Below, one piece after another: positions 1-64,000 of a DNA stretch of 64,000 bases. Source of the stretch: Sarea resinae (lineage: Eukaryota); NCBI GenBank assembly GCA_026026165.1, contig JAPEUD010000017.1, positions 124,001-188,000 of the forward strand. The letters run 5' to 3'. How positions within the stretch are numbered: the first letter of the stretch is position 1; the number at the start of each line of letters is the position of its first letter. The notes under the pieces were generated by a model. It was not told the DNA's origin, ran no database searches, and saw only the letters and a program-made list of their open reading frames with translations. A program made the translations under genes and the position numbers.

Positions 1-2733
1 ACGAATTTTGGGCCGGGTTCTCGGTGGAGAATCCGGGGAAAGCCTTTGCCATCCTGCCAGATAATTACCATGCCCGTCGTCTTGCGAGAAAGGCACCCAA
101 GGGTGTCGCTCGCGGTGAAAATGCCGTCACCTCGTTTGAAGAGGCTAGAGCTACTTGCGAGGCCAAGGTGAAGAAGATCGCCCGGGAATGTCGTCGTGTC
201 AATCAAAAGTATCGAGATCCCCATTTCGACATAGAGTTTGATCTCAAGGATGAGGGGAGCCCCAAAGACTGCCTCAATGGCTTGACCAGAGACTATGAAT
301 TCTTCCCAGAGTCTACCAAGCGAGTTGGGGTTAGTCAAGTTCTGCCTGCTCTTGTTGCAAGATGCTAATGTACGAAAAAGGATATCTTTGATGAACCCCG
401 GTTCTATGTTGATGGTGCTACAGCGAGTGACGTTCGACAAGGGCGTGACGGTGATTGTTGGCTCATGGCAGCTCTCTGTACCCTGTCAAATAAAGAAGAC
501 CTGATTCAAAACATATGCGTGGCTCGAGACGAGGCAGTCGGAGTATATGGCTTTGTCTTCTATCGTGGTAGGTGGCTAGTACCCAATCTGAAAGTTCTGA
601 GCTGACGACCTACGGGCAGACGGTGAATGGATTTCTGAGGTTATTGACGATAAGTTATATCTCACTAAAGCAGACTATGATGAGATGCACGAGGATGAGC
701 GGCCCCGCTGGGAGGCCATTACGAGGATCGACACCGAAGAAGAGTATCGACGAGTTTACCAAAGCGGATCCGGGGCCCTCTATTTTGCTCAATGTAGACA
801 TCCCAACGAGACGTGGCTTCCCCTACTCGAGAAGGCTTACGCCAAAGCCCATGGGGATTACGGAGCCATCGAAGCTGGCTTCGTTGGAGAAGCAATAGAG
901 GATCTCACAGCCGGTGTCACGACCGAGCTTTTCTCTTCGGATATCCTTGACAAGGAGAAGTTTTGGAACGAGGAACTGATGAACGTCAACAAGGATTTCT
1001 TGTTCGGGTGCTCTACAGGCTATTTTCGAGAGTATAGTAGCAACAGGAAAGGCATAGTGGGTATGCACGCGTATTCGATAATGAGGGCCGTTGAAAGCCA
1101 CGGGGAGCGCTTGCTTCTTTTGAGGTTCGTGCACTGAATTTGTCGCTGGTGCTTCTCATGCTTACATACGTCTAGGAACCCTTGGGGCGATACCGAATGG
1201 AATGGGCCTTGGAGCGATGGCTCGGAGCAATGGACACCTGAATGGATGACGCGGCTTAATCATCGCTTTGGTGACGACGGGGTAAGTCAAGTCATCTTTT
1301 CGGCACAACGAACAAACCCTGTCTTTGAGGCATCCTATAACGAGATCTGTGCTTACTGTTCAGGCTTTCTGGATCTCCTACAAGGACCTCCTGCGCAAGT
1401 ATCAGCACTTCGACCGGACGCGTTTATTTGGCCCTGATTGGCATATAACACAGCAATGGACTCGATTGGATATTCCTTGGACAGTGTGCTACCACGATAC
1501 CAAATTTGGCATCACTCTCGCCAAGGAAAGCCAAGTTGTGATTGTCTTGTCACAGGTTAATACACCCCCTATCGTGTAAAGTCCATTTCCGTTCTCAATC
1601 TTACAAGTACGCAGCTGGACGAAAGATACTTTATCGGCCTCGAGGGCCAATACACCTTTCAACTACAATTCCGCGTCCACAAAGAAGGCGAGGAAGACTA
1701 CCTCGTCCGGAGCCACGGAAACTACTGCATGTCGCGATCCGTGAGCACGGAATTGACCCTCGAGGCCGGCAAGTACTCTGTCCTGATGAAAGTCGCTGCC
1801 ACGCGGTATCGAGAATGCCCGACCCCGGACGAAGTGATTCGAGATACGTGCCGTGGGAGACGCGATAAGCTGCTGCAGACTGGTCTGTCTTACGACCTTG
1901 CTCATGCCAAGGTGCAAAGGAAAGAGCACGAAGAGATGCCGGAAGAAACCAAGGGCAAAGTTAACCGACCACCTACAGGTGATCTGGCTGCAAAAGAACT
2001 GGGTCCGTTACCTGCCCCACCGGAATCAAACAGTATGCCCGATCCCGCCATAACTGAGGCCGAAAACTCAACTTTCTCTCCGGCGCAAGGTCCTGCGGTA
2101 GCTGTAACGAAAAGCCCCACTACCCTTGAAGCAGCGAAGACCAAAGCGCCTGTACGAAAAGGGTATCAAACACGACGACGACCATCGCCACCGTCCTTGG
2201 AAGCCGTACCCAAGTCCGCGCCCGAAGACGCTCCTTTGAGCACGCCGCCCACCTCACGTCCCAATACTCCATCATTCTCCACCTCCCCGAACAACATCGA
2301 CCCTCCTCCACCGCCGCCACCAGGCTTCCTCTTCGGGCCCCCCTTTGGCGCACAACCGCCACCACCGCCACCGCCCCCGCCCCCGGACTCGGAAGATGAA
2401 GAATTCTTCAATGACCCGTGGAATGCCGTCTGTGTGGTCGGGCTCAAAGTATACACCTTAGGCTCGTCGGAAACGGAGGTCGTGGTAATTCGGCCTGGGG
2501 ACGGGAGAGCAGAGGGCAGCCAGACCGAGACTGGAAATTGCGGGGGAGAGGAGAAGGGTTTGGACGTTGACGACGGGGCCAAGGACGCCGCTTTGGAGGA
2601 TGTGGGGTCGGGCGTGAGAGAGGAGGAGAGCGAGGGAGCAGAGGTGAAGGGTGAGAAGGAGTCGGAAGAGGGAAAGGTCGTTCAATCGAACGTTGAAGAG
2701 GGAAAACGAGAGGATAGCAAGAAGGTCGAGTGA
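1..2733 (+). CDS. Calpain-like cysteine protease (peptidase C2), multi-exon, 5' end outside the window
   Basis: Spliced exons give the catalytic triad motifs DVRQGRDGDCWLMAAL (Cys), GMHAYSI (His) and RNPWG (Asn), plus LLEKAYAKAHGDY and FWISYKDLLR. Short GT-AG introns, e.g. 330-380. Pro-rich/acidic C-terminus; stop at 2733. Confidence 0.9.
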
Positions 2734-3297
2734 GGAAGGCGAAGAGAAGAGATCATGAGTCGGACCTGATCGGGTACACAATCAAGCCCATGGAAATATC
2801 AGCCATGTCTTCCTCACTCCCGGAAGCCCTCTCCCTTCACCCTACCTATGATTCGCTTCGATTTCACCTGTTCTGTCATACAAAGCTATGCGATATTAGT
2901 GCGGAAATCGGTCTGCGAATGAAGAAGAAATGCCATTGCCCAAGCCTAGATACCTATTTGACCGACAAAAAAAAGAATCTATCATGTGAAAAGGGAAACA
3001 CCGATATTTGCGGATACGACGAAATATGCCTGATTGGACGGCTGAGGATGGCTGACAATGGATGATGATGAGTGCATGGATGGACAGGCATGATACAAAA
3101 TACGCCAATATAAAAGAAACAAGGAAAATGCTGGTGAGCAGTCGAGTCATGGTTTGCATGCCCCTCCCGTCCACTCGATCAGAGCGGTTGCAACACAATC
3201 CCAGGTATCTCCCCTGGTGGTCACCTCCCCCGTTCTACTCCTCACCGCCATCTTCAAATCAGGGGTTTGCCGTATCAAACATCTTGTCGAACAAACC

Positions 3298-4515
3298 TCA
3301 ATGGAAGCCGTTCCTGGACCCCCTACTGGAGTAATATGCGCTTCCCTGCTCGAAGTACGGATGCATGCACGCCTGCTTCGCCGAAATGCGGCCCGCGGGA
3401 TCGTACACAAGCATCATATCCAGGAGATCGAGACCGTGTTCTTCGAGACCCGGTACCAGGGCGCGGGTATCCTCGCGCGTCCATTTCGGGAACGAGGATT
3501 TGAAGTCTGGGAAGGAGGTTACGCCGGGCCAGGTCTGTTCGTCGGGGGTACCGAGGAGTCTATATAATCAAGATATAGTCGTTAGCTGGTCATCTCAAAT
3601 GGTCGAGGTGATGGATGGTAGGCAGGTTGAGTTCACATAGCGCGTACCTGAAGATTTTGAAGATCTCGTCAATCTCGGAGTCTCCTGGAAAAAGGGGCTT
3701 GCGCGTGCACATCTCGGCGAAGATGCAGCCGACGGACCACATGTCGACGCCTGTGGAGTATTGGCGGCCGCCTAGGAGGATCTCGGGAGAGCGGTACCAC
3801 AGCGTAACAACCTGTAGGGAAACAATTAAGTCATGGAGCCCAATGAATTACATCAACACATACCTCATGAGTATATGTCCTCAATGGAACACCGAAAGCC
3901 CTTGCCAAGCCGAAATCCGCCAATTTCAGGTTTCCTTCACGGTTGATCAGCAGATTCTGCGGCTTCAGATCGCGATGCAAGACCCTATGGCTGTGGCAGT
4001 ATCTCACGCCCTCAACAAGCTGGCTCATGAATTTCTTGACCATTGCCTCGCCCAGACCAAGACGACCGAGATCCGGGCCTGATCCATCTGGCAGAGCCTT
4101 CCCCTTACCTCCTTCGCTAACGGGAAGAGCCTCCATGTATTTCTTCAGGTCGAGGTCGAGGAACTCGAACACTAGATAGAGCTTGTGGCCGTCGGCGTGA
4201 ACAATGTTGAGGAGTCGTACGATGTTGGGGTCGTTCATCTCCTTGAGGAGGGAAATTTCGCGGATCGCAGTACTGGGGACGCCTTCATCTTCGGCTTCGA
4301 GGCGGATTTTCTTGAGAGCGACGATGCGGCTTGGGTGAGTTAGGTCGCGGGCTTTGTAAACGACACCGTAGGTGCCTGGGTACTGTTAGTCTGAGTGCAG
4401 CTATATGTGCCGATTTCTCCACGGTCTTTGCGGGGAGACGATAGGGCTGGAAAGCAACCACTGGAGAATTGATCTCACCTTCACCGATCTTCTCGATCTT
4501 CTGGTAGTTCTCCAT
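3298..4515 (-). CDS. CDC28: Cyclin-dependent kinase 1 (Cdc28/Cdc2/NimX), multi-exon
   Basis: [61 protein letters not shown]. First intron 4478-4376. Ends HPYF...NGFH* at 3298. Confidence 0.97.
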
Positions 4516-5198
4516 GTCGGGGTTTCAATTCGGTTTGTGCGGCCGGTAGTCGTGGGGATGTCGGTAGGGTAGACTGGGTATCAGAAGAAATCGGTTGTCA
4601 GGTGGGTCACGATGCAGGGTCCAGCGTGGGAGGGTCGCTGCGGAGAATGGCGATGCAAGGTTGCTGATGCCGGTTCGGTCAACGCTCATCAGACGGACGG
4701 TGCCGGTTGATCGGATAGGCTCCAAGACGCGTAAAAAAGGTCGTGTCTACTCAGAGGGCTCTCGGTCTTTTCGTCGGCGTCGTTGGTGTCGTGGACTCGT
4801 CGAGGCGTCAGAAAAGGTCGGCTGAAGATACGGAGGGGTCAATTCGAGCTTCTTCGGGTTCGAGGCCTCCTACTGATCATCCGTAATCGTGTCGTGTCGT
4901 GTCGTGTCGAGTCGTGTCGATGGTCGGTGAGAGTTGCAATCAGCTGGATCAAGGGTCGTGGGAGGGGAGTCGGTGGTGTTTCGTTGTTGGCATCGGTAAA
5001 CGGTAAACGCTTGGGGCGACGAAAGTAAACAGACCCACGACAAATGAAGTGACCGAGTGCCACGCGAATTGTTCACTGCAGCTGCCCACCGTACCTGGTA
5101 CTTCGTACGACACTGTACTGCGTACTGTGTCAGACGGGTACTGTACTGCGTACCTATTCATCACGATCCTCATCGCGATCGATCACCGCTGAGCGCGG

Positions 5199-6546
5199 AT
5201 GGTGGGCGATCATGGCGCACATCATGCATATGCACCTTCTCCTTCGCCCTCATCCAGACCGATCTTAGTCCCATCTCATCCGAATGGTCACGATCGTGAT
5301 GCGAAAGGAGATATCTCCCATCTACATGGTACTCCAGCCATGCATCATCATTCTTCTGCCCTCCAGCTCGATCCTCATCGTAGGCCACCCGAGGAGACTC
5401 GGCAAGTCTACAAGACATATCAGAAGATGAAGGTCGACGCCATCGAGACAGACGCCTCAATCATCGACTTTGGTCGAGGTCTTACTGATGAGCAGAGAGG
5501 ATGCATCACGAGAGTGCATACAATCCCTGCACATCATGCTGCAGCTTCACTTCATGTCTTTGAGGGCTACTACCATCGTCTCGAAAGCCATGATGTGGGC
5601 GACATTGCTCACGGCACGGGCAGTCAATGTCATGGCAAGGCCTCTGGCCATGATCTCGCTTTCTATGAGCATCAAGACTTTCCAGGTAAGCGTATCGTCG
5701 GAGAGCTATTCGGCGCCACTGACTACCCATGCTGGCCTCTACATTGTCCCGTCTGTCCTTCCTCCCAAGACGCAGATGGCTCTCCTCTCCCGCCTTGTGC
5801 ATCGAGATTTATCAGACGAGCGGCATAATAGCAATCTCCATCTACATCACCATGTTCCCTATCCTCCACCCAATAATACGGGCCATGTCTTCCCTGTTGT
5901 AGAAGGGCAAGACGAGGCCGACCCTTATTCTCGCTCTTTCTTTACATATCCTCCCTCGTCACCAGTCCAGTTCATGCCGAAAGACCCGACAGTGCATAGA
6001 TCACTATTGATATCTCAGGTCCTCAGCAAGAAACTTCGCTGGATTACGCTTGGTGGCCAATATGATTGGACTAATAAGCGCTATCCTGCTGAGACGGTCC
6101 CTCTGTTTCCTCGAGACATTGCCGATCTAATGGAGGGATTCTTCCCAGAAGTCAGAGCGCAGGCCGCCATTGTCAATTTCTACTCTCCGGGGGACACTTT
6201 GAGCATGCATCGAGATGTCAGCGAGGAATGCGACCGCGGCCTTATCAGTCTCAGTCTTGGCTGCGATGCCATCTTCGTGGTTGGAATCGGCGAGGATGGT
6301 CGATGGATGAAGCATTTGACGATGCGACTACGGTCAGGGGATGCCGTCTATATGTCTGGACAAGCACGCTTTGCTTGGCATGGTGTTCCCAAAATCATTG
6401 CAAACACCTGTCCGGATTGGTTGAGGGATTGGCCCGCACCGTCCAGAGAGGAGCGTGGGCCCAGCGAAGGTGACGTCTTTGAGCCTTGGAGGGGTTGGAT
6501 GGCATCGAAGAGAGTCAATCTCAATATCCGCCAAATGCACGATTGA
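5199..6546 (+). CDS. AlkB-family 2OG-Fe(II) dioxygenase (ALKBH1-like); start uncertain (5199 or 5340), one intron ~5686-5734
   Basis: KLRWITLGGQYDWT, AQAAIVNFYSPGDTLSMHRD (HxD), LRSGD, WHGVPKI, KRVNLNIRQ. The upstream exon (DPHRRPPE...YQK) is in a different frame and needs an intron (see findings). Confidence 0.88.
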
Positions 6547-7043
6547 GGGGCCAAGATACCTTGGGGTTTTGTTATAGACGCAAAGTAGCTAGGAGTGCGC
6601 TGGATCTTCAGCCACGGCTGAGCAGGAAAGTGGCAATAGCAGAAACATCTTGATAAGAATCGATGGATTGAGCGGCCAAGATCGAGTCGCATGGATAAAT
6701 TAGTATGGCTGTTGGATGATGTCGCTAGTGCAGCGCAAAAGGAGCAGGGAGCACGCCCGCCCAGCCAAATAGTGAGCGGAAGGCCGTGCCACCCTCGCTC
6801 GTCGTTTCGCGATTCCATTCGCCGACCACCAATTCCGGTGCCCTGCTCAGTCCTACTCCATGCTCCATACTCCTTTCCTACCCCCGACCCTCCACTTTTC
6901 CATCCGACGATGATAGTATGCCCCCATCGCGAATGACCTCATCGGTCAATATTGGCGACAGTCCCTATCTTCCCCATCGTCGAAGGTCTTGACGCATCCG
7001 ACCGGCTCCTCATCAGCGTTTGCGCTTCCCAGGCGCTTGCATC

Positions 7044-9081
7044 ATGGCCGAAGCCTCTGCAGCTTCACCTGGCTCCGCGGGGGACTCGAACACGCCAGCC
7101 AAGGCGCCAGCGTCCAAGGACAAGCACTGCCCCTACTGTGATCAGGCGTTCACTTCTTCGTCCCTCGGTCGTCACCTTGACCTCTACATCAGAGACAAGA
7201 ATCCCAAGCCGCCGGATGGCGTCCACAACGTCGACGAGATTCGCAAACTCCGAGGCGGCATCACCCGCAGACAAGCCCGCAACTCATCAGCCAAGCGCGA
7301 GGGCTCAACACCAACGACGGCGAAGGCTTCGCCCATGGAGCGACACCGATCACCTTCTGCCGGGCGGTCGCAATTCGATTCGTTGTCCGTGCAGCGAGTC
7401 CGCACGCGGTTCAACGAGCCGAGTTGGCAGGCTACGGGCGTGATCAGGGATATTCCAACTACACCAAGGGATCATGATTCGGGTTTGGATGGCCGACGCG
7501 ATGTGTCGCGCTTGTATCAGCGGAAAAAGGAATTCGAGCTCAAGCAGAAAATGCTGGAAGAAAAGGACAACGCCTACGCTGCAGAATTGGCTCTGAAGGA
7601 AGTGCTAGGGAGCGTCAAGGCGGCCAGGTAAGCCTTGCCATTCTACTTACTGCGCTGCAATCTCTAATATTGTGAAAAGTGCCCAGGTCAATTCCCCATC
7701 TCCATTCGACTTCAACCCTCTCACCTTGACATTTCCCGCTCTCTGCTTGCGATGCCTCTCCGCGCCATCTACACTCTTCTCCACCCAACCTTTCGCCACA
7801 AACCTCTCATGGCCTCTGGAACCTCCAGGTCAAGGTCAATACGAGACGCTTCGCTACCATTTCCAGGACAGATTCCACCAATGGCGGATACAACGTGCAG
7901 CCTCAGCTGAACGTGAACGCAGAGGTAGTCCGGCTTTCCTGAACGGCAACCATCAATTCCTATACGGGCAGGACGACAATCAGAACGAGCAGCAGCAGCA
8001 AGAGCACATAGAAGAAGACAAAGTCATCCGTCATCTAGCCGACGCCTTCGGCCACTGGAAGTCCATCTCAGACAAGCAAAAGCACGAGTACTGGCGCCTC
8101 GAAACGTTGCGCGCCTTTGCGCGCGCAGAGGAGAAGCGGAAAGAAACTCAGTCGGTGCTTGAAATGACGCAGCAGGAAGTCGAACACCTCAAGGAACAAG
8201 TTGATCGGCTCAACCGGTGTCAGCAGCCAAGAGAATTTCTCATACAACCGCCCACCACTATCCCATTACTCAAGAACACAGCAAAGGAACTTAATGTTAT
8301 CCCTGGGGCCGACTTCCGCGGCTGGGACTACGACCGTCTCGTCGCAAAGTGGAAGGCTGTCATTCAGGATAATCGACGCAGTTCCTCTGGCATGGCGGGG
8401 CAGCGCTCACTTTCCGTCTCCGCCGTGGGAAATGTATCTCAACCCGAGGGAGGCGCTTCAGGTACTACTAATGGTGGGTTCGGGCTCCCCACGCCTGGTA
8501 TGTCATCGGCAGGGATCAACGGCGTGTCTTCGTACAGGACGAACGGGCAGAACGGGCCGCGTGAGGGCGTTGGGGCTGGCGGAAGCGGCGAAGACGAAAT
8601 AATGGATGATGCAAGCATGACGGCCACCACGACCCCCAACAACAATATCAATCACACTGGTAACAACAACAACACTACCAATCACGCTCCACACCACCGC
8701 GCCCACCAGTCCACGAGTAGTGCCGGCGGGCGTCCCGTCACGGCTTCCTCCCAGCAGCAACGATTACCATCTCAACCTCCGCCTCCACCGTCATCACTCC
8801 CACAGTCCCAGCCTTCCTCATCCGCAGACATCCAATTGCAGCAACAACAACAACAACAACAACAAATGCCCAGCATAGAAGATCATGCCCCGCAGCACCA
8901 CCAGACATCCCCTCAGCACATGAATGCACATATGAATAACCCCCGCGGCTACCAACATCCACATCATCCCCAGCATCAACATCGGGGAAGCCATGATGGC
9001 TCTTTCATGGGTGCGGGCAGGATGCTCATGGGATTGAGTGGTAATGGAGGCGGCGGGGCTGGGGGAGGAATGGAGCGGTAG
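7044..9081 (+). CDS. Conserved-looking fungal hypothetical protein with an N-terminal C2H2-like finger, coiled coil and Q/H-rich tail
   Basis: CPYCDQAFTSSSLGRHLD motif. Intron 7628-7679 (GTAAGC..CTAAT..AAG) joins two long ORFs in frame. Confidence 0.8.
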
Positions 9082-9343
9082 ATGATCCCGAGTCCTTCCT
9101 GCCAGCTATGTATCATGTCGTGCGTGTGCTTGCTGCTGTTGATGCCCTGGACGGCGATCATCGTGGTGTCGTGGGAGGGTTTGTCCTTTACCATCTGCTT
9201 GAATCTTGCTACTTCATTTCCCCCTAATCTTTCTCTTGGCATACCCCCCGTTCCTCAATCTCTTCTCGTCTCGCATTTTTTTGGGGTCCCCTTCTTTTTC
9301 TTTTTCTTCTATACAATATTTACCTAAATATCTCCTCCTTACC

Positions 9344-9435
9344 CACATACCTACCTACCTACATACATACCTACCTACCTACATACATACCTACCTACAT
9401 ACATACCTACCTACCTACATACATACCTATCTACC
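9344..9435. repeat. Compound (TACC)n/(TACA)n microsatellite
   Basis: Direct tetranucleotide repeats visible in the sequence. Confidence 0.95.
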
Positions 9436-10814
9436 CGTCTGCGCAATTTCTCTTCGTTCGGATTTCGCTAAGCCTCCGAACTTTCTCCCAATACCTCCCT
9501 TATCTTTCTCGCCTTTTGATAGAATCACGTCTTCTACGGTCCGGATCAGTCTTGTGAATACGGCAACTTATAGATCTGTGCGTCGGCAGGCGGTTTTGCG
9601 CAATCGGTCTCCATCTATGATGTAGCTAGGTAGCCTTTTTGCATCGGGTATATACATTCGAGCGTGACTTTGGCTCGCTTTTGCATCTTCATTTTTCATC
9701 TCCCACGTGCTCACTTGCTTGCTTGCTTGATATTCTCGAGTGGGTCGGGTAGGGTCATGGATAGTGCGACGTGTAGATTTATCATGTAGCGGATGTATTC
9801 AGGTCTACCAGTAAGGTTGACTGAGAGACCTGAGAGAATTAAAATGCTTTTAGATGGGAGAGGAGTAGTGGCGGTAGATGCGTGATTCCTACACGATATA
9901 TGAGTAAAGTCCATTAGTCATACGGATTACAATCAGTCCATTCACGAGCTTTTACAGTCTATTCCAACCAATATCCTGCGTGTGATTTCTTCTCTTCATT
10001 TCATGGCGCTATGTTCGTTTTTACATGCTATCATATAGTTAAAAGATGACGTCCACCCCCACTCGCGCCTACAATGAATGCCAACGCCGGTATCCCAAGG
10101 CCCATAAATCCAACATGGTTTCTGCTAATGTGAGAGAGGATATTTGAGATGGTCGGAGACGTGGTGCTGGTTTGATGCGATATGGTATAAGTCGGTATCG
10201 GTAGAGGATGCAAAATCGAATGGATGTTCCTCGATGTCGCCGAGGCGTATGTATCGTTCCCGTCGTTCTCTACTCATTCTCGAAGTGGTGCAACTGTGAT
10301 CGACGAGAAGCCGTGCCGTGCTGTCCCTTTTTGCCGCGGTTGGCCCCTCTTTGGAGCAATGTTCCTCACAGCGAAGGTGCCGGATTAGGAGACCGGTTTA
10401 GAGCCTCCTGACGGGTGGAACAGCAACCCACGGAATGATGATGGAGCGGATGAGGTGGACTGAAGCCACTTAGAAACGTCATGCGTTCCTTTTGTCGTTG
10501 TCGTAGTCGTGTTGGCTCAATGCCGAAGCAATCCCATGCCAATAACGCCTACAGAGCGTCCGCCTCCCTTTCCGAACGCCTTGAACCCAGATGCAAGTGC
10601 GTGCGCCAGACAATGCCGATATGGTTCCTTGTTTGGAGGGTAGGTTCGTCGCGGGCGTATGAGTTCAGAGATGTAGCGCATGATTCCGCCACTCCATCTC
10701 CACGTCTCTCATCTTCTCGTCATCTTCGGACTGCAGACAGACGAGGCTCCACTTCCGGAAATCCCCGCTAGCCTGAGATTCAAAGGCCAGTTCCAACATG
10801 ACGAATAGGCCACG

Positions 10815-10985
10815 TTAGGCGGCCACCTGGACCACTTCTTCGACATCTTCTTCTTCTTCGTCTATCTCTTCGTGCTTGGCGAGCCAGAGTCGGTTTTTTA
10901 GCGCGGAGATGAGGAAGGCGACGAGCGTAATGACGACGAAGAGGACGATGATTATGATTGCGATGACATAATTCCGGCGGACCAT
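10815..10985 (-). CDS. 56-aa single-pass membrane microprotein with acidic tail
   Basis: MVRRNYVIAIIIIVLFVVITLVAFLISALKNRLWLAKHEEIDEEEEDVEEVVQVAA*. Start context GCCAAAATGG; CTAAC-ATCAG branch/acceptor just upstream. Below the ORF-track cutoff. Confidence 0.65.
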   Translation of the reverse strand: MVRRNYVIAIIIIVLFVVITLVAFLISALKNRLWLAKHEEIDEEEEDVEEVVQVAA

Positions 10986-12007
10986 TTTGGCGGGTTCGGT
11001 GATGGGTGACTGATGTTAGGTAGTGGGAGTGTCGTCGGGGATCGAGTCGCGGGTAAGAAGGTTAAAGTATACCTTAAGTATACAGACAAGATACCGAGAG
11101 GATAATAGTCGGCAGATTCAAAGGACAGACCGAACCGTCGTGAACGAGTCAGTCAGGTGAGATAGTTCCGGTAGGGAAGATAGATATGGTAGGTATGATC
11201 TGTTCTCTGTGGTGTAGGCAAGAGATAGAAGCAATAGAATATCGATCCAAGTCTGCGAACACAATCAGCTTTTGTACACCCTCCCCTCCCAGCCTTGCTG
11301 TATGAATCCCAGCCCGCCCAAATCTGCACATTGTCTCGACTCGCGATCATGTTCTTCTGCCACCGAATAAACACGTCGAGTGCGAGCTATCATGGCGTGT
11401 GCAAGGTTGATGATAGGCGGTCGCGATGCAACGACGAGGCAATAACATTTGGGGTGGCTGGAACCCACGCCATTTGTTTACTCGCTACACGCTAGTGACT
11501 TGTTCCGCCGTGGCTGGTAACGCATGGCGACGTGTACCTGGCGGTAGTGACCTCGCTTAGATCTTAGCTGATGCGTAGCGCAGTACTTCGGCAACAGTAT
11601 TTCCTGCGCTTTCTCAACACAGAGCAGTACTGCTCTCAGGGTACCGCATTACTACGTAGTACTTGCCTAGACTGCAAAGCCTGAGGTGAGAGTTGATTCA
11701 CGCTTCAGCCTGTACGACTACATCTGAACGCATTCGCACTGTCAAGTCTGATGGATCTCCTCTAGGAGAAATGAGATTCGAATATTGAGATCAACGATAG
11801 CGCACGATTTTTCTACCTAGAGCCGATGCTGCACACAGAAGAAATCACCGCTCATCAGAACGCCGCACCTATGCGATACCAAATGCAAATCGTAGGACGA
11901 GGAATAACCAACGCCGACAATCAAATTTCACTGGCAGCCCCCATTAGTAGAACCCGAGAGAGGGCTAATGCCGTCCTGAACTGTCGAGAACAATGTCGGT
12001 ATTACGC

Positions 12008-12936
12008 TCATTCTACAGGAGCCGGTCCTTCTTTGAATACCCTAGACATGATATTAGCTTCTCTCTGTCGAACAAAGTGCGTACCTGTCTCTCACAAGTG
12101 CTGTTCGTAGAAATAAAGCATCTATCAACCCATCAGCGTTCGATGCGATTCAGTCTGGGAAGATCACAGTACCTTCAGGGGACAGCGCTTATACACAACT
12201 TCGATGGGGTGTTGCGATTTTCTGTGGTCATTCCAGACCAGATAGACGAACAACCCTTTCGGTGTCTGCTCGACGGTATCAATAGACATCACATCGTCCT
12301 CCCAGCTCCCGGAAGGTGGTTTCCAGTCCTTTGCCTTGGGAGAAGCTGATGGCTCGTCCTTGACGCTCTTTCTTCGTTTCGCGCCGCCATTTGTTTCGAT
12401 TCCGCTCGTACTAGCTCTGCCTCTCTTGGGGCCTGCTTTGGTCGCCGCGGGTCGTCCACCAATTGAATCAAGATACGTGCTCAATATATCTTTTGCACCC
12501 TCCCTTTGTCTTGTGAGCTAATTGCTTGTCGCACAAAAGTCGAATGGAGGGGTGCTCACAAATTCTCTTCAGGCTCCCACGTTTGGTCCTCCTTGCGATC
12601 ATAGCCCTGCCATTTGACGAGGAATCTCATACTTGACTGAATTTACATATCATCAGCGCTGTTCCAATTTAGGTGGGATAGTGGACTGACTCCTTTGCCT
12701 TTGTGGTCCAGAATCTGCTCGACTACGTATCTAACGACCACTGTGTGAGCGATTGCCTCTTCAAGCGGGAAACGCCATCCTTACTCCTCTGGTTCTGATC
12801 CAGCCTCATCGGAAGCGTCGTCTCCTCCATCGATTTTAATCCCACCGGCCGCCTCTTCGCCATCTTCAGACGCCACCGCCTGCGCATCTTCCCTATTCAG
12901 AATTGCAGCTTCGGGGTCTGAGCCTCCGTGATCCAT
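12008..12936 (-). CDS. Heterochromatin protein 1 / Swi6-like (chromo + chromo-shadow domains), multi-exon; start approximate
   Basis: Spliced EEYVVEQILDH...FLVKWQGYDRKEDQTWEPEENL (chromodomain) and WEDDVMSIDTVE...CPLKMLYFYEQHLVFK (chromo shadow). Confidence 0.9.
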
Positions 12937-13509
12937 TGATGCTAGGTCAGATGTAGGAACAGCTGGCGAGCTCTCAGACCTCGTTCCTAAAGGATACAAG
13001 GAGAAGACCTGAGGGCAGTGCCTATCCGTGCGTGATTGTCGTAGTGCAGTGGATAAAGCAGTTGAGGGCTGGCCGATCCTCTGATGGACAATGTCCCTTC
13101 CACAGCAAAGAGTAGTATCAGAGTGAAGGTGACCGTTTAGAAAATCACGAAGGGTTGCTCGAACGCTGACTGCACGAGTGAGTTGATACGGGAGGTCTCA
13201 CACTCGGCGCAAGTCCCCAGCCCCAAAGTTGCTCAATGTCGGTCGCGACTTGTCGAAATTCGCCTGTCGCGTTCCAGGCGATTTCCCAGGTAGACAGGTA
13301 TGAAGTACCAACAGCGAACGGCATTCGCCGCATTCGCCAAATCTCTGCTTGAGCCTCGACTTTAGATATTGAACGAAGGTCGAACGCGACTTCCGTTGAA
13401 ATATTGTTTGTGTCTTGCCTACTGCATTTCTGTCCGTATTACCTTCAATTCAAGTCCTTCAACCAAGTCAAACCGTCGTCGTGCTCGTCGAGAGCAACTC
13501 ATCGCCAAG

Positions 13510-16500
13510 ATGGCTATGCGTAAGCTTCTCTATTCCTTTGATTTTATTCTATCTGGAGGTGTGAGCGCTGATATGAACTTCGGCTTTAGAACTCGACATG
13601 TCGCAAGGTATATTACCTTTCTAAACCGATCATGGCATGAGATGGTGCATGTGCTAACCCTCATCAGCGGCTGTGATGAAGGATGAGCAAGGTCGGCCCT
13701 TTATCGTCGTCAGAGAGTACGTCCTTCCACCTCCGCCAGCTTCATATATATATTCCAGATTATCATGTCCCTCCAAGTTCCAGACGAAGTGGCCTAACTT
13801 GACACTTCTTTTACTACAGTCAGGGAAAGAAGAAGAGACAGCATGGTACAGAAGCTGTTAAATCACATATCCTGGCCGCTCGTACCGTTGCCAATCTCGT
13901 CAAGACCTCATTGGTAAGAATCGTGGTGCTTATTCATAGATGCAATTATCTAACCAGATTTAAATCAGGGGCCAAGAGGCTTAGACAAGATTCTCATCTC
14001 TCCGGATGGAGACATCACAGTCACCAACGATGGAGCTACCATATTATCCCAGGTAAGCTCAAGGTCTGAAGTTGTCGCCAGTGTCCTAACCCCTATCAAA
14101 GATGGAAATCTCGAATCACGTTGCTAGACTCCTTGTAGAGCTTTCCAAATCTCAAGATGATGAGATTGGCGATGGTACCACTGGCGTTGTCGTTCTTGCG
14201 GGAGCCCTGCTCGAGCAAGCCGCCGATCTCATCGACAAGGGAATCCATCCGATTCGGATAGCAGACGGTTACGACCAGGCTTGCGAGGTTGCTGTGGCCG
14301 AGCTTGATCGGGTCAGTGACAAAGTCGAATTCACGAAAGAACACAAAGAGAATCTATTCAAGGTTGCGAAAACCAGTTTGGGAAGCAAAATGTAAGAGTC
14401 TATGATGGTGTCGGAGGCTGCACGCCAAGCTGACAGAAGTTTTCAGTGTTTCGAAGGCTCATGATCAATTTGCCCACATTGCTGTGGATGCAATCCTTTC
14501 CGTTGCGGATTTGGAGCGGAAGGATGTTGACTTCGAACTTATCAAAGTCGACGGCAAAGTTGGAGGATCCTTGGAAGATTCACTCTTAGTCAAGGGCGTC
14601 ATTATAGATAAAGACTTTTCTCATCCTCAAATGCCGGATGAGGTTCGAGACGCCAAGATCGCCATTCTCACCTGCGCTTTTGAGCCGCCAAAGCCGAAGA
14701 CGAAACACAAGCTGGACATTACCACCGTCGAGGAATTCAAGAGGCTACAGAACTATGAGTCGACCAAGTTTTCTGAGATGATCGAGCAGATCAAGGATAC
14801 CGGGGCCAATCTCGTCATCTGCCAGTGGGGCTTTGATGACGAGGCCAATCATTTACTCCTTCAGAATGAGCTTCCTGCTGTACGATGGGTAGGTGGCCCA
14901 GAAATTGAGCTTATTGCCATCGCTACAAATGGGAGGATAGTCCCTAGATTTGAAGACTTAAGCGCGGAGAAGCTGGGTTCAGCTGGCATTGTCAAGGAAA
15001 TGAGCTTTGGTACGACTAGAGAGAAGATGTTGGTCATCGAAGAATGTGCGAATACGAGAGCTGTCACAGTATTCGTGCGTGGGAGTAATAAGATGGTATG
15101 TTTTCAAAATCTATTTGATCTTCAGTCGGCAGGACGTCAATCTACCTTCATAGACGGGGTTGTCATTCTTGGATTCATTATTGTTGCTATTCTGGCCGCT
15201 CCTGGTATCCTGTGCGGCCTTGCATCTACGTCAATTGCCTTCTCAGTGTTCATGCTAAGGGATGTGCCTAACTCTTGAATTCTTTATAGATTATCGATGA
15301 GGCCAAGCGTTCCCTACATGATGCACTATGCGTCGTGCGGAACCTTGTCACGGACAACCGTATAGTGTACGGTGGAGGAGCAGCCGAAATTGCTTGCTCG
15401 TTAGCAGTCGAAGAAGCTGCTGTCAAGGTAAATAGTCTTTCTTAAGATTCATTTTAATAGTTCAGGCTATCTGGTACATTCACGTCCATGTGCGAGAGTC
15501 TGAATACTACTTCTTGATATCCGTTGATTCGGCTAGTACATCTGCTAACGTAAATCAGAGCCCTGGATTAGAGCAATACGCTATGAGAGCCTTCGCGGAT
15601 GCGTTGGATGCAGTGCCAATGGCGCTCGCCGAGAACTCCGGACTGAACCCGATAGAGACACTGGCTTCTATCAAATCGCGACAGGTCACAGAGGGCAACT
15701 CGCGACTAGGAGTTGATTGTATGCAAACCGGTAGCAATGGTAAGTCCACAGATGCTTATACGATCTCGAATCTGCCCCGTGTTGGTGATCGTTCGATACT
15801 ACCCTCGGAGCCTTGCAAGTTTCAACACGATGTCATGTTGGAGATTCGGGTACACGTTGCTTGCTTTTTTATGATAAGCTTCGTTTCTCGGCTGCGCCTC
15901 GCGTGGCGCGAGTGGCCGATCCCACTCTACATTCTTTCTTTCCTATTCAAGAAAACATGTCCTACCCATCGCTGCAATTGCCTTCCCTCTTACCCCCACG
16001 TGGGCGTTCCATGCAGTCCTCGCAGCAGCAGCGACAGCAACCTTATCGTGCAGGAAGGATGGATGAGTGATGGGATGAAGCTGACAAACTTTGCTTTTGG
16101 CAACACAGACATGCGCGAGAACTTCGTGATCGATCCATTGATAGGGAAGCGCCAACAGTTACTTCTGGCAACCCAGCTGTGTCGCATGGTCCTCAAGGTA
16201 CGACCTCTCGTCTCACGCTCCCTTGCATTTTCCCTTTTGATTTTCTCGCTTGCTGTCTACTGTCCCCATGACCATCCCATCTATCTCCAAAGGAATGTCA
16301 GTGATCACGAATCTTGGTGACACTTACTGGCTTTCTCCAACCTCGAACCCTGTGACTATTACTCTATTGTTTACTCGGTGCCACTCATTCGGCTGGGTTA
16401 CTCAGATGGCCTTTCACTTGCGCTCATGCTTCATTGTTTCACTTTTTGCGTTGCTGATACATGTGCGATGTCTCCTACAGATTAACAATGTGATCATTGC

Positions 16501-16525
16501 TGGGAATGACGAAAACGAGTTCTGA
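13510..16525 (+). CDS. CCT5: T-complex protein 1 subunit epsilon (CCT5), many exons including tiny first exons
   Basis: [66 protein letters not shown]. Last exon 16481-16525. Confidence 0.96.
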
Positions 16526-18899
16526 GCGCGTCGATCGTCTGGTATTGGCTGTGGTGGCAATGTTGAGTTTTTGAAAACTTCGATCTGTTCCGATGAGCGC
16601 ATTCCCAGAAGGCTAAGGCAGGAAATATGTCAAGGACAGCGGATATGGCAAAAAGAGCAGAGCAGAGGCGAAGACAAGCATTCCTGTGGCGTCTCTCCGA
16701 TTCGATGTAACATGTTGCACGTTGTAAATCAGCATTTACTTTAGTAGACAGCAGAGAACCTCAATGTAAGATGGACTGAACGGTCGTGGTCATGCGACGG
16801 TCACAGTTATGTGTTTTGGTGTACAAAGTTGAATATTCGTGTTCCGGGAGGTGTGACGAGACATTTGATCCAATATCAGTTTGATATCGATCCCTGAGTG
16901 CGCTCTGAACGTCTTAGGCAACACTCGCAGCTTGCAGATGCCCGTCGTGCAAGAGCTGAAACTCCCATAACCCGATGTTTACAAGTGAATTCCATCCAGA
17001 CGAGGTTGTCAATCCCAATTCTAAATTTTCCAACACTGCTATCGTAGGTCTCAGACGAGGGAGGAAGGAGAGCTTCAAGCTCGGCTTCAGATCGATGCGC
17101 TAGCTCATGACCTGCGTAGCATAGGTAGTCAATAGTACGAAACGGAAAGAAATCCGAATGGCAGAGCGGTAGGCTTCATCCAGTCTTCATATAAACACAA
17201 ATAAACCAGGTAGGCGGTTCCATTATTCGTGCGTCTCAGACGCTCAGCTGTGTCTGCCTAAATCTGCTTGGACTCAACACATCCAGTTATCGATGAATAT
17301 TTGGCGACAATTAGGATCATACGAGGAAAACCACCGAGCCACTGAATCTTTGAATCAAGTCTTGAACGGTGTAATCTGACTATCGTGTAGTCAGAAGTTC
17401 GCTACCTGTCTCTTTGTTTGATTGTTGATTCTTTATATTATAATTCTAGATCAATGTATACAGCATGGAAGGAAAACAAAGGAGGGGATCATTGGATCAA
17501 TGATGAATTGGATGGCAGACTGCGAGACCCGATACTGATGGTACAGTTGTCTAGAATTAGATGCCTATCCATACCATCTCTCTCCAATACTGCCCGCAGA
17601 ATTAGCTAGTTGATCGGGCATCTCATTTCTGCACCCACGGCTGACTGCGTCAAGGCTTGGTTGTGCCATGACATATCTACTAGAGTAGAATTCTCAGTTG
17701 TGTACGAAAGCCGAGAGTAGAAAAAGTCTCACATGTAGATGGCTGTCAAGGGGTATTCCTTTGTCTTGCCGAAAGAGAAGAGATAACCGCCTGCAGAGAC
17801 CAATGTCAATCATCATCCACCCGTGGTTCACTTGCGCCACATTGGACTTTGAGCCGACGTGGATGTAGTCAAGTTCAGGTACACCTCTCGGGGAACTAGT
17901 TGATCGGGTGTGAAATCAATGAAGACTGTCATCATCCCACCACTGAAGTCATTGAAGCGCATGTGCCCAACCTCACCTTGATAGAGCAGTACTCCGGAGA
18001 AGAAAGAAATAGAACACTCATGTCACGCTCATAAAGAACCATTGGTTTGCCGGAGCAAGATAAGAAAGACAAAGAAACAAAGGAAATGAGATAAAGCGTA
18101 AGTTTGCAGATTGGGCGGCTGGATGATGTGATCGGGCTCGCGCCGCGGTGCGGAAGGTCGAATGCGGTTCCGCGGGGTCTTGGCAGATTGCCATCATTCG
18201 TGGCGGATGAAACAAGCAAAAAAAAGGAAACAAACTCAATAAAGAAATACGTGAAATGGGGGACGAGTCAACGAGGCGAAGCCTGCTACAAAGAAATGGG
18301 AAGCCGTAAATCGGCAATAGAGCTTGCGATATCAACATATCACCGTCACGAAAAGGTTCCCTTGTGACCCTTGGAGGATGTTTTCGAGAGGATAGTTACG
18401 GATATGTAGAGGTTGTGCGGGAGTGCTAGAGAAGCCAGCGAGCAGACCATGTTGTTATTACACTCCGTAGAGTAGTCATTCTATTTGGCAATACAATGAA
18501 GTACATAGTAGCGCAACGACGGGGCTTCCGCGAGCGTTCGGGAACGCTTTCCCAATTTACAAACAAAGCATTCGCGCGAGGCGGCAGTTTTGTCTCCACG
18601 TGCGAGCTGTCGGAGGGGATCAAAGCCTGCAGTCTCGCTAGGGGTGAACCAAAGATCTGGGTCGTGAGCTTGGTCGGCGATTCAAGTCACCGATTGTTTG
18701 ACCTGCCACGGACGGCGCACGAGTACGGCACTCGTTGGTGGTGGCCGGCTGTGAAAGGGTCGAATGGGAGCTAGCAAGCCAACCCGACTCTTGGGACTTA
18801 GATGGACTGACTGGTCACAAATGAGGAGAAATGTTTCTCGGGCCAAGGTCCAGGGTTGATTGAATCCTTGATTACACCTTGTCCCCTACTCTAGACAGA

Positions 18900-21172
18900 C
18901 TGGCAAAAGCCATCACAGTCAACTACTCCGGAGTAGAATCATCGTTGCTGGCGGTCGAATGGCATTCCTCGTATCTCGGGTACTCTTCGTGACTTCGAAG
19001 GAGTATCTCAGGTACCACAATATCACAGGCTTCATCATATCAGACAAGGGCTCTCAATTCCGCACAATATCCGACGAACCCTAATGTTAAGCCATGTTGG
19101 GCGATGTTGCCATATCGAATAACGGCCGTACCACCCGATACCGGGGGGCGTGAGGTTGGTATTGGGCCTGTTTGCCCGAGGTGGGAAAGCGGGAAATGAT
19201 GTGTGGGTGGGGAGTGCCTGGACGCAAAAGTAAAGAAAAGAGACAAGCAAACGGCAGATGACCAGCCCCTGTTGATCTCTGCTTCCCTAGGCATCTTACT
19301 CCGGCCCCGTGGGGTGGTACTTACTACTACGAGTATGTGGTGGGAAGATGCCATGATACTCGAGCCGTTCTCCCAATCATTTTGCCTGTGGCCCTTACTC
19401 CGGAGTATCATGCAGCAGGGTAGGCTGCAGTTGATGGGCAAAGGTGGTGGTGTTGCGTGGGTGGTTGGCATGGGATAGGATAGGGCATCGATGGATGCCA
19501 GGAGGTCGGGTCGGGACGTTAGCTTTCCAGTCCCGGATGCGCCCGCCACTTCCCCCCGCGGTCGCTTGCCAATCATTCCCAAACCCATGGAATATCGAAA
19601 GTGATTGAATAGAGTATGACAATGGCTGCTTGCTATCAGTAATACCGGGAAATATTCCTATTTCCTTCGGACCCGAGATTCATAGGCCTGAAGCGCATGG
19701 GCCCCGATTTCGGAAACCTCTGCACCCCTCACGAAGACTGCCAGAGAGCTTCTTGTATTCGTACTTCAGTAGATGCCGCAGTGGCGAGCTGTAGCGCCCG
19801 CTGCTGGGACGATTGGCGAACAGACATCGTTATAGAACCGCAGTCCGCAATTTCGGGGAACAAGGGTACCGACTTCCTGGTGGCTGGAGGTCTATACGGA
19901 GTAGGTAGAATAGCTTCAGATCGTTTCGCACAGCTGGGACTGCTCGACATCGTGACCGCGGTTTCGGTATTGGGTCTCAATGATCAGCATTGGTCACACC
20001 CAGTCAATATCAACTTCTCGGTGTAGCTGCCGTCAAAGTCTCGATATCAATGGCAGAGAGAGCGAGTGACTTTGACTTTACTGCTGTTGAATGGTGAGAA
20101 GACCGAGCTTAGTCTGCTTTAACGTGACAAAGCCAGGGTCTAAGACTTCTATCTCTGCTGACAACCACGGCACACAAGACGGAACAAGCGGGCACTCAAC
20201 ACCATACCTAGGTATCTATCTACCTACTTTAAATATCTATCACATGGACACCGGTATCTTACCCAAACAACAGTAATACGTAAGGGACAATAATTGCGTA
20301 GCTCAATGGACCAGGAGAGTACGATCGAGAGCACGATCGAAAACTTGAACATGTCTCACCCTCATCCGATACCTTCCATTCTCTTTATTCGCCTTACTCT
20401 ACCTTTCGTGTCAGCCAGGACTCCAATGCCTCGGCGAGCAGCCCTGGAGAGCAAGGACGTTCGATATGACGGATCAAGAGCCGCCAATTGGATCACGAGG
20501 ATCTTCAACCGAAGGAGTCGTTCGATTTATTCGGACGACCGAGATTTCAGGTCGCACGTTCCACGTATTTGCCTCACTGCCTATTCCATTTGGAGTACAC
20601 ATCCGTACCGAGTAGGTAGGTAGGCTTAGAAGTCATAGTAGTGAGGGTTTGAGATCCAATTGGATCATTGATCCCAACAAAGGCGAGTTACGGAGCAAAG
20701 TATGACTTACTCAGCAAAGATACCATCCTCAGGACCTTCCAAGTATTTATTGCTAGTGAGTGCAGTATCTGTGCGGCACGTGGCCACTACTCTGTACTCC
20801 GTGTGCCGAGTACTCCGTACTGGAGATGAGGTGCCACCGGTCTCCTACTCCGTACTCTTTCGAGCTAGCAAGCCTAGCAAGCGCTTCTTACCCTTTTCAA
20901 GCACTAACCGAGTCGATAGCTGTGATCATTCCAGGGCTTCACGATCGCCCCTCAATTCTGACCCAGTTAGGGTACGCTGCCGAATGTCAGACACACAAAC
21001 ACAGAATGCGGGGGTTTCTTCCACGAGGCTTCTAGCTTCCAAATTACAATGGCTTGTGCCAACGTCCCGTGCTGATGTCTTCGGCTCCGAGGTTTCTGCG
21101 ACCGGGCAAGTTCGGTCAGATTGAGAGATCATCTATGAAGTAACCGTGCTGCTCCGCATCAATTTTTGAGGG
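18900..21172 (+). ncRNA. Speculative telomerase RNA candidate (ends uncertain)
   Basis: AACCCTAA at 19077-19084; long-range complementary segments in 19190-19580; Sm-like AATTTTTG at 21161 followed by GTAACA (21173) and CTGAC (21251); no credible ORF. Pseudoknot and CR4/5 not identified. Confidence 0.2.
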
Positions 21173-24100
21173 GTAACATATCATTGCTGAGTCTGGATGA
21201 CAATGATGCAAGTCTCCCTTGACATCCTGTGGCTACCCCAGACTTTTTGACTGACTCTACTGTCCTGAGTTCGAGTGGTGAAATTTCAATTTCAATTTCA
21301 AGGTTACCTTAGAAAAGCAAATCTTAGAGTCAGCCATCCTTAGGAAAGAGATTAGCTGACGTAGAGCCAAGTGCCTTCGCTCACATTATTTCATCCTGAT
21401 TTGATACTCTAGGAGGATTTTCAATGCTCGGCCCCAGAGATCCATCCCAGCCTTTCGTAGCTGATCCTCAGCAAAGAAATCCGTAATTCGGTTCCTGCAC
21501 ATCATGTCGAGTCGAGTCACAGGTAGCCATTGTACGAGGATTCGCTCGATGTCGCTTTTGCTCCACTGAGATCCGCGAGTCGGACTTGGTTCCTCATGCA
21601 TACCGGTATACTCCGCAGTAGATAATATGTGTTAGTAGCTAAGGTATTGTGATCGTACGGGAAGCCATTATTGTCGCAAATGCATCCTGCGAATACTACC
21701 TAGGTAGGTATGCAATTCCAAGGCTTAGAAGGTCGATCGTTCGGGAAGGCCCGAGCGAGTTTTTGGCTTTCTTCGTCGCGCCACTATGACTCGTTGTACA
21801 AACGGCACATCTTAGGGCATTGTCTGATTCGGCTTCGATGATATAAACGAGGCCGAGAGCTGGGGATCCGGAATTATTCTCTTAAATGTCAGCTTTGCAA
21901 ACGTGGGGTGTGATTGTATTTGCATGCAGCATTCCCCGTTGCTATTGCACGACCCTGCATCAATGCTCGTAACGGACTAGTCCGGCATCGGCCCGTAGTA
22001 CTTCGTACATAGCAGCTCGCCTTAGATGGATAGGTACCCTTGGGTTGAGAATTGTCGCCATTCAACGCTGTTCGGCACTGGCTGTTTCGTACGCTGTTGA
22101 GTGTCGGGAAACATTTCGTATCGGGCTTGTTGACAATTCCTTTGTAGACCGTTGAAACGATTCTGATCCCGCTAAGAGAGCTCAAGATGCCCACAGCAAT
22201 GGGCTCTAAGGCCGTAGGCTTGGGTGTCTCTAATCTCAGCATTCGAAGATTGTCATAGACATGATCCGCAGGAATATACGGACCATTTTGATTCAACATT
22301 CGCGATTTATAACCTTTACTGCAGAATAATACCTAATACCGCCGAGAACTTAATCCAAACTGTGCACAGTTACAAAGGATGGATTGGCCAAGCTCTTAGC
22401 TACTCCAGCGCTCCGCCTTTACTGCACGCGATAACCAGATTTCGTTTCCATTATTGAGATAGGTGCGAAAGTACTGTTTGACGATGAGGGCCGAAGTCGA
22501 TGCCATAGCCTACTCATCTACTACGAAGTACTCCCAATGCGAGACATTTGATCGACGGAAAAAGCTTATTGGACGAGAGTCAAACCAATCTTAATGAACC
22601 TAAAGCTTGAGGATGACGCAGGGTTTGGCAGGAGCAGGAGCCTCCCGAGTCTGCAGGGACTTCGTGGGCCCGCAAAAGTGGGTATCTCCCCGCAATGACG
22701 GTACAGAGTTGCTTTCCTACATCATAAATAACGCCAGAGGGAGTATCCGTCTAGACGGCGATCGCAGCTCGTTCAGTAGGCGTGCTCTGCTCGCCGACTC
22801 TCCATCTTAGGACGTACTCCATGGTACATTACTGCAGTACTGGGTCGTCGTATCTTGCCGACTCGCTCCGGTCAAGAGGGTAGAACATCACCAATGCGTG
22901 GAAGCTGACCCCGCGGAGTCGCGGGTATGGATCTGCTGCTGACTCCACGCGACCTAATCTGTATGTAGAACTGATTGCCAGCGCAGAGATGCGGTGAGCG
23001 TTAGCGATGTCAGTGGCCAATGTCAGTGGCCGCGAAAGAGACTGCGGCGCCGTGACTGTAGCACCACCGAGAGACTCACATCTTGACTGGGAATGTTATT
23101 GCACAAGTTTTGTTCTCAGGACCACAGTGTACAACGCATGAGAGTGATGTGCACCTCCACGTGCTGGTAACGAACAACTCATGTTGAGGATGTTGCGCGC
23201 ATGGAAGACTTGCCAACACAACCATCTTGTGAATTGAAAGTGGCTGATAGATAAGACATGTTCTGTTGATGAAGCTCACAAGCCCACCGGCTCTTTGTCT
23301 CCCCACAAGATCTTCCTGGAATAATCTCGTGCTAGATTCGGCCAGATAATGTGTTGCAGAAGAATGATCCTGCGGGCGTCTGGACCTGACTAGGAAGCCT
23401 ACCTACCTGGAAGCAATGACTGCTAATGCTGTAGAGCCTACCCTGTCTTCGGCAATCTAGTGCCTCAAGAGAGAATTCTGTTACTCGTAGATTTCTTCTC
23501 GCGGCGAGAATGAAAAGGTGCTCTAGTGCCTGCAAACTGATGAGGGGTCTATTTTGCTTCCGAATTCTATGCCGCGCTTGTTAAGGTAGACGGCGGCGGT
23601 GAAAAGTTCTTTCAGGCCAACGGGCTCGGCATCCCGCCAGAACCGGATATTGTAGCTTCATTCACGACAGCCTTGACCGCTCTTGATATGAAAAACAGCA
23701 TGTGATATTTACTGCAGTTGAACTAGTACTAAAATGCACAAGCCCCATCGACATGAGGCACCGCTGGCGGCGTGGCGTTCTGGTTCGCAGGGCAGACAAC
23801 ACCGCCTCGCAGCACCAATAATGCGACAGCTGGAAAAGTAAACACGGCTTCACAAGTGAGCGTGTGACCTAGATGATTGTATAGCTGCGGTGGGGGTACG
23901 GGAACACACGTTGCGGATATTAGAGCAGGTGGCCAAAGAGTGGGCCAAGAATGGACCATCAGATATTCGATACATCCAGCTTGGTACCACAGAAGCTGCT
24001 CATTCGCGTTCGCATTCGCTTTTGCAGTCGGGCGCGCGGCAAATCGCTGAGATGAGGGGAGAGAAATTAATAGGGCCGAGCTGACAGCTCCCCCGACGAT

Positions 24101-25320
24101 TGCCCGGCACTTGGGTTCTCGCCCACCCCCTTCAGCATACCACACCTTACCTCGTGGGGAGCATGATTTCGTTCGCCAAACTCTTACTAAGTAACGGCCC
24201 TCTCCATTGAATAATGACGAGGACCCAGCAACGAAAATTGAAAGGGTTCATCTAGTGCTGTTACAGTTTCGGTCACAGTGGAGAAGACCCTGATCTCTTG
24301 CCTTTATCCGATATCCAATAACAACGAAGATATCACGGAGTACTCTAGCGGTTCCCACCTGGACAAAAGAAGAAAGAGGGCGGTGTGAGATTGATGATCC
24401 ACTGTCCCTTGAAGCTGATCCTTCTGGAGAAAAGCCCGGACGATACTCCTGAGACATGTACCTGATAGCCTAGAGTACATACGTAAGGTACCTGTGTACG
24501 CCCCACCTATCACAGTGTTCCCATTATTTGTCTTTCCCCACGCCGCGGGCGGTCACCTACCAGATATGCGCTGTACGAAATGGAATTGATGGATTTGTAT
24601 GCGAAGCAAGGTACATCTACTCCGTATCATCTTACTGCTACTCTACGGCGTATTCGCACCTGTCTGCAACCTTGGACCCTCTATCCAGCCTCTCCCGCGC
24701 CGAGAGACAATCAACTCTAATCCCCAACGCGAAACCCCCATGCCTGCACTCCCACGCCCACGGCCCCCTCTCCCCCTCCCCCTCATCCCATGCCAGACGA
24801 GGTTCTCATATTGCCTCGCATCGTCAAGTTGGAGGGTCCCTGCTCCGGCACCCATGCAGCTGGCCATCTGTTCCCAGATCCCCGAGTTCTCTGATCCGTC
24901 ATTTGGTATTCAGGGCCTAAGAAGGGTCGCAACGCCGACTGACTCGTAGTCGATGCGCTAAAGGTGAGGTAAGTAACCGAACTGGCTCTGTACCTTTCCT
25001 TTACCGACGAAGCGCGACCTTTCCGCATCCCCCGTCACCCAAGTAAGGTAAGGCAAGTAAGGAATTGGATTCCCGAGAGCAGCACCCAGGTCTCTAGGGC
25101 TGGCCGTGGTGGACGAGGACAGCATCCGAGGAATTCCCGTCACGTCCGAGTCAAGTTCTCCCCATCCGTACGGAGTCGTTGGAGTGTGGCATTAAATCTC
25201 TGATTTACATTTGCTAATTCACCGAAAAGATACCTCACCGTAGGTAGTCAGTGATAGAATGTCAAAGGATGGTGCATCAAGGGAATTCCGGTCATGGAGA
25301 CAACGGAACGGGCAGGAAGT

Positions 25321-25365
25321 CATTCAGGCCATTCAGGTCATTCAGGTCATTCAGGTCATTCAGGT
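25321..25365. repeat. 9-bp tandem repeat (CATTCAGGT)x5
   Basis: Directly visible; the first unit has one mismatch. Confidence 0.9.
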
Positions 25366-26526
25366 CCTCAATGTGCTTCGTACAAAGTACTCCGGAGTAC
25401 AGCCTGGGAGGTCGACCTCTCGGTTACGGTGCTGCTTCCGCCCAACAGCTACTCCGGAATACAGTACTCCGGAGTACTTTCGTCAAGTCATGTCCATCAC
25501 ACCCCGAGAGAAGGAGGTAGCCCTCACAACGGCGGAGGAGGGTACAAGAGATACTCGAGATACTTGAGGTACTTCCACCGTCATTGACTAAGGTGGAGAC
25601 GACGAGTCGACGAGTCTACGAGTCTACGACTGCCGCCAGAGTCGAAATTCCCGAATCAGGACGCGACCTGGGCGGGCCTTTCGACCTTACTCAGTCACTC
25701 CCATGTCGCTCGGTCTCTACGCACTACCCTACTAGCCGTTGCCGTTCACCCTTCAACCCTTCCTGTCGCCCCAGTCAGTGAATGGTACATCGACCACCAC
25801 CGCGCAGTCTAGACAATGAAGACTGTCGACAACGGCATCTAGTGTCTATCCCGGATGTAGAGTAGAGAATACTACATATACATATCCACATCCACATTTG
25901 CTCCGTATCCCAATCCCAATCCATAACTCATATCCACATGCCCTTGTCTTTCCTTTCCTGCACCACCCACATCTCATCATCATCCTCCACCACCACACAA
26001 TAATCCGCCGCGCCCCCATGCAACAAGGACTACGCCCTCGGTCCCACCACGCTGGTTCCTGCGTTGCGACATCTTAGACAAAAGCAGCCTCTCTCCCACC
26101 CTCGCTGGCCGCATCCGCCCTCTCCTCCCCAGATTCCCGACGTTTGCACAAACACCACCCACAAAGGCAACTCCTTACCACCTCACCTCGCTGCCCGCCT
26201 CGTCTCGTCTCGCACACGTCTCGGTCGTCTCTTCCTCCCTCGTACGAAATAACAGCAGACGATAACGCCGCAGCCAAACACTTCTCGATCACTGCACCTT
26301 CCACTTCGATCTCCCTACACACCCAATACCCACGACATCGCCTACCTACCTAATCCACTCGGTAGCTGTCGCAACAACGCGACAACCGCTCTCCTGGCGT
26401 TCACCCGCACCCAGCGTCGAATCTGACGCAATCCATTCAACACCCTTACCGGATCATCACCTTACAACCGCCATTGTGCATTCCAACGTGTATTCGCTCG
26501 ACACCGCTCGAGCAGACTCTGCTGTC

Positions 26527-28224
26527 ATGCCTTTACGACTTCCCGCTCCCGTGTTGGCTGTCGATGCTGCTAAGATGCACAAAGTTGACACAAGCAATGT
26601 CGAGAACCTCTTTGGCATGTGGACTGGTAAGTTGACTCCTGACGTTGGATTGCATCGAGATGCTCACCAATCTCCCGCAGTCTTCTCAAAATGTGCAGAC
26701 TCCATGGAAGAAGGTCGCCGCTTAGAAAACTTGAGTTGGCGACTATGGAACCGAGAAACATTCTGTTGCGCGCCGCGACATGAAGGCCACGAAGACACCT
26801 TGCCAGTGCCTGTAAATGGCGAACGGTCACGGAGGCGGGAGTCTGATGCTATCCCTGAGCTATCAGGCAGCGTCGACTCTGCCCCTTCCGATGATGGTGA
26901 TAATATCGAGGGTCAAGCAAAGGCCATCTCTGCTCCTCTTGATATTGTCCGGCCGACAATATTAAGCCAAGATTCAGACACCCGGAGCAGAGGAAAAGAG
27001 AAGCATATCACGTCCCTCGATCTTGAGAAGATGGTCATGACCATCACCGAGAAGAAGGATCTCGAGCCATTATCACAGAAGTCAAGAATGCCATCGGCGC
27101 CAAAACCGACTGAAACCCTACCACGCTCCTCATCACCCAGGCCCACCACTAGAAGTTCGTCGTCTGCTGTCGCGATCGATAGCGCAGAAAGTGTCAACGC
27201 CGATTCGCCTGCGACAGGCTCTGACACTAGCGCAACTACAGACCTCAGTTCTCATAGTATCGTTCGTGGGTTTTCACCCGGACATATCTCATCCTCCTAT
27301 CGATCTCAGCCGTACTTCAGCCCGCCTCAGATGGCCTCCAAGTCTCCCAGTCCACCAAAGCCCGAGCCTCAGAAGAAGAAGGGTGGAATGTTCATCTTTG
27401 GCGGATCTTCAGGCGAAGAAGAAAGTTCGTTGGATGATCACATGGCTCGCAAGCAATCACGAAGCTCATTTGCAAATGGATTGAAGAAGAGCTTGGGTAA
27501 CAAGAAGCAAACGTCTTTCAAGGATGAGGTTTCTACCAGAACAATTAATGAGCAACCGCCTGACGTCTTCGAAGAGAGCGACGATGAGGATGATGGTGTT
27601 TCAGAGAGTGCGATTGACGATGAAGATGACGAGTCAGACTGGGAAGACTCTGCTACCGAGAGTGGTAGATCAAGCGTCGAAGACAAGCAAATGTTTCAAC
27701 GCGTGGACTCGAGACCTAATCTAACGTCCCGAAGATCGCTGTTGACCAATCTTTTACACCAACCCCAGCGTGCTGCAGCCCTGGCAAATGCGGCCTCAAG
27801 ATCAACACCCGCTATGGGACGGTCGCGAACGACTTCACCTAATGGTCCTTCCATTGCAACGTCACCCGAGGAAGAGCCCACATTGACAATGCGTAGTCCG
27901 GAAGTCCCGCGATCGAAACCGATCATCATGACAACTTCGAACACTCATCAACCGTCACAATTATCTCCTCGTACCACTCGACGCAATATGCTTGCTACCG
28001 AACTCACAGAATCACTTCGGAGGCACCTTCTTTGGGAACGTCAACAGAAGAGCACGACCGCCAACGCAGTACTCAAGCGAAGGCACACAGCCCACGATGT
28101 GGCGAATCTACAAGAGTACCCTGGACAGAAACCTCCAATGATGTCCAAGGACGCTTCGAAGAACAATTCCTGGAACCATTATTTCGACCACGGACTTGGA
28201 GAATACCATCAAAGGGGATGGTAG
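26527..28224 (+). CDS. DUF1752 (AreA N-terminal-like) + DUF3295 domain protein; intron 26627-26680
   Basis: LFGMWT|VFSKCADSMEEGRRLENLSWRLWNRE; C-terminal SPRTTRRNMLATELTESLRRHLLWERQQK and YHQRGW*. Confidence 0.88.
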   Translation: MPLRLPAPVLAVDAAKMHKVDTSNVENLFGMWTGKLTPDVGLHRDAHQSPAVFSKCADSMEEGRRLENLSWRLWNRETFCCAPRHEGHEDTLPVPVNGERSRRRESDAIPELSGSVDSAPSDDGDNIEGQAKAISAPLDIVRPTILSQDSDTRSRGKEKHITSLDLEKMVMTITEKKDLEPLSQKSRMPSAPKPTETLPRSSSPRPTTRSSSSAVAIDSAESVNADSPATGSDTSATTDLSSHSIVRGFSPGHISSSYRSQPYFSPPQMASKSPSPPKPEPQKKKGGMFIFGGSSGEEESSLDDHMARKQSRSSFANGLKKSLGNKKQTSFKDEVSTRTINEQPPDVFEESDDEDDGVSESAIDDEDDESDWEDSATESGRSSVEDKQMFQRVDSRPNLTSRRSLLTNLLHQPQRAAALANAASRSTPAMGRSRTTSPNGPSIATSPEEEPTLTMRSPEVPRSKPIIMTTSNTHQPSQLSPRTTRRNMLATELTESLRRHLLWERQQKSTTANAVLKRRHTAHDVANLQEYPGQKPPMMSKDASKNNSWNHYFDHGLGEYHQRGW

Positions 28225-30159
28225 AGCTTCGTCAGCGATCGTTTTGCTACATGGCTTATTCGCTTTTCCATGAACTGCAGTTGTCTCTCCGTTCTTACGA
28301 GCTGATACCCTCTGACGCGTTCCGTACCGACTTTTCCTTCCGTCTCCTTTTCCTCATATCATAGCGAGGTGGCGTCTTCAACTCAGCTGTTGCATTTGTC
28401 TTTTACTTCTTACAGGTATTTCGTGCCTTTTGTGGTGCAGGGGACAAAATCGGGGTCAGCTGCATTTCCTAATTGATACCAAAGCTTAGTGCTTCTCAGT
28501 GCGCGTGCATGCATTTCTGCATATTTCCAGTCAGCCATAGGAGGAGCATTTTCAACTGGTGGACAAAGCAAGCCTTTGTGGGACAAGCATCTTACTCTCG
28601 CAACAGGGTTCGAGACGCCTATCATGGGCCTGTGATGCTCGCTATATCTGTACCACTATTGGCTAGTAATTTATGTAAATCTACTACTCTGGACAAGAAT
28701 GGCCGTATTGCTAGACTCGCGTGTTCTCCAGTGCCTTGTCGGTCCGTGAATCAAGGGAGAATCCAGAACACGAGCTCGGGAAGGAGGAATTCGCTCACCA
28801 GAGAGATAGTCAAGGGGATAGGACAGTTCGTTGAAAAGAAACATTAATTGGCGCAGACTTGATTGCAGGGAGACTCGATCAATTCTCTCGTTATCCACCG
28901 CTGGTCGAGAATGGGTTAGAATAGAGACGGCGATCTCCGTATCCTCTGGACCCTTTGGACCTATGACTAACGGGATCTTTTGTCGTCCAGCTCCAGGCGT
29001 TCACTGCCTCGCGCGGCCTTACCGGTCCGCCCCACTTGCAGGAAAACATCAACGATCCAAGGCCAGTGATTCGAGCGCAAGAATGATGAGTGGTGGGCAA
29101 CTGAGAGTGTCATGACAGGCAACAAAGTTGCGCCTCTTTGTAAATAGAACGTACCGACTAGGGACCTGAGGCAGGGAATGTGCCGGACAGACGAAAAGCT
29201 CTTACCGCCTTTCTGAATCAGCGGGTAACCGCAGAAATGAAGGTACTGGTACTCTATTGGCAGGCCCTTCTGGGCCGTCGAGTGCATACCTTAGTAATGT
29301 ACTCTGTACCTACGGAGTAGTAGGAGGTCAAGTCCGGCCGAGCGTTTAGCAACTTTCTTTGAAGGCGAGGTACCTTAGTCATATCTGAAGGCCAAAGCTT
29401 AGGTCAAGTTGCAGCGTAGACTGCCATCGCCGTCGTTGAGATTCTCATCTCATCCGCATGGAAGGGATCACGACGGCACTAAGGAACAAGCAGCCGTTGC
29501 TCTGTTTTCCTGGCAATAGACTGCCGTATCTCGGTAGATTCACGTCATGACCTCGAGGACGTCGGATGGGTTAGAGCAAAGGTGTACAAACGCAAGTCCA
29601 TCAATGTCTATCGATGTCCCTCCTTCTGTATGGTCCGTCGATTCTACTCCTGCATCCAGAATGATCAGAGACTTACGCATATGAGCCAAAGCCTGTCCTC
29701 TCAGCTTTGTCGCTGTATTGTCGCAACAGAAGGCAGGGAGGGAGGTAGGGAGGTCGCCAGCTGATGATTGCTGCGTTGTTGGATCGCTTTGCCGCCGTGA
29801 CTCATCACATCGTGGCAATCTAATACTGCAACAGCCTTCGTGACAGCAGCGGACTCAGCGGTCTCGTGTGCATTCCTGTCCTTCCTACAGTAGCCCTATC
29901 GTCGCAATTCCTGTAAAGGCAGATTACTCTGCCGTAGACGTTGCGAGCATGCTGTGTTTGACGCCCAAGATTGAATTTGCCATATCTGCAGCTGACCGGA
30001 GCTGACCATTGCTGGGAAATTTGGAGAAGCGGAGATCTCCTCCACTTTTTGATCGTCATATGTCATGAACTACTATGTATGCATCTACCTTACCTTATTC
30101 ATAGCCACGCGACGTGCCGATAAACGTGGGATCTACAGCTTCTTCGAAAGAAAGTAAAT

Positions 30160-33100
30160 ATGGACATCAGTCCTGACAGCACAAGCGCCGGCAAACCAGG
30201 TGTGTGTCTGATGCGTTGGCAAGCCCTCATGTTTACTCTGGTCATCTGCTCACTCAGCAAGTCACGGCAACCTCTGCGTTGGCATCAACGACATCTCGGT
30301 CCCAGAACACTCCCCACCGCGGTAAAAAAAGACAGCAACTCTGTCGCTATTTCAATACTAGCAAAGGTAATCTCAGTATTACGTTCTTGCGATCCTGTCC
30401 TTGCGTTCGTTCTTTTCTTCATGTGGGGGGTGCCGCTGCATCTGCATTGAAGCGACATGTGATCCAAGAGCTCCACGATAGGCCTCGAGCTGACAGGCCA
30501 TTGTGAGGCTGAGTAGGATGCCGAGCTGGCGATTCTTGTCCATTCATCCATGATGCTGCAGGGCCTCACGATGAGCCCGGGGTTACCCGATATTTACAAG
30601 AAGTCCCTGCCGGTGGCCAGGAAGATGTGTCCTTGGTGTCTCAACAGCCATCCTCGGAAACCCGTCGGTACTCGCCGCCAAGAGTGGAAAGATCCCGCGT
30701 GGTTCAGAAGCCACTTACCCGCACGCAAGCGGATGACCCCAGAGGCTTCCAGCTCCAGCAGCTTCGGCGGCGATTCTCTCCAAAGGAATCGATAAGTGAT
30801 GGATTTACGGTTCTGACTTTTGACCTGAACCCTTCAGACCCCGATTTTCCGTATGACATCAATGCTTTAGAATGTGTCCTTCGCGTCCCTTTGGACTATC
30901 CCGCACAGAGAAAGCCTCAATTGAAAGTCTCTAACAAAGAGATGGAAAGGGGCTACCAGATCAATGTGGAGAGAGGTTTTGACACTCTCGCGGAACAAGC
31001 CTCTCACCCAACACTGCTTGGATTAATGAATGCACTTGACAAGAATCTTGAGACACTCCTTTCTCTGCCCAAAGCAGATACTGTCAAGCTCATCTCGAAT
31101 CTTGACTCATCCGAATTGACGAGACAGCCTCCAGCAACGATGGAACCTCCGACTGTAGCAAAACCAGCCCTTGTTCCGAGAGCTGTAACGAGTTCATCGG
31201 TTGCTCCTAACTTGAGGCCAACATTCAGCCCGGGCCAGAAAGAGCAAGCTAATCACATACGCAATGGAGAACTCAGGCAGCTTGAAGCCAGGTTGGGAAG
31301 GTTGCCCTTATATTCGAAAGTATCAGAAAATGCATATCTCATCCCAATAGAGCCTCGCAAACGGAATGAGCTTCCAGTGCCTCTTCAAGGTGTCAAGACC
31401 GTCAAATTATTCGTTCCTACGCTCTACAATCTAGAACCTTGCACATTGCAGCTTGTTGGAATTGACCCCAGCGTAGCGAAGAAAACAGAAAAAGCTTTTG
31501 AAGAAAGGGCGAGAAGCAACCCAGAAATAAGCATTCTAGGCCACATCAACTATCTATCGCAAAGCATGCATATCATGGCAACGGAACCAGATATTCCAGA
31601 GGTTTTACCTTCACCAAAAGCTGCTAAAGCCCCTGAATCTGTCGTTGCGGAATTCCCCAGTCAGGCTGTCGAGCCTTTGCCAAAAGATGGGGAAATTCTT
31701 CATGACCGCAGTCACATCAAATTTATTGCTCGTCCGCCCGAATGGACTGCAGGCGAGACCAATGCTGAAGAAACAGATAGCGAGTATTCATCCTGGGGAA
31801 GCGGTGATGACTCAGAAGACGAGGTCTCCGATGAAGCTTCCGAGACTCGTCCGGAAAAGACAACAAAAGCTGCCGAACGAGGAATACTACTGTCATTCCC
31901 CTATCTCGAGTTGTACGGAATTGAGCTCCTCGAGCTCTTCTCTCTGAGCATCACTATCAAGTGTGAGCGGTGCAAAGACTGCATGGATGTTCCCAACCTC
32001 AAAGATAATGTGAAGCACGATACTTCGGGTCTTCGATCGGAGTCTTGCAAGAAATGTGCGAATGGATTGAGCATAGGTGATTTTACGCATTTATTGTTTA
32101 CAGTCAAAGAAAAATTCTCAAAATCGTTCTAGGCTATCGAAAAGAGTTAATGCACGCGAATTCAGTACGTGCCGGCTATTTGGATCTAAATGGATGTACT
32201 GTCGTCGATCTTCTGCCAAGGTATTGCTTTCTATTGTTTTCCTTGATACGTTGGTATGAATACCGGCATTTCTTACTCGAAATAGTACTTTTATTCCAAC
32301 TTGCTCTGAATGCTCAACACCTTATCCCTCTTCAGGTGTCACTTCAGTACGGGGAGAATCGACTGTAGCTGTCTGCAGGCAATGCCACAGAAAGATGAGT
32401 ATGCTAGATTGACCACAATTCGCACTAGCAATCTTGGAGATTTCAACTAACACATAGCAGCTTTCAAGATACCCGAAGTCAAGTTTCTCATTATCAGTGC
32501 GGCAGCTGGTAAGGTCCTCTCCAGATTATTTGCCGAACGCCAAATGCCTGGGAAGATCTAACCGTTTGAGTCAAACAGTGCGCTCTGATCGATTTCCTCT
32601 GAAGAAAAAGGTGTGGACCCTGCTCTCGGTGATGACCACTTATGACATCAACAAAAACCTTGCCAATTGAAGCGCTGCGATGGGATTCATGGGAAGCCCC
32701 AGTTCGGATGCTAACGCCCGCTTACAGCTAAATGAAAGATTGGGTATTGTTGCCGGCCAGGAGCTACCGAGACGCGGCCGGTGTTCGCATTACAGCAAGA
32801 GCTACCGCTGGTTCAGGTACGCCGGAAAACCAAATTAACAACCTTACCTCACCCACGTCCTGTATGGAGGTCGCAGGGATCCACTAACGCCAACGTCGCC
32901 TCTCACAGATTCAGTTGTTGTTCGAAGGTTTTCGCTTGCGACAAGTGAGAGAAGATGCATTGAGCTACATGCATTAGCTGCGAGTGCTCACATATTGCAT
33001 CTTAGGTGCCATGACGAAGCCAGTGATCATCCCAACGAACACGCCAATCGGATGATTTGGTAAGCTTTTCCTCCTTCATCTCCTCTGATGGACAAAGAGG

Positions 33101-34104
33101 TCCTTGTAACGGTTGCTAACGAGAAATTACATCACCAGTGGATTTTGTAAGCAAAAGGCTTCCCGCCATCCCCAGCTGATGACCTCAAATTCTGTTCTAT
33201 GCAAATCTCGAAAGTACACGGAGCAGGAAAACAAGCAGAGCACCCGCAGCTGACATTTAGGGCTGGTGGCATCTTTGCCCGACGCCCCACGTTCCAGGTT
33301 CACGCGAGCAGAACTATCGTCCGGAGGATTGTGGGGTGTGCCATTCGAAGTTGACGGGAAAGGCGGGGAGTGGTTTCTGGGAAGGTGGAAAAGGTACGTT
33401 CTACTCACTAAGCGCGTTCTGCCTAGTCGAGTTATGGATACTCGTTCCGATATTAGCGTCCGCTTTACCCCGGACTCTCTCCGCAAAACTGAGGTACTTC
33501 GTACCGTGCTCTGGACTGACGTAGTTTCCTCCACCCGCCCCCACTATATTTCGTTTGTTCTGTCACATATCTACCTGCATATCACTCGAATTCATTGCTT
33601 TTTTCTCCAGGGCGCCTAAATAGCAGCCTGATTACTACAAACTCACTGTACTCCTCTCTATCACTCCCTGCTACCGCTTAATTCCTATGCTTGGTTTTCC
33701 GCAATTTTCCGATTCGAAATCTCCTATGCCGTCATCGTCGCCGACAAGATCTACTCCTCTCGACCCCCTTTGACTCCACTCTCTTCCGTTCCCATGCCGA
33801 TTTTATCAGAAGTTAGTACAAATGATGAGGCTAATTATTATACCCTTGCGACTATCTAGGCACGCGAGATAAGACAAAAATGTCACGGAAAGGCACGTCT
33901 CGAGTACCCCACAGCTGCTCTTCCCTATCCTTCGTAGTTTTACCTTACTCGAACGTCAAGGAAGCGCCAGCATCTTGCAGCACTAGATGAGACATGATCT
34001 CGAGCCTGTACCGCACCCCTATCTACGAATGGAGAGCTAACCATGGCCATTTCTGTATTTTAGATCCGAGGAAATACAAACGACGAGGTAAGCCGGTGGG
34101 TTGA
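30160..34104 (+). CDS. CCCH + CHY zinc-finger protein, highly fragmented (>12 exons)
   Basis: Spliced CRYFNTSKGCRAGDSCPFIH (CCCH), PSDPDFPYD, GRCSHYSKSYRWFRFSCCSKVFACDKCHD (CHY), ICGFCSREQ, FWEGGKGTRDKTKMSRKDPRKYKRR. Confidence 0.85.
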
Positions 34105-34706
34105 TTGATTCATTGTTTGACTCATTAGTCGGGTGATTGAATTGATTGATCGAGCGATCAAGCTGAGAAGGGCATTGTGTACCAATCATCAAGGAATAGT
34201 ATAGTATTGCAACACTAGAAGAAGAAGTCCAAATGAAAGGACGTTGCTCTTGAATTAAGACACGTTCTATTTCCTGGTATTGTGTGTATCGTCTTGTGGA
34301 ATATTCACTGCACTGCACAGAGGCGTAATTCGTAATTGTATTCTCGTTCCATCCAGACACTCAAATGGCTCTCTCATTGGTGTCACCTTCATGCTGCGCC
34401 ACGGCTTCCATACTTCGAACTCGCAACATTCGATCTGCAACATTTAGAGTACCACCTTGGCCTGTTTAGTCACTTGCTCGCTCACCCTATCCTCTTCCTC
34501 TCGAGACTGAGTAGTCGCCCCGTCGGCCCGGGGAGAGAATACAATTAGACAGACAATAGAAGAGCAGCCCGCTCTATTGACTACAGAACCAACGCCCACC
34601 ACAATGCTTCCAACAAAAGGCGAGAAAGAGATGAGAAGAAAGAAGAAGCTCGCTCGCCGCGTGCCTGACAAATAAGAAAAAAGAGTAGGACAGGGAAATA
34701 TGCAAG

Positions 34707-37700
34707 TCATCGGGCGCTAGACCTCACGTAGAATACAATGTACGCAAGCTCGTTTTGGAGTCTTTCGGATTTAGGTAGTTTGGTGGGAATGAAGTCGTCG
34801 ACTCTATGATCGTTGAAGGATCGCCAACACTGCCGCCCGCCATCCCGGGCGAGTGCAATATAATGGCCCGAGTTGAGTGTTGAGCCGTGATGCCGTAGGA
34901 CGGCATAGGCATCGTAAAGGTACGGCGGTGTCGTTGCGGCATCTCCTTGCAAGCTTTCACCTGTAGGGTATGTGGCGGCCACTTCTTGGGCAACCTCGGG
35001 AGTAATGGGAGGGATCATAAAAGGCTCGAGGTTTAGGCCATGGAGAGGGAAATCGATTGGAGTGCGGACTTTGCGCGCTCTCTCGGTTTTGGAAGCCGAG
35101 AACCGCTTGAAGTGAATTACCAAGAATTGAGGAGCTCGCGTAATAGTGATTTGCTTCGTGGCTTCGCGCTCACATTTGCAGTGTGGACACTTCCATACTT
35201 CATCCCCGCTAAGTCTCTCCTCTTGGCAGTAGCTGCGTAGGCAGTCTCTGATATTCCCAGCACCAGAGCGGGGAATCTCCACACTGATCGAGTAAAAAGC
35301 CTCGTACGTTGTCGATGTCCTCTTGCAAGTCGTGCACTGCAAACGGCTGGCATGTTGGCCTGCAAAGAGACTTGAGATGAAGGATGATTCTCTGTGGCAA
35401 TAGCGATCCCATTCAACTTTGGAGACTAGATGCATGGGCATGCGCTCCCGCTTCATCTCTTGCTCCGCAGTAAGCTGGCGTAGTGGCGTCCGAGACCAAT
35501 TAATGTTGAGGTCCTCATGAAGACAATCAATAAGAAAGTCGAAAAACTCTTTTGCATCCTGCTGCCTTTCGATGCCCCACTCTCTATTCAATCGAGCGCA
35601 AAAGTTCTGTGATAAACATGAGCGGTAGAAAAACGAAGAGCGGGGGGAAGTCATCTCTTACTCTGAAAGATAATGGGCGAATAGCCTCGTAATCCCCCTT
35701 CCAGAGACTGCGCACCAGGTTTGCATAGAACTCAGGCATCACACCCTGGGAGCCTTTCCAATTCCTTTGAACGGAGCCCCGATAAACACCGGAAAGAAAA
35801 AATTTAGATAAAGGTATAGTCGCGTTCAAGCATTGAATAATGGCATTCATATAGCATGTCACACTAAAATTCATGAGCCCTGTCCGGGGGAGTTTAATCG
35901 CCATAGTGCCATTATTGGCATGAGTGTCATAGAGAGGAGGAGCTGGTGTATTTGCGGGTCGCGATGGTGGACCAGGGTGCAGTGATGATCTTTCAGACAC
36001 ACCACTATAGCTGGTTCGTGGTACAGCAGGAGGTGGACGAGATGGTGCCGTTGGCAAATTCGATGGAGATTCATGATACGCCGGTTGTATAGGCAAAGGT
36101 TGCGGTGGTGGCGGTGAACTCATTGATTGTTGCACGTCCTGGGGCTCTGGGAACCGTCGGAGAAACTCCTCATAGTTGTGGACTATCGGAATAGCTTCAT
36201 CCGCAGGCGTCCTGACTGGTTCCACATCTTGATCGGTGTCAGCTTCCTGCCCTTCAGTCGAAGGACCGCTCTCCGTTCGAGCCTGTTCCAGCCAAGCCCT
36301 CTCCTCTTCAGCGTTCAAGGGATTGTATTCACGAACACGTTGTCTCTTTACCTGCAAACTGGAGGTCGTGCTTGCCATTGGGACCCTGCCAATAGGTCTG
36401 CTCTTCTTTCCCGGCCCAATACTACCTTTGTTGCCAGAACTCATCGTATCAGATATGCTGAGTGCTTGTGCACCAACGAGGTCTATCCAAGCCTCAAGTC
36501 CGCCGGCGAGAAGGATCGGTGGTCTCCGTAAATGCTTCTCGAAACTGAACTCGTAGAGGGCAGCATGTAAAGCCTTCAGTGCGAGAGCTTCAGAGTTACT
36601 TGGAGCATTACTCAGGTATTGGTTTGAACTTGTCGATTGGCCATAGTAAACAACAAGATCGAATTGGTCTCTCCGTTCGAACAAGGCTTGTTCCACGTCT
36701 GGCGAAATCACAAGTCGCTCTTCAAGCTCTTCAGCGGACATATCGATTCGCAGGGCGGCCGGCTCGATACACATGACCGATTGTGCAAAAATATGGCCAC
36801 GATCGAAGTCTTCCCGACTTCGGACATCGACCAGCAAGATATTAAATAGTTTAAGATAATCGTAAAGCTTTTCCGCCGTAATCACCGTCTCACGCGGTAA
36901 ATCCTCGGAGCTCCGTTCTGGGGTCGGCGTTGTTTGTGACTCGTAGCTGGACTTGGGAAAATAGGAATTCGTTGAATTCGAGTCACCATTGAACACAGGA
37001 GAATGTGAAGGAGCGCTAGATGAAGCTATGGAGTTAGTTCGCCCACCTGTGCCAATTATGCTCCTTGCAGATGTCCTGGGAGGATTGATGCTTGCGGGAG
37101 AGGGTAGATTTCTAGCTGGACTGTAGGTCGGACTTGGAGCTCTTGGCATTGGGACCACAAATTGAGTATCCAAAGGGACTTTGGGTGGATGGGGAGGCCC
37201 ACCGGAGGCTGTGGGCATACTCCTTGGACCTATAATCCGTCCCGACCGAGGCGGGCTCGTACCAGAGGCAGCCATGAAGGGTTGCGGCGAGAGGTTCAGA
37301 TGCCTTGGAGGTGTAACATTCGAAGGCTTGTCTTGTCTTAAGTCCGCCATATGGGATAAGGCTGGCACACTAGGCTGTCCGTTCGAAGACTCTGCCGAAC
37401 TCGAACCAGGGCTAGCGTCCCGGTTTCTCAGTTTCGCAAAGCGTTCTGCAAGAATATCCGTCGGATTAGAGCTCGAACGTTCATTCAGACTGGCAGCCCT
37501 CCCAAGCAATCTCTCAGGCTTTGGTGAAGCCGCTGGTTTTGCCCGGCCAAAAGCCGGAGAGTGTGAGGATGCATCACGGCTAAAGCCACGATCAGCGGCT
37601 GCTCCAACCGGCTTTCGGCGTGGAGGTGAAGGAGTCCTGGAATTCCCAGCAGTCGATACTCCATTTGATAAAGGCATTGCATTATCGCGTAGGCCACCGG

Positions 37701-38429
37701 CTTGGAAGGACAGCGGCCTGGGAGATGGTCCGCTGCGCACGATATCTGCTAGCGGCTCACCAAGAAGCGGTTTTGGTTGAACACCGCTCTGTAAGTTGTC
37801 TTCTATGATGGCCTCCTTGACATGATCGAACTTTGGATGTTGTGAATCAATTTTCTACTCACTGGTTAGCTGTCTCGATCATATAAGTCGATATTGTGTC
37901 CGAGGTTGGTCTCACGCACTTTGATTACAGCTTTGTTGAGACGCCAAAGCGTACCGCGATCGCCATTTAGAGACGGGGCATCCTTGTGAGTCGGTATCAC
38001 TTTTGCCATGATATGCGAAGCTCTCAAATACTCTACATAGGCCAAATCTGGCCTTCGAAAATCCAGGTAGCTGTCTGCCTGCTTTGCCGATTGTTCGGCA
38101 TACTGCAGGAGTTTCCCTATCTATTTCGCAGGCAGGTTAGTGTTTCAGTCTGATGCCTAGCCAATGCCCACCAACAGCTGCATCCTCTCGGAAGGTGTCA
38201 AGCTTACCGACATGTAGGGATCTACTTGGGAAGTTGCCTGGGCCGCTAGATCCTTGATATGAGGATATCTTCGCCCCGGGGTACCCTTCCCAGGCGTGTT
38301 CCCAGCATCTTCACCATTGTCAAGACCTCTTGGCTCCTCCGCGAACGACCGTCCTAGGATCTCAGTTCCATTCATCATGGACTCTGGAGACTGACTCGAA
38401 GAAATCCAGGTGAGGCCACTGGCACTCAT
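34707..38429 (-). CDS. DOA4: Ubiquitin C-terminal hydrolase, Doa4/USP8-like (N-terminal USP8-type region, rhodanese, C19 peptidase)
   Basis: Cys box TGLMNFSVTCYMNAIIQCL, QQDAKEFF, His box HHGSTLNSGHYIA, rhodanese LLVDVRSREDFDRGHI. Several introns; start approximate. Confidence 0.88.
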
Positions 38430-39096
38430 GATTGCCGCTCGTCAGAGAAACCAACTCGTCGCGACATGTCGCAATCTGTGAGGACCTTAAAATAGAAATG
38501 ACAGAGTCCACCGGTCGACGACTGGAAAAGAGGGATTCCGACTGCCCGGGAGGTGGTGATGCGATCTGTCAACAGTCTGGTCTTGGAGACGATTGTAGCC
38601 CCCTCTAACAATCCCGGGAGTGTTGGAGGAGGGGTTGATAGTCGAACTTCCGTCGGTAGGCGCAGAGTAGCGATGAAACTTGGAATGCAAGAGTCCAAAC
38701 AGTGGTTTCGACGTTCGAGGCGTGGAGATATCTTTGGTGCGATGGTGACCAAGGTGGTCATACGGATGTGGAGTTGGCGGAAGGCTGCTGCGTCTGTTGT
38801 CTATCCTGTCCGGGCCCAGTGGTCGAAGGTGAAGCGCCACCAGCTACCAGCATCGCTGCCCTGCTGCTCGCTCGCTGTGGCTCCGTCACCGCCCACCGCT
38901 AAAGGTTCACGTCTACGAAAAGGTACTTCGCAGGAACCTCCCTGAGCTCGCCAAACCCGCCAGACATCAACCTTCCAGACATCCCACAGGCCACGTTAGA
39001 CCGCTCGACCCCGGCCATCTTGTAGCGGCAGGTAACGTCAAGTACCGTCAGGTAACGTAACGTAACATAACGCAACGCTTCTCCAGTACTGCGGAA

Positions 39097-39158
39097 ACCT
39101 ACCTACTACTTACCTTGCCTACCTTACCTACCTTACCTACCTTACCTACCTACCTACT
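39097..39158. repeat. TACC/TACCT low-complexity repeat in the DOA4-VPS27 divergent promoter
   Basis: acctacctacttaccttgcctaccttacctacc... directly visible. Confidence 0.8.
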
Positions 39159-39342
39159 TGCCGGCCTTAGATATCAGTCTCTCTCCTCTAGAACCATTCA
39201 CTACGAGGCACTCCCCTTCAGTGTCATACTATCATTTTTGGGCCAGTCGAGCATCCTCCGTGCAGCCAACGACATTTCATCATCTAGAGGTTCCCCACGT
39301 GCAAGCTGCTCGGACGTGACGGCAGCCTAATCATTCGGCTTC

Positions 39343-41827
39343 ATGGCGGGCTGGTTCGCCTCCTCTAATTCCGCTCTAGACGAGCAAATCGAGCGCGCCA
39401 CTTCCTCGAGTCTGTGAGTGTTGCCCCTTACACATTCATCGCTGGAGGGTGTGGGAGCTCCGCTGACGGGGCCGGAACAGTGAGGATATAGCTCTCAATC
39501 TTGAGATATCAGATCTGATCCGCTCGAAGAGTGTTCAGCCGAAAGATGCTATGCGATCTCTTAAACGTCGCATAGGCCACAAAAATCCCAACGTTCAGCT
39601 CGCCGCTTTGAAGGTGAACCACCGTTGCCCTGGAATTCGCGAAGGACTTCTTCCACTGACAGCGTGCTCCTAGCTCACGGATACATGTGTCAAGAATGGT
39701 GGCTCCCATTTTTTGACCGAGATAGCTTCTAGGGAGTTTATGGACAACTTGGTCTCCCTTCTCAAGGCATACGGAGGAGCAGCTGCGAACGAGGACGTCA
39801 AGAATAAGATACTCGAGCTGGTTCAAGCATGGGCCACGGCGACAGAGGGAAGGAGCAGTTTATCCTACGTCGGCGAAACCTATCGGAGTCTCCAGAGGGA
39901 CGGATTTCGATTTCCCCCCAAAGAAGCTGTCGCAAGCAGCATGCTAGACAGCAGCGCAGTAAGTACTGCCATCTTGTGTCTGATTTGAAGTGGAGGAATT
40001 TGTTCGTACTGACTCGGTACTACGTAGCCTCCCGAATGGGCAGATTCTGATGTATGCATGAGATGCCGGACACCCTTCAGTTTTACAAACAGAAAGCATC
40101 ATTGTCGAAATTGCGGCAATGTTTTCTGCGGCTCTTGCTCGAGCAAATCAATTCCTCTGCCACACCTGGGCATAGTTCAGCCTGTAAGGGTAGACGATGG
40201 GTGTCATGCGAAGCTCATGGATAAGAATCGCTCTGATTCGATCCCGGCAGAGCGATCCGCCCGTCAGTTGTCCTGGAGCGGTCGGCCGCGCACATCGATG
40301 CAACCTCGAGATGCAAGGATAGAAGAGAGTTATGATGACGATCTCAAACGGGCACTAGAGATGAGCCTGGAAGAGGTCAAGGGACATTCCGGCGCAGGAT
40401 ATGTTCCTCACTCCGGACTTCAGGCATCGCGGGATACGAATACCAGTAGTGGGATTCCAAAGGCAGAGGCAGTGAAGGAAGAAGAGGAAGAGGATGCCGA
40501 GTTGAAAGCCGCCATCGCCGCATCACTCCAAGATATGGAGGAGCAGAAGAAGAAGCATGCTGCGACACTGAAACAACAATCCGCTGTTTCTGCAAACTCC
40601 AAAGATCGGTCGAACATAGTCCTGCAAAAGAACGATTATGACCTTACTCCTGTAGAGGCTGAGAATATCAATCTGTTCGCTACCCTTGTAGATCGACTAC
40701 AGAGTCAGCCTCCTGGTACAATTCTGCGCGAGCCTCAAATCCAGGAGCTATATGAGAGCATTGGCGCTCTCAGACCAAAATTGGCAAGAACATATGGAGA
40801 GACGATGAGTAAACATGGTTTGTATAGTTGTGATTCATGTCAGCTTGTAAAGACTAATGTGCCTCCAGATACTTTACTTGACCTTCACGCCAAGCTCTCG
40901 ACAGTTGTACGTTACTACGATCGGATGCTAGAGGAGCGGCTCTCCACTACTTATAGTCAGCACAATCTCGGAGGTTACGGGGTTCCCCCGCCGGCTGCCT
41001 ATCAGCAGTCCGATGTTTATCCAGCGATTGGGTCAAATCTAGGCAGTAGACCGAATGGCGCAGAAAGCTATTATTCTGGTACTGCTGCTCCTTCCGAGGT
41101 TTATTCACGATCGCAGTCCAACTATGGGGACTTCCCCCCATCTCAGTCGCCATATAATACTTACGGCAATCGCACATCTATTCCTCCGTCTGGATACAAT
41201 GAAGGCCTTTCTGCTGATCTACAATATGGTGGCACCGGCGGGTATTCTGTGCCGCACGCTACCAGTACACAGCCGAATCCAGCTTCTCCTTCGCAGTCGC
41301 AAGGGATGCCGTATACCTCAGAAATCAGAGAGCAAAGCATCAATCAGCCTCCTACCGCTGCTCCTCAAGTGTATGCTACCTCCCAACCACCACAAGTATC
41401 TCCGCCCATTGATTCATCTACCTCTTTCTATTATGGAAATCCAAATCTAGGACGAGCGACATTGGTCGATCGAGATGTATCCGCTCAACCAGGTCCACCA
41501 CAACAAACATCATATATGCAGGGTTCAGTACCTCCCCAGCAACCGCAATACTCTCCTCAGCAGTCTAAAACTCTTCCCCCTTCTCAAGCTCAGCAAGACT
41601 CGCAAACGCAAGAGCAGCAGACATGGTGGCAGCAGCAGCAGCAGCCGCCGCCGCATAACCCACAGCAACCACAAGGAACTCAACATAATCAGTGGGTGCA
41701 GCATCCTAATGCAGCCGCCCCCTATCCTACATTCCCTGGTTACAGTCAGGATTCTTTTCCTGCTGTACCACAGCATCAGCCTCAGCCTCAGCCAAAGGCT
41801 GTAGAAGAGAGCTTAATTGAGTTGTAA
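39343..41827 (+). CDS. VPS27: ESCRT-0 subunit Vps27 (VHS, FYVE, two UIMs)
   Basis: [41 protein letters not shown]; UIMs [12 protein letters not shown] and [11 protein letters not shown]-terminal LIEL. Confidence 0.95.
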
Positions 41828-42605
41828 GCATTTAGCAAGGGCGTTTGGAAGGGTGGCCATATGGACGTTAAGCGTCACTCCTAGTGGTTTGGAATACCTC
41901 AATTCATTTTCTGCTCCAAATATTCCCAGGCGTGCTTTCGTCCTCGCTCCTAGGTGTAACTCTGACGGCGTTCTCGGGGGGCTTCAGAGTCATCAAGTTC
42001 GTGCTAAGCAATGCTACAACGTTGTGAATATATCTGAGAATGTGTCTCCAGAGTCCGGAATACCTAGCCAGTCACGTTAGGTTTTGCATATTCAGTTACT
42101 CACATGGTCATATGTTCCGGATCACACGATACTACAGTAGTAGAAAACCCGATCTACCTTGATGGATGATGAAGAGGTAGTAATATTGAGATGACCAGTA
42201 TAATGTCATGGAGAGTCTTGAGAGGGGTACTATATAGCTAGCGCAATGATACGAAACGAACATTGAGATACGGGAAATTAAAGATTATCGAGGTCAGCCT
42301 GGTAGATGTCGGTATATACAGCAGCGAGTGAGTCAGTCGGGTACCTTTGAGTACCTCTCCAGACCTCGTCGGAAGAGACCTCGGGAGGTATGATTGATAG
42401 CGAGCTACCCCACCATCACCAACCAGTTCAGCAATTACATCTGGAAATTCACCAATAGCCTACCTTACCTTAGTCTTCACGGGCGAACCTCCTGCTGTGA
42501 GATCTGACGTTCATCTATTCTATATATACTCAATATCTTTCTGTGCCCTGATTCCTTCGTCCACGACTCATCCAATTGCTTACACCTCAGGCCAGCAGCG
42601 ATCCA

Positions 42606-45547
42606 ATGTCACGTCATCGCATAAAGAACGTTGGTCTCGATGATGACTTGCTGGACGACGATTATGATTACAACGAGAGTGCTGATGGGGCTGAAGGTAT
42701 AGCACGTACCTCTCACAAAACTATATCGAGCTGTGCCATGACTGACCAAGATTTTGCAGAGTTAAGTACAGATGACAAAGGTGTGCATGTCTTTTCCTCT
42801 TGCGATAGGTTCATTGTTCACGCATTGGCTTATGAGAATTACGATCACGCTTCAGATCAAATGCACGAAGGCACGTTGAAAGTCCGAGATGTTCTAGGAG
42901 TAGATGTTCCAGTCTCGGACCAAGAGATAAAAGATGCGCTATGGCACTACTATTATGACGTGGAGAAGACAGTGACCTGGCTATTGAGTATGCCCACAAA
43001 GCCCCAATAAAGCTTGTCTACTGATCAGAATTAGACCAGAAGGCTGCCTCGGAGCGTAAAAGGGCTAAGAAAGACAGCAGTGGAAGAAAAGCGGATGCAG
43101 GGCCAAATGGTAGGTTCGACTTTTCCTTCTGATTCAATATCTGCCCCGGGTGGGTTTCGGAGCGTGATTCGTGCGCGAAGAGCCTCGGAGGATTCAATGG
43201 TGCGTGGCCCTCCTTGGATTCAGTCTAATTCGTCTCATGCTCCAATTGACTGATGTTCGAGACCAAGGTTCCAAAGCTTTGTATCCGTTGCCAATGGAGA
43301 TACCCATCTACCCTATTCCATTCTCGGCTACCGAATTCTTCAGAGACACGCCTTGGTTCGGTGTCCCATCAGCTCGTCTTGGAGAGATCAAACCAGAACC
43401 TCGAAGATATGGAGGTGGTCTCCTTGGAGGTTCGTCTGCAGGAGGCAAACCTTCAAAGCTTGCCGCGCTTGCAGCAGCCAGGAAACGAAAAGAAGAGTGG
43501 AAAAGCATATCACATGAAGATGCTAGTAACGGGAATATCTACACGGAGGCAAGCAATTCTGTGGCCCTACTTCAAAATTTCAGCCGGAGAGGCAAGCAAA
43601 AACAGAGCAAAGAAAAGGAGAAGAGTGCATCTGGTACAAAAGAATGTTCAAACCTTCTTGATGAGGACTCCGCTGGGCAAGCACACTCGCACAAGTATCC
43701 GATCCGCAAGAGGAATGGTCCTAGTCCGGCACGGAATGAAGAAGCTGGAACGTCTCCAGATGATTACCAACAACTCCCACAACCGATCGATCTGCGGGCA
43801 AGGCCTTCGAAATTTGCTCGGACCATTTGCGGACCCTTACCTAAAAGTCTCTCCGCTCCAGTTCCCATACCCGGGGAACCCGTATTTAATTTGCAGAAGA
43901 TAATCCCACAGAATCTTTCTGAATTAGATGCTTTCACAGGACCGAGCCCCGATGATACCGTGGCAAAGGCACAGGCCCCAAAAGGTCTGCTATCTTACTC
44001 GAGGTGACGAGAGACTTAGTTGATATATGGTAGGCGGGATAAAACCCCAGACTAGCTCTCAAAAGGCCACCAAAGCTGTCAATCAAGTCACCGTCAACGA
44101 CAGCAGAGCATCATCAGCAGAAGAGCCATCGAGGGTCAAGAGTAAAAACTTAAACGTCCTCTTGGAATATGAGAAATCTAAGGCGAAGAAGGTGGCGAAT
44201 TTTGTCGTGATAGGTAGGTCTTACCTTCATGCAATGATGTGGCACATTTCGCCAATTTGATGGTCCTAATCCATACCAGGTCATGTGGATGCTGGCAAGA
44301 GTACTTTAATGGGAAGATTACTGTACGATCTCAAAGTCGTGGACCACCGGACTCTGGATAAGCTCCGTAGAGAAGCTGAAAAGATTGGGAAATCTTCCTT
44401 TGCCCTTGCTTGGGTTTTGGATCAAACCTCTGAAGAAAGGAACCGTGGAGTAACGGTTGATATTGCTTCGAACAAATTCGAGACCGAGAAGTCCAACTTC
44501 CTCATATTAGACGCTCCAGGCCATAGGGATTTTATACCTAATATGATCGCTGGTGCAAGCCAAGCTGACTTCGCGGTATTGGTCGTTGATGCTAGCACTG
44601 GCAGTTTCGAATCCGGCTTAAAAGGACAAACCAAGGAACACGCGCTATTAGTCAGAAGTATGGGGGTTCAAAGAATTATTGTGGTTGTGAACAAGCTCGA
44701 CACTGTCGATTGGTCGCAAGAACGGTTTCAGGAAATCGAGCAGCAGACCTCCGCTTTTCTTACCGCGGCGGGCTTTCAGGGAAAAAACATTTCATTTGTG
44801 CCTTGCTCCGGCTTGACCGGTGAGAACATTGTCTTCAAGCCTACAGAAGATAAGATCCCTTGGTACGACGGCTGCACGCTCGTCGAGGAGCTTGAAAACT
44901 CAGAGCCGGTATCTCGAGCACTGGGAAAGCCTCTACGAATTACGATAGCCGATATCTTTAGGGGCGGTGTGCAAAACCCATTATCGGTGTCTGGTCGCTT
45001 GGAGTCTGGAAGTTTACAGGTAGGAGATGAGATAGTAGCCATGCCAAGTGGAGAGAAGGCACATATCAAAGGGATCGAGGTCGATGAGGAGCCGGCTGAA
45101 TGGGCTGTAGCTGGGCAAAATGCTGTGCTGCACTTGACCGACATCGATCAAGTCCATTTAAAGTAAGTTTTGAATATTGTAATGTCGTTCGCCGACGTGA
45201 AATATTCTAATTCGGGTTGCAGGACTGGCGATGTTCTGTGTCCATCTGATTCTCTCGTTCAGAACATAACGACGTTAACAATCAAAATTCTGGCCTTTGA
45301 TCACATTACCCCGATGCATGTTGACATCCACCGTGGGAGACTCCATGTTCCCGGGAGGATCACGCAGCTAGTAGCAGTTCTCGACAAAGGCAGCGGGGCC
45401 GTGATAAAAAAGCGGCCACGGCTCGTACAGCCAGGAAGTGTTGCTCGAGTAAAAGTAGAGCTGACCACGCCTACTCCACTAGAAGCGCCGTCAAGAATTG
45501 TCCTACGATCCAACGGTCAAACGGTCGCTGCTGGTCTTTTAGAATAG
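42606..45547 (+). CDS. HBS1: Hbs1 translational GTPase with an internal Ski7-like exon (43268-43984)
   Basis: MSRHR start, HBS1 N-domain (IKDALWHYYYDVEKTV), GHVDAGKSTLMGRLL, DAPGHRDF, NKLD, EF-1A-like domains II/III. Confidence 0.93.
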
Positions 45548-46143
45548 ATAGCGCTCAAGGAGAAATGTGTCTCCACTGCTCTGAAAATTGGGAAAAGCCC
45601 TGCAAGTCAGAATACCTCAATAAGCCTCATGGATCTGCACTGTACTTGACCGTCCAATCTAGCTCAGACTGGCTGAAGCATGGCCCCGTATATGTATAAC
45701 TTATGTACATGTAGCATATGCGTATGCCAAAGGTGGGAGCCTTCCTGTTTTTCAGTCGTTGGACAATTCGTGGACTGAAACAGCCTGCGGTCGCCAATTT
45801 AGAGTTGATGGTGGAAGGGCGGCCGGGAAGGGTAAAAAGATACCTTGGCCACGTGTAAGGAGTGGTGTTGGATGGACCGTTGAAGTGCCCGTGCGAGATC
45901 ACCCAACTGGATCTGCAGTACGTATATACCGTATATTGAAGTAGTGATACTGCAAAAGTGGTAGCAGAAGTACCTTGACAGTACTACAGTAGCACGACCG
46001 GAGTTCATGAAGCCTTTACTCCGTAGAGTATGTAGTACTCCGTAGAGAGCTCGACTTCTAGCTGAACCTGAGAGCGTTCTCGAATATTCGTTTCTGGCCA
46101 AGCTGAAGGGTGTATGTAGAGGTACCTCAGCGTTGCATGTGGT

Positions 46144-46272
46144 ACAGCGTGATATGCAGGTACCGTCTACTCACTTGTTCGTGACACCGTGTCCGTGCTG
46201 GCTGAGCTCATGACCGCACATTTCTGATTGGTCGGTCAAGAGGCTACGTCTGCCAGAAGGCGAACTTCTGGC
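46144..46272 (+). promoter_or_regulatory. UPR/heat-shock type elements of the BiP promoter
   Basis: CAGCGTG (46145-46151, yeast UPRE core), palindrome GACAC-C-GTGTC (46183-46193), inverted CCAAT (~46227), GCCAGAAG..CTTCTGGC with nGAAn units (~46251-46271). Confidence 0.5.
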
Positions 46273-46483
46273 TGAAAGGACACCTTGTTCGCTTTTGCGT
46301 CAATCCCTATCTAAATACTAAAGTCGATTCCTCCCAAATTCTTTCCCTCTCTCTCTCTAAGATCAACGGCTTCATCTTCACTTTCATCACTCTTCCCTGC
46401 GTCCTTCCTTCCTTTCTTTTTTTCCCTTCTTCTTTTGGAGCATCTTCCTATCCAGTCCCGTTTGCACAACCCCATCTCTCGGG

Positions 46484-48794
46484 ATGGCTGGTCCGCGGAG
46501 GACGGGCTCGTCGCCTGTCGCCTGGTCGACCATTTTCTATCTCCTCCTGGTTTTCATTGCGCCTTTGGCATTCTTGACGCCCGCGGGCGCGGAAGATCAG
46601 GCTCCATCAGACAGTGCGAATTATGGTACCGGTACGTGGCATCTCGGCTCAGCAACCCATAGTTTCGAGGAGCTGACTTTAGACAGTCATTGGAATTGAC
46701 CTGGGGACTACATACTCGTACGAAGAACTCGCGACTCCCCTCCCGCTTGACAGCTGTGATTAACAGGTTTATAGATGTGTGGGTGTAATGCAAAATGGCA
46801 AAGTGGAAATCCTCGTCAACGACCAGGGCAATCGTATAACGCCATCTTATGTCGCTTTTACGGATGAGGAGCGATTGGTAGGAGATGCAGCGAAGAATCA
46901 ATATGCTGCAAATCCGAACCGAACGGTATACGATGTCAAGTACGTGGCCCTCCTTCCTACTGTTATCTTCTCGTTCTCAGCATCATCACTCACGCTTGTT
47001 ATAGGCGTTTGATCGGCCGCAAATACTCGGACAAAGACATTCAAGCCGACGTAAAGCACTTCCCCTTCCGTGTCATCAACAAGGATGGAAAGCCGTCAAT
47101 AAAGGTCGAGGTTTCTGGACAGGACAGGGTCTTCACCCCTGAAGAGATCTCCGCCATGGTTCTTGGTAAAATGAAAGAGATCGCAGAAAGCTACTTGGGC
47201 AAGACGATCACTAACGCCGTTGTCACCGTTCCGGCATACTTTAACGACAACCAGAGACAAGCAACCAAAGACGCCGGCATAATTGCTGGCCTCAATGTTC
47301 TCCGCATCGTGAACGAGCCCACTGCGGCCGCTATCGCGTATGGTCTGGATAAGACCGGCGACGAACGTCAAATCATCGTCTATGATCTTGGTGGTGGCAC
47401 TTTCGATGTCTCACTCCTCTCTATCGACAAGGGCGTATTTGAAGTTTTGGCGACAGCTGGAGATACGCATCTAGGAGGTGAGGACTTTGATCAGCGCATC
47501 ATTAATCACCTGGCCAAACAGTACAACAAGAAGCATAACGTGGACATCACAAAGGACCTCAAGACCATGGGCAAACTGAAGCGGGAGGTGGAGAAGGCCA
47601 AGCGTACCTTGTCTTCTCAAATGTCCACCCGTATCGAGATCGAGGCTTTCCATAACGGCAACGACTTTTCTGAGACTCTGACACGGGCCAAATTTGAGGA
47701 GCTCAATATGGATCTATTCAAGAAGACCCTTAAGCCCGTTGAACAAGTGCTCAAGGATGCGAAAGTGAAGAAGAATGAAGTTGATGATATTGTTCTTGTT
47801 GGTGGTTCCACTCGCATTCCAAAGGTTCAATCTCTTCTGGAAGACTTCTTTGGGGGCAAGAAGGCCAGCAAGGGAATTAATCCTGATGAGGCTGTCGCTT
47901 TTGGTGCTGCTGTTCAAGCTGGCGTTTTGTCTGGGGAGGAGGGCACGGAAGAAATCGTCCTCATGGATGTCAATCCATTGACTCTTGGGATTGAGACTAC
48001 CGGAGGCGTGATGACCAAGTTGATTCCACGTAATACCGTCATCCCAACAAAGAAGAGTCAGATATTCTCCACGGCCGCGGACAATCAACCTGTTGTGCTT
48101 ATTCAAGTTTGTAAGTTTTCGTCTCGAGTTTCCAGGATAATACAGCTATTAACTAAGCACCATAGATGAGGGTGAACGATCCATGACCAAGGACAACAAC
48201 CTACTCGGCAAGTTCGAATTGACCGGTATTCCAGCGGCTCCTCGTGGCGTTCCACAAATCGAAGTTTCCTTTGATCTCGACGCAAATGGCATCCTAAAGG
48301 TCACTGCCGGCGACAAGGGAACCGGCAAATCCGAGTCGATTACTATCACCAATGACAAGGGTCGATTGAGCCAAGAAGACATTGACCGAATGGTTGCCGA
48401 AGCGGAGAAGTTCGCCGAGGAGGACAAGGCCACTCGGGAGAAGATCGAGGCCAGAAATGGACTGGAGAATTATGCCTTCAGTCTGAAGAACCAGGTCAAT
48501 GATGAAGACGGCCTCGGCGGAAAGATTGACGAGGACGACAAGGACACGGTAAGCATCTCCTTCGATACAGAAAATATTTGAACGATTGCTGATGCGCCCT
48601 ACCAGATCATTGAGGCGGTCAAGGAAGCTACCGAGTGGCTAGAAGAAAATGCTGCAACGGCTACGACTGAGGACTTTGAGGAGCAAAAGGAAAATCTCAG
48701 CAACGTAGCATACCCTATCACGAGCAAGTTGTACGGTGGCGCCGGACCTACGGGAGATGATGATGAGGAGCCAGCCGATCATGATGAGCTATAG
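46484..48794 (+). CDS. KAR2: ER Hsp70 chaperone BiP
   Basis: Hydrophobic signal peptide, [40 protein letters not shown]-terminal HDEL*. Confidence 0.98.
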
Positions 48795-49372
48795 AGGTGT
48801 TCTGCCATGTGTAATTTAGTTGCATTTCAGCATTTAATCAATTGTTGCACTCACTTGAGTCTACCGTCGAAGAATGTATTCTACATATTCAAACATTTCA
48901 CGACTATTGTCTCTATGGTCCCTTTCAAGGCAATCCACCGATATGATATCGAGTGGCTATCTAAGATACTCCCTCTGCTGAACATTAGCCTACGGAACAT
49001 TTTACGGCACCGCTCGATGAACTCTTGGACTATCGGCCTTTTTGGCACAAACGTAGCGCTTTTAGAGTGTGTCGATTCCAGCTTTTTCACAGTTTGTGAG
49101 CGCATGATATCGGAATAAAAATATACTTCAGAGGTATCTATAGAAGAATGTCCGTACTAACGACGTCTATATCAGAACACACTCATGCCCCGGAATCTCC
49201 ATCCACAATTGCACAAGCTATTCAGGCTAGATCGCTAGAGAAATATGTTAGAGACATATGAGGAAAGCTAAGCACTTTCCCATCCAGTAGTAGCCGCTAT
49301 ACATCCCTCCTATACAGTCATTAGTACGCCTAGATCTTCAGGGATAACAAGTAGAAATTAGCCATCGATCAC

Positions 49373-50837
49373 TTACCAGACCATCCCGGACTTCTCAACA
49401 TAAGGGGTATGAACCGCATTTTTATCAGCAAAAGGATCATCGTCGTCTTGGACTTCTTCGTCTTCTTCAACGTCATTCTCATTGACCGGCGCAGTCGTCC
49501 TGGACTTCATCTTCTCGGCCATCAAGGGGGGTAGAGATATACTCATGCCCGGTCTCGGTGGTTGAGGAGGTGCCTTGTCGGACTCAAAACTTAGTCCCGC
49601 CAATGCTTGCTGTACTTCCTTCTGGGCCGCATTGGGTGCTCGCCGGGTAGAGTATTGAGCATCAGCGTCCGACTCATCGTCTTCACTGTCGCTATCATCG
49701 TCCACGCTCTTGTCGAGTACTTCGAATGCCATTAAGGCTGTTACCAGCTCTTCATTTGCGTGTATTAAACTACCAAGCCATTGTTCGCTCTCAACATACT
49801 GTATGTAGCGAAGCAGTTGTCTTCGGAGAAGCTTGCAGGTCTCGAATCGCTTCATCACTTCCGCGTCTTCGCTAACTCGTTTGTCCTCCCGATTTATCAA
49901 CTTCAGTGCGTTCATGAGATTGGTGCTAGCGACCGACGAGGATGCAAGTGTTTGTAATAGTTGCGGCTTTTCTTTTTCAAGATTAAAAGGTTTTCCTTTT
50001 GACTTCTTGTCTCTGGGACCCTTCGCTTTTGTAAGGTTTGGTCCGGGGGATAACGATAAGGTTCTCGAGGATGACGAAGATGCTGTTGGGATTGAGCTCA
50101 GAGAAGGACTGTTCCCCGGCTGCTCGTTGTTTGCCTCGACTTCGGTCTCTCTAAGCACCTTTGACTGTTGTTGGGGCTGTGGCTTTTTGCGCTGCGGGAG
50201 CTGCTTGTATAGCGCCGCGATTCTTTCCAAACCTGGCGTATTTTTGTATGCCACTGCCCACTGACCAAAGAGAATCTTACACTTCGCCTTCACATCGTGA
50301 TCCGAGACGGGATCCGTAGCTGCCACTCTGAGTCGTTCAAGGAGCGGCTCGTCGACGAAAACTCGCTGAAAACGCGGGCCAGCATTCTGCAAAAGGCCAT
50401 CTAATATGGTCAAAGCGCGCAGTTGCCGATGCACGTCGCCATATTTACTTATTTTCAAGTCAGGAAGGAGCGCAAAGTGCGTGTGCGGGACAGCGAGAGA
50501 ATGCACCCACAGTTTTTTCCGAAGAGCTCGTGCGGCTTCAGTGGGGCCACTGGCCTGAAGCCGTATGACCTCGACCAGGTCAACAATGCCCGCTATATCA
50601 TTTTCTTCGTACTGCTCGCTGGTGAGTCGCTCGACTTGGACAGTAATGGCCGTATATGGTTTTTTCTGCAAGTTGAGGTATTATCTCAGCGTGACTCTAA
50701 TCATATTCACAACACATAGGTTTGTTTCTCAAGCTGCCTAGCGGGCACAAACTCCCACCGGTCTTCGAGGGGGCGGAGGGCGGGGAATAGTAGTATTCAT
50801 AAGAAGCACTGGAAAGGCTTACAGGACCGCCAAACAT
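49373..50837 (-). CDS. LSB5: Lsb5-like VHS/GAT endocytic adaptor; possible short extra 3' exon
   Basis: MFGGP|KKPYTAITVQVERLT, GPTEAARALRKKL, QLRALTILDGL, WLGSLIHANEELV, DDPFAD. Confidence 0.75.
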
Positions 50838-51551
50838 GTCCGCAGCTATTCTCTATCCCAGCGGTGATTCAAGCGAGACCGTTTGAAAGCTGGTAAATGG
50901 CGGGGCACAGATGCCGGGCTGTTAGTGTGCGCGGAAAAGCGCCGCCAGATGTCTGGATATCCTACGGGGTTCCGGCCGTTATTGAAGATCTGGCCGTCGA
51001 GGTAGATGCGACGATGATGGGTACATGGTATTATGAGGGTCACGTATGAAAGGTCAAGGGACAATGACGAAGTGTAGGCGAATGGAGATAACCTGAATAA
51101 GACCTCAGATGGAGTATCACCTGGCTGAAGCCCGAGCTACCCCACAGGCCCGAGCATACTGCGTACTCATAGTACCTAAGGTAGGTACGCAGTCCTACGC
51201 AGTACTTCGGAGTAGAGGTGAACGGTACTCCAAGTACCCCGTAGCGGCGTAGAAATCTGCACTTCGCTTTGCTCTCCAGGTGTGAGTTCCACCTACGCGG
51301 CAAGTCACCATACAGTATACATAGTAGTACGGAGTAGTATCGTCATCTTTCATATTTACTCTACCTCTTCCTCAGCCCCGATATACGAGTACCCATCTCC
51401 CAACTTCATCCACCACCACCAATTCGATCCTTTGCCGCTGAGATGGGTTCCTGTCACCATCATCAGACCACAGGCATCGTGCCCCTCATCCCCAAGGTCT
51501 TCGCATGATTTGTCAATGGATTACTACCGCTGCTTGAGGTAATGGTCATCA

Positions 51552-53760
51552 ATGTTCGTGATCACAATGACGGAACCTTTCGACATCCAACCTGCTCCGC
51601 AGTCTGCCCCGCAGTCTGGCTCGAGGTCATGTCTCAGTGACGGTTTGGCAAACCAAGATCATCCACGCCCTCCGGAATGCGAAGATCACGATTTACTGTA
51701 TCCACGAGAAGACCTGTCGCAGCATGACTGCCAGAGGACACCATCCGGCCCGTCAGTAAAACCTCGCTCTTATTCCGATGCCGCCTCGTCGCCCTTATCA
51801 CCGTCGCCCAAATTTCGCGACTCCCCAAGATCTTCGAAGGACGATACTTCAATCGAATCGGATCCTGTAATACCCAGGCGCCCTGACTTTCTATCACGCG
51901 GTTTGTCCTTGCAGATGCCGCCTCGAGTCATGCCCGGGCCCAACACGGCAGGCTTCGCCGATAGGGTACCGCTTTCCCCAAAGCTTGACGCGTCAAATAC
52001 CTACGGTGCTCCCGTGTCCGTTCTGCCCAGGCGATCTCGAGGGCTCGATTTTTCGAGGGCTTGTACGAACCTTCATCATTCAACGATTGCGGAGCAGTCG
52101 TCCCCCGACTCGTCTCCAACGATGGCTGGAAAGGGGATGACGATTCCTCCTCGAAAGGGTCCCTCGGGATTTCCCAGCTCGATAGACTCTCCCAGCGGCA
52201 CATTCAACTCCCTCTGGTCTACGATGGGAAACCCCGATAAGACGGGCATACCCAGTTCCGTCGGCAGCGTCAACATGCTCGATACGGATTCGGCAAGCAG
52301 TGACTCGGACCAGGATGAGTTGCTTGATCCAAATGACTACGATGATCCTATCCTTACTACACCACAAGTGTACAGATTGGGTAATTCGGTGACACCTTTG
52401 AACTCTGCAAGCCCCTTCACGACTGGAGCAAATAGCCTTCCAGGAGAAAACCTGGCCACCTTTTCGCCCGCCGCTGCCAGTCTTATGAGCTTCCAGCGAG
52501 CGCGATTTCGTGGTGCCAGAAGTAGGAAAAGCTCAAGTAGCGCCAGCGGCCAGAGCTCGATGGCCAGCCCAAGCCCTAAGTCCCCACCGCTCACCAAGAG
52601 CACAGAAAGCACGGCTGGGGGATATTTTGCTCGAGAGCTTGCAAGAAAAAATAGCGAGCCAAGGCGTGAAAGCCTGACTTTCGGAACCAACGAGCTGCAC
52701 ATCTCTGGTGGAGCCGAGTGGGAGGAATGTCTACAGGCTGGTGCTGGCCCGGGTAGCAATTCAATAGCTGCTTCGCAGAGCAACGATGAGAAACGGGGCG
52801 TGATACGGCGGCCGGTGACAAGAAGAGGAAACCTGCTTGTGAGTTTCTATCATTTGACTCTTTTATAGTTTTCCCTTGCTAATTGGATATTTTTAGCCTC
52901 AGACGAAGAATTTTGCACGCATACGGGCAGCTTTGATGGAGGAAAGTGCCCCTGTCGACAGTGACGTCAAGCGTGAATCTGAAGTTATCAGGCAAGTTCG
53001 TGAGAGCGAGCCAGATCTGGAACCTGCACATCATCCATGCCAACCGACGATGGATGATCACTCCCCACATCTAATTCCCATGGTACCCGGCATACCAGAT
53101 GCGCTTGAAGGCATACCTGAAGACGAGATCATGAGTGGCGATAATGCTGCACGTACTCATGATACAGAACGGACTGATAATTTTACGCGTCAAGCAATGA
53201 AAAATTCCGGAGGCTTAGAGTTCTGGAATTCGTTTGACGCACAAAAACGAACTCCGCCACCTTCTCTAAGACGCGACAGTCAATGGGGTCTGAATGATGA
53301 TATCAGCATGGAATCTCCAGCGGGCTCTGTGGCACCGTCGTCCCAGATGATCTTCCCTAGCCCTCAGCAACAGACCTCGAAGCCAACATCGAGATCTTCG
53401 ACACCACAGCCATGTGCATTCCCTTCCGCAGCAGATATGAATCGAAAGGTGAGCAAGCGGCGCCGCGATGACGATTTCAGCATTAATTCATTAAAACGGC
53501 GGGCCGTCTCTCCGGGTGTGAGTGTTCAAAGCAGTCCAGTCATGACTCATTCGCCAGGACAAAGAGAAGGGTTATGGGGATCTCTTTCAAGAAGTGGCAG
53601 AGAGCTCGTACCCCCCGCCCCTGGCGCACATGGAATTGGAGAGAGAGCCAACAGCGCTAGCAGCGCGAACAGCAGCGTTGTAGGCCCTACGGTGAAACGG
53701 GTGGGCTTTCAGGGGATGTCTGACACCAATGATGGGTTGATGAATATGAGCATAGAGTGA
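51552..53760 (+). CDS. Conserved-looking Ser/Pro-rich fungal hypothetical protein; intron 52839-52896
   Basis: Two long ORFs join in frame (RRPVTRRGNLL|PQTKNFARIRAALMEE). Motifs LPRRSRGLDFSRACTNLHHST, KRRAVSPG, DTNDGLMNMSIE*. Confidence 0.8.
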
Positions 53761-54039
53761 TCTCAGGGTATTCTGGACTGCTGTGTCGTTTTGATTTTAT
53801 CAAGCAATGGGTGTCAGGTGTTTTCCGGGTATAATTTCTGTACTATACTGGATAAAACGAGAGCCGGCTTTTTTTCTTTCTCTTATTCGACTCTTAGCAG
53901 TAGCAGCATTGAAGGTGTTCCATTGCTAGCTAGACTCCAGGCGTTTCATTCAAATATCACTGCTCCATCCTGTAGATCAGCAGCGATTCATGCCAGCCTT
54001 CTCCGATAATTCAAGTATCGTTGGCCCAAAATTCATATA

Positions 54040-54766
54040 CATTAATAGGCTACACCAACGGAGTTGGAGGCGGTCAAAATCCGTCTTCTCCAAACTCGAT
54101 CTCAAGTAGATCATATGATATCACCCTATGGGAAATTTCTTGGCACATCCATTCGAAATTGTTCCTGGCTGTGGGACACTCTCTTGCTGAGAAAATTGAT
54201 GTCGTCGCAATCGCTGCCTAGCTTCTGTAGCCCGTGTTCGTCGTCGCCACGTCGATACATACAGAAGACTTTGACCGCTGGAGCATACTCTTCGCTGAGA
54301 ATGGTAACACCATCGCAAATTTGCGTTTGCGATCATGGTACTTTGGAAAACTTGATCGTATCCACAGCTTCGACTAAGATGTCCAGCGTAATGGGAGAAC
54401 GGTTTCCAGTATCGTCAGCGAACAAGAGGTCGTCGCCCACCTTCTTCAACACTTTGTTCCTCATCAATGCGGCTTGTAATAGATGTAGATCTGTGTCTTC
54501 TGAAACCAGAATGTCGATATCTTTCGTAGAACGGTGGCTCCCCCGAACTACCATCGACGCGCCGCCGAGTAAGATGAATTGGGTTTGGAGGAGCGCTGCG
54601 CTATACAGTAGGCAAATAGGCATAACTCGGACGAGGCGGTTTATTATAGTCTTTTTGGCGTACATAGGAATAGGTTTGCCTATCTTACTGTACCTTACAG
54701 TTTATCAGCTAACTTGGTGACGCACTTTTCGATGATTTCGCGATATTCTGGTAATGGAACATCCAT
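54040..54766 (-). pseudogene. Degraded nucleotidyltransferase-fold gene (GG..DxD) with an LTR-derived insert, in-frame stop and frameshift
   Basis: MDVPLPEYREIIEKCVTKLADKL|AALLQTQFILLGGASMVVRGSHRSTKDIDILV. TGA at 54333-54335, after which protein-like sequence continues in frame (GVTILSEEY..VKVFCMYRRGDDEHGLQKLGSDCDDINFL). Further stop/frameshift near 54120-54170. Confidence 0.65.
54601..54699. mobile_element. ~99-bp copy of the 3' end of the LTR-like element at 55484-55882
   Basis: Aligns by eye to ~55786-55882 (AGTAGGCAAATAGGCATA..CGGACGAG..TAGTCTTTTTGGCG..TTGCCTAT..CCTTACA) with many transition differences. Confidence 0.8.
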
Positions 54767-55483
54767 GTTGGTAATCCAAAGCTATTCGACCTAGAACACT
54801 ACTAAACAGCAAAATCATCAAGGTTTGTCAAACCTTGAAGGTATAATAGATTAACAACAAAGTCCGAGCTTTTTTCGGTGAGACTCGTCCTCTCGGATGG
54901 CGTATGGATCGTTGTGGAAGGAATCGAGTTGTAGGGCTTTAGCTTGCACTTGACCTTCGGCGTCGTCTTCCGCGTCGAGCCCTTCTGATACGCTTTGCAA
55001 TATGGTTCCGTCAAAAGTGGTTGTATTAGATGATTGTAAGGACGAAGTACAAGAATGGAGGAGAGGGTTTGACTCATTCGAACATTGAAGAGTTCATTCT
55101 AAGACGAGAGAATAGAGAGAGGCGAAATGAGTGAATGGATGGATGGATGTGAGGGTGTTTTTGGCAGCAACAGCTTCGAACGGAGAGTGGTTAACATGTC
55201 GATGATATCGGTCGAACCGTTATCCTCAGATTGATCCGTCGACATTAATTGGACTGGACGATGGTAAACAAATGATATGATTGATTGTTAGACCATTTTC
55301 GCGCTTCCCCTAAGCGTTAATGGGGAAGGTCCTTCAAGTACTCGGGGCAAAAATCGACAACAATACCTCAAGTGGAAGATGTGCTGAACATGTGCTGAAC
55401 AGAGAAAGACGAGTCCAGATCTCAATACCTTACTCTGACCACCTCATCTGTCAGGCGCTGAGGTTGCCTTAGTTCCAGTGTTA

Positions 55484-55882
55484 TGTAAGGTGGCAGCCAC
55501 GCACAAAGTAGCACGTGACACTTATTATAGCCACTCATCTTCCATCTCCATCGACGTCTCCAGGGCTCCCTTCTCGATTCCGTTCTCGCCCTCTCCGTCT
55601 TTCCTACGACCTACTCTTCTACAATAGCCTATCGTCTGGAACTCCATGGCTTCCAATTGACCGGCGTACCCTTTTCACTGCCACGTGCCGTCAAGCTATT
55701 GGCATCTGGATCTTGAATCTGCTACATCTACGGCACATACGTCTTTGTAACCTGACAGCCGTTGTCGATTTGTGAGGCGCGCTGGTATATAGTAGGCAAA
55801 TAGGCATAGCCCGGACGAGCCGGGTTATAGTAGTCTTTTTGGCGCACGTGGGAACAGGGTTGCCTATTTACTGGTCCTTACA
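55484..55882. mobile_element. Solo-LTR-like element (399 bp)
   Basis: Perfect inverted termini TGTAAGG...CCTTACA (TG..CA rule); partial second copy 1.2 kb away; no target-site duplication found. Confidence 0.6.
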
Positions 55883-55943
55883 ACTTCATAGAGTTATTGT
55901 AAAGCTTAGTAGATTTTACATGTTATAGATTTTAGTAGCGTAC

Positions 55944-56011
55944 TGTCCTGATAAAAGCAATGTCCTAATAAAAGCAATGTCCTAATAAAAGCAATGTCCT
56001 AATAAAAGCAA
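55944..56011. repeat. 17-bp tandem repeat (TGTCCTAATAAAAGCAA)x4
   Basis: Directly visible; the first unit has one mismatch. Confidence 0.95.
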
Positions 56012-56108
56012 GTAGTATATTAAATAGACAGAATCAAAGAGGCGAGGAAGCATATAGGCTGATTATAGTCTTGTAGCGTCTTTTTTACGAGCCTAGAGCT
56101 CTGGCAAG

Positions 56109-57574
56109 TCATTTTGGTGATTCTTGCACAAGATTACGGTCTATAAGTCCCTTTAAACGCCTATCGTTCTTGTTTTTTCCTCCAGCGCACTCTCTATCCA
56201 ATGGGACCAGCACTCGACCACCCCAAATGCCTTCAATATTGCATTTGCCAAAGGCAAGGCGTAATTCCATTCTGGCTCTAAGGCCAGACCCCAAAAGAAT
56301 CTCCTTGCCTTCTCATCAGCCATGTATTAGCTAGATTGGATGGCCCCCTTCTCCGCAGCATATCAGCCAAGACAATATCGTTTGGGCTCAGTGATAGTTT
56401 TCCGTCACACAATGCATTCATATCTGCTGTAACAAGTGATGGCCCAAAAGCTTCGCGTGGAGGCACAATGCGCGCCATTTGCCAGTCAATAACACCGGTG
56501 ATGTTGAGTTGCTCGTCGACGAGGAGGTGGTCACCTTTATCATCGACATGCTTCAAGTAGAATTTCTGAGGTATTTGGCTTTCATCTTGCGAGACCAGTT
56601 GTGCCACGTTATCCTTCAAGAATCTGTATACGAGATAGGCATTGACAGGATATTCGGTGTACAGTTGGCCATCCGCGATGAGGTCCAAATACTGTTCGGT
56701 AAAAGCAGTATAATAGGCAGTACAAGTGGAAAATGGCCCGGAAGGACTAAGGACGAGAAATCTGTCACTCGCAATCGCCGACACCTCGAATTCAGATGAC
56801 TGTAGAAGTAGAGAACCAGCCTGAGGAAAAGGATGCTTTTCTAATTCAATTAGAATGTCGGTAAGACCACTCCAGACCTTTGACCTTTCGCTCTCAGTAG
56901 CGTCTGGGCTAGAAATCCCTTGGCCTGTCCATGGGACCCCCCCTAATTCTTCCATGAGGATGAAGCTGACGCCAGTACTATGGTCTGTTCCAGTCCCACG
57001 TATGCCGTAACCGAATACTCGAGGTGCGGGTACCGCGGTGGTTTCAAGGAACTTCAGAGTTGCATATTCGCTGAGGATAAGGTACTCAACCAACGAAGAT
57101 GAAAGACCAACAGCAAAGCTGGCAACGCGTGGAACTCGAAAAAGCCATGAGGGAGAGCCATCGTTGAAACGAATGCGAGCGTGGTAGTTGGCGCACCCCA
57201 TAGGGGCGCCTGGGCCAATCGTGGAAGAATGTTCGATATTGCATCTCCGGCCACCATTGAGACTTGAGGCATATTCACAGACTGCTTTGTCGTTGATTCG
57301 AGAGCGAAGACGTTCAATCTCAGCGGTAAGTTGCAATCTGTAAGTTGCATCGTCCACGGCCTAAAACTTACAAACATTTAGCATTGTTTTTAGATGCAGT
57401 GGTTGACCTCAGAAAAGCAAACGATTTTACGCTTACCTCTGAGCTGCACTTGTGGAAAGAAGGGGACAGGTGAACGAGGCAAAGATGGCGATTGCAAACA
57501 TCACATCCACCGATGGCCCTAACACTTGGCCGTTCGCATGCTGGGACTGAGCAAGTAAAGAACCTGGAGCTCAT
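56109..57574 (-). pseudogene. APH-like phosphotransferase with N-terminal Cys/His zinc finger; two frameshifts in the C-terminus
   Basis: Exon 1 CSVPAC..CDVCNRHLCLVH..HKC; intron ~57436-57361; MGCANYH, WLFRVPR, SEYATLKFL, HVDDKGDHLLVD, GVIDWQ. The C-terminus continues in shifted frames (YMADEKARRFFWGL...; NDRRLKGL). Confidence 0.7.
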
Positions 57575-57804
57575 TGTAGGGCAATGTATCGATCAATTGA
57601 ATTGCGGTGATTGTGAGAATCCAAAAACCACTTGATAAAAGGGAATATTTCAGGATTTGAAAATAGTCGATGTTGACATACAGGTATACCGTCGGGGCAG
57701 GAGAATGTGACTTATAAGGAAGTACGAAGTACGGACGGAGGACGGAATGGATCCTGGATGCCTTCCTCCCGTCGCTAGGTGCTAAGATCTACCCCTAAAT
57801 TTAT

Positions 57805-57864
57805 AACCTGTCCTATCCTTATCATGTGTGGCCAAACCTATCCTATCCTTATTGTGTGTGGCCA
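57805..57864. repeat. 30-bp tandem duplication
   Basis: aacctgtcctatccttatcatgtgtggcca / aacctatcctatccttattgtgtgtggcca. Confidence 0.85.
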
Positions 57865-58299
57865 AACTATCAAAGCCGAGACGGCAGTCGACCAAGCTGC
57901 TGGGAGCACTCGATGTGCTAAAGAAGGCTGCGTGAATTGGGCTATGGCGAACTCTCGACATTGCAAAGACCGTAAGTATCTTTCTATTCAATCTTAAGAT
58001 TGTCCAAAAACAACAGAAGACCTAAAGCTAAGGTTGGGATAGATCAAGGTTGATTCTATCTACACGTTCCCGGTTCACTCCAGCGTCCTCAACCCGCGAA
58101 ACCCCTTCTACTACTCGTGTCGACCAATTTGCTCGGAGGACGTTGTGTAAGACATTGGACTTGGATCGAAGGATTAGCGGTATACAGAATTAGAGGTTGG
58201 TAGAGATATAGATAAGTTGAAAGTAGGATTGCGAACTTAGCATCGCTGTTAGGTCTATTGTTTTATTTCATTAATTCTGTACTCAGACTTTGTGTAATA

Positions 58300-58560
58300 A
58301 AGAACTCTAGAGGATCGCTCTTCCAATTTACTCTATTTGTCTCTACCATAAATTATTGTTAGTAATAGCTTGCAATCTAGTTCCTGTAGAAGATATACTC
58401 TATAGCTTAGCCTATAGTCACCTCCTATAGTACCTTCTAAGTATAAGCTTTTAAATAGACTATTGTATTACTATGTAGGTATAGTTTTACAAATATATCT
58501 TATATTAGAATGTAATAAAGATAGGAAGGGGCTAAGGTAAATTCTAACAATGAACAAACT
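58300..58560. other. AT-rich, TpA-rich segment resembling a RIP-degraded repeat
   Basis: Abrupt GC drop, many TA/TAG, few CA/TG dinucleotides by eye. Confidence 0.5.
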
Positions 58561-58607
58561 TTCTAATCACATGGATTCCATAGCGAAGAAATCACAAATC
58601 CAGACGT

Positions 58608-59968
58608 TTAGATAGAAGTCCACCCTGTCACTGTTTGAAAATCCATTACTGAATTCGGGCCACCAAATCGGCCCTGTGTATCCTGCCAATCACGGCCGAC
58701 TGCAGTCTCCGGCCTCCACTTGAAAGCCTCAGCCACTCTGGGATCTAAGGTACCCTCAAGAGCGTCGACAATAAAGCCTCCAATAGCCGGAATATGCTTA
58801 AAAGCGTGACCCGAGCCGCCAACTGCAAGCAACAAGGATGAATGCTCTGGATGAAAATCGATGAGGAATTCACGATTCGGCGTGTCCGCACACCAACAGA
58901 TGCGAGCGAATGAGAAAGGTCGATCTGCCAGTTGGGGCATAGTGTCCCGTAAGAAACCCCGCATACGAACCTCTGCTTCCTTTGGTATTTGATGCCTAGC
59001 GAAAGGAATGCTTTTCCGGACTCCATCTGCCCCCGTTATCCAGTTGCAGTATCCCGGATGCTCATCACACATCTTCAGCTCGTGATTATCTTCGTCAGGC
59101 TCCATAAAAAAACCTTTTTCGATATTGAAGAGAACCGGCAAGTTCTTATACAGTTTCACCTCCTCCTCAGTCATCTTAATATGAGCGAGGGTCCATGCGG
59201 TTGGCCGAAGCTGCTCCTTGAAGTCGAGGAATTGATCAGCGTTGGCCCCGGCAGCAAGTATGACGATCGAGGCCTCGTGCCGCCTCGCATCTCCAGTCTC
59301 CACGCCAATAACGTCGCCATTCTCATAAAGGAAGCCTTTGACATCACCACGTGGCGACCCACTAACGAAGATTACCCCGAGCCGCTCTGCCTCTTTTACC
59401 GCGGCGACCAACGCCTTCTTTGCATGGACCCACCCTGAGCCGGTTTTCTTGTAGTACCCCTTCCAACCAGGGAAAGCCCCTGTCAGTATGCCCTCGGGCA
59501 TGGTCTTGCGAAAAGCCTCCGCATTATCCAGGCGAAGAAATCCGTCTCTCGAGGGCGGCATCTCACGCTTTTCGAGGTAATCTAAACCGGCCGGTGAATG
59601 TGCAGCGACAACGTATCCCGTGCCGTGGTAGTAAGGCTTAAAGACAGGGTCCTCTAGCCATCCTCGGGCCACAGCCGCGCGTATTTGTTCATGAACATAG
59701 TCCTCCTCGCCGGTCTCAGAAGGTGGACCTGGAGAGCGATGGTCAGCCATTCCGCCGTGATGCTCTGGGAGATCCATGCTAAGACCCGACCTATCTCTGC
59801 TATTTTGTTGACATCGTTACCCGCTGCAATGGCAGAAGGGACGGGATAAGGATCAAAGACAGTGACATTGCGATATCCCCGACGAGCAAGATGCAACGCG
59901 GTTGAGGATCCCCAAGTGCCGGCACCAATGACGATGATGGATGAAGAAGGATTCAAGTTTTTGGGCAT
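58608..59968 (-). CDS. Fructosyl amino acid oxidase (amadoriase); intron 59790-59729
   Basis: FAD motif IIVIGAGTWGSSTALHL, SAIAAGNDVNKI, DPVFKPYYH, LRPTAWTLAHI, CDEHPGY, CWCADTPNREFLID, RFGGPNSVMDF. Confidence 0.92.
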
Positions 59969-60519
59969 GATGGCGGAGGATAACAAGCATTGACACAGCC
60001 TGCTAACAGTGCCATTGTTTTCAGAAGAAAGGTTAGTGTTGATAAAGTCGTACGTAGGCAGACGTTCGATGTTTGATCAATTTGGATTGCCTGATACCAA
60101 GGGAAGGTCTAGGCGGGAGCTGAGGCAATGATCGGCGAATTGAGCGAGAGCTTATCGGTCGAGGACATACTTGCAGCGGACCTAACGGGAGGGCCCGCGC
60201 GGTGGATAAGCCCCACTGAGCCTCTGAGCTGCCTATCGTACCCCAGAGTACTCTCTACCTTATGTACTCCGGAGTACTTCGTACACCATGTATAATTCGT
60301 ACTCGCATTCGTACTCGGAGTATGCAGTAAGTCCCGGGGCAAGGGCAAGTACTACTGTACGTAGTAGCCACACTAACACTCACGTTCCAAATTAGCAGGA
60401 ACGCCGTCTCCTTTTAACGTGCTCACCGCAGATTGGGCTCATGCACCTGAAAGCCTTTGGCGATACCACGGATCCTCCGCAATCATTTGATAGCAACTTC
60501 ACGTCCCCCAACGGTGTTC

Positions 60520-62181
60520 ATGATGCCCCGGCAAAATGTCGAAAGTTCTGAAAAGCGAAACTCGAGGGTCCGCACCCGAAATGGTTGCCAAACTTGCCGA
60601 AGCAGGAAAATCAAATGTGACTTAGAAAAGCCAACCTGCCGTCGATGCGCCGAAAAGGGCTATCGTTGTGATACCGGTTTACGCTTAAAGTGGGAAGAGG
60701 ATTATCTGAGCAGGGGTCTAGCTTTTGGCAGGAGTCGGACTTCTCGACCTGAAGACCCTTCTTGCTGTAGTGGCCGTGGTAGTGGCGGCTGCCATCTCGC
60801 CCGGTCCTGTTCGGACATGCAACTGTACTCAGGGCCTATGATCCAGCCTTACAGTTTTATCAACAGTGATTCCACCAACTTCTCCGAAGCTTCTGCGTCG
60901 CATGGATCGCTCCCCGCATGTGAGCCAAATTTATGGAATATCGCAACTACCCCCTTCCTCCTGTCTCCAACCTCTCTCCCTTCCCTTCCAAAGCAGACGG
61001 ACAAACGATTCTTGGACTATTATTATCAAGCGATGTGTCCTCTCACCACTGTCGGCTCCTCATCCAAGTCGCCTTTCGCGTCTATCCTCTTACCATTCTC
61101 TCTGGTCGAATCTTCCAATGTCTTCCATGCTATATTGGCACTCGCTGCATGCCATTGCAGCAAAACAAGCAACCTGTTCAGAGCGGATGCGATGCGGTTG
61201 AAAGACAGCGTGCTACGAAGCCTCCGAAAAAGAATACTCTCCCAAAGTTCGACTCAGGTTGTCCAAGATCCTGAAATCCTTCTTACCATGATGTTCATGT
61301 GCCTCTACGAGATTGTAGACAATTGCGACAAAATGTGGACGGTTCACCTTCGGGGCGCACGCGATGTCATACGCCTTCGACGACATCAGACCACGTCTTC
61401 CGTTGCGAGAGCCAATTCAGACCCTGTCCTCTGCTTTGCTGATCGGTTTTTTGCCTTTCAAGATATCATCGGTCGAACAGCATGTGGGGAAAGGCAACTG
61501 TTCGGCAATGAATATTGGAAGGCCGAGGATGATGAAATTGATGCCTGGATGGGCTGTAGTCAAGCTCTTGCTCGTATCTTGTGTACGATCACAGAACTAA
61601 GTCTACAAAAGCAGCGTGAGATACTGCACGTTGTAGAGTCTACTGAGCCTAGCTTCGCGATCAGAGCTGCAGAACTGGAGAATCAACTTGCGGGCCTTAA
61701 GCAGTCCTCAAAGACTGGCGACAGACTTCTCGAAAAGGCAGCGGAGCTGAAGCGTTTAGCTGCTGAAGTTTACCTACATTGTATCTTATATGACGCGACT
61801 CCTTCCACAGCGTTGATTGCTACATATGTTCGGAAGATCCTACGGGGAATCTCCGATTTTTTGGAAATGGGGTGCTTAGCCGGCTTGACATGGCCACTAT
61901 TTGTTGCAGCTGTCGAGCTTGACCCTATTAACGATGACTTGTGGACCGAGCTGGAACCAGGCGATTGCATATATGGAAGACCGCTAGTGCTCCGAGCTTT
62001 GGACGCCATGGCAAGCTCCACGATGGCCAACGTGCCCAGGACCAGGTCAGTCGTGGAGAGAGTATGGCACGCGCGGGACTTGGATCAGATAGCTGATTCA
62101 GGGCAACGGCGAACTTCTCAGCATCGCAATGACTGGGAGGCTTTTGTGGCCCCATTCAGCGAGCATATGAGCTTGACTTGA
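60520..62181 (+). CDS. Zn(II)2Cys6 transcription factor with fungal-specific C-terminal domain
   Basis: RTRNGCQTCRSRKIKCDLEKPTCRRCAEKGYRC; WTVHLRGA, FFAFQDIIGRTA, IDAWMGCS, TWPLFVAA. Confidence 0.92.
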   Translation: MMPRQNVESSEKRNSRVRTRNGCQTCRSRKIKCDLEKPTCRRCAEKGYRCDTGLRLKWEEDYLSRGLAFGRSRTSRPEDPSCCSGRGSGGCHLARSCSDMQLYSGPMIQPYSFINSDSTNFSEASASHGSLPACEPNLWNIATTPFLLSPTSLPSLPKQTDKRFLDYYYQAMCPLTTVGSSSKSPFASILLPFSLVESSNVFHAILALAACHCSKTSNLFRADAMRLKDSVLRSLRKRILSQSSTQVVQDPEILLTMMFMCLYEIVDNCDKMWTVHLRGARDVIRLRRHQTTSSVARANSDPVLCFADRFFAFQDIIGRTACGERQLFGNEYWKAEDDEIDAWMGCSQALARILCTITELSLQKQREILHVVESTEPSFAIRAAELENQLAGLKQSSKTGDRLLEKAAELKRLAAEVYLHCILYDATPSTALIATYVRKILRGISDFLEMGCLAGLTWPLFVAAVELDPINDDLWTELEPGDCIYGRPLVLRALDAMASSTMANVPRTRSVVERVWHARDLDQIADSGQRRTSQHRNDWEAFVAPFSEHMSLT

Positions 62182-62235
62182 GATTAGATGGATACGCGGG
62201 ATTAGATGGATACGCGGGATTAGATGGATACACGG
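62182..62235. repeat. 18-bp tandem repeat (GATTAGATGGATACGCGG)x3 directly after the TF stop codon
   Basis: Directly visible; the third unit has one mismatch. Confidence 0.9.
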
Positions 62236-63091
62236 GACGGAAAACGGAAGGTGTTCTAGAGGTCTGGCTGAAGTTGGACGAAAAGCCACGTTTGCAATAT
62301 ACCGAAATGGAACGATTCTGTAAGATCTAGTGGACAATACGTTCCATGTTTGCAACGGTAAGTAAGGTGGTTTGGGCGATCACTGTGGAGCAATCTCTTT
62401 TCCTTTTCGTTCGGGGGACCTCGAAACCAAGATCTGTCCAGCTTGCAGGGCTTTGTCTTTCTTCGTTGTATGTTAAAACGGATGGCTCGAGGATGCCAAG
62501 CAGGAAAACAATTACCTATGTCAATATGAAAGCGGCCGCCACGTTCACAATGATTGACTGATCAACAATATTGGGCCACCCTTCAAAGGCTGTACATGCA
62601 AGATCGCCCTGAAGGTAGGGCCATTAAGCCGCGCCTGGACTTGCCCATGGAATCGATTATGATTTCGTACTCGGTACACTTATCGTAAGGTACTTGACCT
62701 ATCTATCTACGTTCGCTTGCTCGCTTCGACCTAACTTCCATACTTTACGTTCTTCGAGTGAACCCTGGCTTGAATATCACATTGTCGATCATCCCCTGAT
62801 TAAGGGACTCCCCTTCGGCAGCATATCATGTTCCCTCTCCTCTCACACCCAGAATTGACCCCTCCCCCATGCTGCACATCAATGGAGTGCTTCTGATTTG
62901 TCTTGAGTTCCTGATAAGCCGATTGTTTGTTGGCCACTTATCTTTGAACGTAGCACTCTCTACGCCTGTAAATACTCAGGATCCTCGAATATATATCTCT
63001 ATCCTCATCATGGAGACGTGGTGGCCAGCTACAGACTGTCATCCGAACAGCCCCCTCGGGAATATTTTGAAAAGAAACGATCGCAACGGCA

Positions 63092-64000
63092 ATGGCAATT
63101 GCAATGGCAACCGTGTCCCTTCGCGATGACCTTGATGTGCCCGGCACAGAACGTCTCATCGACGTCAATCATGACCTTAACGTTTCTCATGCAGGCAACG
63201 ACATCATTCTTATCCCACAGCCTACATCTTGCGGAGGGGATCCTCTGCGTTGGTCACGGTGGAAGAAATATTACCAGCTTCTCCTAGTCTCCTTGTACGC
63301 ATGTTCATTCTCCTTCGGAGAGAACAATTTGGGTGCGGCTTGGACGACAATAAGTAAGGACACAGATGTATCAATCACCAATTTGAATGGTGGAGGTGCT
63401 CTCAATTACCTCCTTCTGGGCTTTGTTAATATTTTTTGGGTACCGACCGCCATGAAGATTGGTCGCCGCTTCGTCTTTCTAGTCACAAGTCTGATCTGTG
63501 TTGGGAGTGCAATCTGGACGGCAAAATTCCATGGCACAGGTCAATGGATGGCGTCTAATGTGCTGGGGGGTCTGGGGACTAGTGCCTACGAAGCTGTCAT
63601 ACAGCTCTCGGTATTTGACATGTTCTTCGCCCACGAGAGAGGCCGTATGCTAGCCGTCTACATATTTGGCCAGCAGCTTGGTTCCATTCTAGGACTGATT
63701 ACGGGCGGTTATATGGCTGACAGTCTCGGTTGGCGTTGGAGTCAGTATATTGTTGCGATTGTGAATGCTGGGATCCTGGTTTTGCTGTTCTTTTCTTTTG
63801 AGGAGACGCTTTTTCCCCGCTTTTTATTTTCAGAATCTCTCCCTGTCAGTATCACGGGTCCCGTCCCTGGCGCCGACAAAGCAGAACCAAGTCCATCTGA
63901 AGAAAAGAAGGATATCGCCATTGTCAGCGCGGCACCAGCCACGTTGAATGATTTCCCCCGAAGATCGTGGACACAGCGACTGCAGCTATGGGTGTACTAC
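63092..64000 (+). CDS. MFS transporter, runs off the window end (absent from the ORF track)
   Basis: Open frame from ATG 63092/63104: DVPGTERLID..IILIPQPT..DPLRWSRWKK, PTAMKIGRRFVFL, DMFFAHERGRMLAVY, LGWRWS, FEETLFPR; many hydrophobic segments. Confidence 0.9.
   Translation, partial: MAIAMATVSLRDDLDVPGTERLIDVNHDLNVSHAGNDIILIPQPTSCGGDPLRWSRWKKYYQLLLVSLYACSFSFGENNLGAAWTTISKDTDVSITNLNGGGALNYLLLGFVNIFWVPTAMKIGRRFVFLVTSLICVGSAIWTAKFHGTGQWMASNVLGGLGTSAYEAVIQLSVFDMFFAHERGRMLAVYIFGQQLGSILGLITGGYMADSLGWRWSQYIVAIVNAGILVLLFFSFEETLFPRFLFSESLPVSITGPVPGADKAEPSPSEEKKDIAIVSAAPATLNDFPRRSWTQRLQLWVYY

Follow-up and report, generated by a model that had tools for sequence, protein, structure and literature searches.

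Does the end of a mobile element that lies inside a nucleotidyltransferase (NTase) gene of Sarea resinae act as a ready-made intron boundary, or does it merely resemble one? The question arises at positions 54601-54698 of the window, by which we mean the whole stretch of 64,000 nucleotides analysed here. On the minus strand, which is the strand of the gene, an open reading frame begins with an ATG at 54766, reads MDVPLPEYREIIEKCVTKLADK, and stops at a TAA (54697-54695) that is barely within the insert; beyond the insert the reading frame continues, in a different frame, as AALLQTQFILLGGASMVVRGSHRSTKDIDILV.... Read on the gene strand from 54698 to 54601, the insert starts with GTAAGG and ends with TATAG, and a GT donor and an AG acceptor are thus both present. 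Excision of these bases joins ...KLADKL to AALLQTQFILLGG with the frame kept. An initial annotation of this DNA had described these ends and the in-frame fusion, all of which can be read in the sequence, and had taken the insert to be the terminus of a long terminal repeat (LTR) whose boundaries form an intron, possibly one that is in the process of being gained. The deposited gene model likewise removes exactly 54601-54698 on the minus strand as a predicted 98-nt GT-AG intron, all of it within one copy of a repeat (copy 1). We favor, and consider probable, an ordinary explanation: an abundant short repeat is inserted in what is now a pseudogene, and the GT-AG intron was drawn by gene prediction.

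The repeat, its extent and its abundance

A BLAST comparison within the 64-kb window matches 54601-54698 to 55786-55881 with 84.5% identity over 97 nt (E 2.45e-25), and shows no third copy of the repeat in the window. A match at 39115-39136 was rejected as a copy, as it is a taccttacc simple repeat; the region from 39080 to 39160 is a simple repeat of tacc/ttacc units, and its weak BLAST similarity to the CCTTAC end of the element is spurious. Metagenome contigs scanned with an 18-nt core common to both copies yielded four loci, all of them chance matches of 18-22 nt.

The extent of the repeat was determined with the contigs of run X1, the one public run listed with this locus, of DNA type and probably from the source sample, which were aligned to 54450-55950 at an identity of at least 80%. 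A total of 227 contig pieces were placed, and the depth summed over them is to be taken as an estimate and not as a copy count. Every bin of 55470-55724 has a depth of 320.3, corresponding to single copy. The summed depth rises to 66,904 at 55776-55826 and 40,900 at 55827-55877, which is 209-fold and 128-fold that of the flanks. Alignments of the other contigs stop on the left at 55771 (16 contigs) or 55786 (15 contigs) and on the right at 55882 (nine contigs) or 55873 (four contigs), and the sequences outside the repeat disagree among contigs, with an agreement of 0.42 beyond 55771 (n = 16) and 0.44 beyond 55882 (n = 9). Because only 55771-55882 is repeated while the flanks are single copy, the repeat is a stand-alone unit, TGTGAGG...CCTTACA, that is 112 nt long in copy 2 (55771-55882, plus strand) and about 114 nt long in the consensus.

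The summed depth suggests a copy number of the order of one hundred or higher for this unit. Four copy-carrying contigs among those listed (2705-6148 nt) have depths of 341-358, compared to 320 for the window's own contig, and seem to be single-copy loci in that genome. Many of the copies are closely related: 48 of the 227 pieces are at least 99% identical, 56 fall at 95-99%, 72 at 90-95% and 51 below 90%, such that 104 are at 95% or above. From the same study, runs X2 and X3 gave one and zero aligned pieces, respectively, none of them informative on the repeat.

The termini of the repeat are TG...CA, within an imperfect terminal inverted repeat of 7 nt (TGTGAGG / CCTTACA) that matches at six of the seven positions, and both ends read (T)GTRAGG in either orientation. 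A target-site duplication of 3-4 nt (GTT or GTTT) can be drawn for copy 1, and copy 2 has none. The internal inverted repeat that had been reported within the insert is present, and forms a stem of approximately 17 bp. Copy 2 folds on the plus strand into a long hairpin (-41.8 kcal/mol, z -2.5; minus strand, z +0.6), and copy 1 on the gene strand gives z -1.2 (116 nt) and z -1.7 (98 nt); apart from the plus strand of copy 2, the folding is unremarkable. Over the repeat region there is neither an Rfam match nor a match in a tRNA scan, and among proteins of 82-2000 aa none was found that carries the open plus-strand frame of the repeat. Compared with copy 1, copy 2 is nearer to the family consensus; judged by eye, about half of the differences between copy 1 and the family are C-to-T or G-to-A, too small a number for RIP-like decay to be called.

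Copy 2 is intergenic, with an APH-like gene on one side and the NTase pseudogene on the other. At 55944-56011, 60 nt to the right of copy 2, a 17-nt unit (TGTCCTAATAAAAGCAA) is present in about four tandem repeats, within AT-rich spacer sequence on the downstream side of the APH-like gene. The neighboring genes identified by Pfam are an APH-like phosphotransferase (56281-57360, minus strand), an intron-split FAD-dependent oxidoreductase (DAO; 58611-60076, minus strand), a Zn2Cys6 fungal transcription factor (60451-62178, plus strand) and an MFS transporter (63071-64000, plus strand).

In its general features the repeat is similar to the MITE-like and other short non-autonomous repeats of fungi, being about 112-114 nt long, non-coding, prone to fold back and high in copy number, with many copies at 95% identity or more and short imperfect terminal inverted repeats. 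It is unlike MITEs in that the terminal inverted repeat is just those 7 nt and there is no consistent target-site duplication in the two copies that can be read. We know of no autonomous partner of the repeat, and for this reason no superfamily can be assigned; it may be a MITE, a miniature solo LTR or a transposable element of another class. The proposal that mobile-element-derived DNA lies within the gene is supported, both by the 84.5% match and by the repeat mapping. The fallback offered in the initial annotation, an independent MITE or introner-like unit, came nearer to the truth than the LTR reading.

Element bases in the predicted exon, and a decayed host gene

Copy 1 spans about 54586-54699 (plus strand in the TGTGAGG...CCTTACA orientation) and is located in the region encoding the N-terminal helix of the NTase. 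Its left end can be placed within 54585-54588. A 6148-nt X1 contig with another copy of the repeat matches 54588-54700, and 54588-54601 is identical at 14 of 14 positions to the consensus (...TTGTGAGGAGCGCTGCGC) of the sequence that 15 contigs have upstream of 55786. The donor G of the predicted intron is the second base of the element, and since the element match reaches 54588, the predicted acceptor is internal to the element and is not its boundary, with TATAG lying 13-16 nt inside. Predicted exon 2 begins with 13 nt of element sequence (54588-54600, minus strand) that match the family consensus, and 12 of these (codons 54599-54588) encode AALL.

These positions bear on three earlier claims. 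An element terminus does supply the splice donor, in that the TGTAAGG end provides the GT used by the deposited model. The boundaries of the insert do not form the intron, given the internal acceptor and the 12 element nucleotides left in the exon. Nor is the insert a fragment of an LTR terminus, as the X1 depth and the contig ends identify it as a whole copy of the stand-alone 112-114-nt repeat.

The only close protein in the database is a 111-aa entry, 'MAG: hypothetical protein M1819_001791 [Sarea resinae]' (P0003), with 100% identity across the compared part. It is composed of exon 1 (54766-54699) and 54600-54336, with exactly the 98 nt between them removed as an intron. Exon 1 (54699-54766, minus strand) consists of MDVPLPEYREIIEKCVTKLADK and the first 2 nt of an L codon, and corresponds to a genuine NTase N-terminal helix, with CV...L...F spacing that aligns with the relatives. 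Beyond the element bases, the rest of exon 2 (54336-54587, minus strand) encodes an NTase-like domain core (QTQFILLGGAS...RSTKDIDILV...TLDIL...), as indicated by homologues and by weak matches to DUF6036 and AbiEii. The Pfam scores of the deposited protein are below the cut-offs (DUF6036, 23.4 vs 23.6 bits; AbiEii, 20.2 vs 22.5), although at E ≤0.01 DUF6036 matches eight and AbiEii six of the 12 aligned members, and the family profile matches PDB entry 8an4 (AbiEii) with an E value of 1e-4. The host family is a weak relative of the DUF6036 and AbiEii nucleotidyltransferases, related to the fold but not a certified member.

Besides the window's own deposited protein, the 14 proteins found by a full HMMER search (E ≤0.001) are ten relatives and three long ones, each with several matching stretches. 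The alignment was made with the ten relatives, and the three long proteins (P0004, P0005 and P0014) were left out. P0004 (1903 aa, 16 stretches) was rejected as a relative since a 28-residue motif, GTDLLYKDATGNDQVINLDQLVKANETV, is repeated in it in tandem at 90-residue spacing, and it scores against NTase residues 77-105 solely through this repetition. P0005 (992 aa, eight stretches), like P0004 a top hit of the representative search, has the same multi-stretch pattern, and P0014 is 1505 aa long with four stretches.

All nine of the relatives that cover the junction show C-x3-h-x3-L-x3-F spacing ahead of the GG motif, one of them reading CTKAL RDQLKT PFILLGG. In the deposited protein this part is CVTKLADKL AALL QTQFILLGG, with four surplus residues precisely at the junction; AALL is absent from all nine. 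Judging from this protein spacing in the relatives, ...CVTKLADKLQTQF... is the most likely ancestral reading of the gene. The size of the insertion would be about 110 nt by protein spacing and 113-115 nt by nucleotide similarity, apparently not a multiple of three; by either estimate the predicted intron is not a seamless removal of the insert. We found no X1 contig that joins across 54601-54698 as an empty-site allele should; the joints listed are all repeat-to-repeat, and contigs drop rare variants.

The condition of the gene downstream of the insert was evaluated by searching 53801-54900 with eight relatives (tblastn). From about 54590 to 54162 the homology keeps to one frame, and it passes across an in-frame TGA (54333-54335, minus strand) that lies within the conserved domain and is the end of the deposited model. 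Past this stop the NTase homology proceeds in the same frame (54129-54332, minus strand), although the TAG of that frame (54126-54128) falls after the homology has changed frame. The shift occurs between about 54160 and 54235, and a frame-shifted C-terminal remnant, ISNGCAKKFPIG*YHMIYLRSSLEKTDFDRL (54067-54234, minus strand; tblastn matches in frame -1), contains another in-frame TGA (54121-54123), the second at this locus. The final ~40 residues of full-length relatives (...GxRKhhhPW...) were not found at the locus by tblastn or in the alignment. With its two in-frame stops in homologous sequence, its frameshift and its lost C-terminus, the host gene is a pseudogene, and the earlier caveat that it carries stops is well founded. 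The deposited protein is a gene-model artefact of this pseudogene, which ends at a premature TGA and contains four element-encoded residues.

A spliced intron, an introner or an LTR

Of the alternatives, the one that survives best is that the insert is a real, spliced and recent intron, with a terminal GTAAGG donor, an internal TATAG acceptor, the frame kept and four extra residues in the product. This we regard as unlikely; were it correct, it would perhaps be an instance of transposable element exaptation caught in the act, maybe one predating the death of the gene. The GT..AG ends are canonical, the product is in frame, and the deposited model uses these sites, albeit as a prediction and not as transcript evidence. 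The AALL residues also fall in the N-terminal helix, where one of the relatives (P0009) tolerates an extra residue as well.

The splice signals can be compared with those of an Hsp70-family gene at 46560-48700 (plus strand) in the same window, for which Pfam HSP70 matches the largest exon with an E value of 9e-175, and which has at least five introns of 55-65 nt. Five of these introns served as controls; their removal gives one stop-free frame over 616 codons. At 98 nt the candidate is 1.5-1.8 times as long as the controls. Its GTAAGG donor compares with GTACGT, GTACGA, GTACGT, GTAAGT and GTAAGC, and has a G at position +6 where the controls have T, A, T, T and C. The TATAG acceptor speaks for the candidate, as it also ends two of the five controls. 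In contrast, a YTVAY branch motif is present 10-13 nt from the 3' end in all five controls and is absent throughout the 98 nt of the candidate, in agreement with the earlier remark that a canonical branch point is lacking.

The in-frame fusion is not beyond chance. Although removal of the insert does restore the frame, so do six of the 27 GT..AG pairs that are at least 40 nt apart and able to bridge both reading frames, and a gene predictor will therefore usually find one; among the possible bridges, the TGTAAGG end of the element is the best-looking donor. The two stops and the frameshift in the gene also mean that there is no present selection for splicing. Intron gain in progress, as had been suggested, is thus not upheld, considering the state of the gene (a pseudogene by its stops, frameshift and truncated C-terminus), the lack of a branch motif and a length 1.5-1.8 times the local norm.

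Introner-like elements (ILEs) of the Dothideomycetes were reportedly described by van der Burgt in 2012, and one could ask if the 112-114-nt repeat is a family of introners or introner-like elements. Its GTRAGG ends would then allow splicing in both directions, and copy 1 would be an old member with a decayed 3' splice site. We find this improbable, and no less so in the form in which the repeat is an undescribed, bidirectional introner of Sareomycetes that recruits a nearby AG as its acceptor, copy 1 being a decayed example. The high copy number, the short length, the many near-identical copies and the (T)GTRAGG termini in both orientations are all as might be expected of introners. Of the two copies that can be placed, however, one is intergenic and the other is in a pseudogene without seamless boundaries. 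The similarity of copy 1 continues for 13-16 nt beyond the acceptor into the exon, there is no acceptor AG at either end of the consensus, the minus strand of copy 1 folds with a z score of only -1.2 to -1.7, and no protein with the open frame of the element was found among those of 82-2000 aa.

The ILEs are defined as introns with a donor, branch point, polypyrimidine tract and acceptor (Collemare 2013, PMC3609843). The repeat is like these in being multi-copy, longer than regular introns, endowed with some predicted structure (copy 2, plus strand, z -2.5) and equipped with a donor-like GTAAGG at one end. It differs in that copy 1 is without a branch motif and has its acceptor internal to the repeat, and in that copy 2 is intergenic.

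Introns have been screened all against all by Gozashti et al. (2025, PMC12130899), whose supplement file 7 reports 0 introner families for a Sarea resinae assembly, GCA_026026165.1. Their pipeline keeps families of at least four similar introns in unrelated genes with similarity extending to both boundaries, and the paper states that solo LTRs as well as TIR elements are able to supply a splice site from their ends. The Sarea locus is like these introners in having a non-autonomous transposable element in a coding region with its end giving a splice site, and is unlike them in that the similarity overruns the 3' exon-intron boundary, at which their filter requires it to stop (PMC12130899). If the repeat were such a bidirectional introner family, this screen would have missed it because of variable acceptor places and a similarity that does not stop at the 3' boundary.

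The symmetrical sister (stw)introns of the Hypoxylaceae (Fekete et al. 2021, PMC8469720) provide a further comparison. These, too, are intervening sequences that have proliferated; they are about 90-200 nt long, carry terminal inverted repeats and lack flanking duplications. RNA-verified splicing, seamless integration in functional genes and terminal inverted repeats of 45-55 nt are properties of theirs, none of which is shown for the Sarea repeat (PMC8469720).

That the insert is a fragment or a solo copy of an LTR, the full LTR being at about 55484-55882, is highly improbable, for although the TG...CA ends, the TGTAAGG at 55484, a mirror of the CCTTACA at 55882, and the 4-nt GTTT direct repeat that can be drawn around copy 1 are in its favor, a match of 7 nt in 400 bp carries little weight by itself, the repeated part is just 55771-55882, the flanks of the other copies disagree (0.42-0.44), their weak consensus shows neither a primer-binding site nor a polypurine tract, and copy 2 has no target-site duplication. 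A second copy of the ~400-bp unit was not found in the window. Of the claim that the insert is a diverged copy of the last ~97 bp of an LTR-like element, the 84.5% resemblance to 55786-55881 stands, but the ~400-bp LTR body is single copy. The element may still be a miniature solo LTR, of 112-114 nt.

The probable origin of the annotated intron

We return to the insertion of a short repeat into a gene as the preferred explanation. A short, high-copy, non-autonomous repeat of 112-114 nt is inserted among the codons for the N-terminal helix of a small AbiEii/DUF6036-like NTase gene, now a pseudogene, to which it adds about 110-115 nt. An ab initio gene model regains the frame by calling a GT-AG intron, for which the TGTAAGG end of the element supplies the GT of the donor and the internal TATAG the acceptor, with 12 nt of the element staying in the exon. 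We infer that the 'intron' is an annotation bridge rather than a spliced intron, and that the insertion is without function. Several observations count against this explanation: both splice signals, GTAAGG as donor and TATAG as acceptor, could work in a fungus, the deposited model splices the insert, and GTRAGG is present at both ends of the repeat, an arrangement that some introners share.

If it were true that many copies are spliced from intact genes, the Sareomycetes would join the organisms with transposon-driven intron gain, although nothing here shows that. The finding is mainly a caution for annotation, in that a GT-AG intron of canonical appearance, called by an ab initio model, conceals a transposon inserted within a pseudogene. 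As a by-product, it adds an abundant and previously undescribed short repeat, with donor-like GTRAGG ends, to what is known of a Sarea resinae-like genome.
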